The notes under the pieces were generated by a model. That model was not told where the DNA came from and searched no databases. It saw only the letters and a list, made by a program, of their open reading frames with translations. This document shows, one piece after another, positions 1 through 64,000 of a stretch of 64,000 bases of DNA. This DNA is from an uncultured Candidatus Rokubacteria bacterium (lineage in GTDB: Bacteria > Methylomirabilota > Methylomirabilia > Rokubacteriales > DASRDR01). The DNA is taken from the NCBI GenBank assembly GCA_963708025.1, contig CAVPSB010000015.1:96001-160000 (forward strand), read 5' to 3'. The position numbers were made by a program, and so were the translations under genes. Position 1 is the stretch's first letter; each line of letters starts with the position of its first letter.

Positions 1-663
1 CGCGGGGTAGAAGCTCACCGTCGCCAGGTCGCCGAAGGTGCCGACGCTGCGGCCTCGGTAGGAGGCGCCCACCGCGTCGCAGCAATCCTCGATCAGCCAG
101 AGGCCTCGGCGCCGGCAAAAATCGGTGACCGCGTCGAGGTCGAAAGGGTTGCCCAGGGTGTGGGCCAGCATGACCGCCCGTGTCCGGACCGACCACGCCG
201 CCTCGAGCTGACGCACGTCGACGTTGTAGGTGGGGATGGTGACGTCCACGAACACCGGGACGAGCTGGTTCTGGACGATGGGATTCACCGTGGTGGGGAA
301 GCCCGAGGCGACGGTGATCACCTCGTCGCCTGGTCGGAGACGCCGCTCGCCCAGCTTGGGCGACGTCAGGGCCGAGAGCGCCAGGAGGTTGGCGGACGAG
401 CCGGAGTTGACCAGGACCGCATGACGGAGGCCGAAGAACCGGGCAAAGGCTTGCTCGAATTCGTCGGCGAAGCGGCCGGCGGTCAGCCAGAAATCCAGCA
501 CGGCGTCGACCGCACCGGTCAGCTCGGCGCTGTCGAAGACCCGGGCGGCGTACGGGACCGGTGACCGCCCCGGGATGAAGGACGCGGGGGGAAAGGCCGC
601 GGTGTAGTATTCTCGGACGAGCCGGAGGATGTGCTGGCGAAGCGCCTCGGCCTCACCGTTCAT
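1..663 (-). CDS. rfbH: CDP-4-dehydro-6-deoxyglucose 3-dehydratase (RfbH/DdhC, DegT/DnrJ PLP family); runs off the left edge of the window
   Basis: Not in the ORF track; hand translation of the minus strand from ATG 663 gives [20 protein letters not shown]...[10 protein letters not shown]...[11 protein letters not shown]...[21 protein letters not shown]...[10 protein letters not shown]...[10 protein letters not shown]...[14 protein letters not shown]. Confidence 0.92.
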
Positions 664-860
664 GGGCAGCGACCCGATGATGCCGCGGGAGGGCGTCTCC
701 GAGGGATTCGTGAAGGGGCGGAGACCTTCATGACGGGCATGACGGGCCGATCCGGCGACCCGCCGGCTCTCTCCGCACAGGCGGCGCGCCCCACGCGAGG
801 ATTATGAGTATGCGGCTTTCGCGTGTCAAGGAAGGGACGGTCGGGTGAGCGGAGCCGGCG

Positions 861-2651
861 ATGGATGACACGCGGGCGAGCGTGGCACGCCACGACGGAG
901 CGCCGGCCGCGGCGCCCGCGTCCGCGGTCTGGGCCAGCGACGTCGTCGCCGACCTGCTGCGGGCGCTCGGACTGCCCTACGTCTGCCTCAACCCGGGGGC
1001 GAGCTTCCGCGGCCTGCACGACAGCCTGGTCAACCATCTCGGCAACCGCGATCCCCGGATGCTGCTGTGCCTGCACGAGGAGCACGCGGTGGCGATCGCC
1101 CACGGCTGGGCCAAGGTGACCGGCCGGCCCCTCGGCGTGATCGTCCACGCCAACGTCGGCCTGATGCACGCGACCATGGCGATCTTCGACGCCTGGTGCG
1201 ACCGGGTGCCGGTGATCGTGCTCGGCGCCACCGGCCCGGTGGACGCGGCCCGGCGCCGGCCGTGGATCGACTGGATCCACACCGCGCGCGACCAGGGCGC
1301 GCTGGTGCGCCACTACGTCAAGTGGGACGACCAGCCGGCGTCCGTCGCCGCCGCCCAGGAGGCGCTGCTGCGCGCGGCGCAGATCGCGAGCACGGCGCCG
1401 CGGGGGCCGGTCTACGTCTGCCTCGACGCCGCGCTGCAGGAGGCCCGGCTCGATTCGCCGCCGCGCCCGCCCGAGGTCGGGCGCTTCCGCCCGCCGGTGT
1501 CGCCGCCGCCGGCGCCGGAGCTGGTGCGTCAGGCGGCGGAGTGGCTCGGCGCGGCGCGGAGCCCGGTGATCCTGATGGGGCGGGTCTCGCGCGACGAGGG
1601 CGCCTGGCGGGAGCGCGTGGCGCTCGCCGAGAGCCTGGGCGCCGCCGTGCTCACCGACCTGAAGGTCGGCGCGGCCTTTCCCACCGACCATCCGCTGCAC
1701 GCCGCGGCGCCCGGCATCTTCCTGTCGCCCACCGCCGCGGCCGAGCTGAGAGCCGCCGACGTGGTGCTGAGCCTCGACTGGGTCGACCTGGCCGGCACCC
1801 TCAAGCAGGCCTGGGGCGCCGAGGAGATCGGCGCCCGTGTGATCCAGGTCTCGCTGGACCAGCTCGTCCACAACGGCTGGAGCATGGACCACCAGGGCCT
1901 GCCGCCGGCCGACCTCTATCTCCTGAGCGAGCCCGACGTGGCGGTGCCGCGGCTCCTGGAGGCGGTGCGGTCACGAGTCCCGCGGCCCCGGCCCCGGACG
2001 GCAACGCCGGTGGCGCCGGCCGGCGCACCGGCCGACGGCCGCATCGCCATCGGGGACCTCGCCCGGACGCTCCAGCAGGCGGTCGCGGGCGAACCCGTGT
2101 CCTTGCTGCGGCTGCCCCTCGGCTGGTCGGGCGAGCTGTGGCACTTCCGCCACCCGCTCGACTACCTCGGCAGCGACGGCGGTGGCGGCATCGGCTCCGG
2201 CCCGGGCATGGCGGTCGGCGCGGCGCTGGCGCTCCAGGGCGGGGGGCGGTTGCCGGTCGCGATCCTCGGCGACGGCGACTACCTCATGGGGCTCACCGCG
2301 CTGTGGACGGCGGCCCACGCGCGGGTGCCGCTGCTGGTGGTGGTCGCCAACAACAACTCGTACTTCAACGACGAGCTGCACCAGGAGCGGGTGGCGCGAG
2401 TCCGCGGCCGGCCGGTGGAGAACCGCTGGATCGGCCAGCGCATCGCCGATCCCGCCCCCGACCTGGCGCTGCTCGCCCGCGGCCAGGGGCTGGCGGGCAT
2501 CGGCCCGGTGGAGAAGCCCGAGGCGCTCGCCCCAGCGCTCGCCGAGGCTGTGGCCCTGGTGAAGCAGGGCCAGGCCTGCGTGGTGGACGTGCGCGTCGCC
2601 CCCGGCTACGGGCCGTCGAGCGCCCTGACCCGCGGCGAGCGCCCGGGCTGA
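861..2651 (+). CDS. Thiamine pyrophosphate-dependent enzyme (acetolactate synthase/benzoylformate decarboxylase-like)
   Basis: NPGASFRGLHDS, LCLHEEHAVAIAHG (catalytic Glu), TPP motif GDGD...NNNS. Confidence 0.9.
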   Translation: MDDTRASVARHDGAPAAAPASAVWASDVVADLLRALGLPYVCLNPGASFRGLHDSLVNHLGNRDPRMLLCLHEEHAVAIAHGWAKVTGRPLGVIVHANVGLMHATMAIFDAWCDRVPVIVLGATGPVDAARRRPWIDWIHTARDQGALVRHYVKWDDQPASVAAAQEALLRAAQIASTAPRGPVYVCLDAALQEARLDSPPRPPEVGRFRPPVSPPPAPELVRQAAEWLGAARSPVILMGRVSRDEGAWRERVALAESLGAAVLTDLKVGAAFPTDHPLHAAAPGIFLSPTAAAELRAADVVLSLDWVDLAGTLKQAWGAEEIGARVIQVSLDQLVHNGWSMDHQGLPPADLYLLSEPDVAVPRLLEAVRSRVPRPRPRTATPVAPAGAPADGRIAIGDLARTLQQAVAGEPVSLLRLPLGWSGELWHFRHPLDYLGSDGGGGIGSGPGMAVGAALALQGGGRLPVAILGDGDYLMGLTALWTAAHARVPLLVVVANNNSYFNDELHQERVARVRGRPVENRWIGQRIADPAPDLALLARGQGLAGIGPVEKPEALAPALAEAVALVKQGQACVVDVRVAPGYGPSSALTRGERPG

Positions 2652-2679
2652 CCCGCGGGCTCGAGAGCGTGTGAAGGAA

Positions 2680-2775
2680 TCGGGATTCTCCGGCTCCCCC
2701 CTCCCCCCAGCCAAAGGCCGAAGGCCGTCCATGAGTAGGGGAGGGGGGCTGGGGGGGGTGGGCGGGAGGTCCCAA
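2680..2775 (+). repeat. G/C-rich palindromic intergenic element, copy 1
   Basis: TCGGGATTCTCC...CCCCCCTCCCCCC...GGGGAGGGGGG...GGGAGGTCCCA; related to copies at 3613, 10212, 20372, 30051, 50114; internal GGCCGAAGGCC mini-hairpin. Confidence 0.75.
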
Positions 2776-2781
2776 ACTGAG

Positions 2782-3603
2782 ATGCCGGCAGCGCGCGGTG
2801 ACGGCGGGAGCGTCGCGCTGTCGATCCGAAACGTCAGCAAGCGCTTCGGTCGGGGCGCCGACGCCATCCACGCCCTCGACGACATCTCGCTGGAGGTGAG
2901 CCCGGGAGAGCTCCTGGCGGTGATCGGGCCGTCGGGGTGCGGCAAGTCGACGCTGTTCAACGTCGTCGGCGGCCTGATCGACGACTACCAGGGCGAGATC
3001 CGGGTGGACGGCCGGCCGGTGCGTGGTCCGCAGCGCGACATGGGCATGGTGTTCCAGGAGGAGTCGACCTTCCCGTGGCTCACCACGCTCGAGAACGTGA
3101 TGTTTCCCCTGGAGGTCGGCGGCGTCGCCCGGCCCGAATGCCGCGCCCGTGCCCGGGAGCTTCTGCGGCTGGTGGGGCTGGAGGAGTTCGCCGGGCGGTA
3201 CCCGGCCGAGCTCTCCGGCGGGATGCGCCAGCGCACCGCCATCGCCCGGACGCTCGCCTTCGCCCCCCGGATCCTGCTCATGGACGAGCCGTTCGGCGCG
3301 CTCGACGAGCAGACCCGACTGCTGCTCGGCGACAAGGTATTGCAGATCCAGAGCGAGCTGGGCCAGACGTCGCTCCTGATCACCCACAGCCTGACCGAGG
3401 CGGTGCAGCTCGCCGACCGGGTGGCGGTCATGACGTTCCGGCCGGGACGCATCAAGCGGGTGGTCGAGATCGACCTGCCGCGGCCGCGCACCTCCGAGAT
3501 CGTGGCCAGCGCCGAGTTCGGGCGCCTGGTCGGGCTCCTGTGGGGAGACCTGCGCGAAGAGGCCTCGCGCGGCCTCTCCGAGACCGAAGCCGCCGCCCGG
3601 TAG
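2782..3603 (+). CDS. NitT/TauT-family ABC transporter ATP-binding protein
   Basis: Walker A GPSGCGKST, signature LSGGMRQR, Walker B LLMDEPFGALD, H-loop ITHS; start uncertain (in-frame GTG at 2671 also possible). Confidence 0.93.
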   Translation: MPAARGDGGSVALSIRNVSKRFGRGADAIHALDDISLEVSPGELLAVIGPSGCGKSTLFNVVGGLIDDYQGEIRVDGRPVRGPQRDMGMVFQEESTFPWLTTLENVMFPLEVGGVARPECRARARELLRLVGLEEFAGRYPAELSGGMRQRTAIARTLAFAPRILLMDEPFGALDEQTRLLLGDKVLQIQSELGQTSLLITHSLTEAVQLADRVAVMTFRPGRIKRVVEIDLPRPRTSEIVASAEFGRLVGLLWGDLREEASRGLSETEAAAR

Positions 3604-3612
3604 CGATTCGGA

Positions 3613-3717
3613 TCGGGTGTCCAACTCGCCCTCCGACTCCCCCCTCCCCCCCGGTGGGTGGGGGAGGGGGGCCAAAGGGCCGAAGGCCGTCGAACAACAG
3701 GGTAGGAGGGAGGATTC
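3613..3717 (+). repeat. G/C-rich palindromic intergenic element, copy 2
   Basis: Core CCCCCTCCCCCCCGGTGGGTGGGGGAGGGGG plus GGCCGAAGGCC; ends in GGGAGG just before ATG 3723. Confidence 0.8.
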
Positions 3718-3722
3718 AAGTA

Positions 3723-4688
3723 ATGCACAGCATGAAGTCCATCGTCGCAGTGGCGCTCGGTCTGCTGATGCTGGCGGCGCTGCCGGCCCAGGCCCAGGCG
3801 CCCGATCGGGTCAGGGCCGCGATCGGCCAGCGCGGCAACTGGGACACGATGGTGGTGCCGCAGGGGATCGAGGCCGGCTTCTTCAAGAAGGAGAACCTCG
3901 AGGTCGAAATGACCTGGACGCGCGGCGGCGCCGAGACGCTGCAGGCGCTCATCACCGGCAGCGTGGACGTCGACCTCGCCAACGGAATCCTCGGCGTGAT
4001 CGGCGCCTACGCCAAGGGCGCGCCGATCCGGGTGATCAGCGCCGAGTTCACCGGCGCCCACGACCTGTTCTGGTACGTCAAGGCCGACAGCCCCGTGAAG
4101 TCCATGAAGGACATGGACGGCCGGACCATGGGCTACTCGCGCCCGGGCTCGTCCACGCATCTCGTCTCGCAGTCGCTGGCGGCGGCGGCGGGCGTGAAGC
4201 CCCGCTTCGTGTCGGCCGGCGGCGTGCCCGACAACCGCACCCAGGTCATGTCGGGCCAGATCGACGCCGGCTGGTCCATCCCCCCGTTCAACCTCGAGCT
4301 CCTGGCCGAGGGGAAGATCCGCGTCATCGCCCGCGGCGGCGACGTGCCGGCGCTGTCCGCCCAGACCGTCCGGGTGAACGTGGCCAGCCTGAAGTTCCTC
4401 ACCGAGCGCCGGGACGTGGCGCGCCGCTTCGTGAAGGCGTACCCGACACGATCGACTGGATGTACAAGAACCCGGAGGCCGCCATCGCCTTCTTCGCCAA
4501 GTTCAACAGCGTCTCGCTGGACATCGCGAAGCAAGACCCAGGAGTCCTACCCCCGGCAGGCCATGGCGCCCGAGCCGGTCGCGGGCCTGGAGCAGACCCT
4601 GGCCCAGGCGCTCGAGTACAAGCAGCTCGACAAGCCGATGAGCGTCCAGCAGGCGCAGGGCCTGTTCGACTTCGTCTACAAGCCGTAG
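3723..4688 (+). CDS. NitT/TauT-family (NMT1/SsuA-like) ABC substrate-binding protein with two compensating frameshifts near 4442 and 4531
   Basis: Signal peptide ...AQAQA; GIEAGFFKKENLEVE, GGAETLQAL, YSRPGSSTH; the native-looking segment TIDWMYKNPEAAIAFFAKFNSVSLDIAK lies in another frame (ORF 3617..5041). Confidence 0.88.
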   Translation: MHSMKSIVAVALGLLMLAALPAQAQAPDRVRAAIGQRGNWDTMVVPQGIEAGFFKKENLEVEMTWTRGGAETLQALITGSVDVDLANGILGVIGAYAKGAPIRVISAEFTGAHDLFWYVKADSPVKSMKDMDGRTMGYSRPGSSTHLVSQSLAAAAGVKPRFVSAGGVPDNRTQVMSGQIDAGWSIPPFNLELLAEGKIRVIARGGDVPALSAQTVRVNVASLKFLTERRDVARRFVKAYPTRSTGCTRTRRPPSPSSPSSTASRWTSRSKTQESYPRQAMAPEPVAGLEQTLAQALEYKQLDKPMSVQQAQGLFDFVYKP

Positions 4689-4816
4689 GGGCGGGGCAGT
4701 TAGTTAGAGCCCCTGACTCCTCCATCGGGCAAGGGCGAGAGAGGAGGTTCTCGCGCATCCGACGACAAGAAGCGGCAGTAACGAATAGACATGCGAAATG
4801 GGTTGAAGCCTACGAG

Positions 4817-4836
4817 GTGTATCCTTTTCGATACAC
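4817..4836. promoter_or_regulatory. Perfect inverted repeat GTGTATC-N6-GATACAC, candidate transcription-factor site
   Basis: 7-bp perfect arms with a 6-bp spacer, ending 20 bp upstream of a TTGACA -35 box. Confidence 0.55.
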
Positions 4837-4856
4837 TGCATCGAAACGCGAATTCC

Positions 4857-4885
4857 TTGACAGGATCTGCTCCGCTTGCTACCGT
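4857..4885 (+). promoter_or_regulatory. Sigma70-type promoter for the secreted-protein cassette
   Basis: TTGACA (4857-4862), 17 bp spacer, TACCGT (4880-4885) preceded by an extended -10 TG. Confidence 0.6.
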
Positions 4886-4902
4886 CGCCTGCACTTCAGC
4901 CG

Positions 4903-4922
4903 TTCGATTATTTTCGATTATT
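4903..4922. repeat. 10-bp direct repeat TTCGATTATT x2 in the presumed 5' leader (candidate regulator site)
   Basis: Exact tandem copies at 4903-4912 and 4913-4922 in an AT-rich stretch. Confidence 0.55.
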
Positions 4923-4943
4923 ATAGAACATGGGGAGGGCCAC

Positions 4944-6413
4944 ATGTCTGCCTGTCTCCCATCCCTTCGGTTGCTCCTCACTGTTCTCGGCGCGCTCGCC
5001 CTTGCGCCGATCATCGTCGCACCATGCGCAGCGGCGGCTGACTATTTCCTGCATACCACCCAGGCGGACATTCTGGATCAAACGAGTCCGACCGCAACGA
5101 CCGCCAAGCTCAAGGATTCTCCCGCGGTCAACCGGACGACCTATCAGCCGATCGGAACGTGGTCGGGGGCGCCGACGAACCAGGCCCGCCAGCTGGACTC
5201 GGTCAGCGCGGTGCACGTGTGGGTCGGCCTCAAGAACAGCGACGACCAGGGCACGTATTTCGACGTGCGGGCGGAGGTCCGAAAGAACGGGGTCGTGGTC
5301 GCCTCGGGCGAGACCAAGAACATTCAAGGCGTCACCCGGAATCCGGATCTGGCGAAGGAAGTGGTGGTGGCTCTCGGGCTGACGTCCCCGGTCATGTTCG
5401 ACGCGGGCGACGTCCTGTCGCTCAAGCTCCTCGCAAAGGTGGCCGACAGCGGCGGCCATGCGAACGCGGTCGGCCTGCGGGCCTACTACGACGGCACCAG
5501 CCGCGCCTCGCGGTTCGGGGCCACGCTCACGGCGGCGGCAAGCCTCCAGATCGCGATCACCAGTCCCATGGACGGTGGCGTCCTCCCGGAGCCGGCCACG
5601 CTGGTGGAGGGGACGCTGACCGGTCCGCCGGGCACCGGAGTGACTCTGACGATCACTCTGACCTTCCAGGAACAATCCTTCGAGCTCCCCATTCCGGTTC
5701 AGCTCGCCCAGGGCCGATTTGCAGCCTGGGTTGCCTTGACGGTGGGAGCCAATCGGCTGGTCGCGCGGGCCACCGCACCGACGGGAGCATCGGCCGAGAG
5801 CGCAGCCTCCGTCATCGTGCAGGCGGACGATCCCGAGCTGACCCGCGTGCCCCGGCCCGATGTGTCGCCCACCGTCGGCTTCGCGCCCCTGGCGGTGACC
5901 TTCGGAGGCGTCGCCGCGGCGGCCCCCGAGGTCGTCGTCCTCGACCTCGACGTGGACAGCGACGGCGTTCCCGATTACACTCTGGCCCACTTCGCCACGC
6001 CGCCCCACAAAGTCACGCACGTCTACTCGACCGAGGGTCTCTATATCACGACCATGGTGATTCGGGATGCGACCGGGCAATCGCGGACGACGCGGGTCCC
6101 GATCAACGTCATCCCGGTGCCGGATCTTGGCGCCATCTGGCGTGCCTTCCAGGCGGCGCTGGTTTCCGGGGACATCGACGCGGCGCTTCAGTATGTCGCG
6201 GTAGAAGCCCGCGATCGGTACCGAAGCGCGTTCCTGAATCTGCAGTCAGACCTCCCGAGCATCGCGGCCGCGTTCCAGACGCTGACCGTTCAGGTGATCA
6301 CGAGCGGCTACGGGACGGCCTCGCTCGTCCGGATCCGCGATGGGCTCTCCGAAGGCTTCTTGATCCATTTCGTGCGTGACGGCGATGGCGTCTGGCGTAT
6401 CGCGAGCATGTAG
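4944..6413 (+). CDS. Secreted multidomain beta-rich protein (Ig-like plus PKD-like plus probable C-terminal NTF2-like domain)
   Basis: GGGGAGG RBS; signal peptide; ITSP...TLVEGT...LTVGANRLVARAT (Ig-like); GFAPLAVTF...DVDSDGVPDY...HVYSTEGLY (PKD-like); C-terminal WRAFQAAL..GDIDAAL...FVRDGDGVWRI. Confidence 0.7.
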   Translation: MSACLPSLRLLLTVLGALALAPIIVAPCAAAADYFLHTTQADILDQTSPTATTAKLKDSPAVNRTTYQPIGTWSGAPTNQARQLDSVSAVHVWVGLKNSDDQGTYFDVRAEVRKNGVVVASGETKNIQGVTRNPDLAKEVVVALGLTSPVMFDAGDVLSLKLLAKVADSGGHANAVGLRAYYDGTSRASRFGATLTAAASLQIAITSPMDGGVLPEPATLVEGTLTGPPGTGVTLTITLTFQEQSFELPIPVQLAQGRFAAWVALTVGANRLVARATAPTGASAESAASVIVQADDPELTRVPRPDVSPTVGFAPLAVTFGGVAAAAPEVVVLDLDVDSDGVPDYTLAHFATPPHKVTHVYSTEGLYITTMVIRDATGQSRTTRVPINVIPVPDLGAIWRAFQAALVSGDIDAALQYVAVEARDRYRSAFLNLQSDLPSIAAAFQTLTVQVITSGYGTASLVRIRDGLSEGFLIHFVRDGDGVWRIASM

Positions 6414-6420
6414 GTTGGCG

Positions 6421-7089
6421 ATGTGGCGCGCGGGAATGGCGGTGCTCCTCGCCGTCATCGTTCCGATTGCCTGTGTCGCGGCGGCACCGGCGTTCTACTC
6501 CGGCGCCGCGATTCGGGGCCGCGTAGTGGACGCCGAGAGCCAGCAGCCCCTCGAAGGCGTCCATGTCGTTACCCAGACGGTTCTCAGCACCGGATTCTTA
6601 CACGGGCAGCACGTCGAGCGCTTCCACGTGGCGGAGACCGTGACGAACGCGCGGGGCGAGTACGAGCTGCCGGCATGGGGACCGAAGCCGCGGCCGTTCC
6701 TGTCTGAGCTAGACTATGGCGATCCGCGATTGACGTACTTCAAGCCCGGCTACCGTGCCGAGTTTCGAGGCAATCCGGCCAGCGTCCCGAACGACAACTC
6801 GGTGAGAGCATCCCAGTGGGATGGCGCGACGATCCCCCTGACCCAATTCCGGGGAGCGCCCGAAGAGTGGGCTCGAGAGCTCCGAACGTTGCAACGGAAT
6901 CTCGCGTGGGGTGTCCTTGTCGGAGACGTCGTTCGCCGACGCAACGACTATTGGAAAGCGATGCCAACAATGGTGTGGACGATCGAGGCAGCTCGCCGTG
7001 AGTTGCCAGAGCCGATGCGTTTCATTCCGTTGGACCTTGAGAACTGGGACATCACGGAGCCGGAGTTGAACGCCCTCTTGCCACGATAG
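6421..7089 (+). CDS. Secreted protein with a carboxypeptidase-regulatory-like (transthyretin-like) domain
   Basis: Hydrophobic N-terminus; IRGRVVDAESQQPLEGVHV...ETVTNARGEYELP...YFKPGY. Confidence 0.7.
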   Translation: MWRAGMAVLLAVIVPIACVAAAPAFYSGAAIRGRVVDAESQQPLEGVHVVTQTVLSTGFLHGQHVERFHVAETVTNARGEYELPAWGPKPRPFLSELDYGDPRLTYFKPGYRAEFRGNPASVPNDNSVRASQWDGATIPLTQFRGAPEEWARELRTLQRNLAWGVLVGDVVRRRNDYWKAMPTMVWTIEAARRELPEPMRFIPLDLENWDITEPELNALLPR

Positions 7090-7100
7090 GGGTCTGCTCA

Positions 7101-9281
7101 ATGAGATTCCATCCGCGGCGCTTCACATGGCTGTCCGTCGCTTCGCTTCTCGCAGTGACAGCGTCGCCGGTGGCCGCGTACGAGTTCGATACGCACGAAG
7201 CCATGTCCGCGGCAGCGTTCCAGCTCAGCTCGCTTCCGTCACGACTGTCGGCCTATGGCATCCGAGTCGGTGACCCGCTGCCGGGACGGGTCAGGATCTT
7301 CCGGTGGGAGCGGCTGAGACCAATCGAGTGGGTCGCTCAAGGTGGCCGAGACGAGGACTGGCCGGACGTGCGAGTTATCAACCATTTCTACGATCCGTAC
7401 AATGACCGCGGGTTCACTGGCTTCGGACAGTTCGGATACAGGGCGCCGGACTGGGCCCTCGAGGACACGCGCGAGTTCCCGGATCAGAACCACTCGTACA
7501 GGGATGCGCGGGCCGCCTTCTACCTGGGCCTCACCGACCGTGACCGGGCGACGCGGGAGCGGAGCCTCGGCTACACGTTCTACGCGCTCGGCCACGTGAT
7601 GCACCTGATTCAAGACATGGCCCAGCCTCAGCACGCCCGCAATGACCCCCATCCGACCTTCTCATCACGGCGGAGCCTTTTGGAGGCATACGTTGACGAG
7701 CTCGTCAATGCGGGCCGGTTCGATCCAGCCGGCGACGTTGCGCCGAGCGCGATTCTCGGCAAGATTGGACGAGTCCGCGACCTTTGGGCGACGGGGACCG
7801 GAACGGCGATGGGGCGACTCGGCATGGCCGCGTTCACGAACGCCAGCTTCGTCTCGGCGGGCACCAACTTCAACGACCTACGAGGTGGAGCCACTGGTGG
7901 CGGCTACCCAGACCCGAAACTCGACCTCCTACAGATCAGTTCCCCCACGCCCAACGCACAGTGCAAGGATGGTGTGCGGCCTCCCTTGGGCTTCCCGCTC
8001 ACGTTCTACGGGAATCGCTTCAGTGATCCCATCCAGGGCGGTGAAATCGAGAACGATCGGATGACGACGTACTCCATCTTCGATCAGCATCTCCACGCGC
8101 AGAACGCAGGCCTTATCTTTGCGCTGAATTGCTTCAACCTGGACAGGGTTGCGGATATCCTCGTTCGCCGGGCAGTGTCCTACTCCGCGGCCCTACTCGA
8201 CTACTTCTTCCGCGGGCGGATCGAGGGACGGCTGGAGCCCCCGCGGAACGGCGAGGCTCGTGCACCGCTTCGGATCGTCAATCCGGCCTCGACCCCGACG
8301 GCGCCCGGCGAGCGCCTGACCGGGACCTTCGAGCTCTACTACGACGCGGCGGACGGGATCCGGGTGCGGCAGGCTCGCTGGGAAGACGTTGATCTTACAC
8401 CCGGCGCTCAGACCGACCCCCTGTCGATCCCCGACCCGCCGATGGATCAGCCAGCCCCGGTCGACCCGGCCCGCTACCTGCTGGTCTTCCGGGGGAAGCT
8501 CGGCGAGGAATCCGACGCAGTGACGGCCACCCAGGTAGACGGCCGCGTCTGGTATCTCCAGCTCGGCTCGCAGACGCGCGATCATGGGGCGCTCGTCGAG
8601 TATCCCCCCATGGTCCTCGAGCCCGGGCCGATCCTCTCGGGGACCCTGACACCCGTCGATCCGGCGGCGGTGTTCGACGGGACGGCGTACGTCGTCATGG
8701 CGGGGGCCGGTCGCACGGCGACGCTGGAGTACGTGTTCACGTGTGGCGGCCCCGAGTTCACGCCGATGGGCATCCAGACCCCGCGGGGCGAAGGGCGCTC
8801 CCTCATGGCGTGGTATCGAGGGCCGGCGGCGATGCGCGGCGATACGGCGGTGCTTTCGGTCAGCGGTCAGGACGAGACACTCACCGTCGAGGGGCAAGGC
8901 TACGTCAGCTCGTTCAGCCCCGTGACGATCGAGGTCGTCCGGTTCGCGGCGCCGGCGTCGCCCGAGGCGCTGGCGGCCTTCACGGTCCTGAACCCGCCGG
9001 TCGTGCAGGCCGTGCTGTCCACCGTCTCGGTGAATGCCCCGTCCTTCGTCGAGGTGGGCCCGATCGATCTCCAAGGGGCCGCCTTCGTGGGAGTGCGCCT
9101 CACCGCGGTGCCGACCGCCCCGGGCCCGATCGTTCCCAGTGGGGTCGGGGGCTTCCTGGACAACATCTGCTTTCACGAGATCGTCCCGCGGTTCGGCCTG
9201 GTCAGCCTGCGGATCTATGGGGGCAGCTTCGGCCAGGGACCCCAGGCGACCATCACGCTGAGAATCCAGCCAGCCCCCTGA
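7101..9281 (+). CDS. Secreted Zn-dependent phospholipase C/P1-nuclease-fold protein with C-terminal beta-rich domains
   Basis: Signal peptide ending PVAA then YEFDTH; DED; NHFYDP; LGHVMHLIQD; QPQH; DPH...E, matching the order of trinuclear Zn ligands in the PLC/P1 superfamily. Confidence 0.8.
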   Translation: MRFHPRRFTWLSVASLLAVTASPVAAYEFDTHEAMSAAAFQLSSLPSRLSAYGIRVGDPLPGRVRIFRWERLRPIEWVAQGGRDEDWPDVRVINHFYDPYNDRGFTGFGQFGYRAPDWALEDTREFPDQNHSYRDARAAFYLGLTDRDRATRERSLGYTFYALGHVMHLIQDMAQPQHARNDPHPTFSSRRSLLEAYVDELVNAGRFDPAGDVAPSAILGKIGRVRDLWATGTGTAMGRLGMAAFTNASFVSAGTNFNDLRGGATGGGYPDPKLDLLQISSPTPNAQCKDGVRPPLGFPLTFYGNRFSDPIQGGEIENDRMTTYSIFDQHLHAQNAGLIFALNCFNLDRVADILVRRAVSYSAALLDYFFRGRIEGRLEPPRNGEARAPLRIVNPASTPTAPGERLTGTFELYYDAADGIRVRQARWEDVDLTPGAQTDPLSIPDPPMDQPAPVDPARYLLVFRGKLGEESDAVTATQVDGRVWYLQLGSQTRDHGALVEYPPMVLEPGPILSGTLTPVDPAAVFDGTAYVVMAGAGRTATLEYVFTCGGPEFTPMGIQTPRGEGRSLMAWYRGPAAMRGDTAVLSVSGQDETLTVEGQGYVSSFSPVTIEVVRFAAPASPEALAAFTVLNPPVVQAVLSTVSVNAPSFVEVGPIDLQGAAFVGVRLTAVPTAPGPIVPSGVGGFLDNICFHEIVPRFGLVSLRIYGGSFGQGPQATITLRIQPAP

Positions 9282-9378
9282 CGGCGCCCAGACGATCCTA
9301 AGGCGGTGGCTGACGGTCTGGAGACAGGCGGAACGGCCTTTGTTGGGGTCATTCGAGGCTGGGGCGGAGATCCGACAA

Positions 9379-10200
9379 ATGCGCATCAGCCGCAAACAAC
9401 GACTTTGGCGTTTCAAGGAGTCGGAGTCGTCAGGGTGGGGTTGGATCGGCGGGGTGGTGCTGCTGCTGACTGTCTCGACGGTGTCGGTTGCGGAGGAGGC
9501 GCCGAAGTTCGACGGCCGGGGCTGGATGGTCGGGAACCAGCAGAAGAACGCTCGCCAGAGCCTGACGGAGTACGTGTTGCCCGGCCAGACGGTAGACAAC
9601 TGGAGGGAGCTGGTCACCAGCACCGTCTTCTACCAGCCCGTCCCCCTCGCCGCCTTCGTGGAGAGGCTCCACTCGTCCATGTCCCGGGGTTGTCCCTCCC
9701 TCGTCTGGAACGTCATCCGGCAGGATGAGAAGACCGTGGTCTTCGAGTGGCGGGACGCGGGGTGCGGCGGCTTCGAGCCTCAGAGCGAGCTGGACCGGGT
9801 CACGATCGAGAAGGATGGACTCTACCGGCTGGCGTATGCGGCCAAGGTCCAAGGGCCTCTTCCGCCCGAGAAGCGAAAGGAATGGCTCGCCATCCTGGGC
9901 CAGGTTCCACTCGCCGAGCGTTCCGTGGGCGGAACGTCGCCCGCCGGAACGCCGGCCGCCTCGGCCCCAGGCAGCAAGGCAGGGGCGCCGGCAACGAAGC
10001 TGTCCACCGAAGAGCTCGCGGCCGGAGTGCGTCGGAGCGGGTGGACCTGCCCGGCGGGCGTCAAGAGCGAGGTCAAGGGTCAAGTGCAAGGGCCTCAGGG
10101 ACCTCTGACGACGTGGCTCCTCGACTGCTCGAACGGTCAGCAGTACACGGTGCTCGTGGACCCATCCGGCTCCATGACCGCCTTCCAGACGCCCAGGTAG
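9379..10200 (+). CDS. Hypothetical secreted/membrane-anchored protein
   Basis: Hydrophobic segment WIGGVVLLLTVSTVSVA; TEYVLPGQTVDNWRELVT; two Cys pairs; start uncertain (9340 or 9379). Confidence 0.6.
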   Translation: MRISRKQRLWRFKESESSGWGWIGGVVLLLTVSTVSVAEEAPKFDGRGWMVGNQQKNARQSLTEYVLPGQTVDNWRELVTSTVFYQPVPLAAFVERLHSSMSRGCPSLVWNVIRQDEKTVVFEWRDAGCGGFEPQSELDRVTIEKDGLYRLAYAAKVQGPLPPEKRKEWLAILGQVPLAERSVGGTSPAGTPAASAPGSKAGAPATKLSTEELAAGVRRSGWTCPAGVKSEVKGQVQGPQGPLTTWLLDCSNGQQYTVLVDPSGSMTAFQTPR

Positions 10201-10211
10201 ACGGAAGGGAA

Positions 10212-10266
10212 TCGGCTGCCCGGCTCCCTCTCGGCGGATGGCCGGGGGTGGGTGGGAGGTCCCGAG
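10212..10266 (+). repeat. Degenerate copy 3 of the G/C palindromic element
   Basis: CCGGCTCCCTC...GGGGGTGGGTGGGAGGTCCCGAG; 3' end nearly matches copy 1 (GGGAGGTCCCAAACTGAG vs GGGAGGTCCCGAGCTGAG). Confidence 0.55.
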
Positions 10267-11016
10267 CTGAGGCGCACGGTGGTGAGCACGGTGGCTGGCT
10301 TGGCCGGACTGGCTGTGGTGGCCGGGCTCGTCGAGCTGGTCATCCGGCTGGGCTGGGTCTCGCCGCTGGTGGTGGCGCCGCCGGGGGCGCTGCCGGGCGC
10401 CTTCACCAAGCTCTGGGCCGAGGGCTACGTGCTGGCGCCGTTCTTTACCACGCTGGCCCAGGCCTTCGCCGCGACGCTGCTGGCCGCCCTGGTCGGCATC
10501 CCGTCCGGCTACCTCCTGTGGAAGCGGCCGGCGCTGGGCGTCGCCTACGAGCCCTGGCTGGGCGCCGCCTTTGCCGCCCCCATCATCCTGCTCTATCCGC
10601 TGTTCCTGGTGGTCATGGGGCGGGGCTACGTCACCACGGTGTTCGCCGGCTTCCTGGCGGCGGCGATCCCGGTGGTGCTCAAGACCCGCGAGGGGCTGCT
10701 CGGCGTGCCGCGGGTGCTGATCGACGTCGGTCGCAGCCTGCACGTCCCATCCCGCCAGCTCCTGACGCGGGTCATCCTGCCGGCGGCCGCGCCGACCGTG
10801 TTCACCGGGCTCCGCCTCGGCCTGATCTACGCGCTGGTGAACATCATCGGCATCGAGTACCTGATCGACTTCGGCGGCCTGGGGCGTGTGGTGTCGGAGA
10901 TGCACTACCGCTTCGAGATCCCCGCCATGTACGGGGCTATCTTACTCATCGTGGCGGTCAGCTCGATCTTCCTGCTCGCCCTCCGCCGGGTGGAGCGGTG
11001 GCTGAGACCACGCTGA
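10252..11016 (+). CDS. NitT/TauT-family ABC permease 1
   Basis: Multiple TM helices; EAA-loop region LIDVGRSLHVPSRQLLTRVILPAAAP, GGLGRVV; start uncertain (GTG 10252 or CTG 10267). Confidence 0.9.
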   Translation: MGGPELRRTVVSTVAGLAGLAVVAGLVELVIRLGWVSPLVVAPPGALPGAFTKLWAEGYVLAPFFTTLAQAFAATLLAALVGIPSGYLLWKRPALGVAYEPWLGAAFAAPIILLYPLFLVVMGRGYVTTVFAGFLAAAIPVVLKTREGLLGVPRVLIDVGRSLHVPSRQLLTRVILPAAAPTVFTGLRLGLIYALVNIIGIEYLIDFGGLGRVVSEMHYRFEIPAMYGAILLIVAVSSIFLLALRRVERWLRPR

Positions 11017-11783
11017 CCCGGGCGGCGGGGGCGGTGGGCCGCGCGCGGTGGTTGGCGCCGAGCCGCGTGAGCGCGGCCACCCTGGCCGTGATCCTCGCCG
11101 CCTGGGAGGCGATGGCGCGCTCGGGCCTCCTGTACCAGGACGTGGTGCCGCCGCTGGAGAAGGTGGTGATCGCGTTCGGGCAACTGCTCGCCAGCGCCGA
11201 GACCTATCGCCATCTGGGCGTCACCGCCTGGGAAGTCGGCGCCGGCTTCACCCTCGGGCTCGCCGCCGGGCTCGCCTTCGGCGTCCTGATGGGCGCCCGG
11301 CGCCTCCTCGGCGAGGCGGCGACGCCCTACGTCGAGGGGCTGGCCACCGCGCCCAAGATCGTGTTCCTGCCGATCGCGATGCTGGCGCTCGGCGTGGGGA
11401 TCCAGTCGAAGATCGCGCTGGGGGCGCTGTCGGCGTTCTTCCCGGTGGTGCTCAACACCGCCGCCGGGATGCGCGAGATCCGGCCGGTGCTGATCCAGGT
11501 CGGCCGGAGCTTCGGCCTGTCGGCCTGGCAGATGGCGCGCCGCATCTACCTGCCGGCGCTGGCGCGCTCGGTGGTGATCAGCATGCGCCTCGGCCTCGGC
11601 GTGGCGGTGGTGGGCGTGGTGCTGGCCGAGATCAAGCTGGCCAACCGCGGGCTGGGCTTCCTGGCCATCGAGCACTACAGCCACTTCCGCATCCCGCAGA
11701 TGTACGCGGTGCTGCTGCTCGTCTTCGTGCTGGCGATCGCCGCCAACGGCCTGATCGGCCGCCTGCTGCCGAAGCACTACTAG
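10998..11783 (+). CDS. NitT/TauT-family ABC permease 2
   Basis: C-terminal part of track ORF 9747..11783; APKIVFLP, LIQVGRSFGLSAWQMARRIYLPA, RGLGFL. Confidence 0.9.
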   Translation: MAETTLTRAAGAVGRARWLAPSRVSAATLAVILAAWEAMARSGLLYQDVVPPLEKVVIAFGQLLASAETYRHLGVTAWEVGAGFTLGLAAGLAFGVLMGARRLLGEAATPYVEGLATAPKIVFLPIAMLALGVGIQSKIALGALSAFFPVVLNTAAGMREIRPVLIQVGRSFGLSAWQMARRIYLPALARSVVISMRLGLGVAVVGVVLAEIKLANRGLGFLAIEHYSHFRIPQMYAVLLLVFVLAIAANGLIGRLLPKHY

Positions 11784-12421
11784 TCAGGCAGGGAGTGCAC
11801 CCTCGGCGTAGGGCTTCAGGGCGGCATACACGGCGAAGTTCAGCGGGGTCGGGATCCCCACCAGTCGCCCGAGTCGTACGGCGGTCCCATTCAGGGCTTC
11901 GAGCTCCAGGGGACGGCCGGCCAGCACGTCCTGGGACATGGAGCCGCGGGCGGACGGATCCAGGCCCGACACGAGTGCCCAGTGCCGGTCCACACAATCC
12001 TCGGGCAGGACGATCACTCCGGGCGCCACGCGCGTGGAGATGACGTAGCCACGCCACCGAGCACCGGCGCCGGACCGAGAATCCGGGCCAGGCGCTCGGC
12101 ACTGTCGATGCCGTTCTGCAAGGGAAGCACCATCGTGTGGGACCCGATGAGGGGGGAGAGCCGGGAGGCCGCCGCGTCGAGATCGTAGGTCTTCACGCAA
12201 GAGAGGACGAGATCCACCTCGCCGATCGAGGCGGGGTCGTCGGTGGCCGAGACCGCCCGCGTGAAATCGCCGGTGACACGAGACTGGACGGTGAGGCCGC
12301 GGGTACGGAGCGCCTCGAGGTGGGCTCCCCGCGCGATGAAGGTCACGTCTTCCCCCGCCTGTGCCAGCAACCCGCCGAAGGAGCTGCCCGCCCCCCCACT
12401 CCCCATGACGGCGATACGCAT
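11784..12421 (-). pseudogene. panE: 2-dehydropantoate 2-reductase (ketopantoate reductase) remnant with a frameshift and an internal deletion
   Basis: MRIAVMGSGGAG...VKTYDL...PLQNGID in one frame; SMSQDVLAGRPLELEALNG...GIPTPLN in another; about 212 codons against ~300 for the family. Confidence 0.8.
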
Positions 12422-12507
12422 GCCTGTCCTCCTATCTCAGTCCTGCTTCTGGATCGTCATGGTGGACTATTCTGGCATGCGAGGATCAGCCTTCCGGGCG
12501 ATGTGGG

Positions 12508-13779
12508 TCACGGGCGGCGGTTGACGACGATGCGCCCCTCGCGCATCACGACGCGGATCCGGGCGTGGTCCTGGAGCACGCGCACGTCCCGGTCGGGCTC
12601 GCCGTCGACGACGATGAGATCCGCCAGCTTGCCCGGCTCGAGCGTGCCCAGGCGGTCCTCGGCGCCCAGCGCGGCGGCGGCGTTGCGGGTCGCGGTCAGG
12701 AGCGCCTGCTCGGGCGACAGGCCGCGCTCCACCATCAGCTCGAGCTCGTAGGCGTTCTGGCCCCAGTAGTCGCGGAGCGACCGGTAGGTGTCGGTGCCCA
12801 GCGCCATCCGGACGCCGGCCTCGCAGGCGCGCCGGAACCACTTGTCGCCCGTGGCCGCGACCTCCGCGTACTTGCGGACGACCTCGGGCGGCGCCTGCCC
12901 GGCGGCGCGGCCCCGCATCGCCCGCTCGGAGCGGATGGAGATGGTCGGCACCATGAACGCGCCGGTCTCGGCGAACAGGCGGAGGCACTCCTCGTCCAGC
13001 TCGGTGCCGTGCTCGATCGTGTCCACGCCGGCCCGGAGGGCCCGCCGGGTGGCCTCGGCCGTGTGGCTGTGGACGGCCACCCGCTTGCCCACCGCGTGCG
13101 CCTCGTCGACCAGGGCGGTCAGCTCCTCGGCGGTGTAGTTCCGCCACCACAGCTCTTCCTTGTGGCCGGCGGCGCCGCCGGAGGCGGAGGTCTTGAAGAG
13201 GTCGACCCCGAGCCGGATCTCGGCCCGGACCAGGCGCCGCACCGCCCAGGGTCCGTCGGCGTAGACCGATTCCTCGCGCGGCCAGGCGTCCGGGAGCGGC
13301 AGGTCGGAGTGGCCGCCGGTCTGCCCCACCCACCCGGCGACGAAGATGCGGGGGCCCGGGACCAGGCCGATCGCGATCGCCCGGCGAAGCGCCAGCACCT
13401 CGAGGTTGAGGGGGTTGATGGGGCCGGCCAGGTCGCGCACGGTCGTGAAGCCGGCCTCGAGCATCAGCCGGGCGTTCTTCGCGGCGTGGAGCGTGAGAAG
13501 CTGGGTCCGCGCGCTCACCTCGGCCCAGATGGCGTTCGGCTCGTCGGGGTCGAGGACACTGACCAGGTGGACGTGGAGGTCCATGAGACCGGGCATGACG
13601 GTGGCGCCGCTCGCGTCCAGCCGCGGACCGGTCCAGCCGGTCAGCTCGGCCACGGGCGCCACCCGCTCGATCCGGCCGCCCCGGACGACGAGCCCCGCGT
13701 CCCGTCGGGCGGGCGCGCCGGAGCCGTCCCAGAGGCGGCCGGCCAGGACCAGGAGTCCGTCGGGGTCGGGGGTGCTCAC
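12508..13779 (-). CDS. Metal-dependent amidohydrolase (Amidohydro_1, Xaa-Pro dipeptidase-like)
   Basis: MPGLMDLHVH, GFTTVRD, FKTSASGG, VAVHSH, IEHG, LGTD, GTLEPGKLADLIVV. Confidence 0.9.
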   Translation of the reverse strand: MSTPDPDGLLVLAGRLWDGSGAPARRDAGLVVRGGRIERVAPVAELTGWTGPRLDASGATVMPGLMDLHVHLVSVLDPDEPNAIWAEVSARTQLLTLHAAKNARLMLEAGFTTVRDLAGPINPLNLEVLALRRAIAIGLVPGPRIFVAGWVGQTGGHSDLPLPDAWPREESVYADGPWAVRRLVRAEIRLGVDLFKTSASGGAAGHKEELWWRNYTAEELTALVDEAHAVGKRVAVHSHTAEATRRALRAGVDTIEHGTELDEECLRLFAETGAFMVPTISIRSERAMRGRAAGQAPPEVVRKYAEVAATGDKWFRRACEAGVRMALGTDTYRSLRDYWGQNAYELELMVERGLSPEQALLTATRNAAAALGAEDRLGTLEPGKLADLIVVDGEPDRDVRVLQDHARIRVVMREGRIVVNRRP

Positions 13780-13973
13780 GGCTCGATAGCTTGCCCGAGG
13801 CGGGGGACGGGCCACAAGGGGCGCCCACGGCCTGCAGGAGTCCGCAGCCTCGGCGGCGCTTTGGTGGTACCGTGGTGGTCGGTGGTTAGCACCGCCCAAG
13901 CCCAAGCTCTCGAGTCCGCCCACGCCCCTGGCCGGAGGGGTCCGGCGTGAGGCGCCGGCGTCCGGGGGGACGG

Positions 13974-14903
13974 ATGCCACCGCCCCACCGTGATCAACAC
14001 CGCGATCCCCACCGCGACCGGCCCCCGCAGCGGGCGCCCTCCCTCTTCGAGACGCTGACGGCGGTCCATGCTCACGAGCGGCTCCGTCTCGAGAACGACA
14101 GCGGCGACCTGTCCACACGGGTCATGGACCTCGTCACCCCCATCGGGAAGGGCCAGCGCGGCCTCATCGTGGCGCCGCCGCGGGCGGGCAAGACCGTCCT
14201 CCTCCAGCAGATCGCCAAGGCCGTCGCCGCGAATCACCCGGAGGTGAAGGTGATGATCCTCCTGGTGGACGAGCGGCCGGAGGAGGTGACCGACTTCCGC
14301 ATGACCCTCGGGCGGGCGGCGGAGATCTTCGCCTCGAGCAACGACAACTCGCCAGCGGACCACGTGCGGCTGACCGAGCAGGTGATCGAGAAGGCCAAGC
14401 GCATGGTCGAGCAGAAGCAGGACGTCCTGATCCTCTTCGACTCGCTCACCCGGATGACGCGCGCCTACAACAACCAGCTCTCCTCGCGCGGGCGGACGAT
14501 GTCCGGGGGCATCGACGCCCGGGCCTTCCTGGGGCCCCGGGCCTTCTTCGGGGCGGCCCGCGCCATCGACCAGGGCGGCTCGCTCACCATCATCGGCACC
14601 GTGCTGGTGGACACCGGCTCCCGCATGGACGACATCATCTTCGAGGAGTTCAAGGGGACGGGAAACCTGGAGCTCTACCTCTCGCGCGAGCTGGCCGATC
14701 GGCGCATCTTCCCGTCGTTCGACGTGGTGCGCTCCGGCACCCGCCGCGAGGAGCTGCTCTTTCCCGCCGACGAGCTCGAGCGGGTCCGCCGCCTCCGCCG
14801 CCTGCTCTCGGACATCAACCCCCGGGACGCGATGGAAGCCCTCCTGGACCGGCTCAAGCTCAGCAAGACCAACGCCGAGTTCCTGAAGGCCCTCGGCGGC
14901 TAA
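13974..14903 (+). CDS. rho: Transcription termination factor Rho homolog, ATPase domain only
   Basis: PIGKGQRGLIVAPPRAGKT, LLVDERPEEVTD, DSLTRMTRAYN, GSRMDDIIFEEFKGTGN, SGTRREELL; 309 aa with no OB-fold N-domain. Confidence 0.92.
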   Translation: MPPPHRDQHRDPHRDRPPQRAPSLFETLTAVHAHERLRLENDSGDLSTRVMDLVTPIGKGQRGLIVAPPRAGKTVLLQQIAKAVAANHPEVKVMILLVDERPEEVTDFRMTLGRAAEIFASSNDNSPADHVRLTEQVIEKAKRMVEQKQDVLILFDSLTRMTRAYNNQLSSRGRTMSGGIDARAFLGPRAFFGAARAIDQGGSLTIIGTVLVDTGSRMDDIIFEEFKGTGNLELYLSRELADRRIFPSFDVVRSGTRREELLFPADELERVRRLRRLLSDINPRDAMEALLDRLKLSKTNAEFLKALGG

Positions 14904-14913
14904 CGCCGCCCCC

Positions 14914-15474
14914 TCACTCGACGTAGAGCTGCCCCACCACCGCGTGGCGGCCGTCGGCCGCCCGCCGCAGCACCACGAGCTCGCCCATCCGGATGCTGCG
15001 ACCGGTCAGGTCGGTGACGACAGAGCCGTGGGTGACCAGGACCAGGGGCGGCCCGGTCCGGTGGGCGGCGATCCGCTCCCTGATCTCCGCGACGAGGCGC
15101 CGCCGGCGCTCCGTGTCGTCGAGCGCGCCCTGCAGGACGTCCCAGGCCTCCACCTGGCCGAAGGCCAGGCGGGCCGTGTCCAGGCAGCGGCAGCGCGGGC
15201 TGGACAGGATCGCGCCGACCGTGATGCCGTTCCGCCGGAACGCCTCGCCGATCCGCGTGGCTTGCGCCCGGCCGCCCTCGTCCAGGTTGCGCTGGGTCGA
15301 GCAGTCGTCCAGCCTGGCGTCGGGGGGATCGAAGCCGCCGGGGGCGAAGCTGTGGCGCAGCACCACGACGGCGCCAGGCGTGCTCAAGGCCTGCCAGATC
15401 GAGTCGGAGGCCCGGGCGACCGACACCGTCCCGGTGCACAGCAGGACTACCGTCAACCATCGAAGTGGCGCCAT
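14914..15474 (-). CDS. Secreted histidine phosphatase family protein
   Basis: Signal peptide; VLRHS, CSTQRNL, SSPRCRCLDTA, LVTH. Confidence 0.85.
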   Translation of the reverse strand: MAPLRWLTVVLLCTGTVSVARASDSIWQALSTPGAVVVLRHSFAPGGFDPPDARLDDCSTQRNLDEGGRAQATRIGEAFRRNGITVGAILSSPRCRCLDTARLAFGQVEAWDVLQGALDDTERRRRLVAEIRERIAAHRTGPPLVLVTHGSVVTDLTGRSIRMGELVVLRRAADGRHAVVGQLYVE

Positions 15475-15487
15475 GGCGAGATTTCCC

Positions 15488-16363
15488 TCAGCGGGCCGGC
15501 CGGGGGACCGGCCGGTCGGCGAGGAGGGGCGGGTCGCCCTCGAGGGTCGTCCGGTGCATCCGGCGGCGATGCCGGACGTCGTCGAACTCGGTGGCACAAT
15601 GCTGCGCGCACCGGTTGTCCCACAGGACCGCGTCGCCCACGCGCCACCGATGCCGATGGACGAACTCGGGGCGCGTGGCGAACTCCTGCAGGAAGCGGAC
15701 GAGGTCGCGCCCTTCGTCCTCGGGGAGTCCCTCCACCTCGCACGCCCACCGGCCGATGTAGAGCGCGGTCCAGCCCGAGCGGGGGTGACGGCGGGCGATC
15801 GGGTGCCACACGTCGGGGCGCTGCGCCTTCTGCTCCTCGGTCAGCGGCTCCATGTGGGGGTAGTGGACGTGGTGCAGCCGGACGCGGCTGAAGCAGGCCC
15901 GCCGGCCCATGACGAGCCGGCGGACGTCGGCGGGAAGCGCGGCGAAGGCGGCGTAGGTGTCGGCGAAGAGCGTGTCGCCGCCCTCCGGCGGGACCTCCAG
16001 GGCGTAGAGGAAGGACCCGGCGTTGGGGATGGTCTTGTCCTCGCCGTCCGAGTGCCAGCCCCAGCCGGCCCGCTTGAGCCCGACCGGCTTGCCGCCCTCC
16101 TCGACGTTCGAGACCACGAACACCTCGGGGTGGTCCGGGAGGTTGAACTCCAGGGGCTCCATGACGTGGAGCGCACCCAGCCGGCGGGTGAAGGCGACGT
16201 GCTGGGCCGGCGTCATCCGGACGTCGCGGAAGAGGAGGATGCTGTACCGCGTCCAGGCGTCCTCGATGGCGGCGACCGTCCCGTCGTCCAGGTCGCGGGC
16301 GAGGTCCACGCCGACGACCTCGGCGCCGAAGCTGTCGTGGATCGGCCGGGTCTCGAGCGGCAT
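15488..16363 (-). CDS. TauD/TfdA-family Fe(II)/2-oxoglutarate dioxygenase
   Basis: WHSD, GGDTLFAD, WDNRCAQH, RRMHR; GGAGG RBS before ATG 16363. Confidence 0.92.
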   Translation of the reverse strand: MPLETRPIHDSFGAEVVGVDLARDLDDGTVAAIEDAWTRYSILLFRDVRMTPAQHVAFTRRLGALHVMEPLEFNLPDHPEVFVVSNVEEGGKPVGLKRAGWGWHSDGEDKTIPNAGSFLYALEVPPEGGDTLFADTYAAFAALPADVRRLVMGRRACFSRVRLHHVHYPHMEPLTEEQKAQRPDVWHPIARRHPRSGWTALYIGRWACEVEGLPEDEGRDLVRFLQEFATRPEFVHRHRWRVGDAVLWDNRCAQHCATEFDDVRHRRRMHRTTLEGDPPLLADRPVPRPAR

Positions 16364-16454
16364 CGCCTTCACCTCCATGGGGTGGGGCCTTTCATTCTTA
16401 TCGTTCTCGCGGTTGGGCCCGCCAGATTGTCAGAATGAAAGGCCTGACCCGCTC

Positions 16455-18014
16455 TCACGCCTCGGCCAGGCCGCCGTCGCCGCGGGGGTCGGAGGCGCCG
16501 GTGGCCCGCCCGGTCGCCGGGTCGACCGCGATCAGGCACACGCGCCCTCCGTACGAATCGTCCCGCAGCCGGAGCCCCCGGGCCTCGAGCGCGCCGCGCA
16601 CGTCGGGTGGGAGCGGGAAGAACGGCTCCACGCGGACGTCGGCGAGGTCGCCCTCGCAGTGGACCCGTGGGCTCGTGACGGCGGCGGCCGGCGAGCGCCC
16701 GAAGTCGACCAGCTCGGCCAGGACGTGCCCCATGGCGCTGATCTTCCGGCCCCCGTGGGGCGAGCCGAGGACGTAGCGGACCCGGCCGCGCTCGAGGACG
16801 ATCGTCGGCCCGCCGCCGTAGACCGGCCGCTTGCCCGGGGCGATCGAGTTGGCCCGGCCCGGCCGCGGATCGAAGGCCATCATGTTGTTGTTCAGCACGA
16901 ACCCGAGTCCCGGCGTCACCACGCCCGAGCCCGTTCCCACCGAGTGCGTGAAGGAGACCGCGGAGCCGTCGCCGTCGAGCGTGGAGACCTGGGTGGTGCC
17001 GGCCAGCGGCGCGACCGCTCGCTCGGCCTCGATCCGGGCGCGGAGGCCGGCGGCGTGCGCGGGGTCCACCATCCGCGCCGGCAGGTCGGCGGCGGCGGGG
17101 TCGGTCATGTAGCGGGCCCGATCGCGGAAGACCCCGGCCAGGGCCCGGGCCATCAGCTCGTGGTAGGCGGCCGAGCCGGCGCCGAGCGCCGCGACGTCGT
17201 AACCCTCCAGCACGTTCAGCAGCTCGACGAGCAGGATGCCGATGTGCGGGGCGGGGTCGGTCGAGACGGTGAGGCCCCGGTACGCGCCGTAGAGGGGCGG
17301 GCCGACCAGGCACCGGCAGTCGGCCAGATCCTCGGCGGTGACCGGCGCCCCGTGGGCTTCCAGGTCGCGGGCGAGCCGCCGACCGATCGCCCCCGTGTAG
17401 AAGGCGTCGGGACCATCGTCCGCGAGGACCCGGAGCGTCCGCGCCAGGTCAGGCTGGACGATCCGCTCGCCGATGGCGGGGACACGCCCGTCGCGCGTGA
17501 AGATCGCGGCACAGGCCGCGGTGGTGGTGAGCATCTCGTGGCCGTCGAAGCGGTCGGCCGTCTGCTGAATCGGATCCTCGGCGCGCCAGTACTGGTGCAT
17601 GTAGGGGTAGACGGGGAAGCCGTCCTCGGCGAAGCGGATCGCCGGCTCGAGGAGGGCCGGCCACGACACGCGACCGCTGCCGAGCCGCTCGAACGCGGTG
17701 TGGGTCCCGCGCACGAAGGTTGGCACCAGAACCGACGCGTAGCCCCGCACGTGGGAGCCGGCGGGCGCCCGCTCGTACATGTCGGCCGCCGCCCGGCTGC
17801 CCGCGTACCCCATGAAGTCGACGAGCAGGTGGCGGCCGGTGGGGGCGTGGAAGACGTTCATGATGCCGTTGCCGGCGATCGTGGTCATGGCGGGGGAGAC
17901 CACCGCCTGGGTGAAGGCGGTGGCCACGGCCGCGTCGACGGCCGAGCCGCCGAGACGGAAGACCTGGGCGCCCGCCAGCGCGGCCAGCGGCTCCGGACAG
18001 ACGACGAGGCTCAC
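16455..18014 (-). CDS. Gamma-glutamyltransferase family protein
   Basis: GGSAVDAAVA, PAIRFAEDGF, QPDLARTL, nucleophile GTTQVS, GFVLNN, PGKRP, GASDPRGDG. Confidence 0.92.
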   Translation of the reverse strand: MSLVVCPEPLAALAGAQVFRLGGSAVDAAVATAFTQAVVSPAMTTIAGNGIMNVFHAPTGRHLLVDFMGYAGSRAAADMYERAPAGSHVRGYASVLVPTFVRGTHTAFERLGSGRVSWPALLEPAIRFAEDGFPVYPYMHQYWRAEDPIQQTADRFDGHEMLTTTAACAAIFTRDGRVPAIGERIVQPDLARTLRVLADDGPDAFYTGAIGRRLARDLEAHGAPVTAEDLADCRCLVGPPLYGAYRGLTVSTDPAPHIGILLVELLNVLEGYDVAALGAGSAAYHELMARALAGVFRDRARYMTDPAAADLPARMVDPAHAAGLRARIEAERAVAPLAGTTQVSTLDGDGSAVSFTHSVGTGSGVVTPGLGFVLNNNMMAFDPRPGRANSIAPGKRPVYGGGPTIVLERGRVRYVLGSPHGGRKISAMGHVLAELVDFGRSPAAAVTSPRVHCEGDLADVRVEPFFPLPPDVRGALEARGLRLRDDSYGGRVCLIAVDPATGRATGASDPRGDGGLAEA

Positions 18015-18077
18015 GCGCCGCCCACCTCGGCGGGAGCTTCCGGAGTCGCAGCGAGGCGCCCCATCGTCGGCGTCCCC

Positions 18078-18584
18078 CTACGCGAAGGGCTGGCCGTAGC
18101 GCTCCCCATGGGCGACGGCGCCCAGGGACTTTCGCTGCTTCTTGCCTCGTCCCACGACCCCGACCGGGTAGCCGAACGGCAGGATCGCCAGCAGTTCGAG
18201 CTGGGCCGGGATCGCGAGAAGCGCCTTGACTTCCGCCAGCCCCCCGAAGCCGACCCAGTTCGAGCCCACCCCGTCGGCCCACGCGGCCAGCAGCATCGAC
18301 TGGATCGCGCGGCTCGCGTCGGACACGGCGAACGGGGTCTTGTCCACCGCGACCACGATCGCCAGCGGCGCCTGGGCGACGTAGGGCCCGGTCCCGGCCA
18401 GGGCGCCGAGCCGGCGCAGGGTCTCCCGATCCTGGACCACGACGAAGTGCCAGGGCTGCAGGTTCTTCGCGCTGCCCGTCAGGCGCCCGGCCTCGACGAT
18501 CCGGCGGACCGTCGCCTCCGGCACGGGCTTGTCCTGGTAGCGCCGGATCGCCAGCATCGTCCTGATCGCCTCGAAGACGTCCAT
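18078..18584 (-). CDS. Nitroreductase family protein
   Basis: AIRRYQDKPVP, SAKNLQPWHFVVV, MLLAAWADGVGSNW, LPFGYP. Confidence 0.9.
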   Translation of the reverse strand: MDVFEAIRTMLAIRRYQDKPVPEATVRRIVEAGRLTGSAKNLQPWHFVVVQDRETLRRLGALAGTGPYVAQAPLAIVVAVDKTPFAVSDASRAIQSMLLAAWADGVGSNWVGFGGLAEVKALLAIPAQLELLAILPFGYPVGVVGRGKKQRKSLGAVAHGERYGQPFA

Positions 18585-18703
18585 CACGAATCCCTTTCCT
18601 CGCGTCGCGCGACCGCGGTTCTGTCCGTCACGAGTGTACGGCCTCCGAAGGCCGACGGCCAGGCACCGCTCCTCGCGACCGGCTCCCGGCCGACCGGCGC
18701 GGC

Positions 18704-18732
18704 TTGACACCCCGGGGGCCGCGCGGTATCAA
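18704..18732 (+). promoter_or_regulatory. Sigma70-type promoter for the first Dpp-type operon
   Basis: TTGACA-N17-TATCAA upstream of GGGAGG and ATG 18784. Confidence 0.55.
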
Positions 18733-18783
18733 GGGCAGGCATCGAGCCCTCAACCCATCGCTCGCTCGCAGCGGGAGGACATC

Positions 18784-20307
18784 ATGCGGCTCCTGATCGT
18801 GTGCGCGCTCGTGGTCGCCGTCGGACTCGGAGGGGCGCCGGCCTGGGCTCAGGCGCCCGGGTCGCAGATCACGGTGGCGCAGCTCTACAACCCGGAGGAC
18901 ATGAGCCCCTGGAACTACACGGCGGTCGCCACCGTGGACATCTGGGCGCACTTCATGGAGCCCCTCACGGTCTTCGACCGCCAGGGGAACCTCCAGGGGG
19001 TGGTGGCCGAGAGCTGGCAGGTGGTCTCGCCCACCGAGTGGATCGTGAAGATCCGCCACGGCCTGCGCTTCCACGACCCGAAGTACGGGGAGCTGACCGC
19101 CGAGGACGTCAAGTTCACGCTCGACCGGGCGGTGCAGCAGGGCGAGGTCATCCGACGGCTCCTCCCGAAGCCGGTGCAGGAGGGCTCGGTCGAGGTCGTC
19201 GACAAGCACACCATCCGCTGGAAGCTGGGGGCGCCGGGCACCGGCAGCCTGCCCAACTACATGTCGCTGGTCCACATCACCTCGAAGGCGTACGTCGAGG
19301 GCGAGGGCAAGGACACGTTCAAGCGGCGACCGATGGGGACCGGGCCCTACCGGTTCGTCGAGTGGCTCACGAACCAGCGGGTCGTCGGCGAGGCGTTCCC
19401 CGGCTACTGGGGCCCCAAGCCGGGCTTCGGGCGCGTCGTGTGGCGGATCCTGCCCGACGCGCTGACCGCCAAGAACGCGCTCCTGGCCGGGGAGGTCGAC
19501 CTCTTCCAGTTCGTCCCGCCGGAGGCGATCCCCGAGGTCCAGCGGAACCCGAAGACGCGGGTGGTGGAGGTGCTGAGCGCCCGCATGCTGTTCATGGTCA
19601 TCAACGCGACCGAGCCGCCGCTCGACAACAAGCTCGTGCGCCAGGCGCTGAACCACGCCGTCGACCGGAAGACGCTGGTGGAGCAGCTCTATCGCGGCCG
19701 GGCGGTGGCGCTGCGGGCGCCGATGCAGGAGACGATCCCCGAGCTGAACCGGAGCCTGGCCGGGTACGCCTACGACCCGCAGAAGGCGAAGGACCTCCTC
19801 AAGCAGGCCGGCTACCAGGGGCAGCCCGTCAAGGTGAACGCCCCGATCGGGCGCTACACGCTCGACAAGGAGCTGGGCGAGGCGGTCGCCGGGATGCTGG
19901 AGAAGGTGGGCGCCAATGTGGAGTTCAAGGCGTCGGAGTGGGGCGGCTACGCCCAGCCGCTGTTCCAGGGCAAGGCGTCCGGCGCGAGCCTGGTCGGCAT
20001 GGGCAACACGGTGTTCCTGCCCGACTGGGTGTTCACGCTCTGGCTCCTGCCCGGCGGCCAGGGCGAGGTCTACACGAAAGGCCGGCCGGCCAACTGGGAG
20101 GGTGACGTCGCCCGGCTGGCGCTCATGGCCCGCGGCAACCGGGAGCGGCAGCCGCTGCTCGACAGGCTCCAGGCCGAGGCCCTCGACTTCGCGCCCTGGA
20201 TCCTCCTGGTCAACCTGAAGGACGTGTACGCGCTGAGCGACCGGGTCGTCTGGGAGCCGTACGCGAACGAGATGCGGAACCTGAAGGACGCCAAGCCGCG
20301 CAACTAG
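18784..20307 (+). CDS. ABC transporter substrate-binding protein, family 5 (DppA/OppA-like)
   Basis: Signal peptide; AESW, FHD..LTAEDVKFT, MGTGPYRF, VRQALNHAVDR. Confidence 0.92.
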   Translation: MRLLIVCALVVAVGLGGAPAWAQAPGSQITVAQLYNPEDMSPWNYTAVATVDIWAHFMEPLTVFDRQGNLQGVVAESWQVVSPTEWIVKIRHGLRFHDPKYGELTAEDVKFTLDRAVQQGEVIRRLLPKPVQEGSVEVVDKHTIRWKLGAPGTGSLPNYMSLVHITSKAYVEGEGKDTFKRRPMGTGPYRFVEWLTNQRVVGEAFPGYWGPKPGFGRVVWRILPDALTAKNALLAGEVDLFQFVPPEAIPEVQRNPKTRVVEVLSARMLFMVINATEPPLDNKLVRQALNHAVDRKTLVEQLYRGRAVALRAPMQETIPELNRSLAGYAYDPQKAKDLLKQAGYQGQPVKVNAPIGRYTLDKELGEAVAGMLEKVGANVEFKASEWGGYAQPLFQGKASGASLVGMGNTVFLPDWVFTLWLLPGGQGEVYTKGRPANWEGDVARLALMARGNRERQPLLDRLQAEALDFAPWILLVNLKDVYALSDRVVWEPYANEMRNLKDAKPRN

Positions 20308-20371
20308 GCGCGCGCCCGCACGCCAGCCCCGGCGGCGCGGCCGCGCGCCAAGCGCGGAGCCGGTGAACGGA

Positions 20372-20441
20372 TCGGGACTTCCGACTCCCCCTCCCCCCGG
20401 TGGGTGGGGGAGGGGGTGGGGGGGAGGGCGGGAGGTACCGA
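20372..20441 (+). repeat. G/C palindromic element, copy 4 (clearest terminal inverted repeats)
   Basis: TCGGGACTTCC...CCCCCTCCCCCCGGTGGGTGGGGGAGGGGG...GGAGGTACCGA. Confidence 0.85.
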
Positions 20442-21358
20442 TAATCGGCGCGTACATCGGGCGTCGCCTGCTCCAGAGCGCGCTGACCGTCTTCGCGGTC
20501 AGCGCGCTCGTCTTCGCCTTCATGACGATGGCCGGCGACCCGGCCATCCTGCTCCTGCCTCCGGAGGCCGGGACGGCCGAGCTCGAGCGGTTCCGGCACG
20601 AGCTCGGGCTGGACCGCCCGGCCCACGTCCGCTACCTCGCCTTCATGACGAGGTTCTGGTACAGCGACGCGGTGCGGTCGTTCCGGTACAGCGATCCGCT
20701 GCTGCCCCTCGTCCTGGGACACCTCCGGTGGACCCTGGTCCTGGCCGCGGCCGCGATGACGCTCGCGCTGGCGCTGGCGCTGCCGCTCGGGGCCTGGGCG
20801 GCCCGGCGGCGGGGCGGCGTCGCCGACGTGCTGATCCGGCTGGTGGCGGTGGTTGGCGAGTCGGTGCCGTCGTTCGTCACGGCGATCCTGCTCATGTACG
20901 TGCTGGCGGTGTGGCTTCCCATCCTGCCGGTGGCCGGGCTGGGCCTGCCCCATGCGGTGCTGCCGGTCGCCACCCTCACGCTCTTCCAGCTCGCCGTGCT
21001 CCTCCGCCTCCTCCGCTCCGAGCTGCTCGACGTGCTCGGCCAGGACTACGTCCGGACGGCCCGCGGCAAGGGGGTGGCCGAGGCCGCGATCCTCGCCCGC
21101 CACGCGCTCCGGAACGCGCTGATCCCGGTCGTCGCCATGGCCGGGCTGCTCCTCAACGGTCTTGTGGTGGGCGCCGTCGTCGTGGAGCCCATCTTCGCCT
21201 GGCCAGGCCTGGGCTGGCTCCTGGTCCAGTCGGTCTTCGCCCGCGACTACCCGGTGGTGGTGGGCGGCGCGACCATCGCCGCCGTCGTCGTCGCGCTGGT
21301 GAACCTGCTGGTGGACGTGCTGCAGGTGTGGATCGACCCGCGGATCCGCACGGCGTGA
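20441..21358 (+). CDS. DppB-like ABC permease (start codon ambiguous)
   Basis: AYIGRRLLQS, GDPA, LGLDRP, DYVRTARGKG, HALRNALIP, RDYPVV; the nearest canonical in-frame start upstream is GTG 20363, which reads through the repeat. Confidence 0.88.
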   Translation: MIGAYIGRRLLQSALTVFAVSALVFAFMTMAGDPAILLLPPEAGTAELERFRHELGLDRPAHVRYLAFMTRFWYSDAVRSFRYSDPLLPLVLGHLRWTLVLAAAAMTLALALALPLGAWAARRRGGVADVLIRLVAVVGESVPSFVTAILLMYVLAVWLPILPVAGLGLPHAVLPVATLTLFQLAVLLRLLRSELLDVLGQDYVRTARGKGVAEAAILARHALRNALIPVVAMAGLLLNGLVVGAVVVEPIFAWPGLGWLLVQSVFARDYPVVVGGATIAAVVVALVNLLVDVLQVWIDPRIRTA

Positions 21359-22206
21359 CCGCGCCGCAGCGGCTCGCCGGCGACCTCGCCTTCGGGCTGT
21401 CCTTGGCGGTCCTGCTGGCGGTGTCGCTGCTGGCCGCGTGGCCCGGCCTGGTCACGAGCCAGAATCCCGCGCGCCAGAGCCTGCTCGACCGGCACCGGCC
21501 GCCGGGGCACGTGGACGAGGCGGGCCGCTCGCACCCGCTGGGGACGGACCACCTGGGGCGGGACGTCTGGAGCCGGCTGGCTCACGGGGCGCGGGCCTCG
21601 CTCACGGTGGGCTACGCGGGGCTCGTGCTCGGCGCCGGCCTCGGCGTGACGCTCGGGCTCGTGGCGGGCTTCCGCGGCGGGGCCCTGGACCGTGGGCTGG
21701 TGGGGGTGATCGATGCCTATCTGAGCTTCCCCTACATCCTGATCGCGATCGTCTGGGGCGCCCTGGTCCGGATGACGATCGGGACCCTGGTCGTGATCAT
21801 CGCGCTCCGCGGCTGGGTGGAGTTCGCCCGGGTCGTGCGGGCCCAGGTGCTGTCCGTTCGCGAGCGGGAGTTCGTGGTCGCCGCCCGGGCGCTCGGGGCC
21901 AGCGACGCGCGGCTGGTCGCGCGGCACGTGCTGCCGAGCGCCCGCGGCGCCATTCTGGTGATCGCCGGGTTCCAGCTCGGCCGGCTCATCCTCCTCGAGT
22001 CGACGCTCTCGTTCCTCGGCCTCGGCATCCAGCCCCCGACCCCGGCCTGGGGGGCCATGCTCGCCGACGCCCGCCTCTACCTCACGCAGGCCTGGTGGAC
22101 GGTCGCCTTCCCCGGCGCCGCCATCTCGCTGGTGGTGGTGGCGGCGAACTTCCTGGGTGACAGCGTGCGCGACCGCCTCGACCCGACGATCCGCGGGCGA
22201 CTCTGA
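21355..22206 (+). CDS. DppC-like ABC permease
   Basis: HPLGTDHLGRDVWSRL, REREFVVAARALGAS, LSFLGLG..PPTPAWG; GTGA overlap with dppB. Confidence 0.92.
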   Translation: MTAPQRLAGDLAFGLSLAVLLAVSLLAAWPGLVTSQNPARQSLLDRHRPPGHVDEAGRSHPLGTDHLGRDVWSRLAHGARASLTVGYAGLVLGAGLGVTLGLVAGFRGGALDRGLVGVIDAYLSFPYILIAIVWGALVRMTIGTLVVIIALRGWVEFARVVRAQVLSVREREFVVAARALGASDARLVARHVLPSARGAILVIAGFQLGRLILLESTLSFLGLGIQPPTPAWGAMLADARLYLTQAWWTVAFPGAAISLVVVAANFLGDSVRDRLDPTIRGRL

Positions 22207-22304
22207 ACCCGCCGCACGTTGCCGGGTCCGGATGGATGGAGTATCGTTCCCCTCGGCGTCCTCACCGCCACACCGAGCCACGGGCATGGGAGAAAGGCAG
22301 GACC

Positions 22305-22661
22305 ATGACAGTCGCTGGCAACATCGCGGTGGCCCTGGTGGCGCTGTTGCATCTGTACTTCCTGGTCCTGGAGATGTTTCTCTGGGAGAAGCCGCGGGGC
22401 CTGCGGACCTTCGGTCTCACGCCCGAGTTCGCGAAGGCCTCGAAGACTCTCGCCGCGAACCAGGGTCTGTACAACGGATTCCTGGTGGCTGGGCTCGTCT
22501 GGGGCCTCAGCCTCGGTGCCGCGGGGAGCTCGATCAAGGTCTTCTTCCTCGGGTGTGTCGTCGTCGCCGGGGTGTTCGGCGCGTTGACCGCGAATCGCAA
22601 GATCCTCTGGGTTCAGGCGGTTCCCGGTGCGGTCGCGCTCGTGCTGGTGCTGGCGTCCTGA
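22305..22661 (+). CDS. DUF1304 family membrane protein
   Basis: LHLYFLVLEMFLW, LAANQGLYNGFL, KILWVQAVP. Confidence 0.85.
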   Translation: MTVAGNIAVALVALLHLYFLVLEMFLWEKPRGLRTFGLTPEFAKASKTLAANQGLYNGFLVAGLVWGLSLGAAGSSIKVFFLGCVVVAGVFGALTANRKILWVQAVPGAVALVLVLAS

Positions 22662-22684
22662 GGCCCTGCGACCGGGAATCGGAT

Positions 22685-23212
22685 GTGATCGAGCTCCGGA
22701 CGGACCGGCTGCTCCTGCGCCCGCTTCGCGAGGCGGACCTCGACGCGTACGCGGCCATGTGCGCCGACCCGGAGATCATGCGCTACCTGGGCGACGGGCG
22801 GACGCTGGATCGCGAGGACGCCTGGCGCCACATGGCGATGCTGATGGGCCACTGGGCGCTGCGCGGCTTCGGGACGTGGGCCCTCGAGGAGCGGGGCAGC
22901 GGCGCGTTCGTCGGGCGGGCGGGTCTCCATTTCCCGGAAGGATGGCCCGATCGGGAGGTCGGCTGGGCCCTGGGGCGCGAGCACTGGGGGAAGGGGTACG
23001 CCACCGAGGCGGCGCGGGCGGCGCTCGATCACGCGTTCGACACGCTCGGGTGGGAGCGCGCGATCAGCCTGATCCACGCCGAGAATCGGCGCTCGATTCG
23101 TGTCGCCGAGCGGCTGGGCGAGCGCTTCGAGCGCGAGGCCACGGTCCGCGGACAGCCGGCCGGTCTCTACGTCGTGAGCCGCGCTACCTGGAAGGCGCGC
23201 GCCTCCGGCTGA
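22685..23212 (+). CDS. GNAT family N-acetyltransferase (RimJ/RimL-like)
   Basis: LRTDRLLLRP, EVGW, WGKGYATEAA, NRRSIRVAERLG. Confidence 0.9.
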   Translation: MIELRTDRLLLRPLREADLDAYAAMCADPEIMRYLGDGRTLDREDAWRHMAMLMGHWALRGFGTWALEERGSGAFVGRAGLHFPEGWPDREVGWALGREHWGKGYATEAARAALDHAFDTLGWERAISLIHAENRRSIRVAERLGERFEREATVRGQPAGLYVVSRATWKARASG

Positions 23213-23280
23213 TCCGCACTCCAGCGGGCCCGCGCAGTCCGCCGAGGGAGGCCGCCCGGGCCCGATGCCGGGAGCCGGGT

Positions 23281-24788
23281 TCACGTCGCCCTCCACGAGA
23301 CGCGGCGCACCGGCAGGCCGAGGAGGCGGCGGTCTCCCGGCGCCGGCGGCCACGGGGAGCAAGCCCACGCGAACCGCGCCCAGCCGGTGGACGCCTGGTG
23401 AAAGCGGGCCACGGCCCGATGCTCTCCGTACGTCACGTCCGGGACCCTGCCGTTGACGTAGATTCGGAGAGCGAGTGACCGTCGCACCGGGAGCCACTCG
23501 ATCGACACCTCATAGGAGCCGGCGGCCAGTGGCGCCTCGAAGATCGCGACGGGCTCCGACCAGCGGAAAGGCTGACCACGCCAGCGCTCGGGGGAATGGA
23601 GGCCGAGCGACGGGAAGCCCTCGGCCCGCGCCGCGTCCCACGGGGAGGCCGTCCGGGAGTCCCGGAAGCGGCTCGAGCGCGGACGGGGCCGCGGGCGGGG
23701 GCTGGGAAGCGAGCCAGCGATTCGACGAAGCGGAGTCGGATCCGCTGGACGGCGGCGTCGTTGAGGAGGGCGACCCCATGACGGCCCGGCACCTTGCCGC
23801 GGGAGAGCCGGAGACGCCATGGCAGCGCGGCGCGGGCGATCGCCAGCCGAAGGCGCGCGCGGCTCAGGCGTGGCCACACCCCGAACGCGGCCCGGCCCGC
23901 CGCGCCGAGCAGGAAGCGGAGCCACGCTGCCGTCCATCGCCGGTCCCCGGAGCCTCGAGCCCGCATCCACTCCCGGAACCCCAGGGACCAGGCGGCCCGG
24001 GCCAGGTCGGGGCGCCACTGATGGCGGCCGAACCACTCCGGGACCTCGTCGAGCAGGGTCCGGCACGGGTCATCGCCGGCCTCCGCGTGATAGCGGACCT
24101 CCCCGCGCGCGAAGTCCTCGGCGAACTCGATGAGCTCGCCGATGTGCCCCAGATAGAAGTGCCGTAGCACGACCTCCGGCGCGTAGCCGATCCGGTACCC
24201 CAGCCGGTACATGCGGGCGGCGAGCAGCCACTCCGCGAAGTGGCCGAACTCCGGGCGGAACCCCCCCGCCTCGAGGTACGGCCCCCGCCACGCGATGTAG
24301 CACTGGTCGAGGATTCTCCGCCACGGGTGCTGCTCCATGCCGTATCGGATGTCGTCCTCGTACATGGCGGCCTCGGCCTGGCCCAGGCGGTTGTGCGTCA
24401 CGCCGACCGAGCGGCAGCTCAGACCGGCGACCCCGGGGCGGGCGCGGATCGCCTCGTCGGCTCGCTGCAGCGTCTCCGGCGCCGGGAGCACGTGGGATTC
24501 CGTGAAGAAGAGCAGCTCGCCCCGCGCCTCGCGTGCTCCCCGGTCCGCGAGCGCGATGTCGTGCGGCTGGTCGTGGACGAGCAGCCGGTCGAAGCGGGTC
24601 AGCAGCGACTCCGCGGCCGCCACCGGCGGGGACCCTGGCGAGAGCGGACACCAGACGGCGAGCACCTCGTAGCGGTCGCGCGGGAACGTCTGCTCCCGGG
24701 TCCAGCCGCGCAGGCAAGCTTCGGCCTGGCCGCGAGGGGACTCCAGCGGCACGATGACCGAGAACCGGTAGCGCGGCTCGCTCGTCAC
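23281..24788 (-). CDS. Glycosyltransferase family 2 protein with a C-terminal beta domain; frameshift near 23700
   Basis: FSVIVP, ARGELLFFTESH, AGGFRPEF; C-terminal FRWSEP...GDRRLLGLPV in a second frame (ORF 23281..24066). Confidence 0.7.
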
Positions 24789-24822
24789 GGGAGCATCGGC
24801 CGGAGACGGTCCGAGGGAGCCA

Positions 24823-25683
24823 TCAGGCAGTGTGCCGCGGGCGGAGGCCGCGCGCCCTCCGGGCGAGGACGTCCTGGAGCCCGTCCGACAGCACCTGGAA
24901 GGCCAGCACGACGAGGAAGATGGCGGCTCCGGAGGCCACCGAGATCCACGGCGCCAGCAGGAGGTACGAGTAGCCCTCCCGCAGCATCCGGCCCCACGAC
25001 AGGGCGGGCGGCGGCACGCCGAGACCGAGGAACGAGAGGCTCGCCTCGGTCAGGATGGCGGTCCCCACCCCGAACGACGCCTGCACCAGGAGCACGTCGC
25101 TCACGTTCGGCAGGAGGTGCCGCCACATGATCCGGAGGCGCCGGGAGCCGAGCGCCCGGGCGGCGGTGATGAACTCGCGCTCGCGGAGCGACAGCACCTC
25201 GCCCCGCACCAGGATCGCGAACGTCGGGACGAAGGTGACGGCCAGCGCGCCGATCACGTTCCAGAGGCTCACGCCCAGGAAGGCCGTGATGGCCAGGGCC
25301 AGGACGAGGGACGGAAACACCAGGAGGGCGTCCATCGCCCGCATCAGGAGATCGGCCGCGCGGCCGGGCGCGCTGCCGGCCACGAGCCCGACCGCCGTTC
25401 CCGCCACCGTCCCGACCAGGACGGACAGCACGCCCACCACCATCGAGATCCGGGCCCCGGCCATGACCTGGCTCAGGACGTCCCGCCCGAGCGGATCCGT
25501 CCCCAGGGGGTGCGCCGGGCCTGGTCGGCTCAGGGTGCTCCGGGCGTCGTAGCGCGCGGGATCGTGCGGCGTGATCCGGGCGCCGAGCGCCGCGCACGTC
25601 AGGGCCGCGCCGATGACGAGCGCCCCCAGGCCGATGGGCGCTCCCGGCCTACCGATGGCGAACGCGCGGGTCCACCAGCCCAT
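24823..25683 (-). CDS. DppC-like ABC permease
   Basis: HPLGTDPLGRD, REREFITAARALG, EASLSFLGLG; start uncertain. Confidence 0.92.
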   Translation of the reverse strand: MGWWTRAFAIGRPGAPIGLGALVIGAALTCAALGARITPHDPARYDARSTLSRPGPAHPLGTDPLGRDVLSQVMAGARISMVVGVLSVLVGTVAGTAVGLVAGSAPGRAADLLMRAMDALLVFPSLVLALAITAFLGVSLWNVIGALAVTFVPTFAILVRGEVLSLREREFITAARALGSRRLRIMWRHLLPNVSDVLLVQASFGVGTAILTEASLSFLGLGVPPPALSWGRMLREGYSYLLLAPWISVASGAAIFLVVLAFQVLSDGLQDVLARRARGLRPRHTA

Positions 25684-26593
25684 AGGCCAGCTCGACCAGG
25701 AGGTTGGTCAGGAACACCCCGACGGTGACGACGATGATCACGCCCTGCACCACCGGAAAATCCCGGCTCAGGATGGAGTCCACGAGCAGGACGCCGACGC
25801 CGGGGAGGGCGAAGATGGTCTCGGTGACCACGGCGCCCCCGAAGAGCCGGGAGACGCTCACGCCCAGCACGCTCAGCACCGGCAGGAGCGAGTTCCGCAG
25901 CGCGTGCACCCAGAGGACGCGCCGCTCGCGGACCCCCTTGGCCCGGGCCGTCCGGACGTAGTCGCTCTCCAGCGCGTCCAGCATCCGGGCCCGCGTGAGG
26001 CGGGCCAGGTTCGAGAAGTACGCCGCGCTGAGCGTGATGGCCGGGAGGACCATGGACTTCAGGTTCCCGAGCGGGTCCTCCAGGGCCGACACGCTGCCCG
26101 ACGAGGGCAGCACCCGGAGCTGGAGCGCGAAGAGGAGGATGAGCAGGATCGCGATCCAGAAGTTCGGCATGGCGATGCCGAGCGCGGTCAGCACCGACAC
26201 GCCGAGGTCGACCCGGGTGTGGGCCCGGACCGCGGCCAGGATCCCCAGCGCGAGGGCCAGCCCCACCGCCAGCCCCAGCGCCAGGACCGTCAGCTCGAGG
26301 GTCACCGGCAGCCGGGCCCCGATGGAGCCCAGCACCGGCTGCCCCGTCCGGAACGAGCGCCCCCAGTCGCCGCGCGCGAGGCGCCCGAGCCAGTCGAGGT
26401 ACTGGACGTGGGCCGGGCGGTCGAAGCCCAGGTCCTGCCGGAGCCGGGCCACGGTGGCCGGATCCGCGTCGCGCCCCAGCATCAGGACCACCGGGTCGCC
26501 CAGGACCGCCTGCATCAGGAAGAAGACGAGGGCGGTGAGGAACAGGACGGCGAACAGCATCGCCGCCAGGCGGCGGAGGACGAAGACCCCCAC
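25649..26593 (-). CDS. DppB-like ABC permease
   Basis: GDWGRSF, DYVRTARAKG, HALRNSLLP, RDFPVVQG. Confidence 0.93.
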   Translation of the reverse strand: MGVFVLRRLAAMLFAVLFLTALVFFLMQAVLGDPVVLMLGRDADPATVARLRQDLGFDRPAHVQYLDWLGRLARGDWGRSFRTGQPVLGSIGARLPVTLELTVLALGLAVGLALALGILAAVRAHTRVDLGVSVLTALGIAMPNFWIAILLILLFALQLRVLPSSGSVSALEDPLGNLKSMVLPAITLSAAYFSNLARLTRARMLDALESDYVRTARAKGVRERRVLWVHALRNSLLPVLSVLGVSVSRLFGGAVVTETIFALPGVGVLLVDSILSRDFPVVQGVIIVVTVGVFLTNLLVELAYGLVDPRVRHR

Positions 26594-26635
26594 GGCCGGC
26601 CGGCTCAGGCCGGGGGCGTCACGGGCCGGCCCCGG

Positions 26636-28174
26636 CTACTTGTCGAGCCACAGCTCGCGGAAGCGCGGGATCAGGTCGGGGATCCAGCCCCAGTTCTGCA
26701 CCTTGCGGCCCATGACCGCGAACTCGGCGGTGTAGTTGAGGAAGACGTAGGGGACGTCGTCCACGATCATCCGCTCCGCCTCGTGGTAGAGGGGCTTGCG
26801 CCGCTCGGGCTCGTAGATCGCCGCCGCCCGGTCGAGCAGCTCGTCCACCCGCGGGTTGCTGTACCCGGTGGAGTTGGCGAAGCCCTTGCTGTGAAAGAGA
26901 ATCGACAGGAGCCCGCTCGGATCGGCCCGCTGGGTCCACCGGGTGTGGGTCCAGTTCGACTTCCGCTGGACGATCAGCGCGTAGGCGTCGGCGGTGTTCA
27001 CCGGCTCGAATTCCAGCGTCACGTTGATCTTCTGGAGCTGCCCCTGGAGCAGCTCGGCCTGGCGGATCCACTGGGGGGTGTTCTCGACGACGAACTTGTG
27101 GCGGAAGCCGTTCGGATACCCGGCCTCGGCGAGCTTCTTCCGCGCCTCCGCCGGGTCGTGCCCGAAGCCCTTGAGCCCGGCGTCGAACCACCAGAGCCCC
27201 GGCACCACCGGGCCCCGGGCCGGCTCGCCGAACCCCCGGAGCAGGATGTCCTTCAGCTCGTTCCGGTCGATACCGAGGGCAATGGCCTGCCGGAGCGCCT
27301 TGTTGTTGAAGGGCGGCTTGTCCACCTGCCACTGGAGCGCGGTCCAGCGGGCGGCCGGCCGCATCTCGGACACCCGGAGGCTGGCCTCGCCCTGGAGGGC
27401 GGGGACGTCCTTGGCGTCCACGTCGGTGGTGATGTCCACCTCGCCGGTCCGGACCATGGTCAGCCGGACCGTCGGGTCCGGCACGATCCGGAAGGTGATC
27501 TTGTCGAGGTACGGCTTGCCCTTGTCCCAGTAGTCCGGGAACCGCTCGAGGGTCACCTGGGAATCGGCGACCCACTCGACGAGCCGGAACGGCCCGGTTC
27601 CCACCGGGCGCCGGCCGAAGTCCGGGCCGGCCTGCTTCACGGCGGCCGGCGACACGATGAAGCCGGGTCGCTCGGCCAGGGCGGCCAGGAGCGGCGCGAA
27701 GGGCTTCTTCAGCTCGAACGCGACCGTGTGGGGGTCGACCACCGTCACCGCGGCCACCGCGGGCTCGAGTTGGCTCCGCTGGGGCGACTTGCTCTGCGGG
27801 TCCAGGATGCGCTCGACGTTCCACTTCACGACCTCGGCGGTGAGGTCCGTCCCGTCGTGGAACTTGACGCCGCGCTGGAGCTGGAACGTCACCCGCTTGC
27901 CGTCCGGGGACACCTGCCAGGCCCGCGCCAGCTCGGGCACGACGTTGAAGCCCTTGTCGAGGCCCACCAGCGTGTTGAACACGAGGTAGAGGACGTAGCG
28001 CTCGGAGAACTGCACCGAGAAGTGCGGGTCGAGGATCTTGGCGTCGGCGATCCACCCGACCCGGAGCGTGCCGCCCCGGACGGGGGTCTGGGCCCGGCCC
28101 AGCGCCGCGAGGGCCAGCACCGTCGCGAGGCCGACGACCATCGTGAACAGCGCCGCTCGTCGATCCGCTCTCAT
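26636..28174 (-). CDS. ABC transporter substrate-binding protein, family 5
   Basis: GGTLRVG, LDPH, VKFHDGT, PVGTGPFRL, LRQAIALGIDR. Confidence 0.93.
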   Translation of the reverse strand: MRADRRAALFTMVVGLATVLALAALGRAQTPVRGGTLRVGWIADAKILDPHFSVQFSERYVLYLVFNTLVGLDKGFNVVPELARAWQVSPDGKRVTFQLQRGVKFHDGTDLTAEVVKWNVERILDPQSKSPQRSQLEPAVAAVTVVDPHTVAFELKKPFAPLLAALAERPGFIVSPAAVKQAGPDFGRRPVGTGPFRLVEWVADSQVTLERFPDYWDKGKPYLDKITFRIVPDPTVRLTMVRTGEVDITTDVDAKDVPALQGEASLRVSEMRPAARWTALQWQVDKPPFNNKALRQAIALGIDRNELKDILLRGFGEPARGPVVPGLWWFDAGLKGFGHDPAEARKKLAEAGYPNGFRHKFVVENTPQWIRQAELLQGQLQKINVTLEFEPVNTADAYALIVQRKSNWTHTRWTQRADPSGLLSILFHSKGFANSTGYSNPRVDELLDRAAAIYEPERRKPLYHEAERMIVDDVPYVFLNYTAEFAVMGRKVQNWGWIPDLIPRFRELWLDK

Positions 28175-28212
28175 CCCCCCCACCTCCCGTGTCGCGCGCG
28201 TCTCGGGCTAAT

Positions 28213-28617
28213 CTAACCGGCCGCCTGCTTGTCGAGCTGGTCGAAGACCTCCTTGGCCGCCCGGAAGCCGGCGTGGGCGGCCGGCTGGCCGGCGTAGAAG
28301 GCCATCTGCATGATGATCTCGACGATCTGCTCCCGCGTGAGCCCGAGGTTGAGACCACCGCGGATGTGCGCCTTCAGCTCGGGCTCCCGCCCCAGCGCGG
28401 TGAGCGCCGCGATCGTGATCATGCTGCGGTGGGGGAGCTCCAGGCCCGGACGGCTCCAGACCTGACCGAACAGCACCTCGTCGCTGATGCGCCCCAGGTC
28501 GGGCGCCAGCTCCTGGGTTGGGCTCTTGGCGGCGCCGGGCGCCGGGGCGCCGAAGACCCGCTGCCGCAGCTTCTGCCCGATGGCCCGATACTCGTCCAGG
28601 GTCGGCATGGTCGTCAC
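28213..28617 (-). CDS. Carboxymuconolactone decarboxylase (CMD/AhpD-like) family protein
   Basis: FGQVWSRPGL...RSMITIAALTAL...ELKAHIRGGLNLGLTREQI...YAGQP. Confidence 0.88.
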   Translation of the reverse strand: MTTMPTLDEYRAIGQKLRQRVFGAPAPGAAKSPTQELAPDLGRISDEVLFGQVWSRPGLELPHRSMITIAALTALGREPELKAHIRGGLNLGLTREQIVEIIMQMAFYAGQPAAHAGFRAAKEVFDQLDKQAAG

Positions 28618-30050
28618 CGCTCCATCGCGCGTCGATTGGTGTGCCGCTCGTGCCACCGGAGCTCCCGCATGCGCTCGGTCAGGTGGCGCCCGATCGCCGC
28701 CCGGTCCTCTCCGTCCCACCGCCGGTACAGCGCGATGACCGGCCGGCCGCAGTCGGGACACCCGGCGTCCGAGACGAGGCGCAGGAGCCCCTGCACGTCG
28801 ACCGAGCCGTCGGCGTGCGCCCGCACCTTGGGCGCGGTCGCGAAGTCGAAGATGTAGCTCCGGCGGCGCTGGCCGGTCGAGGCGCGCTCGAACTGGCCGA
28901 ACCACTCGTCGGCTTCCCAGGCCATCCAGTCCCCGGCCAGGCCCTCGACGTCGATGAGCACCGGCTCCCGCATGGTCGTGCGGGCCCGCCCGTGGGGGTC
29001 GGGGATCGGACGCGCGGCCGGCCGGTCGTCCGCGAAGTGCGGCATCACCCGCTCGGCGAAGAGCTCCATCGACCGGACGATGTCGCGCTGCGGCTGGCCC
29101 CAGTCGAAGTTGACGATGAACGCCTGGGCGCCCAGCGCCTCGTACTGGCGGAGCCGCTCGACGCAGTGCTCGGGCTCGCCGATCACCCCGCGCGCGATCA
29201 GCTCCTCCGCCGAGATGTCGTACCCCTTCGGCAGCGGCACCGCCTCGGTGAAGCCGTCCACGGTCGGGGCGGCGTTCTGGTGGAGGTTCCACTGGACCGT
29301 GTGGTACTCCTGCAACTGCTCGGCGGCCCGCCGCGCCTCGGCCTGGCTGGTCGTGACCCAGACCTCCCGCGACAGGCGCACCGGCGGCCGGTCCACCCCG
29401 AGGTCCTCGCAGATGGCGGCGAGCAGCCGCATCTGCCCCTCGAGCCGCCCGATGGGCTGGCGCTGGGCCGCCATCATGATGCCGATGCCGTGCTCGGCCG
29501 CGAAGCGCATGCTGTCCGGCGTCCGCGCGGCGATCCACGTCGGCGGGCACGGCCGCTGGAACGGGCGGGGGACCACGGTCACCTCGGGGAACTTGAAGTG
29601 GGTCCCCGCGTAGGCGAAGTCGGTCTCCGTCCAGGCCCGGAGGATGATCTCCAGGGCCTCCTGCTGGCGGGCGGCGGCCAGGGGCTCCGTCATGCCGAGC
29701 CGCTCGTACTCGTACTTGAAGCCGCCGCGGCCGAAGCCGATCTCCAGGCGCCCCCGCGTGAGCTGGTCGGCCAGCGCGACCTGGCCCGCCACCAGGAGGG
29801 GATCGTAGTATGGCGTGATGACCACCGCGGTGCCGAGCCGGACGCGGGTCGTGCGGTGGGCGGCGTCCACGACGTTGATGAGGGGGGCCGGCGAGCAGAG
29901 CTGGTTGGTGAACTGGTGCTCCGGGAACCAGACGGTGTCCATCCCCATCTGGTCACACAGCCGGATCTGCTCCAGCCCGTCGGCGTACACTCGCTCGAAC
30001 GGCTCGGCGGCGTCCGTCCGGGTGTGGGTGACGAAGTAGTCGAACTTCAT
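28614..30050 (-). CDS. Luciferase-like (LLM-class) flavin-dependent monooxygenase with an extra C-terminal domain
   Basis: WFPEHQF, RVRLGTAV, GRLEIGFGRG, PRPFQRPCPP, SMELFAERVMPHF, then ~135 further residues containing CPDC. Confidence 0.9.
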   Translation of the reverse strand: MKFDYFVTHTRTDAAEPFERVYADGLEQIRLCDQMGMDTVWFPEHQFTNQLCSPAPLINVVDAAHRTTRVRLGTAVVITPYYDPLLVAGQVALADQLTRGRLEIGFGRGGFKYEYERLGMTEPLAAARQQEALEIILRAWTETDFAYAGTHFKFPEVTVVPRPFQRPCPPTWIAARTPDSMRFAAEHGIGIMMAAQRQPIGRLEGQMRLLAAICEDLGVDRPPVRLSREVWVTTSQAEARRAAEQLQEYHTVQWNLHQNAAPTVDGFTEAVPLPKGYDISAEELIARGVIGEPEHCVERLRQYEALGAQAFIVNFDWGQPQRDIVRSMELFAERVMPHFADDRPAARPIPDPHGRARTTMREPVLIDVEGLAGDWMAWEADEWFGQFERASTGQRRRSYIFDFATAPKVRAHADGSVDVQGLLRLVSDAGCPDCGRPVIALYRRWDGEDRAAIGRHLTERMRELRWHERHTNRRAMER

Positions 30051-30121
30051 TCGGGACCCCCCCCACCCCCATCCCCTCCCCACCTGCCGGGGGGAGGGGG
30101 GTCGGCCCTCGCGACCTCCGA
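30051..30121 (-). repeat. G/C palindromic element, copy 5 (minus orientation)
   Basis: Reverse complement reads CCGACCCCCCTCCCCCCGGCAGGTGGGGAGGGG...GGGGTCCCGA, directly abutting ATG 30050. Confidence 0.8.
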
Positions 30122-30176
30122 GCTGCCCTGGCGAGGTAACGGCCTCGCGTGGTGTTCGGCGAACTGCATTGGGTCG

Positions 30177-31028
30177 CTATCCTCCGTCGAGTCCTAGCAG
30201 CTCGAGGGGGCGCTCGTAGAGCACGCTCTCGATGACGCGCTCGGGGATGCGGGGCAGGTTGGTGCCCTCGACCATGCGGTTGAGGCCGCGGAACTGCTCG
30301 ATCGCCAGCTCCGGGGTGGCCACCGGGAAGTCGGTCCCGAACAGGAGCTTGTCTTCCACCCGGTACTCCAGGGCCAGGACGAGCCCGTTGTAGAGCTGCC
30401 ACGGGCGGTGGTACCGCGCCGACAGATCGGCGAAGACGCGCGGGTTCTTGCGCATCAGCATGACCGTCTCGGCCATCCACGGCTGGCCCAGGTGCGCCAC
30501 GATGATCGGGAGGTCCGGGAAGGCGCGGGCGACCGGGTCGAGGAGCACGGGGTTCGCGGTCTCCAGCGAGGCCGACGCCGGGTAGGCCCCGCCGGCGTGG
30601 AACATGACCGGGACCCGCCACCGGTTCGCCAGCTCGTAGAGGCGCCAGGCCTCCGGCATGCGGGGATCGAAGCCCTGGTAGGCTGGCGAGAGCTTGAGGC
30701 CGCGGAGCCCCAGCTCCCGGACCGCCCGCTCGAACTCCCGGGGGGCGTCGGCCTGCCGGGGGTTCACCGAGGCGAACCCGATCGCCCGGCCGCCCGACTC
30801 GGCCACCTGCTGGGCCACGAAGTCGTTCGGGACGTTGGGGCCGTGCGGGGCACCCCACTGGACCCCGACGATCACGTAGCGGTCCACGCCGGCCATGGCC
30901 CGGCGATGGGTGGCCGGCGGCGCATCGAGCGCGCCCACCCGGTCCTGCATCTCGCTCGCCTGGTCGGGGGTGAAGTGCTCGCGGAGCCACACGTGCGAGT
31001 GCCAGTCGATGAGGGAGCGCCCCGCCAC
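30177..31028 (-). CDS. Amidohydrolase 2 family protein
   Basis: IDWHSH, GLRGLKL, VMFHAG, IIVAHLGQP, LLFGTDFP. Confidence 0.9.
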   Translation of the reverse strand: MAGRSLIDWHSHVWLREHFTPDQASEMQDRVGALDAPPATHRRAMAGVDRYVIVGVQWGAPHGPNVPNDFVAQQVAESGGRAIGFASVNPRQADAPREFERAVRELGLRGLKLSPAYQGFDPRMPEAWRLYELANRWRVPVMFHAGGAYPASASLETANPVLLDPVARAFPDLPIIVAHLGQPWMAETVMLMRKNPRVFADLSARYHRPWQLYNGLVLALEYRVEDKLLFGTDFPVATPELAIEQFRGLNRMVEGTNLPRIPERVIESVLYERPLELLGLDGG

Positions 31029-31387
31029 GGCGTCAGCCCTTCCTGGTCCGCCGGTCGTGAGAGCGTGAGTCACCCTGGACCATGCCAGGACCATAGGGCC
31101 CGCGTCTGCCTGCTGTCAACCGTCGGATCGAGACTCTCGGCGCTGTTGCGGTCCCCGAATCCGAAAGAACGTCGCCACTCGGCGGCGGCGGCGTAGCTGG
31201 GTGTCGGCGCGATTGCCGTGCTCGTCCGTCTCGATCATGCGGACGGCGCCGGGCAGCCGCATGACGGATCGTGCATCGGCGCCAGGATCGCGTTCGACGG
31301 GCGTACCTGTACCGGGGTATGCTTCGAGGTGGCGTCCTTCTGGCAATCAGGCGTGCTGAGCTATCTTGATCTTGACGGGGGGCTGGT

Positions 31388-31674
31388 ATGAGCGCTCCAC
31401 GGCCCATTCTCGCGGTCATCCTGACCATGGGCCTCTTCTCTTCCGCGAGAGCGTCGAGACCGGTGGCCTCATGGCCTATGGGCCCAGCTTCTACGATCTC
31501 GGGCGTCGCGCGGCCAGCTACGTGGACAGAATTCTGAAGGGCGCCAAGCCCGCCGATCTCCCCGTGGAGCAACCGACCAAGTTCGAGCTGGTCGTCAATC
31601 TCAAGACTGCGAAGGCGCTGGGGCTGACGATCCCGCCGTCGCTGCTCGTGCTCACGGATCAGGTGATCGAGTGA
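31388..31674 (+). pseudogene. Internally deleted ABC_sub_bind-type substrate-binding protein gene
   Basis: ATG 31388 gives signal-like [17 protein letters not shown], joined out of frame to the C-terminal GGLMAYGP...[29 protein letters not shown]; paralog of 48083..49090. Confidence 0.75.
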
Positions 31675-31705
31675 CCGAGTCGGGGCCCCGCCGGCCCAGG
31701 GTCCC

Positions 31706-32272
31706 ATGACCAGCGACCGGATCGAACCCCCCGCGTACTTCATGGGCATCGCGATGGCCGTCCGTCGCCGGGCGGACTGCCTCGGCAACCGGGTGGGCTC
31801 GATCGTCGTCCTGGACCGCCGGATCATCTCGACCGGGTACAACGGCACACCCGAGAACATGCCGAACTGCACGGAGGGCGGCTGCCACCGGTGCTCGAAC
31901 CGCGACCGGTACCCCCCGGGGACCGGCTACGACCTGTGCATCTGCGTCCACGCCGAGCAGAACGCCCTGCTGGCGGCCGCGCGCTTCGGCATCTCGGTGG
32001 ACGGCGCGACCATCTACTCGACGATGCGACCGTGCTTCGGCTGCACCAAGGAGATGCTCCAGGCGAGGATCGTGGAGGTGTACTTCCTTCACGACTGGGC
32101 CCCTCCGGATCAGGACCCGGAAAAGCAGACGCAGTATGCCCTGATCCAGGGCCGCTTCCCCGGCGGGATCCGTCACCTCGACGTTCCCGATCCCGACGCC
32201 GACTGGGCCGTCTCGAGGCGCCGCGAATCGGGCAAGGGACGGACCGACGAGCTTGGCCACACATCGTTGTGA
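31706..32272 (+). CDS. dCMP deaminase family protein (ComEB-like)
   Basis: TGYNGTP, HAEQNA, PCFGC Zn motif. Confidence 0.9.
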   Translation: MTSDRIEPPAYFMGIAMAVRRRADCLGNRVGSIVVLDRRIISTGYNGTPENMPNCTEGGCHRCSNRDRYPPGTGYDLCICVHAEQNALLAAARFGISVDGATIYSTMRPCFGCTKEMLQARIVEVYFLHDWAPPDQDPEKQTQYALIQGRFPGGIRHLDVPDPDADWAVSRRRESGKGRTDELGHTSL

Positions 32273-32364
32273 GAGCAGTCGAAGACATCTGCTGCTCAGA
32301 TGACGGGCGCCATCGCGTTCCAGGAGAGCCAGCGAGCGGCGGCCGACCCTCCACGGGGGGAGCG

Positions 32365-33498
32365 ATGAGGTACGGCTTCTTCACCACGCTGGCCGAGCCG
32401 GACAACAAGCGGCCCTACTCGCAGATCCTCCGGGACCTGCGCGAGCAGACGGTCTTCTGCGACCAGGCCGGATTCGAGACCGTCTGGCTGGCCGAGCACC
32501 ACTTCGGCCCGGAGGGCATGGGCAACATCCCCAACCCGGTCCTCATCGCCGCCGACCTCGGCCCGCGCACCCGGCGGGTCCGCTTCGGGATGTGCGCGGT
32601 CATCCTGCCCTGGTGGCATCCCATCCGCCTGGCCGAGGACCTGGCGACGCTCGATCACCTCCTGGAGGGCCGGCTCGACGTCGCCGTCGGCCGCGGCGTG
32701 TGGCCGCGCGAGGGCCCGAACTTCCACCCCAAGGCCGATCCGCGGAACCCCGACGCCAACATGGAGCTGTTCCGGGAGACTCTGGACGTCCTCCGGAAGT
32801 GCTGGACCGAGGAGTTCTTCGCCCACGAGGGGCCGAGCTACACCTTCCCGGCCGCGAGCACCCGGTGGAGCCACCCCATGTTCCCGGCCGATCCCCGCTG
32901 GCGCGACGGCGACCGCGTGATCCGGCTGAACGTGGTGCCGCGCCCGTACCAGCGCCCGCACCCGCCGCTCTGGCAGGTGTGCTCGAGCCAGTCGTCGATC
33001 GAGTTCGCGGCCCGGAACGCGATCGACGCGCTGGTGTGGCAGCCCCCGCCGAAGGCGATCCGCCACTTCGGCCAGATGTACGCGCAGTACCGGGCCGAGG
33101 CCGAGGGCCGCCCGGTCGACCCGAAGCGGCACCTCGGCGTGCTGCGCCAGGTCTACGTCGCGCCGACCATGGAGCAGGCGCAGCGCGAGGCGCGCGACAG
33201 CGCGTCCTTCGTCTTCCTCTACAACAACCCCTTCCGCGGCCTCGCGATGTTCATGAACCCCGGCGAGCAGCCGGAGCCCGGCATGAAGATGGGTTACGAC
33301 TTCCTCGTCGAGCGGGGCAACATCATGGTGGGGTCGCCGGACTACGTGGTGGAGCGGCTCGAGGAGCTGCGCGAGGTGGCCGGCGTGGACTACGTGCTGG
33401 CCGACATGGCGCTGCCCTACATGGGCCAGCGCCAGATCCTCGCCAGCATGGAGCTGTTCGCGACCAAGGTCATGCCGCGGCTCGCCGCCGGCGCCTGA
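32365..33498 (+). CDS. LLM-class flavin-dependent monooxygenase
   Basis: WLAEHHF, HPIRLAEDLATLD, GRLDVAVGRG, PRPYQRPHPPLW, MELFATKVMP. Confidence 0.92.
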   Translation: MRYGFFTTLAEPDNKRPYSQILRDLREQTVFCDQAGFETVWLAEHHFGPEGMGNIPNPVLIAADLGPRTRRVRFGMCAVILPWWHPIRLAEDLATLDHLLEGRLDVAVGRGVWPREGPNFHPKADPRNPDANMELFRETLDVLRKCWTEEFFAHEGPSYTFPAASTRWSHPMFPADPRWRDGDRVIRLNVVPRPYQRPHPPLWQVCSSQSSIEFAARNAIDALVWQPPPKAIRHFGQMYAQYRAEAEGRPVDPKRHLGVLRQVYVAPTMEQAQREARDSASFVFLYNNPFRGLAMFMNPGEQPEPGMKMGYDFLVERGNIMVGSPDYVVERLEELREVAGVDYVLADMALPYMGQRQILASMELFATKVMPRLAAGA

Positions 33499-33514
33499 TC
33501 CGGCCGGAAAGGCA

Positions 33515-34299
33515 TCAACCCGGCGTCACGAACTCCTCGACGAGCCGCGCCACCGCTCCGGCGCCTCGATCAGGAGCGAGTGGCGGAGCCCCGGCAGGAC
33601 GTGGAGCCGCGAGCCCGGGATCCGCTCGTGCATCAGCCGGGCCAAGCGCGGGCTCGAGCCCACGTCGCCCTCGCCGGTGACGATCAGCGTCGGGGCCTGG
33701 ATGCGGCCGAGCTCGCCGGCGAGGTCCGTCGTCGCCAGGACCCGGTAGGCCGCCGCGTAGCAGCGGGGGTCGTTCTCCATGTTGCGGGCCGCGTAGCGCT
33801 CGATCAGCTCGGGGTTCCTCCGCCGGAACTCGTCCGAGAACCAGCGCCCGACCGAGCGCCGGAAGTGCTCCCCGGGGATGCCGTCCTGGACGAGGGCGAG
33901 CCGCTCGAGGACGCGCTGCCGCTCCTCCTCGGTGCGGCCGCCGGCGGTGCTGAGCAGGACGAGCCGGTTCACCCGCTCGGGGGCGTCGAGGGCGAGCCGC
34001 TGGGCCACCATGCCGCCGAGCGAGTGGCCCGCCACGTGGCAGCGGGCGAGGCCGAGGTGATCGAGCAGCGCCAGGGCGTCCTCGGCGAACAGCTCGACCG
34101 AGTACGGCCCCGGCGCCTTCGACGACTCGCCGTGGCCACGCAGGTCGTGGCGGATCGTCGTCAGCCGGCCGCCCAGGGCCGCCACCACCCCGTCCCAGTT
34201 GTCGAGCCGCGCCCCGACCCCGTGGATCAGCAAGAGGGGTGGGCCGCTCCCCTCGACGACGTAGGCGGTGTCGACGCCGCTCCGCGCGAAGGAGCTCAC
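33515..34299 (-). CDS. Alpha/beta hydrolase (3-oxoadipate enol-lactonase-like); probable frameshift near 33555
   Basis: LLLIHG, DLRGHGES, GHSLGG nucleophile, GEGD, H in GLRHS; restoring one base gives ...VARLVEEFVTPG-stop. Confidence 0.85.
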
Positions 34300-35816
34300 G
34301 CGCGCTCGGCCGGGCCGGCCGCGCGCTCGCGCAGGATCCGCTTCAGGATCTTCCCCGACGCGCTCTTCGGCAGCTCGTCCACGAACGCCCAGGCCCGCGG
34401 CACCTTGTAGCCGGCGAGGTGCCGGCGACAGTAAGCGTCCAGCTCGTCGCCGGTCGGCCCGGTGCCGGGCCGGCGGACGACGAAGGCCCGGGCGATCTCC
34501 CCCTTGACCGCGTCCGGCATCCCGACGACCGCGCACTCGCCGACCGCCGGGTGGCGGTAGAGCACCTCTTCCACCTCGCGCGGCCAGATCTTGAAGCCGG
34601 CCGTGTTGACCATGTCCTTCACGCGGTCCACCAGGTACAGATAGCCGTCGTCGTCCGTGTAGCCGACGTCGCCGGTGTGGAACCACCCGCCCCGCATGGC
34701 CACCCGGGTCTCCTCGGGCCGGTTCCAGTAGCCGAGCATCACGTTCGGTCCGCGGAAGATCACCTCACCCCAGGCCCCCGGCCGGACGTCGCGGTCCTCT
34801 TCGTCCACGACGCGCATCTCGACCATGTCCACCGGCGTGCCCACCGAGCCGGGCCGATACTCGTGCTCGTGGTTGAACGTGGCGGCCGGCGAGGTCTCGG
34901 TCAGGCCGTAGCCCTCGACGATGGTCTGCCCGTAGCTGTCGCGCCAGCGGCGCGCGATCTCCACCGGCATGGTGGCGGCGGCCGACTTGTAGAGGCGCAC
35001 GCTGGCCACCGCCTCCGGCCGGATCCCGGCCTCGAGGAGGGTGATGTAGATGGTCGGCACGCCGGTCATGACCGTGACCCGGTGCTCCTCGATGGCCGCC
35101 ACGCAGCGCCCGGCGTCGAAGCGGCGGTGGAGCACGAGCGTCGAGCCGGCGTTGAAGCCGGCGTTCATCAGGACGTTCTGGGCCGCCACGTGGAACAGCG
35201 GCAGGCAGACGAGCAGGCGGTCCGCCGGTCCCATGCGCATGTAGCGGTTGACCGCGAACAGGTTGGAGAGGATGTTGCCGTGGCTCAGGGTCGCGCCCTT
35301 CTGGCGGCCCGTCGTCCCCGAGGTGTAGAGGATGGCCGCCGGCGCCGCCGGGTCCCGGTCGCACGCCCGGAGGTCCCCGGGCCGGCCGGCGCCGAAGGCC
35401 TCCAGCGTGGGCAGCCCGTCCACCTCGCCCTCGCAGATCACCACGCGGTCGCGGCGGAGCCCGTCGCCCACGAGCGGCGCCAGCCGGGGCCACGCGGCCT
35501 CGACCGTGAAGAGCGCGCCGGCGCCGGAGTCGGCCAGGAGGTACGCCAGCTCCTCGGTCGTCAGCATGACGTTGACCGACACCGCGACGGCGCCGAGCTT
35601 CTGGATGGCCGCGTAGGCGATCGCGAAGGCCGGGATGTTCGGCAGACACAGGGCCACGCGGTCGCCCGGCCGGACGCCCCAGGCCGCCAGCCCGTGCGCC
35701 GCGCGACTGGCCGCCGCGTTCAGCTCGCGGTAGTCGAGGCGCCGATCCTCGAACAGGATGGCCGGCTTGTCCGGGAAGTAGCGCGCGGCGCGCTCCAGCG
35801 CGTGGGCGACGTTCAC
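34296..35816 (-). CDS. Acyl-CoA synthetase (long-chain fatty acid-CoA ligase family)
   Basis: YTSGTTGRQKG, EGYGLTE, GWFHTGD, DRVKD, GYKVPR, SGKILK. Confidence 0.93.
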   Translation of the reverse strand: MNVAHALERAARYFPDKPAILFEDRRLDYRELNAAASRAAHGLAAWGVRPGDRVALCLPNIPAFAIAYAAIQKLGAVAVSVNVMLTTEELAYLLADSGAGALFTVEAAWPRLAPLVGDGLRRDRVVICEGEVDGLPTLEAFGAGRPGDLRACDRDPAAPAAILYTSGTTGRQKGATLSHGNILSNLFAVNRYMRMGPADRLLVCLPLFHVAAQNVLMNAGFNAGSTLVLHRRFDAGRCVAAIEEHRVTVMTGVPTIYITLLEAGIRPEAVASVRLYKSAAATMPVEIARRWRDSYGQTIVEGYGLTETSPAATFNHEHEYRPGSVGTPVDMVEMRVVDEEDRDVRPGAWGEVIFRGPNVMLGYWNRPEETRVAMRGGWFHTGDVGYTDDDGYLYLVDRVKDMVNTAGFKIWPREVEEVLYRHPAVGECAVVGMPDAVKGEIARAFVVRRPGTGPTGDELDAYCRRHLAGYKVPRAWAFVDELPKSASGKILKRILRERAAGPAERA

Positions 35817-35850
35817 GGTCCTCGTCCTCTCTCGTGGTCGCGACCGGCCC

Positions 35851-35880
35851 TTGACAGATCCGGCAGCCGTCCGCTATACG
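35851..35880 (+). promoter_or_regulatory. Sigma70-type promoter, possibly producing a leaderless mRNA
   Basis: TTGACA (35851)-N18-TATACG (35875), 8 nt before ATG 35889; no Shine-Dalgarno in between. Confidence 0.5.
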
Positions 35881-35888
35881 CAAGCCCC

Positions 35889-36924
35889 ATGAGCGACACG
35901 CCGGGCTATCGACGCATCGCCACCGAGGAGGCGTTCGCGCCCCCCGAGATCCTCGCGCGCTATCGGGCCCTCATCGAAGCGCAGCCCTCGGCGGATCCGG
36001 GGTTCACGAGCCTGTGGGGATTCTATCTGGGCCAGAGCCCCCGCGCCACCCAGCTCGTCGAGCGCCTCACCGACCTCGGCGAGCGACGCCTCTCGGACAT
36101 GGACGCGAGCGGGATCGCCACCCAGCTCATCTTCCTGACGGCGCCGGGCGTTCAGGTCTTCGACGCCGCCACCGGCGCCGCCCTGGCGCGGTCGAGCAAC
36201 GACCAGCTCGCGGAGGCGGTGCGCCGGCACCCCGCGCGGTTCGCCGGGCTGGCGGCCATCGCGCCCCAGGACCCGCGCGGGGCGGCCGCGGAGCTCGAGC
36301 GGGGCGTCCGGACCCTGGGGCTGAAGGGCGCCGTCATCAACTCCCACATCCGCGGCGAGTACCTGGACGATCCGAGGTTCTGGGAGATCTTCGAGGCCGC
36401 TGAGGCGCTGAACGTCCCCATCTACCTGCATCCCAACGCCCTGCCGCCGGCGATGGTCCGGCCGTTCCTGGAGGGCGGTCTCGACGGCGCCATCTACGGC
36501 TTCGCGGTCGAGACCGGCCTGCACATGCTGCGGATCATCGTGAGCGGCGTCTTCGATCGGTTTCCCGGCCTGCGGCTCGTCGTCGGCCACCTGGGCGAGG
36601 CCATCCCGTTCTGGCTCTCCCGGGTCGAACTTCATGCATCGGGCCTACGTGGCGGCCGGCCGGTACGAGCGCATGAAGTCGTTGAAGCGGAAGCCCAGTG
36701 ACTACGTGAAGGAGAACTTCCACGTCACGACCAGCGGCGTGGCCTGGGAGCCGGCGATCATGTTCGCCCTGTCGGTGCTGGGATCCGACCGGGTACTCTA
36801 CGCGATGGACTATCCCTACCAGTACGTTCCGGACGAGGTGGAGGTGATCGACGCGCTGCCGATCAGCGATCTCGACAAGAAAAAGCTCTACCAGCTCAAC
36901 GCCGAGCGCGTCTTCTCCCTCTAG
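35889..36924 (+). CDS. Amidohydrolase 2 family decarboxylase (LigW/gamma-resorcylate decarboxylase-like); frameshift near 36629
   Basis: RIATEEAF, IYLHP, GVFDRFP, GHLGE, then TTSG...YAMDYPY in the second frame. Confidence 0.85.
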
Positions 36925-37527
36925 GCGAGGTTCGCGAATAGCTCGTCGATCGACACGCCCCAGCCGGGCAGAACGCGCGAAGCGGCCGATTCACCCGGCC
37001 CGTAGCGCCTCACTTCCCACGCCGGCGCTCCCGGTCCGGTGACCGCATGGCGGACCTCGACCGTCGTCGTGTCCGGGTCCACCAGCCACAGCTCCCGCAC
37101 GCCCAGGGCCAGGTACGTGTCCGCCTTCGTGGTGCGGTCGTAGGCGGCGGTGCTGGCCGAGAGGTACTCGAACACCACGTCGGCCGACCGGCGCCGGTCG
37201 GGCATGCGCGCCAGCAGGGTGGCCGACACGTACATCATGTCGGGCTCCAGGTACGTGTCGTTCGACGTAGATCGGTGCGCGTGGATGCAGCACCTCCCCG
37301 GCGACGCCGTGAGTCAGGAGGAAGCCAACGAGTGACGCGTTCAACCGGGCATCGAGGCGATCGTGAGGGGGATCGGGCGGCGGAACCATGAAGAGGGTGC
37401 CTCCGATCAGCTCGTAGCGGACGCGCCCACCCGGATCCGGCAGCGCCCACAACTCCGCCAGCGAATACCGGCGCAGCAGCGGGGAGAAAACCGCGGATCG
37501 AGGGGTGCCCTTGTCGAGGACGGTCAT
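36921..37527 (-). CDS. Uma2 (DUF820) family PD-(D/E)xK endonuclease-like protein; frameshift near 37262
   Basis: RYELIGGTLFMVPPP...H; then (EPD)MMYV...DVVFEYLSAST..YDR..KADTYLALGVRELWLVDP...SRVLPG. Confidence 0.82.
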
Positions 37528-37614
37528 CGTGGCGCTCGCATGCTCGAGACCCGCCTGGACGAAGTATAGCACCCGGGTAGCAGCGGAGCCGGAGGCCGTA
37601 TCATCGAGCCGGGC

Positions 37615-38421
37615 ATGTCAGGCGTGCTGATCGTCAGGGACGCCGTCGAGGTGGCTCGCTACGGGGCGTTCGCTCCCGATCGTCCGGAGTGGGTGGACGT
37701 GCGCGGCGCCCTGCTGGGCGGACGATCGGTGGTCGTCCCCGGTGGGCGCCGCGGGGATTTCGCCCTGTGCGCGCCGGACGCGGCGTTCGTCGGGGTCGTC
37801 GGCCAGCCCGAGCGGCGCACCCTGGAGACCGCGCTCGCGCTCGCCGAGTCGGCGGGAAAGCCCGTCCCGGTGCTCGCGGTCGAGCCGGCCACGGCGGAGG
37901 CCGTTCACGGTCTGCTCGGCGACTGGACGTCCACGCCGGCCATCATGCACACGCGGAGCCTTTCGGCCGCGGGGCCGACCGGGGCCGACCTGGGGTGGCT
38001 CGAAGCGTCGCGTCCCGTCGATCCCGCGCTCCTCGCCCACGTGCCGGACGCGTTGCGGCGGGAGCTGCTGACCGCGGCACGGTTCGGTCCCATCGCATAC
38101 GCGCGGGCGGAGGACCGGGCCGTGTCGTTCGCGTATGCGCCCTGGCTGACCGAGCGCTGGTTCGACCTCTCCGTCGATACCCTCGAAGCCTACCGGCGCC
38201 GCGGCCTGGCGGTCGCCTGCGTGGAAGCCCTGGTCGCCCGGATCCGGGCGACGGGGCGGGAGCCCGTGTGGGGCGCGCTGGCGGACAACGAGGCGTCGCT
38301 AGGGCTGGCCGGGCGGCTCGGGTTCGCGCCGGTGGCGGAGACCGCCATCTTCCGCCGCCGGGCGGCTCCCGGGCCCCCGACAACCCACGTAACGTTGGAT
38401 AATCTTCCAGCGATCGGGTAG
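37615..38421 (+). CDS. GNAT family N-acetyltransferase
   Basis: VDTLEAYRRRGLA, DNEASLGLAGRLGF. Confidence 0.8.
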   Translation: MSGVLIVRDAVEVARYGAFAPDRPEWVDVRGALLGGRSVVVPGGRRGDFALCAPDAAFVGVVGQPERRTLETALALAESAGKPVPVLAVEPATAEAVHGLLGDWTSTPAIMHTRSLSAAGPTGADLGWLEASRPVDPALLAHVPDALRRELLTAARFGPIAYARAEDRAVSFAYAPWLTERWFDLSVDTLEAYRRRGLAVACVEALVARIRATGREPVWGALADNEASLGLAGRLGFAPVAETAIFRRRAAPGPPTTHVTLDNLPAIG

Positions 38422-38461
38422 GCTCGCGAAGACAGGCACACCACCGCAGAATGCAGAGATA

Positions 38462-39526
38462 ATGGGTTCGCCCACGGGCGCACGGGACGCTCTCGTCAGC
38501 GTGATCATCCCGACGTACAATCGGGCCGCCCTCCTGCCGGACGCCGTTCGCTCGGCGCTCGGCCAGGATCACCGGAGCCTCGAGGTGATCCTCCTCGACG
38601 ACGAGTCCACGGACGAGACGCCCGGCGTCACGGCAGCCCTGGCCGCCGCCGATCCGCGGGTCCGCGCGTACCGGCACGAGAACGTGGGCCAGTCGGCGAC
38701 GGTGAACCGCGGCCTCGAGCTCGCCCGGGGCGAGGTCGCCATCATGCTGTCCGACGACGATCTGCTCTGTCCCGAGGCGGTGTCGCGGGGAGTGGCGGCC
38801 CTCGAGGCCCACCCGGAGGCGGTGGTGGCCTTCGGCGACCTCGAGCTGATCGACCTCGACGGCCGGCACGTCCGTCTCCACCGGGGGTCACCGACGACGG
38901 TGGACGCGATCCTCGGCGATCACGAGCACGACATCGGGGTCGGGGCGGCGTTCCGCACCGCGGCGGCCCGCCGCGCAGGCGGATGGAACCCGCGCTTCCA
39001 TCACGTGCCCGACCTCGATTTCTGGCTGCGGATGGGATTGCTCGGAGGCTTCGTGTACGTGCCGGAGCTGTTCGGGTGGTGGCGCACCCACCCCGGGCAG
39101 ATTACCGCGCACGCGACGGATCCGCGCTGCGCGGCCGAGCACGTCGAGGTCGTCGAGCAGTTCCTCGCGCGTGACGACCTGCCGGCCTCGCTGGCCACGC
39201 TGGCGCCCCGAGCCCGGGCCAGTGCCCACCTGGTCGCGGCCAGCGTGCTCGACCCCTCGCTGTCGGCGCAGGATCGGCGCTTCTACGTCCTGGACCGCCA
39301 TTCGGTGGCGCGCGGCGAGAGTGGCCACCGGGGTACGCCTGACGATGCAATGGCCCGGCTCGCGAGGATCGCCGACGAGCGGCTGGGTGTCATCGACGTG
39401 CTCGACCGGGCGGCGAAGGAGCGACTCGACCTCATTCACCGCCTCGAGGCCGAGCTGCTCGCCGAGCGGGCCGAGACCGCGCGGCTGCGCGCGAGGCGCG
39501 GCGCCCGATGGTGGACGCGTGGGTGA
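38462..39526 (+). CDS. Glycosyltransferase family 2 with a C-terminal coiled coil
   Basis: VSVIIPTYN, DDESTD, NRGLELARGE, SDDD, DLDFWLR. Confidence 0.9.
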   Translation: MGSPTGARDALVSVIIPTYNRAALLPDAVRSALGQDHRSLEVILLDDESTDETPGVTAALAAADPRVRAYRHENVGQSATVNRGLELARGEVAIMLSDDDLLCPEAVSRGVAALEAHPEAVVAFGDLELIDLDGRHVRLHRGSPTTVDAILGDHEHDIGVGAAFRTAAARRAGGWNPRFHHVPDLDFWLRMGLLGGFVYVPELFGWWRTHPGQITAHATDPRCAAEHVEVVEQFLARDDLPASLATLAPRARASAHLVAASVLDPSLSAQDRRFYVLDRHSVARGESGHRGTPDDAMARLARIADERLGVIDVLDRAAKERLDLIHRLEAELLAERAETARLRARRGARWWTRG

Positions 39527-40403
39527 CCGAATCCTCGTGCTCGGGGGGTCGGGGATGGCTGGTCACAAGCTGTGGCAAGTGCTGACCGGACGGGGTCACG
39601 AGGTGTTCGCCACCGTGCGTGGTAAGCTCTCCGGCGCTGCCGCCGCCGTCCTCGTGCGCCGCCAGGCGATCGAGCACGTCGACGCCGCGACCGAGGGCGG
39701 GCTCGTGCGGGCCTTCGCCGCCGCCCGGCCGGCGGTGGTGGTGAACGCCGTCGGGGTCGTGAAGCAGCGCCCCGAGGCGTCCGGGGCGGCCGGAATCGAG
39801 ATGAATGCCCTCCTGCCGCACCGCCTGGCCGCGCTCTGCGGCGTGAGCGGCGCCCGGCTGGTGCACCTGTCGACCGACTGCGTCTTCTCCGGCGCCCGGG
39901 CGGGCGGAGGCTATCGAGAGGACGACCTCCCCGACCCGTGGGACCGCTACGGGCTGGCGAAGCTGCTCGGCGAGGTCACCGGCCCGGGGCGCCTCACGCT
40001 CCGGACCTCGATCATCGGCCGCGAGCTGGCCGGGGGACACGGGCTCCTCGAATGGCTCCGGTCCCGTCGAGGCGGCGAGGCCCCCGGGTGGCGACGCTCC
40101 GTGTTCAGCGGCGTCACGACGGCCACGCTGGCCGAGGCCGTGGCCGACGTCGTGGAGAAGCATCCCGATCTCGAGGGGATCCACCATCTCGCCGGTCCGC
40201 GCACCGACAAGGCGTCGCTGCTCGAGCTGCTGTCGCGGCGGCTCGAGCTCCACGTCCGGATCATTCCCGAGGATGGCCCATCGGTGGACCGGTCGCTCGA
40301 CGGGTCGCGCTTCTGCGCACTGACCGGCTGGCAGGCTCCCGACTGGGAGGTGATGTCGGAGCGCCTGGCCGCTGACCCGACGCCGTACTCGGACCGACCA
40401 TGA
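39519..40403 (+). CDS. RmlD-like NDP-4-keto-6-deoxyhexose reductase (SDR)
   Basis: LVLGGSGMAG, NALLPH, LSTDCVFSG, YGLAKLLGE, RTSIIG. Confidence 0.88.
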   Translation: MGDRILVLGGSGMAGHKLWQVLTGRGHEVFATVRGKLSGAAAAVLVRRQAIEHVDAATEGGLVRAFAAARPAVVVNAVGVVKQRPEASGAAGIEMNALLPHRLAALCGVSGARLVHLSTDCVFSGARAGGGYREDDLPDPWDRYGLAKLLGEVTGPGRLTLRTSIIGRELAGGHGLLEWLRSRRGGEAPGWRRSVFSGVTTATLAEAVADVVEKHPDLEGIHHLAGPRTDKASLLELLSRRLELHVRIIPEDGPSVDRSLDGSRFCALTGWQAPDWEVMSERLAADPTPYSDRP

Positions 40404-41449
40404 CGGCGGGGGCGCGCCTCGAAGGGGCGCACGTGGTCGTGACCGGAGGCACGGGCTCCCTCGGGAACGCGCTCGTCCGTCGTCTGCTGGCCGGCGAGCT
40501 GGGTCTGCCCGACCGGGTCACGGTCATGTCGCGCGACGAGGCCAAGCAGACGGAGATGCGCCTGCGGTTCGCGAATCGGTCGGTGGCAACCGACGACGAG
40601 CTGTACTACGCACGCGGACGGCTGAGATTCCGGGTCGGCGACATTCGCGACCCGGCGACCGTCGCCGCGACGCTGCGCGGCGCCGACGTGGTCGTCTGCG
40701 CGGCGGCCCTCAAGCAGGTTCCGGCCTGCGAGTACGCGCCGCTGGAGGCCGTGCGCACCAACGTGCTCGGCACCGAGAACATCGTCCGCGCCATCGGCGA
40801 GCATGGGCTTGCGGTGCGGACGGTGGTGGGCATCTCGACCGACAAGGCGTGCAAGCCGATCAACGTCATGGGCATGACCAAGGCACTCCAGGAGCGCGTG
40901 CTCCAGCACGCCAATCTCGAGGTGCCGGCCACCCGGTTCGTGATCGTCCGCTACGGGAATGTCCTCGCCTCGCGCGGGTCGGTGGTGCCGCTGTTCCTCG
41001 ACCAGGTGCGCCGGGGAGGCCCGCTCACGCTCACCGACCCGCGGATGACGCGCTTCCTGATGACCCTCGACCTCGCGGTGGACACGGTGTTCAGCGCGCT
41101 CGGCTGGGCGGCCCCGGCCGAGGTCGTGGTGCCGCGAGCCCCGTCGGCCCGCGTGGTCGACATCGCTCGCGCGCTCATTGGCGACCGCGCGATCCCGATC
41201 GAGACCATCGGCATCCGCCCGGGCGAGAAGCTCCACGAGATCCTCGTCAGCGAGGAGGAGAGCCCGCGGACGATCGAGCGCGACGGCTACCTCGTGATCC
41301 GGCCGCTCCTGCCGGAGCTGCGGGGCCCGGCGGCCACCGGGCCACCATTCGCCGGGACCGAGTACGGGTCGGCCGACGATCCGATGGAAGTCGGCGCGGT
41401 GTGCCGGCTGCTGGAGCAACACGGCCTCCGGGTGGCGGCGCCTCCGTGA
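40400..41449 (+). CDS. UDP-GlcNAc 4,6-dehydratase (FnlA/WbjB/CapE-like)
   Basis: TGGTGSLG, SRDEAKQ, AALKQVPACE, STDKA, RYGNVLASRGSVVP, GIRPGEKLHE. Confidence 0.92.
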   Translation: MTAGARLEGAHVVVTGGTGSLGNALVRRLLAGELGLPDRVTVMSRDEAKQTEMRLRFANRSVATDDELYYARGRLRFRVGDIRDPATVAATLRGADVVVCAAALKQVPACEYAPLEAVRTNVLGTENIVRAIGEHGLAVRTVVGISTDKACKPINVMGMTKALQERVLQHANLEVPATRFVIVRYGNVLASRGSVVPLFLDQVRRGGPLTLTDPRMTRFLMTLDLAVDTVFSALGWAAPAEVVVPRAPSARVVDIARALIGDRAIPIETIGIRPGEKLHEILVSEEESPRTIERDGYLVIRPLLPELRGPAATGPPFAGTEYGSADDPMEVGAVCRLLEQHGLRVAAPP

Positions 41450-42537
41450 AAGTCCTCACCGTCCTCGGCACGCGTCCGGAGATCATCCGCCTGTCGCGGA
41501 TCGTCGCGCGCCTCGACGAGCTCTGCCATCACGTGCTCGTCCACACCGGACAGAACGTCGATCCGGCGCTGTCCAAGGTTTTCTTCGACGAGCTCGGCCT
41601 GCGCACCCCGGACGTGCACCTGGCCATGGCCGGCGAGGGGTTCGCCGAGCGCATCGGCGCGTTGCTGGGCCCGTTCGCCCGGACGCTGGCCACCGAGCGC
41701 CCCGACCGCGTGCTCGTGCTCGGCGACACTGACAGCGGGGTGGCCGCGTTCGTGGCCGCCCGGCTCGGCGTGCCCGTTGCGCACCTCGAGGCGGGCAACC
41801 GCTGCTTCGACGTCCGGGTGCCCGAGGAGGTCAACCGCCGGCTGATCGACCACTGCAGCGACCTGCTGTTGCCGTACACCGAGCGCAGCCGGTCTCACCT
41901 GCTCGCCGAGGGCATCTCCTCCGCGCGGATCCTGGTGGTCGGCAACCCGATCGGCGAGGTGATGGCGGCGTGTCGCTCGATGATCGACGCGAGCGCCGTG
42001 CTCGACCGGCTCGGGCTCCAGCGGGGCGGGTTCGTGGTGGCGACCGCGCATCGCCAGGAGAACGTGGACCACCGGGAGCGACTGGCGGCGATCGTCAAGG
42101 CCCTGGAGGCGGTGGCCGTGGACACCGGTCTCCCGGTCGTGGTGAGCGTCCACCCGCGGACTCGCGCCCGACTGCGGGAGGCGGGAATCGCCGGAGCCGG
42201 GTCGGTGCGCTGGTGCGATCCGTTCGGCTTTCCCGACTTTGTCCGGCTCACGCGCGACGCCGCCCTCGTGCTCACCGACAGCGGCACCGTGCAGGAGGAG
42301 GCCTGCCTGCTCGGGGTGCCGGCGGTGACGCTCCGCGACACGACCGAGCGACCCGAGACGGTCGAGTGTGGGTCGAACGTGCTCGCCGGGGTCGAACCGG
42401 ACGCCGTGCGGCGAGCGACCCGGCTCGCACTCTCCCGGGGTCGCAACTGGGCGCCCCCCGCCGAGTACCTCCGACCGCACGTGGCCGACACGGTGGCCTC
42501 CGCCGTGCTCGGACCATGGCCGACGCGGCCCGGCTGA
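41446..42537 (+). CDS. Non-hydrolysing UDP-HexNAc 2-epimerase (FnlC/WbjD/WecB family)
   Basis: GTRPEIIRLS, HTGQN, LGDT, EAGNRCFD, PEEVNR, HRQEN, DSGTVQEE, TERPE. Confidence 0.92.
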   Translation: MKVLTVLGTRPEIIRLSRIVARLDELCHHVLVHTGQNVDPALSKVFFDELGLRTPDVHLAMAGEGFAERIGALLGPFARTLATERPDRVLVLGDTDSGVAAFVAARLGVPVAHLEAGNRCFDVRVPEEVNRRLIDHCSDLLLPYTERSRSHLLAEGISSARILVVGNPIGEVMAACRSMIDASAVLDRLGLQRGGFVVATAHRQENVDHRERLAAIVKALEAVAVDTGLPVVVSVHPRTRARLREAGIAGAGSVRWCDPFGFPDFVRLTRDAALVLTDSGTVQEEACLLGVPAVTLRDTTERPETVECGSNVLAGVEPDAVRRATRLALSRGRNWAPPAEYLRPHVADTVASAVLGPWPTRPG

Positions 42538-42576
42538 CTCCTGCGCGAGGCCCCCGGCCTTCGGGGTCTCCCGACC

Positions 42577-43998
42577 TCACGGGGTGGCGAAGAAGCGCCG
42601 GAGCGCCTGGTAGTCGGGGCGCGCCCGCTTGGCGCGAATCACGCGTTCCGCTGCGACCGGGGTGTCCGGCCGTAGCACGTCGATGCGGCGGACATCGTGG
42701 CGGTTCGGGGTCATCAGGCTCGAGCCGTCGAGGCCGTGGCAGGTCATGCAGACGGTCGCGGCCGGCTGGAGGGTGCTCCCCGGCGGCCGCCCGAAGGCCA
42801 CGAAGCCGGCGGGGACGGGAGCGTCGGCCTCGAGCAGCTGGAGGCCTCCGCTCGGGCGGGGGTGCGCGGCGAGCGCCTGGCGGGTCGCATGGAGCACCTG
42901 GACCGGGAGGTCGTCGAGGTCGAATCGGCCGTCCGCGCCCGGCTCCACGGGTCGCACGTCACGGACCTGGATGCCGACGACGAGAGGGGTGGCGACCAGC
43001 TCGCCGCTCGAAGCCAGCGCCAGCACGCTCTCCACGAGCAGAACGCGACTTCCGGGGGCGAGCAGCCGGCCCCACCGGACGCAGGCGGGCCCCTCGCCCT
43101 GGTCCCGGAAGAACCCGCGTTCGAGACAGGCTGCCCCCCCGGCGGACTCCGGGCTCCGGACGAGCACGCGGAACGCCTGCCGGTGGCCGGCGGTGGCGGC
43201 GTGAGTCGTCGTCTCCTCCCCCCGGGCGCCGCTGACCAGCAGCTCCCGCCACCCGGCATCGCCGGCGAAGGCGTCGGGAACGGCCTGCGGGTAGGCGCGG
43301 ACGACTTCGGCCCAGTTCGACCGCAGCGCGGTCAGCTCCTCCGGCCGTGGCGCCAGGCGCGCGATCGTCCGCCCGAGGAGGTCGAGCAGGCGCGCCCGTC
43401 GATCGCGGGTCGCCGCGCCACGACGACTTCCGTCGAGCGCGTAGAGGGCGTCGAACCGGCTCCAGAGGTCGTGCTGGAAGAGGATGCGTGCCTCGAGGCT
43501 CGGCACCGCTGGCTCGGCCGTGCTCGTGACGGCGGTCAGCGCCGCCGTCAGGCGACGGAAGCGCTCCGGCTTCAGGAGGAACCGAACGTCGCGGTCGAGG
43601 AGCAACTCGGGCGTGTCGCCTCCCTCGAGCCGGGTGATCGGCGTGCAGGGTCCTCCGAACCGGCGCCGGTAGTACTCGTGGATGGCGGCCCGGCGTGCTT
43701 CGTCGCTCGCCGCGGCGTCGAGGTCGGGCGGCCCGACCGGTCCCGGTCCGTCCGCATAGAAGCGCGACACACAGGCGGAGACGGGCGACGTGAAGAGGAG
43801 GTGGACGACACGGTTCCACGGATGCTCGGGGTCGGGAGCGTAGATCGGCACCGGCCGGTCGGCAACCAGCGAGCCGCGCAGCAGGCCGGATGCATGATGG
43901 ACCGGCGGCCCGGCCGTGGCGGCAAAGGCCATAGCGAGCCCGGCGGGAACGAGGATGCACGCCAGGCGCGCGCACTGCGCGATCCGCCGCGCTTGCAT
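42577..43998 (-). CDS. Hypothetical exported protein with a C-terminal CxxCH (putative heme c) motif
   Basis: Signal-like N-terminus; DPEHPWNR; FQHDLWSRFD; VCMTCHG near the C-terminus. Confidence 0.6.
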   Translation of the reverse strand: MQARRIAQCARLACILVPAGLAMAFAATAGPPVHHASGLLRGSLVADRPVPIYAPDPEHPWNRVVHLLFTSPVSACVSRFYADGPGPVGPPDLDAAASDEARRAAIHEYYRRRFGGPCTPITRLEGGDTPELLLDRDVRFLLKPERFRRLTAALTAVTSTAEPAVPSLEARILFQHDLWSRFDALYALDGSRRGAATRDRRARLLDLLGRTIARLAPRPEELTALRSNWAEVVRAYPQAVPDAFAGDAGWRELLVSGARGEETTTHAATAGHRQAFRVLVRSPESAGGAACLERGFFRDQGEGPACVRWGRLLAPGSRVLLVESVLALASSGELVATPLVVGIQVRDVRPVEPGADGRFDLDDLPVQVLHATRQALAAHPRPSGGLQLLEADAPVPAGFVAFGRPPGSTLQPAATVCMTCHGLDGSSLMTPNRHDVRRIDVLRPDTPVAAERVIRAKRARPDYQALRRFFATP

Positions 43999-44068
43999 TG
44001 AAATCAGAGGGACTTCAGCTTGGTGAAGTCGAGGTCATCATCGTGGGTCACGGTACGTGGCGGTCGGG

Positions 44069-44512
44069 CTACTGACGCTCGCACTCGCCGACTCTCACCG
44101 CGATCTGCGTCTCGGACATCGTCATGTTCTTGCCACCCATCTGCATCCGGATGGCTCCCCGATAACCGCCGGCAGTAGGTTCGAACTCGGCTTCCCCGCT
44201 GGCCGCATTCGGCCCCGGACAGTGGATCCGGTAGCGGGCCGTGGTGCCAGCAGCCGCGAAGTCGGCCAGTGCGCACGATCGGATCGGATTCTCGCTCCGC
44301 ACGAAGAACGCCTGCCCGGACTCGATCTCGGTGGCGGTCAGGCAGCGCCTGAACCGACTGGACGGCCCGACCTGGAGCACGTTGGGCAGGTTGACGCGCA
44401 CCTCGATCTCGTAGAGCCCGGGGGCTACGGCCAGCGGCCCGGCCGCCGTCGGGATCGCCCCGACCGTGACCAACAGCCACAGGAGCCCGGGAAGCCTCAG
44501 GTAGTGCCCCAC
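44069..44512 (-). CDS. DUF3617-like secreted protein
   Basis: Signal peptide; PGLYEI, CLT, C-terminal RVGEC. Confidence 0.7.
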   Translation of the reverse strand: MGHYLRLPGLLWLLVTVGAIPTAAGPLAVAPGLYEIEVRVNLPNVLQVGPSSRFRRCLTATEIESGQAFFVRSENPIRSCALADFAAAGTTARYRIHCPGPNAASGEAEFEPTAGGYRGAIRMQMGGKNMTMSETQIAVRVGECERQ

Positions 44513-44516
44513 ACGA

Positions 44517-45428
44517 CTACACCGGCGCCTCGGGGCTGGAGGCGGCGAGGAAGGCGTAGACCGACGAGACGTCCTTGCGCCCGTAACCGTGCGTGGAGGC
44601 CAGCCGGAGGAGCTGCAGGGCCGCCGAGGACACCGCCACCGGGACGCGCAGCTCGCGGGCGGCGTTGACGGCCAGCCCCAGATCCTTGCACATCAGGTCG
44701 ACCATGAACCCGGGGGCGTAGTCGCGGCTGGAGGCGGCCTGGGGCACGATGCCGGGCACCGGGTGGCCGTGCTCCATGATCCAGGTGGCGCCCGACGAGC
44801 TGGCGATCACCCGGGTCAGGACCTTCGGGTCGAGGCCGAATCCCTCGGCGATGCGGAAGGCCTCGCTCACCGCCACCGTCGCCACGCCGGCGATCAGGTT
44901 GTTGCAGAGCTTGGCGGCCTCGCCGGCGCCCACCGGCCCCACGTGGACGATGGTCGCGCCCATGGCGGCCAGCGCCGGCCGGGCTTCCTCGAGATCCGCG
45001 GCGTCGCCGCCGACCATGATGGCCAGCGTCCCCTTCTCGGCCCCGCCCACGCCGCCCGAGACCGGCGCGTCGATGAAGCGCACCCCTCGCTCGGAGAGCC
45101 GCGCCGCCACCCGCCGCGAGGTGGCCGGGTCGATCGTGGACATGTCCACGCACAGCCGGCCGGTCGGGACGCCTTCCAGCACCCCGCCCGCGCCGAGGTA
45201 GGCGCTCTCGACGTGGGACGCCGAGGGCAGCATGGTGATGACCAGATCGCACTGCCCGGCCAGGGCAGCGGCCGAGCCCACCGGCGTGGCGCCCAGCCCG
45301 GCCGCCGCCGCCAGCGCCGCCGGCTCGAGGTCGTAGGCCACCACGCCGAACCCCTTCCGGACGAGGTTTCCGACCATGGGGCGGCCCATGTTCCCGGTGC
45401 CGATGAACCCGACCTTCACCTGTGGCAT
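44517..45428 (-). CDS. 3-hydroxyisobutyrate dehydrogenase family NAD-dependent oxidoreductase
   Basis: GFIGTGNMG, DAPVSGG, KLCNN, DYAPGF, KDL. Confidence 0.92.
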   Translation of the reverse strand: MPQVKVGFIGTGNMGRPMVGNLVRKGFGVVAYDLEPAALAAAAGLGATPVGSAAALAGQCDLVITMLPSASHVESAYLGAGGVLEGVPTGRLCVDMSTIDPATSRRVAARLSERGVRFIDAPVSGGVGGAEKGTLAIMVGGDAADLEEARPALAAMGATIVHVGPVGAGEAAKLCNNLIAGVATVAVSEAFRIAEGFGLDPKVLTRVIASSSGATWIMEHGHPVPGIVPQAASSRDYAPGFMVDLMCKDLGLAVNAARELRVPVAVSSAALQLLRLASTHGYGRKDVSSVYAFLAASSPEAPV

Positions 45429-45566
45429 CGATGGACCCTCCGGTGTGCGATCGATGTGACGGTGGCGTGCGGTGCCCGGCCGGCTGGCTCACATGCTACA
45501 CTCCCTGGCACCCGGGCACTACCTGGACGCCGAGGACCCCTCGTACCGGAGCCGAAGGAGGTCGCG

Positions 45567-47132
45567 ATGAGACACGCGGCGTGGGTCTGGATTCTGGCTG
45601 CACTGGTCGTGCTGGGAACGGTCCCGGCGCCGGCGGTGGCGCAGCCGGGGGCGGCGGGGACCCTGGTGGTCGGCGTGGTCGCCGAGCCGGTGAACCTCGA
45701 CCCGGCCCAGGTCACCGACCTGAACTCGAACCGGGTCTCCCGGCGCATCGCCGAGACGCTGGTGGCGTTCGCCGAGGAGAGCACGCGGGTCGAGCCGCAC
45801 CTCGCCGAGTCCTGGACGATCTCCCGCGACGGGCTGACCTACACCTTCAAGCTCCGGAAGGGGATCAAGTTCCACGACGGCACGCCTTTCGACGCCGAGG
45901 CCGTCAAGTTCTCGATCGAGCGCCAGATCAACCCCGACCATCCCTTCAACAAGCTCGGCAAGTACCCGTTCGCCGGCTACTTCTTCGGCAACGTGAAGGC
46001 GGTCGAGGTGGTGGCCGACGACACGGTCCAGTTCGTCCTCAAGGAGCCGCGCGCCTCGTTTCTCTCGGTGCTGGCCGCCGGCGCCGCCTCGATCGTGAGC
46101 CCGACCGCGGCACGAAAGTACGGCGCCGACTACGCCCTGACCCCGGTCGGCACCGGGCCGTTCCGCTACGTGAGCTGGGACCGCGGCCAGCGGGTGGTCC
46201 TCGAGAAGAACCCCGGCTACTGGAAGTTCCCGGTGAAGCTCGACCGGGTGATCTACCGCCCGATCGTGGAGGACCAGGCGCGGCTGACCGAGCTGCTGAC
46301 CGGCTCGCTCGACCTCATCGTCGGGGTGCCCCCCGACTTCGTCGCCCAGCTCGAGGGCAACGCGAAGCTCGGCCTCCTCAAGCAGGTCGGCGCCCACGTC
46401 TGGTACCTCGGCATCAACAACCAGAAGAAGCCGCTCGACGACAAGCGGGTGCGCCAGGCGCTGAACTACGCGGTCAACAAGGAGGCGATCGTCAAGGACG
46501 TCCTCAAGGGGACGGGCGCGGTCTCGCGCGGCCCGGTCCTGCCCGACACCTGGGGCGCGGACCCCGCCCTCAAGGCCTACCCGTACGACCCCGAGCGGGC
46601 GAAGAAGCTCCTGGCCGAGGCCGGCTACCCGAGCGGCTTCTCGACGACCCTGTGGGTGCCCGAGTCCGGGTCGGGGATGCAGTCGCCGGTGGCGATGTCC
46701 ACGGTCATCCAGTCGAACCTGAAGGCGGTCGGGGTGAACGTGACGCTCCAGACCATGGAGTGGGGCGCCTTCCTGGCCAAGCTCCGGACCAAGGAGCAGG
46801 ACCTGTTCGCGCTGTCGTGGATGGCCGGCGCCGAAGACCCCGACCTCGTCATCTATCCCTTGCTGCACTCGAGCCAGTGGACACCGGGCGGGCCGAACCG
46901 GGCCCTCTACAAGAACACCCGGCTCGACGACCTCCTGCACCAGGCCCGCATCGTGACCGACCAGGCCAAGCGGGCCGAGCTCTACCGGGAGGCGCAGCGG
47001 ATCCTCGTCGAGGACCCCCCCTGGATCTTCATCGATCACGAGATCCAGATCGCGGCGTTCTCGCGGCGGGTCCAGGGGTTCAAGCTCCACCCGAGCTTCG
47101 ATCTTCGCGTGGAGACCATTTCCGTCCGGTAG
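45567..47132 (+). CDS. ABC transporter substrate-binding protein, family 5
   Basis: AAGGAGG RBS; LDPAQ, LAESW, KFHDGTPFDAEAVKF, VGTGPF, VRQALNYAVNK. Confidence 0.93.
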   Translation: MRHAAWVWILAALVVLGTVPAPAVAQPGAAGTLVVGVVAEPVNLDPAQVTDLNSNRVSRRIAETLVAFAEESTRVEPHLAESWTISRDGLTYTFKLRKGIKFHDGTPFDAEAVKFSIERQINPDHPFNKLGKYPFAGYFFGNVKAVEVVADDTVQFVLKEPRASFLSVLAAGAASIVSPTAARKYGADYALTPVGTGPFRYVSWDRGQRVVLEKNPGYWKFPVKLDRVIYRPIVEDQARLTELLTGSLDLIVGVPPDFVAQLEGNAKLGLLKQVGAHVWYLGINNQKKPLDDKRVRQALNYAVNKEAIVKDVLKGTGAVSRGPVLPDTWGADPALKAYPYDPERAKKLLAEAGYPSGFSTTLWVPESGSGMQSPVAMSTVIQSNLKAVGVNVTLQTMEWGAFLAKLRTKEQDLFALSWMAGAEDPDLVIYPLLHSSQWTPGGPNRALYKNTRLDDLLHQARIVTDQAKRAELYREAQRILVEDPPWIFIDHEIQIAAFSRRVQGFKLHPSFDLRVETISVR

Positions 47133-47139
47133 CTCGATC

Positions 47140-48090
47140 GTGCGCCGTTACCTGACGCGACGGCTCCTTGCCCTGGTGCCGGTGCTGGCGGGGGCGTCGG
47201 TCGTGGTGTTCCTCGTCCTGCACCTCTCGCCGGGCGACCCGGCGGAGATCATGCTCGGCTCCCAGGCCACCCAGGAAGACCTGGCGCGCCTCCGCGCCGA
47301 GCTGGGGCTGACCGAGCCGCTCCCGGTCCAGTACTTCCGCTGGCTGGGCCACGTCCTCCAGGGCGACCTCGGCCGCTCGATCTGGACGAAGCGCCCCGTC
47401 CTCGGCGAGGTGCTCGGCCGGTTCCGCGCCACGCTGCTCCTGACGGCGAGCGCGCTCCTCCTCTCGACGGTCGGCGGGATCCTCCTCGGCATCGCGTCGG
47501 CCACCCGCCGCAACTCGTTCCTCGACCGGGTGAGCGCGGTCGTGTCGCTCTTCGGCGCCAGCATGCCGGTCTTCTGGCTCGGCATCGTGCTCATGGTGAC
47601 CTTCTCGCTCTGGCTGGGCTGGCTCCCGGCGTCGGGCATGTTCGCCCCCTACGGCGGCGGCGACCTCGGGGACCTCCTCGCCCACCTGGTCATGCCGGCG
47701 GTGACGCTGGCCGCCGCCTCCACCGCCATCGTCGCGCGGCTCACGCGCTCGAGCATGCTCGAGGTGCTGGGCCAGGACTACATCCGCACCGCGCGGTCGA
47801 AGGGGGTGGTCGAGCGGGCCGTGGTCGTGCGGCACGGCCTCTGGAACGCCCTCATGCCGATCGTGACCGTGATCGGCGTGCAGGCCGGCTATCTCCTGGG
47901 CGGCGCCGTGCTGACCGAGACGGTCTTCGCCTGGCCCGGGGTGGGCACCCTCATGATCCAGGGGATCCTGGCCCGGGACTTCCCGCTCGTACAGGGCTGT
48001 GTCCTCGTCATCGCCCTGACCTTCGCCCTCATCAACCTCGGCGTGGACCTCCTGTACGGCTATCTCGATCCACGGATCCGCTATGAGTAG
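47140..48090 (+). CDS. DppB-like ABC permease
   Basis: PGDPA, GDLGRS, DYIRTARSKG, RDFPLVQG, LDPRIRY. Confidence 0.93.
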   Translation: MRRYLTRRLLALVPVLAGASVVVFLVLHLSPGDPAEIMLGSQATQEDLARLRAELGLTEPLPVQYFRWLGHVLQGDLGRSIWTKRPVLGEVLGRFRATLLLTASALLLSTVGGILLGIASATRRNSFLDRVSAVVSLFGASMPVFWLGIVLMVTFSLWLGWLPASGMFAPYGGGDLGDLLAHLVMPAVTLAAASTAIVARLTRSSMLEVLGQDYIRTARSKGVVERAVVVRHGLWNALMPIVTVIGVQAGYLLGGAVLTETVFAWPGVGTLMIQGILARDFPLVQGCVLVIALTFALINLGVDLLYGYLDPRIRYE

Positions 48091-49090
48091 CACCGGGCTG
48101 ATCGGCCGGCGCAGCCTCGTGTCGGGCCTCGCCATCGCCATCGCCACTCGTCCGCGGCTGGTTCGCGCCCAGTCCGCCCGCATCCCCCGCGTCGGGGTCC
48201 TCGGCCCGGGCAGCTCGACCGAGCCGCCCACGTTCCAGCGTGAGCCGTTCGAGCGGGGCCTCCGGGAGCTCGGATGGACGCCGGGCTCGACGATCGTCCT
48301 CGAGTACCGGTACGCCGAGGGACGCGCCGAACGGCTGGGAGAGCTGGCGGCCGAGCTTGTCCGCCTGAAGGTGGACGTGATCGTGGCCCGCAGCGGGGTT
48401 GCCGTTCGGGCTGCCCAGCGCGCCACCGACGTCATCCCCATCGTCATGTCCTCAGCCGCCGATCCCGTCGCGGGTGGCTTGGTCAAGAGCCTCGCCCGGC
48501 CCGGCGGGAACATCACCGGGATCGCCAATCTCGTCCAGGAGCTGGAGGGCAAGCGTCTCGAGCTGCTGAAGGAAGCTATTCCCGGCCTGGCGCGCGTGGC
48601 CACGGTCGGGAACCCGTCCCAAGGTGCGGGCCTCCAGGCGCTCAGGGCCGAGCTCGCGGCCACTGGTCGTGCGCTGGGACTCGAGACCCAGCCCTTCGGA
48701 GTGAGCCGCGCGCAGGATCTCGGGGAGACGTTCGCGGCGATGAGCCGCGCCCGCGTGGGCGGCGTCCTCGTCCTCCCCGACACGCTCGTGCTGGAGCCGA
48801 ATCGCGCGCAGGTCGTCGAGCTGGCCGCCCGGTACCGCCTGCCGACGATTTACCCGTGGCGGTTCTACATCGACGCCGGCGGCCTCATGTCCTACGCGAC
48901 CAGTATTCCGGCATTTCATCACCGATCGGCGACCTACGTGGACCGGATCCTCCGGGGCGCCAGGCCCGGGGACCTGCCCATCGAGCAACCGACGAAGTTC
49001 GAGCTGGTGGTCAACGTCAAGACTGCGAAGGCGCTGGGCCTGACGATCCCGCGATCGATCGTCCTGCGGGCCGATGAGGTCATCGAGTGA
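48083..49090 (+). CDS. ABC_sub_bind-type substrate-binding protein
   Basis: RR-containing leader; [64 protein letters not shown]. Confidence 0.9.
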   Translation: MSSTGLIGRRSLVSGLAIAIATRPRLVRAQSARIPRVGVLGPGSSTEPPTFQREPFERGLRELGWTPGSTIVLEYRYAEGRAERLGELAAELVRLKVDVIVARSGVAVRAAQRATDVIPIVMSSAADPVAGGLVKSLARPGGNITGIANLVQELEGKRLELLKEAIPGLARVATVGNPSQGAGLQALRAELAATGRALGLETQPFGVSRAQDLGETFAAMSRARVGGVLVLPDTLVLEPNRAQVVELAARYRLPTIYPWRFYIDAGGLMSYATSIPAFHHRSATYVDRILRGARPGDLPIEQPTKFELVVNVKTAKALGLTIPRSIVLRADEVIE

Positions 49091-49129
49091 CGGCGCGCCG
49101 CGTGACACGGGCGTCCCGGACCGCCCGCC

Positions 49130-50056
49130 ATGAGTGAAGCGCCGGGGGCCGTCGGCGCCCGGCTCGGCGTGCTCGACGGACGGAGCGCCGTCTCGGCCGC
49201 CCGGGCCGAGATCACGACCCGCGCCGCGGCCCTGCGCCTCTTCGCTCGGAACCGCCTCGCCGCCGCCGCCGTCCTGGTCCTCGGCCTCGCGGTGGCGGCG
49301 GCGGTGCTGGCCCCCGGGCTGCCCCTGGCCGATCCCGACACGGTGGACACCGCGAACCGGCTCCAGCCCCCGCTCACGCCCGGCCACGCGCTCGGCACCG
49401 ACGAGTTCGGCCGCGACATGCTGAGCCGCCTCGTCTGGGGCGCCCGGGTGTCGCTCCTCGCGGGTTTCGGCACCGCGGCCCTGGCCATGCTGATCGGGGT
49501 GGGACTCGGCATCCTCGGCGGCTACCACACGGGGTGGATCGAGACGGTCGTCATGCGGCTGACCGACATCCTCATGGCGTTCCCGTACATCCTCCTCGCG
49601 ATCGCGATCGTCGCCGGCGTCGGCCCGGGACTCCGGAACGCCATGCTGGCGATCGCCATCGTCGGGTTCCCGTTCTACACGCGGCTGGTGCGGAGCGTGG
49701 TCCTCTCGCTCAAGGGGCGGGAGTTCGTCGAGGCCGCCCGCGCCCTCGGCAGCCCGGACCGCGCGATCCTGGTCCGCCACGTCCTCCCGCACCTCCTGTC
49801 CCCGCTGCTGGTCGCGTTCAGCCTCGACATCGGGGCGAAGATTCTGGCCACGGCGGGCCTCTCCTTCCTGGGGCTCGGGACCCAGCCACCGACCGCGGAC
49901 TGGGGCAGCATGCTGGCCACCGGGCGCCAGTTCGTCATCCTGCGGCCCCACGTGGCGCTGCTCCCGGGGCTCGCGATCTTCGTGGTGGTGGTGGCGACCA
50001 ACCTCGTCGGCGACGCCCTGCGCGACCTCCTCGACCCCCGCATCCGCACGAGCTGA
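49130..50056 (+). CDS. DppC-like ABC permease
   Basis: LGTDEFGRD, EFVEAARALG, LSFLGLG..PPTADWG, GDALRDLLDP. Confidence 0.93.
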   Translation: MSEAPGAVGARLGVLDGRSAVSAARAEITTRAAALRLFARNRLAAAAVLVLGLAVAAAVLAPGLPLADPDTVDTANRLQPPLTPGHALGTDEFGRDMLSRLVWGARVSLLAGFGTAALAMLIGVGLGILGGYHTGWIETVVMRLTDILMAFPYILLAIAIVAGVGPGLRNAMLAIAIVGFPFYTRLVRSVVLSLKGREFVEAARALGSPDRAILVRHVLPHLLSPLLVAFSLDIGAKILATAGLSFLGLGTQPPTADWGSMLATGRQFVILRPHVALLPGLAIFVVVVATNLVGDALRDLLDPRIRTS

Positions 50057-50113
50057 CGGAATGCATGCGACCGAGTTCTCCGATCGGTGCCGACCAAGGC
50101 CGAGACGGTCAAG

Positions 50114-50188
50114 TGCGGGTTCCTCCGGCACCCCCCTCCCCCCGGTGGGTGGGGGAGGGGGGCTGGGGGGGAGGGAGGGAGGTCTCGA
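50114..50188 (+). repeat. G/C palindromic element, copy 6
   Basis: CCCCCCTCCCCCCGGTGGGTGGGGGAGGGGGG...GGGAGGTCTCGA. Confidence 0.85.
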
Positions 50189-50190
50189 AA

Positions 50191-50415
50191 ATTAGGGAGG
50201 TCAAGATTACGTGCAGGATCGAAGCCGAGGAGGTCGACCTCCTGCTGGGCCTCGTGCGCCAGCGCTACGGGAGCCGCCTGACCGCCGCCGAGCTCGATGG
50301 CGTCCGCCAGGGGATCCAGTCGATCGTGACGGCGGTCCGGGCGCTCCGCGCGGTGCGGCTCCGGAACGCCGACGAGCCGATCCCGCCCTTCGTTCCGGTG
50401 CGGGAGGAGCCGTGA
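50191..50415 (+). CDS. Small GatC/AtzG-like amidase accessory subunit (start uncertain)
   Basis: EEVDLLLGLVRQRYGSRLTAAELDGVRQGI...LRAVRLRNADEP..PF; GTGA overlap with the amidase; nearest in-frame ATG is 50065. Confidence 0.65.
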   Translation: MREVKITCRIEAEEVDLLLGLVRQRYGSRLTAAELDGVRQGIQSIVTAVRALRAVRLRNADEPIPPFVPVREEP

Positions 50416-51812
50416 GCCCCGATCCGGTGTTCGCGTCCGTCCGTCGGCTCGCGGAGCGGGTGGCGAGCCGCGGAATCTCGCCCGTCGCCCTGGCCGAGAC
50501 ATTCCTCGAGCGGCTCGAGACCCTGGGGCCGAAGTACAACGCCGTGGTCACCGTCACCCGCGACCGGGCGCTCGACGAGGCGCGGCGCGCCGAGCGCGAG
50601 ATCGCCGCGGGTCGCTGCCGCGGGCCGCTTCACGGGATCCCCTACGGCGCGAAGGACCTCCTGGCGACCGGGGGCGGCATCCCGACGTCCTGGGGGGCGG
50701 CCCCGCTGCGCGACCAGACCTTCGACGAGGACGCCACCGTCATCCGGAAGCTCGGGGAGGCCGGCGCGGTCCTCGTCGCCAAGCTGGCGATGGTCGAGCT
50801 GGCGGGGGGCGCGGGGTACCGCCAGCCGAACGCCTCGTTCACGGGACCCGGCGTCAACCCCTGGGACCCGAGCGCCTGGAGCGGCGGCTCCTCCAGCGGG
50901 TCGGGCGCCGCCGTCGCCGCCGGGCTCGTGCCCTTCGCCATCGGCTCGGAGACGGGCGGCTCCATCCTCTCGCCGGCCGGCAACTGCGGCGTCACCGGGC
51001 TCCGGCCGACCTACGGCCGCGTCAGCCGTCACGGGGCGATGGCGCTCGCCTGGAGCCTCGACAAGCTGGGCCCGCTCGGGCTCACGGCGGACGACTGTGG
51101 CCTCGTCCTCGACGCCGTCGCCGGGCCCGACCCGGCCGATCCCTCGGCGACCGGCCGCCCGTTCCGCTACGAGGCCGCGGATCAGCATGGCCGGCGCTTC
51201 CGGTTCGGCGTCCTCCGGGGCGTGGCGGAGGGCTGCGAGGAGGGCGTCCGGGCGAGCTTCGCCGGCTCGCTGGCCGTGCTCGAGCGGATCGGCACCATCG
51301 AGGAGGTCGTGCTGCCGGACCTGCCCTACGAGCCGATCATGCGGATCGTCCTGCAGGTCGAGGCTGCCAGCGCCTTCGAGGATCTCGTGGAGGACGGGGT
51401 GATCGCGCGCCTGACGGCGCCCGAGGACCGGTACCTGTCGTACGGCCGCGACGCGATCCTCGCCAAGGACTACGTCAAGGCGCTCCGCCTGCGGGGCGTC
51501 GTGGCCCGCGAGGTCGATCGGGTCCTCGCGCGGCTCGACGCCCTCCTGGGGCCGGGCCGGCCCGCGGTGGCCACCCGCCTCGACCAGGACTTCCGCGCCG
51601 CGCTCGGGAGCGGCGCCCGCGACCCCATGGGCGCCATCGGCAACGTCGCCGGCCTGCCCGCCGTCATCGTGCCGAACGGCATCGGCGATCGCGGGCTGCC
51701 GACGAGTCTCCAGTTCCTGGGCCGCGCCTACGAGGAGAACACGATCCTGGCCGCCGCCCGCGCCTTCCAGGCGCTCACCGACTGGCACCAGCGGCACCCG
51801 CCGGCAGGGTAG
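50412..51812 (+). CDS. Amidase signature family protein (GatA/AtzE-like)
   Basis: GPLHGIPYGAKD, GGSSSGSGAAV, GSETGGSI (Lys/cis-Ser/Ser triad), GLRPTYGRVS. Confidence 0.93.
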   Translation: MSPDPVFASVRRLAERVASRGISPVALAETFLERLETLGPKYNAVVTVTRDRALDEARRAEREIAAGRCRGPLHGIPYGAKDLLATGGGIPTSWGAAPLRDQTFDEDATVIRKLGEAGAVLVAKLAMVELAGGAGYRQPNASFTGPGVNPWDPSAWSGGSSSGSGAAVAAGLVPFAIGSETGGSILSPAGNCGVTGLRPTYGRVSRHGAMALAWSLDKLGPLGLTADDCGLVLDAVAGPDPADPSATGRPFRYEAADQHGRRFRFGVLRGVAEGCEEGVRASFAGSLAVLERIGTIEEVVLPDLPYEPIMRIVLQVEAASAFEDLVEDGVIARLTAPEDRYLSYGRDAILAKDYVKALRLRGVVAREVDRVLARLDALLGPGRPAVATRLDQDFRAALGSGARDPMGAIGNVAGLPAVIVPNGIGDRGLPTSLQFLGRAYEENTILAAARAFQALTDWHQRHPPAG

Positions 51813-51846
51813 GGTGCCGCGCCGATTCCCACCGAGGAGGAGTGAC

Positions 51847-53394
51847 ATGCGAGGGATCAGAGGGTTCGCGGGAGTGCTCCTGGTCGTCGCCGGACTGGCC
51901 GGTGTCGCGTGGGCCCAGGCCGCGCGCGAGGTGGTCGTGATCGGCATGGAGGCCGAGCCGCCCGGGCTCGATCCCGGGCAGGCGCTCGGGCTCCACACGC
52001 TCCGCGTGACGCACGAGATCTTCGAGACGCTCGTCACGACGCCGGACGACAGCACCGACGTCGTCCCCGGGCTCGCCGAGTCCTGGCAGGTGTCGGCGGA
52101 CGGCCTGGCCTGGACGTTCAAGCTGCGCCGGGGGGTCAAGTTCCACGACGGCACCCCGCTCGACGCGACCGCGGTCAAGTTCACCTTCGACCGCGTGATC
52201 GATCCCAGCCACCCGCACGCCAAGAGCGGGAAGTGGTCGTTCGCGGTCGGCTACCTGTCGAGCGTCAAGTCGGTGGAGGTCGTCGATGCGCTGACCGTGC
52301 GGCTCCACCTCAAGTACCCGAACGGCGCGCTCCTCGCCAACCTGGCGATCCCCAACTGCGCGATCGTGAGCCCGACGGCGTTCGCCAAGGCGCCGGCCGA
52401 CTTCAGCTTCCAGCCGGTCGGGAGCGGGCGGTACCGCTTCGAGTCGTGGGAGCGGGGGAGCAAGCTGGTGCTCCGCCGCAACGACGACTACTGGGGCGTG
52501 AAGGGCAAGCCGCGGGCGCTCGTCTACCGGGGCATCCCGGAGGCGAACGCGCGGGTGACCGAGCTCCTGACCGGCGGCGTCAACCTGATCCTGCCGGTCC
52601 CGCCGGATTTCGTGGCCCGGCTGGAGACGACGCCCCAGGTGACCGTGTACAAGAAGACCGGGCTCACGATCTGGTACGTCGGGATGAACGTCGAGAAGAA
52701 GCCGTTCACCGACAAACGGGTCCGCCAGGCGCTCAATCACGCGGTGAACCGGGAGGCGATCGTCCGGGACATCCTGAAAGGGACCGGCATTCCCGCCACC
52801 GGGCCGCTGCTGCCGGGCACGTGGGCGTACGAGCCCAACGTCCGGAAGTACCCGTACGACCCGACCATGGCCAAGCGGATCCTGGCCGAGGCGGGCTACC
52901 CGAACGGCTTCGAGGTGGAGCTGTGGGTGCCCGAGTCGGGCTCGGGCATGCAGGCGCCGGTGGAGATGTCCACGGTGATCCAGGCGAACCTGGCCGCTGT
53001 CGGCGTGAAGGCGAGCCTGAAGACGATGGAGTGGGGCTCCTACCTGGGCAAGCTGCGCACCGACGCCCCGCCGATGTTCGCCCTCTCCTGGTTCCTCAAG
53101 TCCGAGGATCCCGACCTGTCGCTGCACCCGAACTTCTTCTCGAAGAGCGCGCCGCTCCCCAACCGGGCCAACTACGCCAACCCCGAGGTCGACGAGCTGC
53201 TGCTCCAGGCCCGGCAGGCCGGCGACCGGGCCAAGCGGGCCGACCTCTACCGCCGGGTCCAGCGGATGGTCGTGGAGGACGCGCCCTGGATCTTCGTCGA
53301 CCACGAGATCCAGGTCGTCGCCACCCGGGCCGGCCTCAAGGGGTTCAAGCTCCACCCGAGCGGCTTCGACCTCCGCGTCGAGCACCTCGAGTAG
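51847..53394 (+). CDS. ABC transporter substrate-binding protein, family 5 (paralog of 45567..47132)
   Basis: GAGGAG RBS; shares WVPESGSGMQxPVxMSTVIQxNL and PWIFxDHEIQ...GFKLHPS with 45567. Confidence 0.93.
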   Translation: MRGIRGFAGVLLVVAGLAGVAWAQAAREVVVIGMEAEPPGLDPGQALGLHTLRVTHEIFETLVTTPDDSTDVVPGLAESWQVSADGLAWTFKLRRGVKFHDGTPLDATAVKFTFDRVIDPSHPHAKSGKWSFAVGYLSSVKSVEVVDALTVRLHLKYPNGALLANLAIPNCAIVSPTAFAKAPADFSFQPVGSGRYRFESWERGSKLVLRRNDDYWGVKGKPRALVYRGIPEANARVTELLTGGVNLILPVPPDFVARLETTPQVTVYKKTGLTIWYVGMNVEKKPFTDKRVRQALNHAVNREAIVRDILKGTGIPATGPLLPGTWAYEPNVRKYPYDPTMAKRILAEAGYPNGFEVELWVPESGSGMQAPVEMSTVIQANLAAVGVKASLKTMEWGSYLGKLRTDAPPMFALSWFLKSEDPDLSLHPNFFSKSAPLPNRANYANPEVDELLLQARQAGDRAKRADLYRRVQRMVVEDAPWIFVDHEIQVVATRAGLKGFKLHPSGFDLRVEHLE

Positions 53395-53500
53395 GTCTCC
53401 CGGCGCTCGGTGCGCGTGGGCCTCGGACGGCGAGCATTCGACCGCCTCGGCGAGGCGGTCCGGACGGCGCTGCCGCGTCGTTCAACCGGCGACGCCCACC

Positions 53501-56500
53501 GTGGTCATCGAATCGATGGCGATCGGCGAGGGGCCGCTGGGGGTCGTGGAGGCTTCGTATCCGCTCTCCCCGATGCAACAGGGCCTGCTGGTCGAGAGCC
53601 TGACCTCCAGGCGACCCGGGGTGAACCTGGAGCAGGTACTGTGCGGGTTCGACGAGGATCTGGACATCCCCGCGCTCGAGCGGGCGTGGGCCCGGGTGGT
53701 GCGGCAGCACGCGATCCTCCGGACCGGTGTCCGGTGGGGCGACTCCGGCAACTACGTGCAGGACGTGCACCAGACCGTCCGGCTGAGCTGGGCCCACCAT
53801 GACTGGCGACACCTTTCCACGCGCCAGCGCCGGCGGGAGCTCGAGCGGTTTCTCCGGGAGGATCGCCGGAAGGGCTTCGATGTCTCGGCCGTCCCCCTGA
53901 TGCGTCTCTCGCTCATCCGCGAAGGGCGACGCCGCTACCAGTGCTGGTGGACGGTCCACCACCTGGTCGTCGACGTGCGGGTCTTCCTCCTGGTGCTGAG
54001 CGACGTGCTCACCTGTTACGACGGGTACCGGCGGGGCAGGGACCCGGATCTCGGCGAACCCCGCCTTTACCGCGACCATGTCGAGTGGCTGCAACGGGTG
54101 GATCACTCGCGGGCGGAGACGTTCTGGCGCCAGCGCCTTCAGGGATTTCGCGAACCGACCCCGCTGGTGGTGGCGCGGACGCCGGAGGTGGCCGGGGCCG
54201 TCGGCGAGATCCGAGGCGAGCAGGAGTTCGCGCTGTCGCGGAAGACGACGGAGGCGCTCCGATCGCTGGCGAGCGCCAACGGGTTCACGCTGAATACCGT
54301 GCGTCCACGGCGCGTGGGCCCTCCTCCTCGGTCGCTACAGCGGGCAGGACGACGTGCTGTTCGGCGCCGTCCGGGCGTGCCGGCGGTCCGGCCTGGAGGG
54401 TGCCGAGGAAATGGTCGGCCCCTGCATCAACACCGTGCCGGTTCGCGTGCAGATCCCGGAAGACGAGCGTCTGGTGCCGTGGCTGAGGAAGCTGCGCGAG
54501 CAGTGGCGCGCCCTTCGCGAGCACGAGCATTGCCCCCTCTCCCTCGTGGGGGGATGGAGCGAGGTGGCGCCGGGACGGCCGCTGTTCGAGAGCCTCGTCA
54601 ACTTTCAGGAGCCGGGCTGGGCGGCCGCGATGCGGGGACGAGCGGGAAATCGATCGAGGGACTTCGGCAACGTCAGCGCGCCCAGTCAGCCCCTGGCCCT
54701 CGACGCCTACGGCGGCTCGTCGCTCCTGGTGAAGGCGCTCTACGATCCGGCGCGCTTCGAGGCGTCGGCCATCGAGGGCATGCTCGGACACCTGAGGACG
54801 CTCCTGGAGAAGATGGCGTCGGGGGGAGATCCGCCCCTGGCCGCCCTCGACCTGCTGACACCCTCCGAGCGCCGGCGGATGGTCGTCGAGTGGAACGACA
54901 CGGCCACGAGGTTCCCGCGGGACCGGACCGTCCACGCGCTGTACGAGGAGCAGGCCCGGCGGACGCCGGCCGCGATCGCGGTGACATTCGGCAGCGAGCG
55001 CTTGACGTACGCCGAGCTCCACGATCGGGCCGATCGGCTGGCGGGTCTCTTGCGAGCGCGAGGAGTGCGGCGGGGCAGCGTCGTCGGCGTGTGCGCCGAC
55101 CGATCGGTGGACATGGTTGTAGGGTTCCTGGGGGTTCTGAAGGCAGGAGGAGCGTACCTCCCGCTCGATCCCGGATACCCACGGCAACGCCTGGCGCTGA
55201 TGCTGGATGACAGCCGGGCCTCGGTACTCCTGACACAAGATCGCCTCCGGGCGACGCTGCCCGGCACTCCCGCCGAGGTGATCAGCCTCGATGGCGACTG
55301 GGCGCGAATCCCGGGGAGAGTGCCTACGTCCCGGAGGGCGGCGCCGCCGACGACCCCGCGTACGTGATGTACACGTCGGGATCGACCGGAACGCCGAAAG
55401 GGGTCGTGGTGCCGCATCGGGCGGTGGTGCGGCTGGTGAGGAGCACCAATTACATCCACCTGGGCCCCGGCGATCGGGTGGCGCAGGCGTCGAATGCGGC
55501 GTTCGATGCCGCGACCTTCGAGATCTGGGGCGCGCTGCTGAATGGCGCCGGGCTCGTCGGGGTGACCACGGACGTGCTGCTGTCGCCCGGGCAGTTCGCG
55601 AGCCAGGTGAAGCGGGACCGGCTCACGACGCTGTTCCTGACGACGGCGCTGTTCAACGCGATGGCTCGAGAGATCCCGACCGTGTTCCGGGGGATGCGGA
55701 CCGTCCTGTTCGGAGGTGAGAAGGTGGACCCGCACTGGGTGCGGGAGGTGCTGGCGAACGGACCACCGGAGCGCCTGCTCCACGTGTACGGGCCGACCGA
55801 GACGACGACGTTCGCCACGGCGTTCGTGGTGACCAGCCTCCCGAGCGACGCCCGCACGGTGCCCATCGGGCGGCCCATCGCGAACACGCAGGTGTACGTC
55901 GTGGATCGAGTGGGGCACCCCGTCCCGGTCGGCGTCCCCGGCGAGCTCCTCATCGGCGGCGACGGGGTGGCGCTTGGGTACCTCAACCGGCCCGAGCTCG
56001 ACGCGGCGAAGTTCCTGCCGGACCGCTTCCGGGACCGGACCGGCTCGCGGCTGTATCGGACGGGGGATCTGGTCCGGTACGGACCGGAAGGCGAGCTGGA
56101 GTTCCTGGGCCGCGTGGACAACCAGGTGAAGATCCGCGGCTTCCGCGTCGAGCCGGAGGAGATCGAGGCGGTGCTCGGTCAGCATCCCGCCGTGCAGGCC
56201 GCGGTGGTCGTTCTCCGCGAGGACGTGCGCGGAGACCGACGGCTCGTCGGGTACGTCGTGCTCGACGACGGAGGCGACGGAGGGTCCGCCCGGCTTCGCC
56301 GCTTCCTGAGCGGGAAGCTGCCGGACTACATGATTCCGTCAACGTTCGTGGCCATCCCCTCGCTGCCCCTGACGCCTAACGGCAAGGTCGATCGGGAGGC
56401 TCTGCCGCGGCCTGCCGACGTGAGTTCGGCGCCGCCGCCCGCCGCCGACACCGCCGACCGCACGCCGGTCGAGGAGATCGTCGCCGCGGTGTGGGCCGAC

Positions 56501-58078
56501 GTGCTCAAGACCGCGCCGATCGGCTCCGACGTCAACTTCTTCGAGCAGGGCGGGGACTCCCTCCTGGGCATGGAGGTGATGATCCAGCTCGGGGAGGCGT
56601 TCCAGCTCGACCTTCCGGCGAGCCTCCTGTTCGAGCGACCGACCGTCACCGAGCTGAGCCAGGCCATCGGCGAGCTCCGGTCCGGGACGGCGCGGACCGG
56701 CCCGCTGACCGCCGTCCCCCGGGACGCCCCGTTGCCCCTGTCGTACTTCCAGGAGCGCGTGTGGCGATACTGCCAGACGGCCGCCGATCCGCTGCAGTTC
56801 ATCACCTCGACCAGGCGTCGCCTGAAGGGGCGTCTGGACGTCGAGGCGTTCGAGCGCGCCATGACGGAGATCGTCCGGCGCCACGAGGTCCTGCGGACGA
56901 CGTTTTCCCGCCACGGCGATCACCCGGTGCAGACCGTGGGCCCGGCCCGACCCATGCGGGTCCCGGTGGTGAGGGTCCCGGCCGGTCGGGGCGTGTGGGC
57001 CGAGGTCGGGCGGCTGGCCGAGGCGGAAGCCGGACGCCCCTTCGACCTCGAGCGTGATCTCCCACTGCGCGCGACCCTCCTGAGGATGAGCGACACCAAT
57101 CACGTGCTGTTGCTCACCACGCACCACATGATCTACGCGCCGAGCTTGCGACAGATCCTGTTCCGCGAGCTGACCGCCCTCTACGGGGCCTACTCTCGCG
57201 GGGAGCCGTCGCCCCTGCCCGAGCCACGGTTCCAGTACGGAGACTTCGCGGTGTGGCAGCGCCGGTGGCTCCACGAGGATGCCGAGCTGTACCGGCGTCA
57301 GCTCGCGTACTGGAAGGCTCGGCTGCGCGGTCCGCTGCCCGTCATCCGGCTGGCGCCCCGACGACCGGGCGCCGCCGCCCGGGGCGCGGAGCCCTCGGTG
57401 TCGAGAATCCGCGTCCCGAGCGCCGTCTACCGCGAGCTCAAGGCCCTCGGTCGGCGCGAGGGCGCGACGCTCTTCATGGTCTTGCTGGCCGCCGGGAAGG
57501 TCGTCCTGTCGCACCAGGCGAACCTGGAGGACGTCATCGTCGGAAACGTCGTCGAAAGCTCGAGCCCTCCCGACCTCGCCGGGGTCATGGGCCTGAAGGG
57601 CAACCTCCTGGTGCTCCGCACCGATCTCTCCGGGGATCCGACGTTCCGGACGCTCCTGAGGCGAGTCCGCCGGGTGACCCTGGACGCCCTCGACCACCAG
57701 GGCCTTCCGTTCGAGGAGCTCGCGAAGGCCCTCGCGCGGGACGGAGGCCAGGCACCGCCGATCGAGGTGATCTTCCAGCACACGCGGCGGGCGCGAACGG
57801 AGTGGTCCCTGCCCGGCCTGAAGGCCGGGCGGTGGCGGTATATGGGCGAGGCGAAGCGGTGGGGCCTGTCCATGGTCCTGCTGGAGACCGACGACCGGTG
57901 GCTCGCCGCGGCGGCAAGCTTCGATACGGACCGGTACGATTGGGTCGCGATCACGGCGATGCTGGCGGAGTACCGAGCCGTGCTGGCGCGGGTCGTGGAA
58001 AACCCGGAGCTTCGATTGTCGGAGCTCCGGGGCCTCGCGAGTCGCGCCAACGTTGACCCCGGCGCTCACGTCGGATAG
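53501..58078 (+). CDS. Single-module non-ribosomal peptide synthetase C-A-T-C, interrupted by single-base frameshifts near 54302 and 55311
   Basis: YPLSPMQQGLL, HHLVVD (C1); LKAGGAYLPLD, YTSGSTGTPKG, FDAATFEIW, YGPTE, YRTGD, QVKIRGFRVE, NGKVDR (A); FFEQGGDSL (T); PLSYFQERVW, RRHEVLRT, HHMIYA (C2). Confidence 0.9.
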
Positions 58079-58137
58079 GGTGGGGGAGTGTCGTCGGCTT
58101 CGACGGGTCCGGAGGCGGTGAAGCGGCAACAGGAGGC

Positions 58138-58878
58138 ATGACGACTACCGGACCGACGCTGCTCCCGACGGTGTTCCACATCACCCACTGGAAGGCCGGG
58201 TCGCAGTGGGTTCACCGGATCCTCCACGGCCTGGTGTACGACCGGCTGGTGGTGCCCCGGCAGGACCAGGGTCAGTTCCTGGCCGATCCGATCCAGCCCG
58301 GCCGCGTCTACCCCACGCTCTACGTCACCCGAGAGCAGTTAGAGTCGGTGCTGGTGCCAGCCGATCACCGGCGCTTCGTCATCATCCGGGACCTGCGCGA
58401 CACGCTGGTGTCGCTGTACTTCAGCATCAAGATCAGCCATCCCGTCCCCGACGGGGGGTTCGGCCGGGACCGCGCCGTCCTGGGCGAGTTGCCCCAGGAA
58501 GCCGGCCTGCTCCACGTCCTGCGGACCGGCCTGCCCCAGAGCGCCGCCATCCAGGCGTCGTGGGTCAAGTCGGGCGAGCCGTTGCTCCGGTACGAGGCCC
58601 TGCTCGGCAACGACCTGGGGCTGCTCGCCGACGTGCTCCTGCGCGAGTGCCAGCTGGAAGTGCCCCTCGACCGATTCATCGAGGTCGTGCTGGCCAATCG
58701 CTTCGAGCGGATCACCGGGGGGCGGCCCCGTGGTGAGGAGGACGTCACGGCTCACGAGCGCAAGGGTGTTCAGGGAGACTGGCGCCGCTACTTCACCGAG
58801 CCGGTAAGGCGGGCGTTCAAGGACGAGTTCGGCGACCTCCTGGTGGCGACGGGGTACGAAGCCGACCTCGACTGGTGA
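58138..58878 (+). CDS. PAPS-dependent sulfotransferase
   Basis: THWKAGSQW (5'-PSB), RDLRDTLVS (3'-PB), RKGVQGDWRRYF. Confidence 0.88.
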   Translation: MTTTGPTLLPTVFHITHWKAGSQWVHRILHGLVYDRLVVPRQDQGQFLADPIQPGRVYPTLYVTREQLESVLVPADHRRFVIIRDLRDTLVSLYFSIKISHPVPDGGFGRDRAVLGELPQEAGLLHVLRTGLPQSAAIQASWVKSGEPLLRYEALLGNDLGLLADVLLRECQLEVPLDRFIEVVLANRFERITGGRPRGEEDVTAHERKGVQGDWRRYFTEPVRRAFKDEFGDLLVATGYEADLDW

Positions 58879-58914
58879 ACCGCCGGAGAGCGGCGGTCGG
58901 GAGAGAGCGGGATC

Positions 58915-59787
58915 GTGAGACGGGTCACGGTGCTGGGGGCCACCGGCTTCATCGGCGCCCACCTCGGCGCCGAGCTGCGGCGACGCGGCTACCTGGTGTG
59001 GACCCCGCCGCGCGATGCCGATCTGACGGCTGGCCCGCTGGGGACGGTCTTCTACTGTATCGGTCTGCCCGGCGGCGACGCCCCTGTCCGGCCCTTCGAG
59101 ACGGTGGCCGCCCACGTCTGCAAGCTGGCCGACGTGCTGCGTCGCGGCCAGTTCGATTCCCTCCTCTACCTCTCCTCGACCCGGCTCTACCTGGGGGCGC
59201 CGACGGGCGACGAGGAAGAGACGATCCGCGCCAACCCGCTACAGCCGACGGATCTCTACAACCTCTCCAAGGCCATGGGCGAGTCCCTGGCCCTCCAGTC
59301 GGGCCGGCCGGTGCGCGTCGTTCGCCTCGCGAACGTGTACGGACCGCACTGGAAGTCCGAGAACTTCCTGCCCAGCGTCATCCGGGCCGCCTGGCGCGAT
59401 GGGGTCGTGACGCTGCGGACCGCCTTGACGTCCGCCAAGGACTACGTCCACATCGAGGATGTGGTGAGCCTCCTGATCCGGATCGGGCTGGACGGCTCGC
59501 GGCCAGTCTACAACCTGGCCAGCGGCCGGAACGTGACCCATGCCGAGATCGCCGAGCGGTTGCAGGCGCTGACCGGATGCGCCGTCCAGGCCGAACCGGG
59601 GCTGCCGGTGGTCGTGTTCCCGCCGATCGGCACGGCCCGGCTGCGAGCCGAATTCCCCTTCGTCCCGCGGAGTGTGCTCAGCGACCTGCCGTGGCTCGTG
59701 GAGCTCTACCGCCACGAGCCGGAGCAGCCGGACCGGGGCCCCGGGGCGCGGGACCGGCACGGGGCCGTGCCCAGCGGGCCAGGCTGA
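58915..59787 (+). CDS. NAD-dependent epimerase/dehydratase (extended SDR)
   Basis: GATGFIG, YLSS, YNLSK, RLANVYG, YNLASG. Confidence 0.88.
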   Translation: MRRVTVLGATGFIGAHLGAELRRRGYLVWTPPRDADLTAGPLGTVFYCIGLPGGDAPVRPFETVAAHVCKLADVLRRGQFDSLLYLSSTRLYLGAPTGDEEETIRANPLQPTDLYNLSKAMGESLALQSGRPVRVVRLANVYGPHWKSENFLPSVIRAAWRDGVVTLRTALTSAKDYVHIEDVVSLLIRIGLDGSRPVYNLASGRNVTHAEIAERLQALTGCAVQAEPGLPVVVFPPIGTARLRAEFPFVPRSVLSDLPWLVELYRHEPEQPDRGPGARDRHGAVPSGPG

Positions 59788-59799
59788 GGAGATCGTCGC

Positions 59800-60777
59800 G
59801 TGGCGGGAGCCTCCAGCGGGCGGCGATGGCGCGGGCTGGTGCCCGGGTGGGCCCGCCGCGTCACGGGCCGGCCCGGGCCCCGCGGGATCGAGCAGCGACC
59901 CGGAGCGGCGGCGGAGCTCGACGCGAGCGAGCGGGCGCGCGCGGAGCTGGCGGGGGAAGTGGCGCGGCTCACGGGCGCCCTGAGGGACAGCCACCGGGAC
60001 CGCGAGGCCCTGGCGGCCCACGCGCGCCGGCTCGACGCGGCCCTGCAGGGGCTCGATCGTTTCGTGCGATCCGCCGATTACCACGCCGACCACCTCACGG
60101 TGTGGGGCCGGAACCTGGCGTTCCTGGAGGAGGCGGCGTTCGTCCGGGCCTACGGGCGGGGCATGTCCTCCGGCCACAAGATGGCGCGGCCCAAGGGCAG
60201 CGACGAAGACATCCACGTCGAGTGGCGTGTCCACATCCTGTGCTGGGCCGCCTGGCATGCCCGGCACCTGCCCGGCTGCTTCGTCGAGTGTGGCGTCAAC
60301 ACCGGCCTCTACGCGCTCGCCGTCTGCGACTTCATCGACTTCAACGCCACCGGCAAGGAATTCTACCTGTTCGACACCTTCAACGGCATCCCGGAGGCGC
60401 AGATCGCCGACGACGAGCGCGAGCACGCGACGCTCTACAATGCGCAGTACTACGAGGAGTGTTACGAGCTGGCCCGGCGGAACTTCGCTCCGTACCCGCG
60501 CGCACGGCTGGTGCGGGGTATCGTCCCCGGGTCCTTCGCCGGGGTGAGCATCGACCGGGTGTGCTATCTGTCCATCGACATGAACATCGCCGAGCCGGAG
60601 GTGGCTGCGCTGGCGTTCTTCTGGGACCGCTTGACACCCGGGGCGCCCGTCATTCTCGACGACTACGGCTGGATCACCGCCGCCCGCCAGCAGCGGGAGC
60701 TGAATCGGTTCGCCGAATCGCGGGGTGTCCGGATCGCCACCTTGCCAACCGGTCAGGGGCTGCTGCTCAAGCCGTGA
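59800..60777 (+). CDS. TylF/MycF-family O-methyltransferase with an N-terminal coiled coil
   Basis: GCFVECGV, LFDTFNG, LSIDMN, PGAPVILDDYG, LPTGQG. Confidence 0.87.
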   Translation: MAGASSGRRWRGLVPGWARRVTGRPGPRGIEQRPGAAAELDASERARAELAGEVARLTGALRDSHRDREALAAHARRLDAALQGLDRFVRSADYHADHLTVWGRNLAFLEEAAFVRAYGRGMSSGHKMARPKGSDEDIHVEWRVHILCWAAWHARHLPGCFVECGVNTGLYALAVCDFIDFNATGKEFYLFDTFNGIPEAQIADDEREHATLYNAQYYEECYELARRNFAPYPRARLVRGIVPGSFAGVSIDRVCYLSIDMNIAEPEVAALAFFWDRLTPGAPVILDDYGWITAARQQRELNRFAESRGVRIATLPTGQGLLLKP

Positions 60778-60820
60778 GGCTGCGAGTGACGCAATCGGAT
60801 CCCACCCACGGGGGCAGGCC

Positions 60821-63055
60821 ATGACGTCGCCCCGGTTCAGTGTCGTCATCCCCACCCGCGAGCGAGCCGGCACCCTGGTATCCACCTTGCGGAGCTGCCT
60901 GGATCAGGACTTCGACGACTACGAGGTCGTGGTGTGCGACAACGACGGCTCGCCGGCCACGCGGGAGGCCGTCGATGGGTTCGCCTCACCACGGATCAAG
61001 TACGTGCGCGCGCCACACCTGCTGGCGATGGGCGACAACTGGGAGCTGGGCCTGGCGCACGCCGAGGGCGAGTACGTGACCGTGCTCGGCGACGACGACG
61101 GCCTGATGCCCTATGCCCTGGTGGAGCTGGACCGGCTGATCCGTGGGGCGGGCGAGCCCCCGGCCGTCCGGTGGAGCGCTGCCTTCTACACCTGGCCCGA
61201 CCTGGCCATCCGGGGCGAGGAAAACTACCTGCGCGTGCCACTGGGTCGCCGGGTCCACACCGTGGACGCCCGGGCCGCGATGGCCTCCGTCCTCCGCTTC
61301 CAGGACTGCTACACCACGCTCCCCACGATCTACAACGCGATGATCCGTCACACCCTCCTGGCGGAGTGGCGGCAGCGCGGCGGGCGCCTGTTCCGGGCCT
61401 ACTGCCCGGACGTCTACTCGGGCTTCGCCCTGGCCCACTTGGCCGGGCAGTACGTCTCGACCGATGCGCCGATGACGGTGGCCGGACTGTCGGGGCGGAG
61501 CTTCGGCGTGGCCATGTTCTTCTTCCGGGGCCGCTCGCCCCTCGACCACGAGGTGCGACGGCTGAACGAGGCTCGTTACCCCATCCATCCCACGGTGCCG
61601 GACCTCCCGGTCTTCCCGACCGTCCCGGTGGCCGACGCGTTCCAGTGGGCCAAGGACACGCTGTTCCCCCGGGACGACACCCTGACGCTGGATCGTCAAC
61701 TGGTCGCGTCGCTGTGCGTCGAGAACCTCCGCACCGAATCCGAGGCGGACTGGCGCCAGGGGATGGCCGTCATCCGCGGCTCGCTCGCCGACGTCCCCGC
61801 CCTGGCCGAGTGGTTCGACACGGTGCACGGCCCGCGCCCCTTCCGCCCCGTCGGCCCGCTACCCCTGCGCAGCCCGCGGCTGGGGTTCGACGGCGATCAC
61901 CTGCACCTGGACGCCGCGGTGTTCGGGGTGGCCAGCGTCCACGACGCCGTCCGGCTGTGCGAGAAGGTGCTGAACTACCGGCGCGACGGCCTGGAGCCGG
62001 GCGGTCACGCCGCGCCGTCGGCTGGAGGCGGCCGGCTCGACGCGGGGTCCCCCGGCATTCCGAGCCCGGCGCCGCCGGGGGCCGTCCCGCCGGTGGTGGC
62101 GTCCCTGCGGCGGCTGGGTCACGGGCTCTACGCCTGGCTGGCCGCCGAGCTGGATTGTCGCCGGATGATCGACGTCGGGGCCCACCACGGGACGGTGCTC
62201 GGTCACTTCGTCCGGGCGGGCTGGGACGTGATCGGCTTCGAGCCGATCGAGTCGAACCGGCTCGCGCTGCTCGAGAACAGCGCCGGCCCGGGCCGGCTGG
62301 TCGTCCGGCCGGAGGCGGTCAGCGACTCGACGCGCCTCCGCGAGCTCCACCTGGCCGTGACCAAGGACGGGCGGCTCCACGAGTACTATCACAGCCTGGA
62401 GAACTACCGCGAGGACGTCTGGCATCGCAAGGGGCCGACGGTGAGCGTGGCGGCGGTGAGCCTGGACGACCTCGCCGCCGCCGGCGAGGTGCCGGTCGAG
62501 CTGGGGTTCCTCAAGGTCAACACGGAAGGCCACGACCTCGCCGTGCTGCGGGGATGCGGCCGGTTGCGCTGCCAGGTGATCTGCGTCGAGTTCTGGAGGG
62601 ACGCCCACGCCCTCGGGCCGAGCCCGTCTCCCGCCGAGGAGATGATCGCCCTGTTGCGCAGCCGTGGCTACGCCGATTACGTCGTCCTGGCGCACGACGC
62701 CGACCAGACGCAGGTCCTCTACTCGACGATGAGGGGCACCCACCCCGGAGCCTGGGGCGACATCTTCTTCTTCCACGAGACGGCGGCCGGCGCCTACCAG
62801 CGGCTCCGGGCGGACGTCCTGTGGCAGACGGCGGTGGAAGCCTACGAGGGCTGGGGCCTCTCCCGCGGCGAGCTCGTGGAGAAGGAGGCCGTGATCCAGT
62901 CGTTCCATGGCCAGCTGGTCGAGAAGGAGGCCGTCATCCAGTCTCTCCACCGGAAGCTGGTCGAGAAGCGGTCCGCCACCCTGCGGCAGATCCTGGCGCA
63001 AGCCATCCGCCGGCGGTGGCGGCGCTGGGGGTCGGGACCGGCTCGCGGCCGGTGA
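60821..63055 (+). CDS. GT2 glycosyltransferase-FkbM methyltransferase fusion with a C-terminal coiled coil
   Basis: FSVVIPT, VVCDN, GEYVTVLGDDD; IDVGAHHG, FEP, LKVNTEGHD; ELVEKEAVIQS repeats. Confidence 0.88.
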   Translation: MTSPRFSVVIPTRERAGTLVSTLRSCLDQDFDDYEVVVCDNDGSPATREAVDGFASPRIKYVRAPHLLAMGDNWELGLAHAEGEYVTVLGDDDGLMPYALVELDRLIRGAGEPPAVRWSAAFYTWPDLAIRGEENYLRVPLGRRVHTVDARAAMASVLRFQDCYTTLPTIYNAMIRHTLLAEWRQRGGRLFRAYCPDVYSGFALAHLAGQYVSTDAPMTVAGLSGRSFGVAMFFFRGRSPLDHEVRRLNEARYPIHPTVPDLPVFPTVPVADAFQWAKDTLFPRDDTLTLDRQLVASLCVENLRTESEADWRQGMAVIRGSLADVPALAEWFDTVHGPRPFRPVGPLPLRSPRLGFDGDHLHLDAAVFGVASVHDAVRLCEKVLNYRRDGLEPGGHAAPSAGGGRLDAGSPGIPSPAPPGAVPPVVASLRRLGHGLYAWLAAELDCRRMIDVGAHHGTVLGHFVRAGWDVIGFEPIESNRLALLENSAGPGRLVVRPEAVSDSTRLRELHLAVTKDGRLHEYYHSLENYREDVWHRKGPTVSVAAVSLDDLAAAGEVPVELGFLKVNTEGHDLAVLRGCGRLRCQVICVEFWRDAHALGPSPSPAEEMIALLRSRGYADYVVLAHDADQTQVLYSTMRGTHPGAWGDIFFFHETAAGAYQRLRADVLWQTAVEAYEGWGLSRGELVEKEAVIQSFHGQLVEKEAVIQSLHRKLVEKRSATLRQILAQAIRRRWRRWGSGPARGR
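62870..62968 (+). repeat. 42-bp in-frame tandem repeat (~2.3 copies) encoding 14-aa double heptads
   Basis: ELVEKEAVIQSFHG / QLVEKEAVIQSLHR / KLVEK. Confidence 0.85.
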
Positions 63056-63717
63056 GGCGCCGTGGCGGGCCCCCGACCCCGGCTCCCACCCGCTCCGTGG
63101 CGATGCCCGCGCCGCCCTGGCCGGCGGTGAGGGCGGACCCCCTCAGCGGCCGCCGGGCTGACCACCTTCGGCCAGTCGGGGGTGCCCGCCGCGCCGCTCG
63201 CCCCGGCCGGACCGGGAGGCGGCGGCGCCGCGGCGGACCCGGGGGTGGGCGTCTGGGCGAGGGCGTGGGTCCCCCAGGCGAGGCCGAGGAGCGCCGACAG
63301 GGCTGCCCGCCGGTCGATGGGCGTTCCGGCGCCCCGCCCGGGGACCGCCGTGAGCCTCGCAAGGGCCTTCCAGGGGTTCGAGTCGCTCGAGGTCCTGCCA
63401 TGGGTTGCTCCTTCATCCGGCCCGTGCCCTCAGGCCGGTGGCGCGACGTACTCAACGCCTGGGGCCCCCGTGGCGTTGAGTGTGATCGTCGAGGAAGGGG
63501 GACCGTTCCATGGGACTTTGGTCGTATGCTGGCGATCAGGAACCTCCGGGCGTACGACCAAGGTCCGATAGACGGCCGCCTCCGCGGCGACTATGGTATC
63601 TTCGGGCCTCGGCGAGGTGGCGGTCGGGACCAGGGCGCCTCCTGACGAGGACCGGGACGTGCGGTCGACGCGGAACGACGTGGTTCACCCCTGTGGGAGA
63701 GACGTGGACTAGCGACC

Positions 63718-64000
63718 ATGAAGGACGTGTGGCTGGATCAGGTGCTCCACCGGCGCCTCTCGCGACCGCTGAGCGCGGGGGCCGTGCGGATCGGGATCTC
63801 GCCCAATGCCGTGACCATCGCCAGCCTGCTCGTCGGGCTCGGCGCCGCCTGGAGCGTGGCCCGCGGGTCGGTGGGGGGCGCGTGGCTCGGGCTGGCCCTG
63901 TATCTCGCGGCCGTGGTGCTGGACCACGCGGATGGCGAGGTCGCCCGCGCCACCGGCACGGCATCGCAGCTGGGCCACTGGCTCGACATCGGGACGGACG
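63718..64000 (+). CDS. CDP-alcohol phosphatidyltransferase family protein; runs off the right edge of the window
   Basis: Hand translation MKDVWLD...ISPNAVT...LDHADGEVAR...GHWLDIGTD matches DxxDGxxAR...GxxLDxxxD. Confidence 0.88.
   Translation, partial: MKDVWLDQVLHRRLSRPLSAGAVRIGISPNAVTIASLLVGLGAAWSVARGSVGGAWLGLALYLAAVVLDHADGEVARATGTASQLGHWLDIGTD

Follow-up and report, generated by a model that had tools for sequence, protein, structure and literature searches.

Three adjacent genes on the forward strand of a 64,000-nucleotide stretch of Candidatus Rokubacteria DNA (hereafter the window) make up one instance of a three-protein module that is Sec-exported, widespread and unnamed, and the third gene belongs to a new, large family inside the phospholipase C (PLC)/P1-nuclease superfamily. 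The trio is found in many bacterial phyla, yet has neither a name nor an assigned function. The reading we prefer, at slightly less than even confidence, is a new exported phosphodiesterase module comprising an enzyme (C), an active-site-capping lipoprotein (B) and a modular targeting protein (A). The locus is laid out as follows:

4690 to 10250, + strand: inserted block of about 5.6 kb, made up of the trio and an ORF at 9340 to 10200 (comparison with relatives)
4933 to 4939, + strand: Shine-Dalgarno-like GGGAGGG, read directly, 5 nt upstream of the start of gene A
4944 to 6413, + strand: gene A (ATG start, TAG stop, 489 aa), with a signal-like leader, a variable N-terminal domain and an Ig-like/PKD-like/NTF2-like module (ORF, Pfam)
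6421 to 7089, + strand: gene B (ATG start, TAG stop, 222 aa), with a lipobox-like leader, then a CarboxypepD_reg/transthyretin-like domain, then a helical C-terminal region (ORF, Pfam)
7101 to 9281, + strand: gene C (ATG start, TGA stop, 726 aa)

An earlier note on this DNA had described three tightly spaced genes with export signals, and the ORF reading bears this out: the gaps are 7 nt between A and B (GTTGGCG) and 11 nt between B and C (GGGTCTGCTCA), and a basic n-region followed by a hydrophobic core can be read directly from each of the three translations. No sigma-70 consensus was reported upstream of A. In the window, the trio lies within a 5.6-kb insertion in an ABC-transporter operon, where it separates the genes for the substrate-binding protein and the permease; in a relative (G005), the ATPase, substrate-binding-protein and permease genes are contiguous. 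Window positions 3773-4684 and 10289-11770 correspond to positions 3405-2494 and 2443-962 of a related locus (L095) at 85-87% identity, with the junction also aligned. The GC content is 0.63-0.68 within the insertion versus 0.70-0.76 outside, and GC3 is 0.79-0.83 versus mostly >0.9. A search for terminal repeats of the 5.6-kb insertion found none.

Gene-neighborhood comparison, a check suggested by the earlier note, showed that the trio stays together across phyla. Among 64 loci in which 2,500 nt or more of sequence precedes C, spanning at least seven phyla, the conserved Ig-PKD-NTF2 end of A was upstream of C in every case and B was present in 58, always in the order A-B-C on the same strand (also by tblastn). 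Three of the six loci missing B have no room for it. B is multiplied in at least five loci, with two to three tandem copies in some. The B profile starts a median +12 nt from the stop of A, and the C profile a median -15 nt from the stop of B. Across the window and 80 related loci (81 in all), no other ORF cluster occurred in more than 20, and the recurring clusters were antisense shadows. The 76 rows of the tree comprise Pseudomonadota (51), Rokuibacteriota (9), Acidobacteriota (3), Nitrospirota (3), Binatota (2), Myxococcota (2), Gemmatimonadota (1) and five without a group, including the window copy. Genomes carry one to four copies of the module, and a plasmid search gave one weak match.

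The C family is large, with 8,599, 6,539 and 3,531 cluster representatives (50% identity) at E ≤1e-3, 1e-10 and 1e-30, respectively. Its members score below the Pfam threshold, and NCBIfam contains no family that matches them. The earlier note did not recognize the architecture as a named system; consistent with this, Pfam, NCBIfam, PADLOC and Atlas held no named family or system for the trio, and we found no literature describing it as one. The parts of C are:

7101 to 7178, + strand: residues 1-26, signal peptide with predicted cleavage VAA/Y27 (leader statistics of homologs)
7179 to 8216, + strand: residues 27-372, PLC/P1-fold catalytic domain (structure model, profile, invariant ligand columns)
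8217 to 8555, + strand: residues 373-485, conserved Ig-like beta-sandwich after the catalytic domain (structure search)
8556 to 9281, + strand: residues 486-726, lineage-variable C-terminal region (pLDDT <50)

Residues 27-372 are modeled, with pLDDT mostly >90, in the fold of the trinuclear-zinc PLC/P1 enzymes, with a family-specific insert at about residues 200-340. A Foldseek-independent search of this model against 48,161 PDB representatives returned only six chains at Z ≥8, namely three Zn-PLCs (1olp_A, Z 17.2, rmsd 2.9, 206 residues aligned; 1ah7, Z 16.4, rmsd 3.8, 211 aligned; 8cqm_B, Z 15.5) and the S1, SmNuc1 and AtBFN2 nucleases (Z 12.3, 11.5 and 11.0, respectively). The seventh-ranked chain scored Z 7.8, and a separate structure search ranked the matches identically. 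In the superpositions, Tyr27 of the model falls on the first residue of the mature 1olp_A, 1ah7, 1ca1 and 2ffz chains, which agrees with the mature N-terminus put forward in the earlier note; 8cqm_B aligns from its residue 10. At the sequence level, the family profile matched Listeria PlcB (8cqm) at E 4.2e-6. Pfam Zn_dep_PLPC scored 17.1 bits on C, below its gathering score of 26.8, and reached E ≤0.01 in 2 of 27 homologs. The beta-sandwich at residues 373-485 resembles Ig-like domains found in GH2 enzymes and elsewhere (Z about 7-8), a similarity at the level of fold only. Residues 486-726 are covered by few homologs, and a 45%-identical copy occurs in G000 (contig C16).

All motifs quoted in the earlier note are present in the translation: PVAA/YEFDTH (Y27, H32), DED 84-86, NHFYDP 94-99, GHVMHLIQD 164-172, QPQH 175-178, DPH 182-184 and E195. 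Their correspondence to the zinc-ligand order of Bacillus cereus PLC was mapped by profile alignment, in which HFYDP, HxxxDxxxxxH and a later E are paired with both Listeria PlcB and B. cereus PLC. Across 120 aligned homologs (counts cover those reaching each position), H32 (107/107), D86 (114/114), H95 (116/116), H168 (118/118) and D172, H178, H184 and E195 (119/119 each) are invariant, and position 27 is Tyr in 101 and Phe in 6 of 107. Because the ligand residues are invariant wherever they are covered, the sequence alignment argues that these motifs are not due to chance. Homolog leaders have a median length of 24 aa and are signal peptide-like in 97 of 107, with Ala, Gly or Ser at position -1 in 101 of 107, and in 149 of the 150 best library matches the domain begins no later than residue 20.

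Signal-peptide cleavage would expose Tyr27, whose free amino group and carbonyl may complete a three-zinc site in the way Trp1 does in the solved enzymes, the other putative ligands being H32, D86, H95, H168, D172, H178, H184 and E195. If the site is completed in this way, C would be able to cleave phosphodiesters only once exported. The most likely substrate is a phospholipid head-group ester, given that the fold of C is nearer to the Zn-PLCs than to the nucleases. Some features of C are P1-like rather than PLC-like, namely the +5 spacing from Tyr27 to His32 and an invariant Arg (R91) soon after the Asp ligand D86; P1 nuclease itself has W1/H6 and D45/R48. Because of these features, a nucleic acid or nucleotide is a possible alternative substrate. 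C could instead be an S1/P1-type nuclease or nucleotide phosphodiesterase that scavenges nucleic acids or nucleotides outside the cell or in the periplasm, a proposal that differs in substrate alone and fits any model of the partners. We consider it unlikely, though still a serious contender. In its favor, S1/P1 nucleases rank second among the structural matches, and P1 resembles C in the features just described. Against it, the Z scores of the Zn-PLCs are higher by 3-5 units, their alignments span the whole domain, and they account for the only matches at the sequence level. The S1-P1_nuclease Pfam family did not match C at E ≤1 or any of 27 homologs at E ≤0.01.

The earlier note's description of B as a small protein of carboxypeptidase-regulatory fold is supported by a CarboxypepD_reg match (E 1.8e-5, under the gathering score), which recurs at E ≤1e-3 in 25 of 52 homologs. 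The leader of B ends in a lipobox-like VPIAC18, and a lipobox-like Cys was present in 34 of 52 homologs according to our own heuristic. One segment of B is placed by complex modeling at the active site of C:

6586 to 6615, + strand: B residues 56-65 (STGFLHGQHV), Gly-containing hairpin loop, predicted contact with the metal-site residues of C (complex model)

The B-C model reached ipSAE values of 0.64, 0.70 and 0.73 in three runs (best of three controls, 0.04), with at least 73% of contacts in common and partner pLDDT ≥87. In the calibration of the tool, this level was attained by 116 of the 157 solved complexes and by 2 of the 215 mismatched pairs; our input differed from that calibration in using unpaired alignments of our own and in including zinc. 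The interface and lowest-error contacts connect B residues 56-65 to C residues 28-30, 86-90, 184-187 and 195-197, which flank or include Y27, D86, H184 and E195. An interface is predicted on the active-site face of C, with the controls passed, and the hairpin of B is predicted to lie over the metal site. Within the loop, G62 is kept in 42 of 52 homologs and other positions vary; conservation is lower at the interface (mean top-residue fraction, 0.25) than over the remainder of B (0.43).

What such a contact would do can be read in several ways. In the preferred reading, B, which is small and lipid-anchored in about two thirds of homologs, would lay the hairpin of its transthyretin-like domain over the mouth of the metal site as a cognate cap, and would keep C tethered, and probably inactive, in the envelope of its producer as self-protection. 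It is also possible, but rather unlikely, that B is a membrane anchor or activator that holds the active-site face of C on the membrane while A binds substrate, for turnover of phospholipids or other phosphodiesters, whether from the cell itself or from its environment (e.g., nutrient acquisition or envelope remodeling). The lipobox-like leaders are consistent with this, as are the absence of toxin-system hallmarks and the occurrence of one to four copies per genome in many non-predatory soil and sediment lineages; moreover, if B sits beside the metal site, that site would face B's anchoring membrane. Nonetheless, the contacts cover the N-terminus and flank or include three putative ligands, which looks more like occlusion, B is missing from 6 of 64 loci, and Pho-box-like sites were not enriched in 43 regions upstream of A, where the best site averaged 5.28 mismatches, against 5.34 in shuffled sequence.

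The same predicted cap, along with the variable interface positions and tandem copies of B, would also suit a strict toxin-immunity system, in which C is a membrane- or DNA-attacking weapon against competitors or prey, B a kin-protecting periplasmic immunity lipoprotein and A a receptor-binding or delivery protein with swappable specificity domains. The variable N-terminus of A and C-terminus of C, the lower-GC insertion carrying the window copy, and the related Het-C domains reported from polymorphic toxin systems (PMC3482391) point in this direction. We nevertheless regard it as improbable. No secretion-system or delivery domain (T5/T6/T7SS, RHS, etc.) was found in C or nearby, the catalytic domain forms the conserved N-terminal portion of C instead of a variable C-terminal cassette, PADLOC gave no match, and the plasmid search gave a single weak one. 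Toxin/immunity wording in the strict sense is kept here as a hypothesis, since B is absent from 6 of 64 loci and no polymorphic-toxin hallmark was seen.

Returning to the capped phosphodiesterase that we prefer, we infer that A is its targeting or scaffold subunit, with a constant Ig-PKD-NTF2 C-terminal module and a swapped N-terminal part:

5040 to 5525, + strand: A residues 33-194, lineage-variable N-terminal domain (extent of homolog alignment)
5526 to 6116, + strand: A residues 195-391, Glucodextran_B-type Ig-like and then PKD-like beta-sandwiches (model, Pfam)
6117 to 6410, + strand: A residues 392-489, NTF2-like cone domain (structure matches)

The conserved part of A spans residues from about 195 to 489, and homologs align from about residue 200 on. 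The N-terminal position is occupied elsewhere by propellers, Big_7 arrays, pAdhesive_15, PKD arrays or a beta-helix, and a 78%-identical copy of residues 33-194 occurs in G000 (contig C26). The Ig/PKD-like protein with an NTF2-like end anticipated by the earlier note was recovered both by structure matches (model pLDDT 92) and by Pfam matches in homologs (Glucodextran_B, 53/58; PKD_4, 23/58). The Ig-like domain matched glucodextranase domain B (1ulv; Z 11.8, rmsd 3.2, 89 residues aligned), and the NTF2-like domain matched 3gzr_B (Z 10.4, rmsd 2.5, 96 aligned), 3f7s (Z 10.3) and the S1C-NTF2 part of RsgI9 (7sjy, Z 10.0).

Among known systems, the Tle/Tli pairs of type VI secretion (T6SS) combine a membrane-active hydrolase of alpha/beta-hydrolase or PLD-type fold with an adjacent small periplasmic, often lipid-anchored, blocking protein. 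The modeled position of B over the active site of C suggests a functional analogy; however, the enzyme folds are unrelated, C has its own Sec signal, A is a third conserved partner, B is not universal, and no T6SS genes were seen near the trio. S1/P1 nucleases (PF02265; 5fb9, 8qjl, 3w52) share the superfamily fold with C (Z 11-12.3), as well as, for P1, the aromatic-to-His spacing and the Arg after the Asp ligand, but score lower than the PLCs and lack a sequence-level match. To our knowledge, they have no partner genes. A third divergent branch, Het-C/Tox-HET-C, is predicted to have the PLC/S1-P1 fold and metal site and is described in secreted and toxin contexts by Zhang et al. 2012 (PMC3482391). 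The motif given there is HxxxDxxxH, compared with HxxxDxxxxxH in C, as in PLC, and the domain contexts differ from those of C; the Het-C Pfam family did not match C at E ≤1.

The best structural matches to C are the Zn-PLCs (PF00882: B. cereus PC-PLC, 1ah7; Listeria PlcB, 8cqm; and the clostridial alpha-toxins, 1olp/1ca1). Like these, C is exported, with its domain at the very N-terminus behind the signal peptide, and, like alpha-toxin, it has a beta-sandwich domain after the helical domain. In contrast, C shares 14-20% identity with them and falls below the Pfam threshold, no propeptide was seen, its N-terminal residue is Tyr or Phe where PLC has Trp, and its first His lies at +5 rather than +13. 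The family has no aligned His equivalent to PLC H142, and an invariant R180-x-D182-x-H184 is present instead. Also unlike the Zn-PLCs, C contains some 140 inserted residues, a conserved Ig-like domain, a variable C-terminal region and two obligate gene neighbors (B in 58 of 64 loci).

Three genes, all on one strand and separated by 7 nt (A to B) and 11 nt (B to C), make up the trio, and the placements and spacing that the earlier note had read for them were borne out:

Genes of the trio (window positions)
4944-6413, + strand: gene A, Ig-PKD-NTF2 protein of 489 aa, with GGGAGGG 5 nt before the ATG
6421-7089, + strand: gene B, small CarboxypepD_reg-like protein of 222 aa
7101-9281, + strand: gene C, putative PLC/P1-fold enzyme of 726 aa

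The GC3 values of A, B, and C (0.79-0.81) show the bias of real genes in a window of ~70% GC, although this bias is weaker than in neighboring genes (mostly >0.9). Each of the proteins begins with a basic stretch followed by a hydrophobic core, and all three are predicted, from their own sequences and those of homologs, to be exported. Directly upstream of the gene A ribosome-binding site is an AT-rich stretch (4903-4925) with a tandem TTCGATTATT repeat, in surroundings of otherwise 65-70% GC; it is a candidate operator or promoter. A consensus promoter and terminator scan returned nothing upstream of A, and its two matches on the + strand both lie within genes. No signal of phosphate regulation was seen: sites resembling the Pho-box consensus in 43 upstream regions had a mean best mismatch of 5.28, versus 5.34 in shuffled sequences. 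Among sequencing runs searched for the words of the sequence, none of RNA was listed, and four DNA runs contain only 6-12% of these words.

The trio sits in a block (4690-10250) that splits an ABC-transporter operon (ATPase, NMT1/THI5-type binding protein, and permease; 2671-4688 and 10252-11016). In a related genome (G005, locus L095), the ATPase, substrate-binding-protein, and permease genes are contiguous and share 85-87% nucleotide identity with those of the window, where ~5.6 kb comprising the trio and an ORF at 9340-10200 separates them at that junction. GC content falls within the inserted block; its ends carry no convincing direct or inverted terminal repeats, and no integrase marks them. 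As members of the family are present elsewhere in G005, the family is native to the lineage, and the position of the window copy is recent. A search of 72,556 plasmid records gave one weak partial match (17% coverage). The fourth ORF in the block (9340-10200, + strand) has no Pfam match and probably starts ~25 codons downstream of its TTG. It belongs to a family of ~260 aa proteins (129 homologs, up to 89% identity, all named ones "hypothetical"), some of which have a precomputed PF27161 match, and was not found with the trio in the 80 other loci.

The trio is conserved well beyond this lineage. A genome scan gave 606 pattern matches and 491 confirmed relatives, and the best 80 of the 491 confirmed loci were used for gene neighborhood analysis. 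Profile HMMs applied to six-frame ORFs of the 64 loci with at least 2,500 nt upstream of C placed the module of A upstream of C on the same strand in every case (64/64) and B in 58, always in the order A-B-C and across at least seven phyla, so the grouping of the three genes into one module, made in the earlier note from the window alone, holds. The genes abut: measured from the stop codon of one gene to the profile start of the next, median distances were +12 nt for A to B and −15 nt for B to C. By tblastn, A was detected in 71 of 80 loci, and the misses were mostly loci whose record ends upstream. ORF clustering over 81 loci (the 80 and the window) revealed no other gene in more than 20 loci, the recurrent clusters being antisense shadows of A and C, and none of the window's own neighbors travels with the trio. 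Mirror-tree correlations among A, B, and C (0.56-0.61, 51 loci) are no higher than common history alone would produce, and were dropped as evidence.

B is absent from 6 of the 64 loci. In three of these six, of delta/Myxococcota type (L021, L054, and L075), A is followed by C after 2-56 nt (<100 nt), leaving no room for B, and such B-less lineages may regulate the enzyme, or protect themselves against it, in some other way. Elsewhere, B is present in two or three copies, mostly in tandem (L010, L020, L030, L033, L034, L035, L055, and L084); in L030, B is found a second time after C. An apparent B-C fusion in L029 was dropped, as its run of X residues is a gap in the record.

In a tree of 76 C sequences from at least seven phyla (FastTree, midpoint root), the window C falls in a Rokuibacteriota clade with those of L008, L009, and L067 (SH-like support 99). 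Within a sample of its own phylum, the family is patchy, occurring in 35 of 101 genomes (31 of 77 high-quality ones), counting the window's genome and two genomes flagged as unpublished, G044 and G072, or in 33 of 99 without the latter two. Cultured, non-pathogenic carriers include Ramlibacter sp. WS9, Steroidobacter flavus, and Peristeroidobacter soli.

Further copies are present in the window's own genome. On contig C16 (L090, 3469-8468), the module recurs as an A-like gene, B-like sequence, and a C-like gene. Matches to C are scattered here across four ORFs that differ in frame, with a TAG in frame, and the N-terminal ~80 residues are lacking. This copy looks degraded, or may reflect an assembly error. 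Contig C26 (L088, 3617-7926) carries a rearranged variant, in which, on the minus strand, a protein 78% identical to the variable N-terminal domain of A (1-193), without the conserved Ig-PKD-NTF2 tail, is followed by B-like sequence and then a C paralog (27% identity), while a further B paralog (44%) is divergently oriented, on the plus strand. This arrangement suggests that modules have exchanged domains. Contig C39 carries a fourth C paralog (29% identity; L089, 4902-6473, minus strand) near its end, so that any upstream partners would fall outside the record.

For C, Pfam Zn_dep_PLPC (PF00882) scored below threshold (17.1 bits versus a gathering score of 26.8, E 0.0055), was matched at E ≤0.01 by 2 of 27 homologs, and is a precomputed match in one homolog (P0028); NCBIfam gave no match for C, and a single-sequence PDB search with C reached E 0.33. 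A word search recovered 229 relatives, and all those with a source name are called "hypothetical protein". With a profile built from 120 of these, the number of cluster representatives detected was 8,599 at E ≤1e-3, 6,539 at ≤1e-10, and 3,531 at ≤1e-30. Searched against the PDB, this profile matched Listeria PlcB (E 4.2e-6), and in the alignments printed for that protein and for B. cereus PLC, the ED, HFYDP, and HxxxDxxxxxH motifs of the family and its later Glu line up with the corresponding motifs of the PLCs.

Structure comparison was consistent with this match. The same alignment yielded an AlphaFold2 model of C with high confidence over residues 28-490 and low confidence after them; it was compared with 48,161 PDB representatives without a Foldseek pre-filter. 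Only six chains reached Z ≥8, namely the Zn-PLCs 1olp_A (17.2), 1ah7 (16.4), and 8cqm_B (15.5), followed by three S1/P1-type nucleases (12.3, 11.5, and 11.0), and the next-best match had Z 7.8. Other structure searches agreed with this order, with a Foldseek E of 2.4e-4. Superpositions on Zn-PLCs (rmsd 2.9-3.9, 206-211 residues aligned) assign C to the all-helical PLC fold, well above unrelated structures (≤7.8). The S1/P1 nuclease fold is also matched (Z 11.0-12.3, rmsd 3.9-4.0, 198-209 residues aligned), and the corresponding Pfam model, S1-P1_nuclease (PF02265), gave no match at E ≤1 for C or at E ≤0.01 for 27 homologs.

Structural alignments pair model residue 27 with residue 1 of mature PLCs. 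Of the 107 sequences in the 120-sequence alignment that cover this position, 101 have Tyr and 6 have Phe; the residue before it is A, G, or S in 101/107, and the leader (median 24 aa) is signal-peptide-like in 97/107. The catalytic domain begins in the first 20 residues of the protein in 149 of the 150 best library matches, as would be expected if the fold depends on an N-terminus freed by removal of the signal. H32, D86, H95, H168, D172, H178, H184, and E195 are invariant wherever covered in the same alignment, and R91 (114/116), R180 (118/119), and D182 (118/119) are nearly so. Taking the PLC ligands to be H14, D55, H69, H118, D122, H128, H142, and E146, with Trp1 as a further metal ligand, D86, H95, H168, D172, H178, and E195 are aligned and invariant counterparts, while H32 is invariant with a different spacing. 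No His in C aligns to PLC H142, for which H184 of the invariant R-x-D-x-H motif likely stands in. Together with Tyr27, these proposed ligands would presumably cluster in space.

The conserved part of A is its last ~295 residues (model pLDDT 92), which comprise an Ig-like domain (Z 11.8 to glucodextranase domain B), a second sandwich recognized as Pfam PKD in 23 of 58 homologs, and an NTF2-like cone fold at the C-terminus. The latter aligns to many NTF2-like/cystatin-like chains (Z 9.4-10.4, 91-100 residues of the 98-residue domain), and Pfam matched it only with DUF4864, in 2/58. Homologs of A range from 240 to 1,859 aa, varying upstream of the conserved module, and 48 of 59 complete A ORFs have a signal-like start. 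The heads of nine homologs scanned differ markedly from one another and include SBBP/DUF7948 propellers, eight Big_7 repeats, an ice-binding-like adhesive domain, PKD arrays, and a beta-helix.

For B, CarboxypepD_reg (PF13620) scored below threshold (25.4 bits versus a gathering score of 32.3, E 1.8e-5, half of the profile) and was found in 25 of 52 homologs at E ≤1e-3. A helical part follows this CarboxypepD_reg-like part and contains a Cys pair in many proteobacterial members. A lipobox-like Cys, mostly L-x-[GAS]-C, is present by our own heuristic in 34/52 homologs; the VPIAC leader of the window B is atypical, with Pro at −3, and its closest relatives (in L008, L009, and L024) have ordinary leaders without Cys. 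The nearest Atlas clusters of B and C are all unnamed.

The partnership of B and C raised in the earlier note was reflected in a predicted interface. The complex was modeled from C 27-485 (Tyr27 first), three zinc ions, and B 19-222, with separate alignments per protein, and gave ipSAE values of 0.64, 0.70, and 0.73 over three runs (median 0.70), versus 0.04 for the best of three controls. At least 73% of contacts were common to the runs, and partner pLDDT was at least 87. Among solved complexes, 116 of 157 attain the tool's mark, as do 2 of 215 mismatched pairs; these counts hold only roughly here because our own alignments and the riding ligand differ from the tool's calibration. Confident contact residues of C (28-30, 66, 86-90, 92-93, 184-187, 191-193, 195-197, 199-206, 290, 292, 330, 332, and 344) lie beside the N-terminus and around D86, H184, and E195, and those of B are centered on loop 56-65, with others at 94-103, 115-122, and 156-172. 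Interface positions of B are less conserved than the rest of the protein (0.25 versus 0.43); in the loop, G62 is kept in 42/52 homologs and His at position 61 in just 13/52. The model supports binding of B to the active-site face of C, and would fit a plug or an orienting anchor alike.

In the best-supported account, C would be a zinc phosphodiesterase that is exported, represents a new family of the PLC/P1 type, and becomes competent on signal cleavage, and B would be a cognate small (lipo)protein that accompanies C and covers its metal site. C would work with A as a modular partner, whose constant tail would belong to the module and whose variable head would supply specificity. The version of this proposal in which B acts as a protective cap has, in our estimate, slightly less than an even chance. 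That B instead anchors a constitutive envelope enzyme to the membrane or activates it, which the modeled interface would also accommodate, appears unlikely. A strict interbacterial toxin-immunity system, a narrower form of an option in the earlier note, is improbable: polymorphic toxins combine an N-terminal trafficking domain, a variable C-terminal cassette, and an invariably adjacent immunity gene, whereas C has a predicted Sec leader directly before a conserved catalytic domain, a Pfam scan found no trafficking domains, and B is not always present. The PADLOC models of known anti-phage defense systems likewise returned no families at E ≤0.01 for A, B, C, and ORF 9340.

Returning to C as an exported enzyme with B over its metal site, the most far-reaching form of the proposal would be a phylum-spanning, Sec-dependent weapon or foraging device, with a zinc phospholipase or nuclease, a dedicated lipoprotein that plugs its active site and so keeps it harmless in the periplasm of the producer, and exchangeable adhesin or propeller heads that aim it at different targets. 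We consider this a long shot; if true, it would constitute a new class of enzyme-inhibitor-targeting triad, with a fold unrelated to Tle/Tli or colicin-type systems. So far, the PLC/P1 superfamily is known from a few toxins of Gram-positive bacteria and from nucleases, either eukaryotic or bacterial. The family described here adds a third branch of very large size; its 50%-identity clusters number in the thousands, come mostly from uncultured soil, sediment, and groundwater bacteria, and are called "hypothetical protein" in public annotation. Two fixed partners, one of them predicted over the metal site, accompany this branch and offer a directly testable answer to how diderm cells could export through their own periplasm an enzyme expected to be active once its signal peptide is removed. 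The small, three-gene module could serve to define a new family, show a fold put to new use as an inhibitor, and exemplify modular targeting through exchanged domains.

Compared with Zn-PLCs, the family of C has Tyr or Phe rather than Trp as the N-terminal residue, and its first His, at +5 from this aromatic residue, departs from the PLC spacing. It further differs by carrying a ~140-residue insert, an Ig-like sandwich that is conserved (373-485), and a C-terminal region that varies. S1/P1 nucleases share the same superfamily fold and score lower than Zn-PLCs. The first-His spacing of C and the Arg after its Asp ligand are reminiscent of P1 nuclease, and for this reason, we give some weight to a nucleic acid or nucleotide substrate instead of a lipid, although we regard it as rather unlikely; the pI and Cys counts of the catalytic region were uninformative on substrate. 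Het-C was linked to Zn-PLC and S1/P1 as a third divergent branch by Zhang et al. (PMC3482391), who give its motif as HxxxDxxxH, in contrast to H168-x3-D172-x5-H178 in C, and Pfam gave no Het-C match to C at E ≤1. Pfam, NCBIfam, PADLOC, the Atlas, and the open literature yielded neither a family model nor a name or paper for this branch or the trio; InterPro superfamily assignments or the subscription journals, which lie outside that search, may already label the C domain at superfamily level. The fold and catalytic principle of C are those of Zn-PLCs and S1/P1 nucleases, while we regard the family and its conserved three-gene architecture as new.
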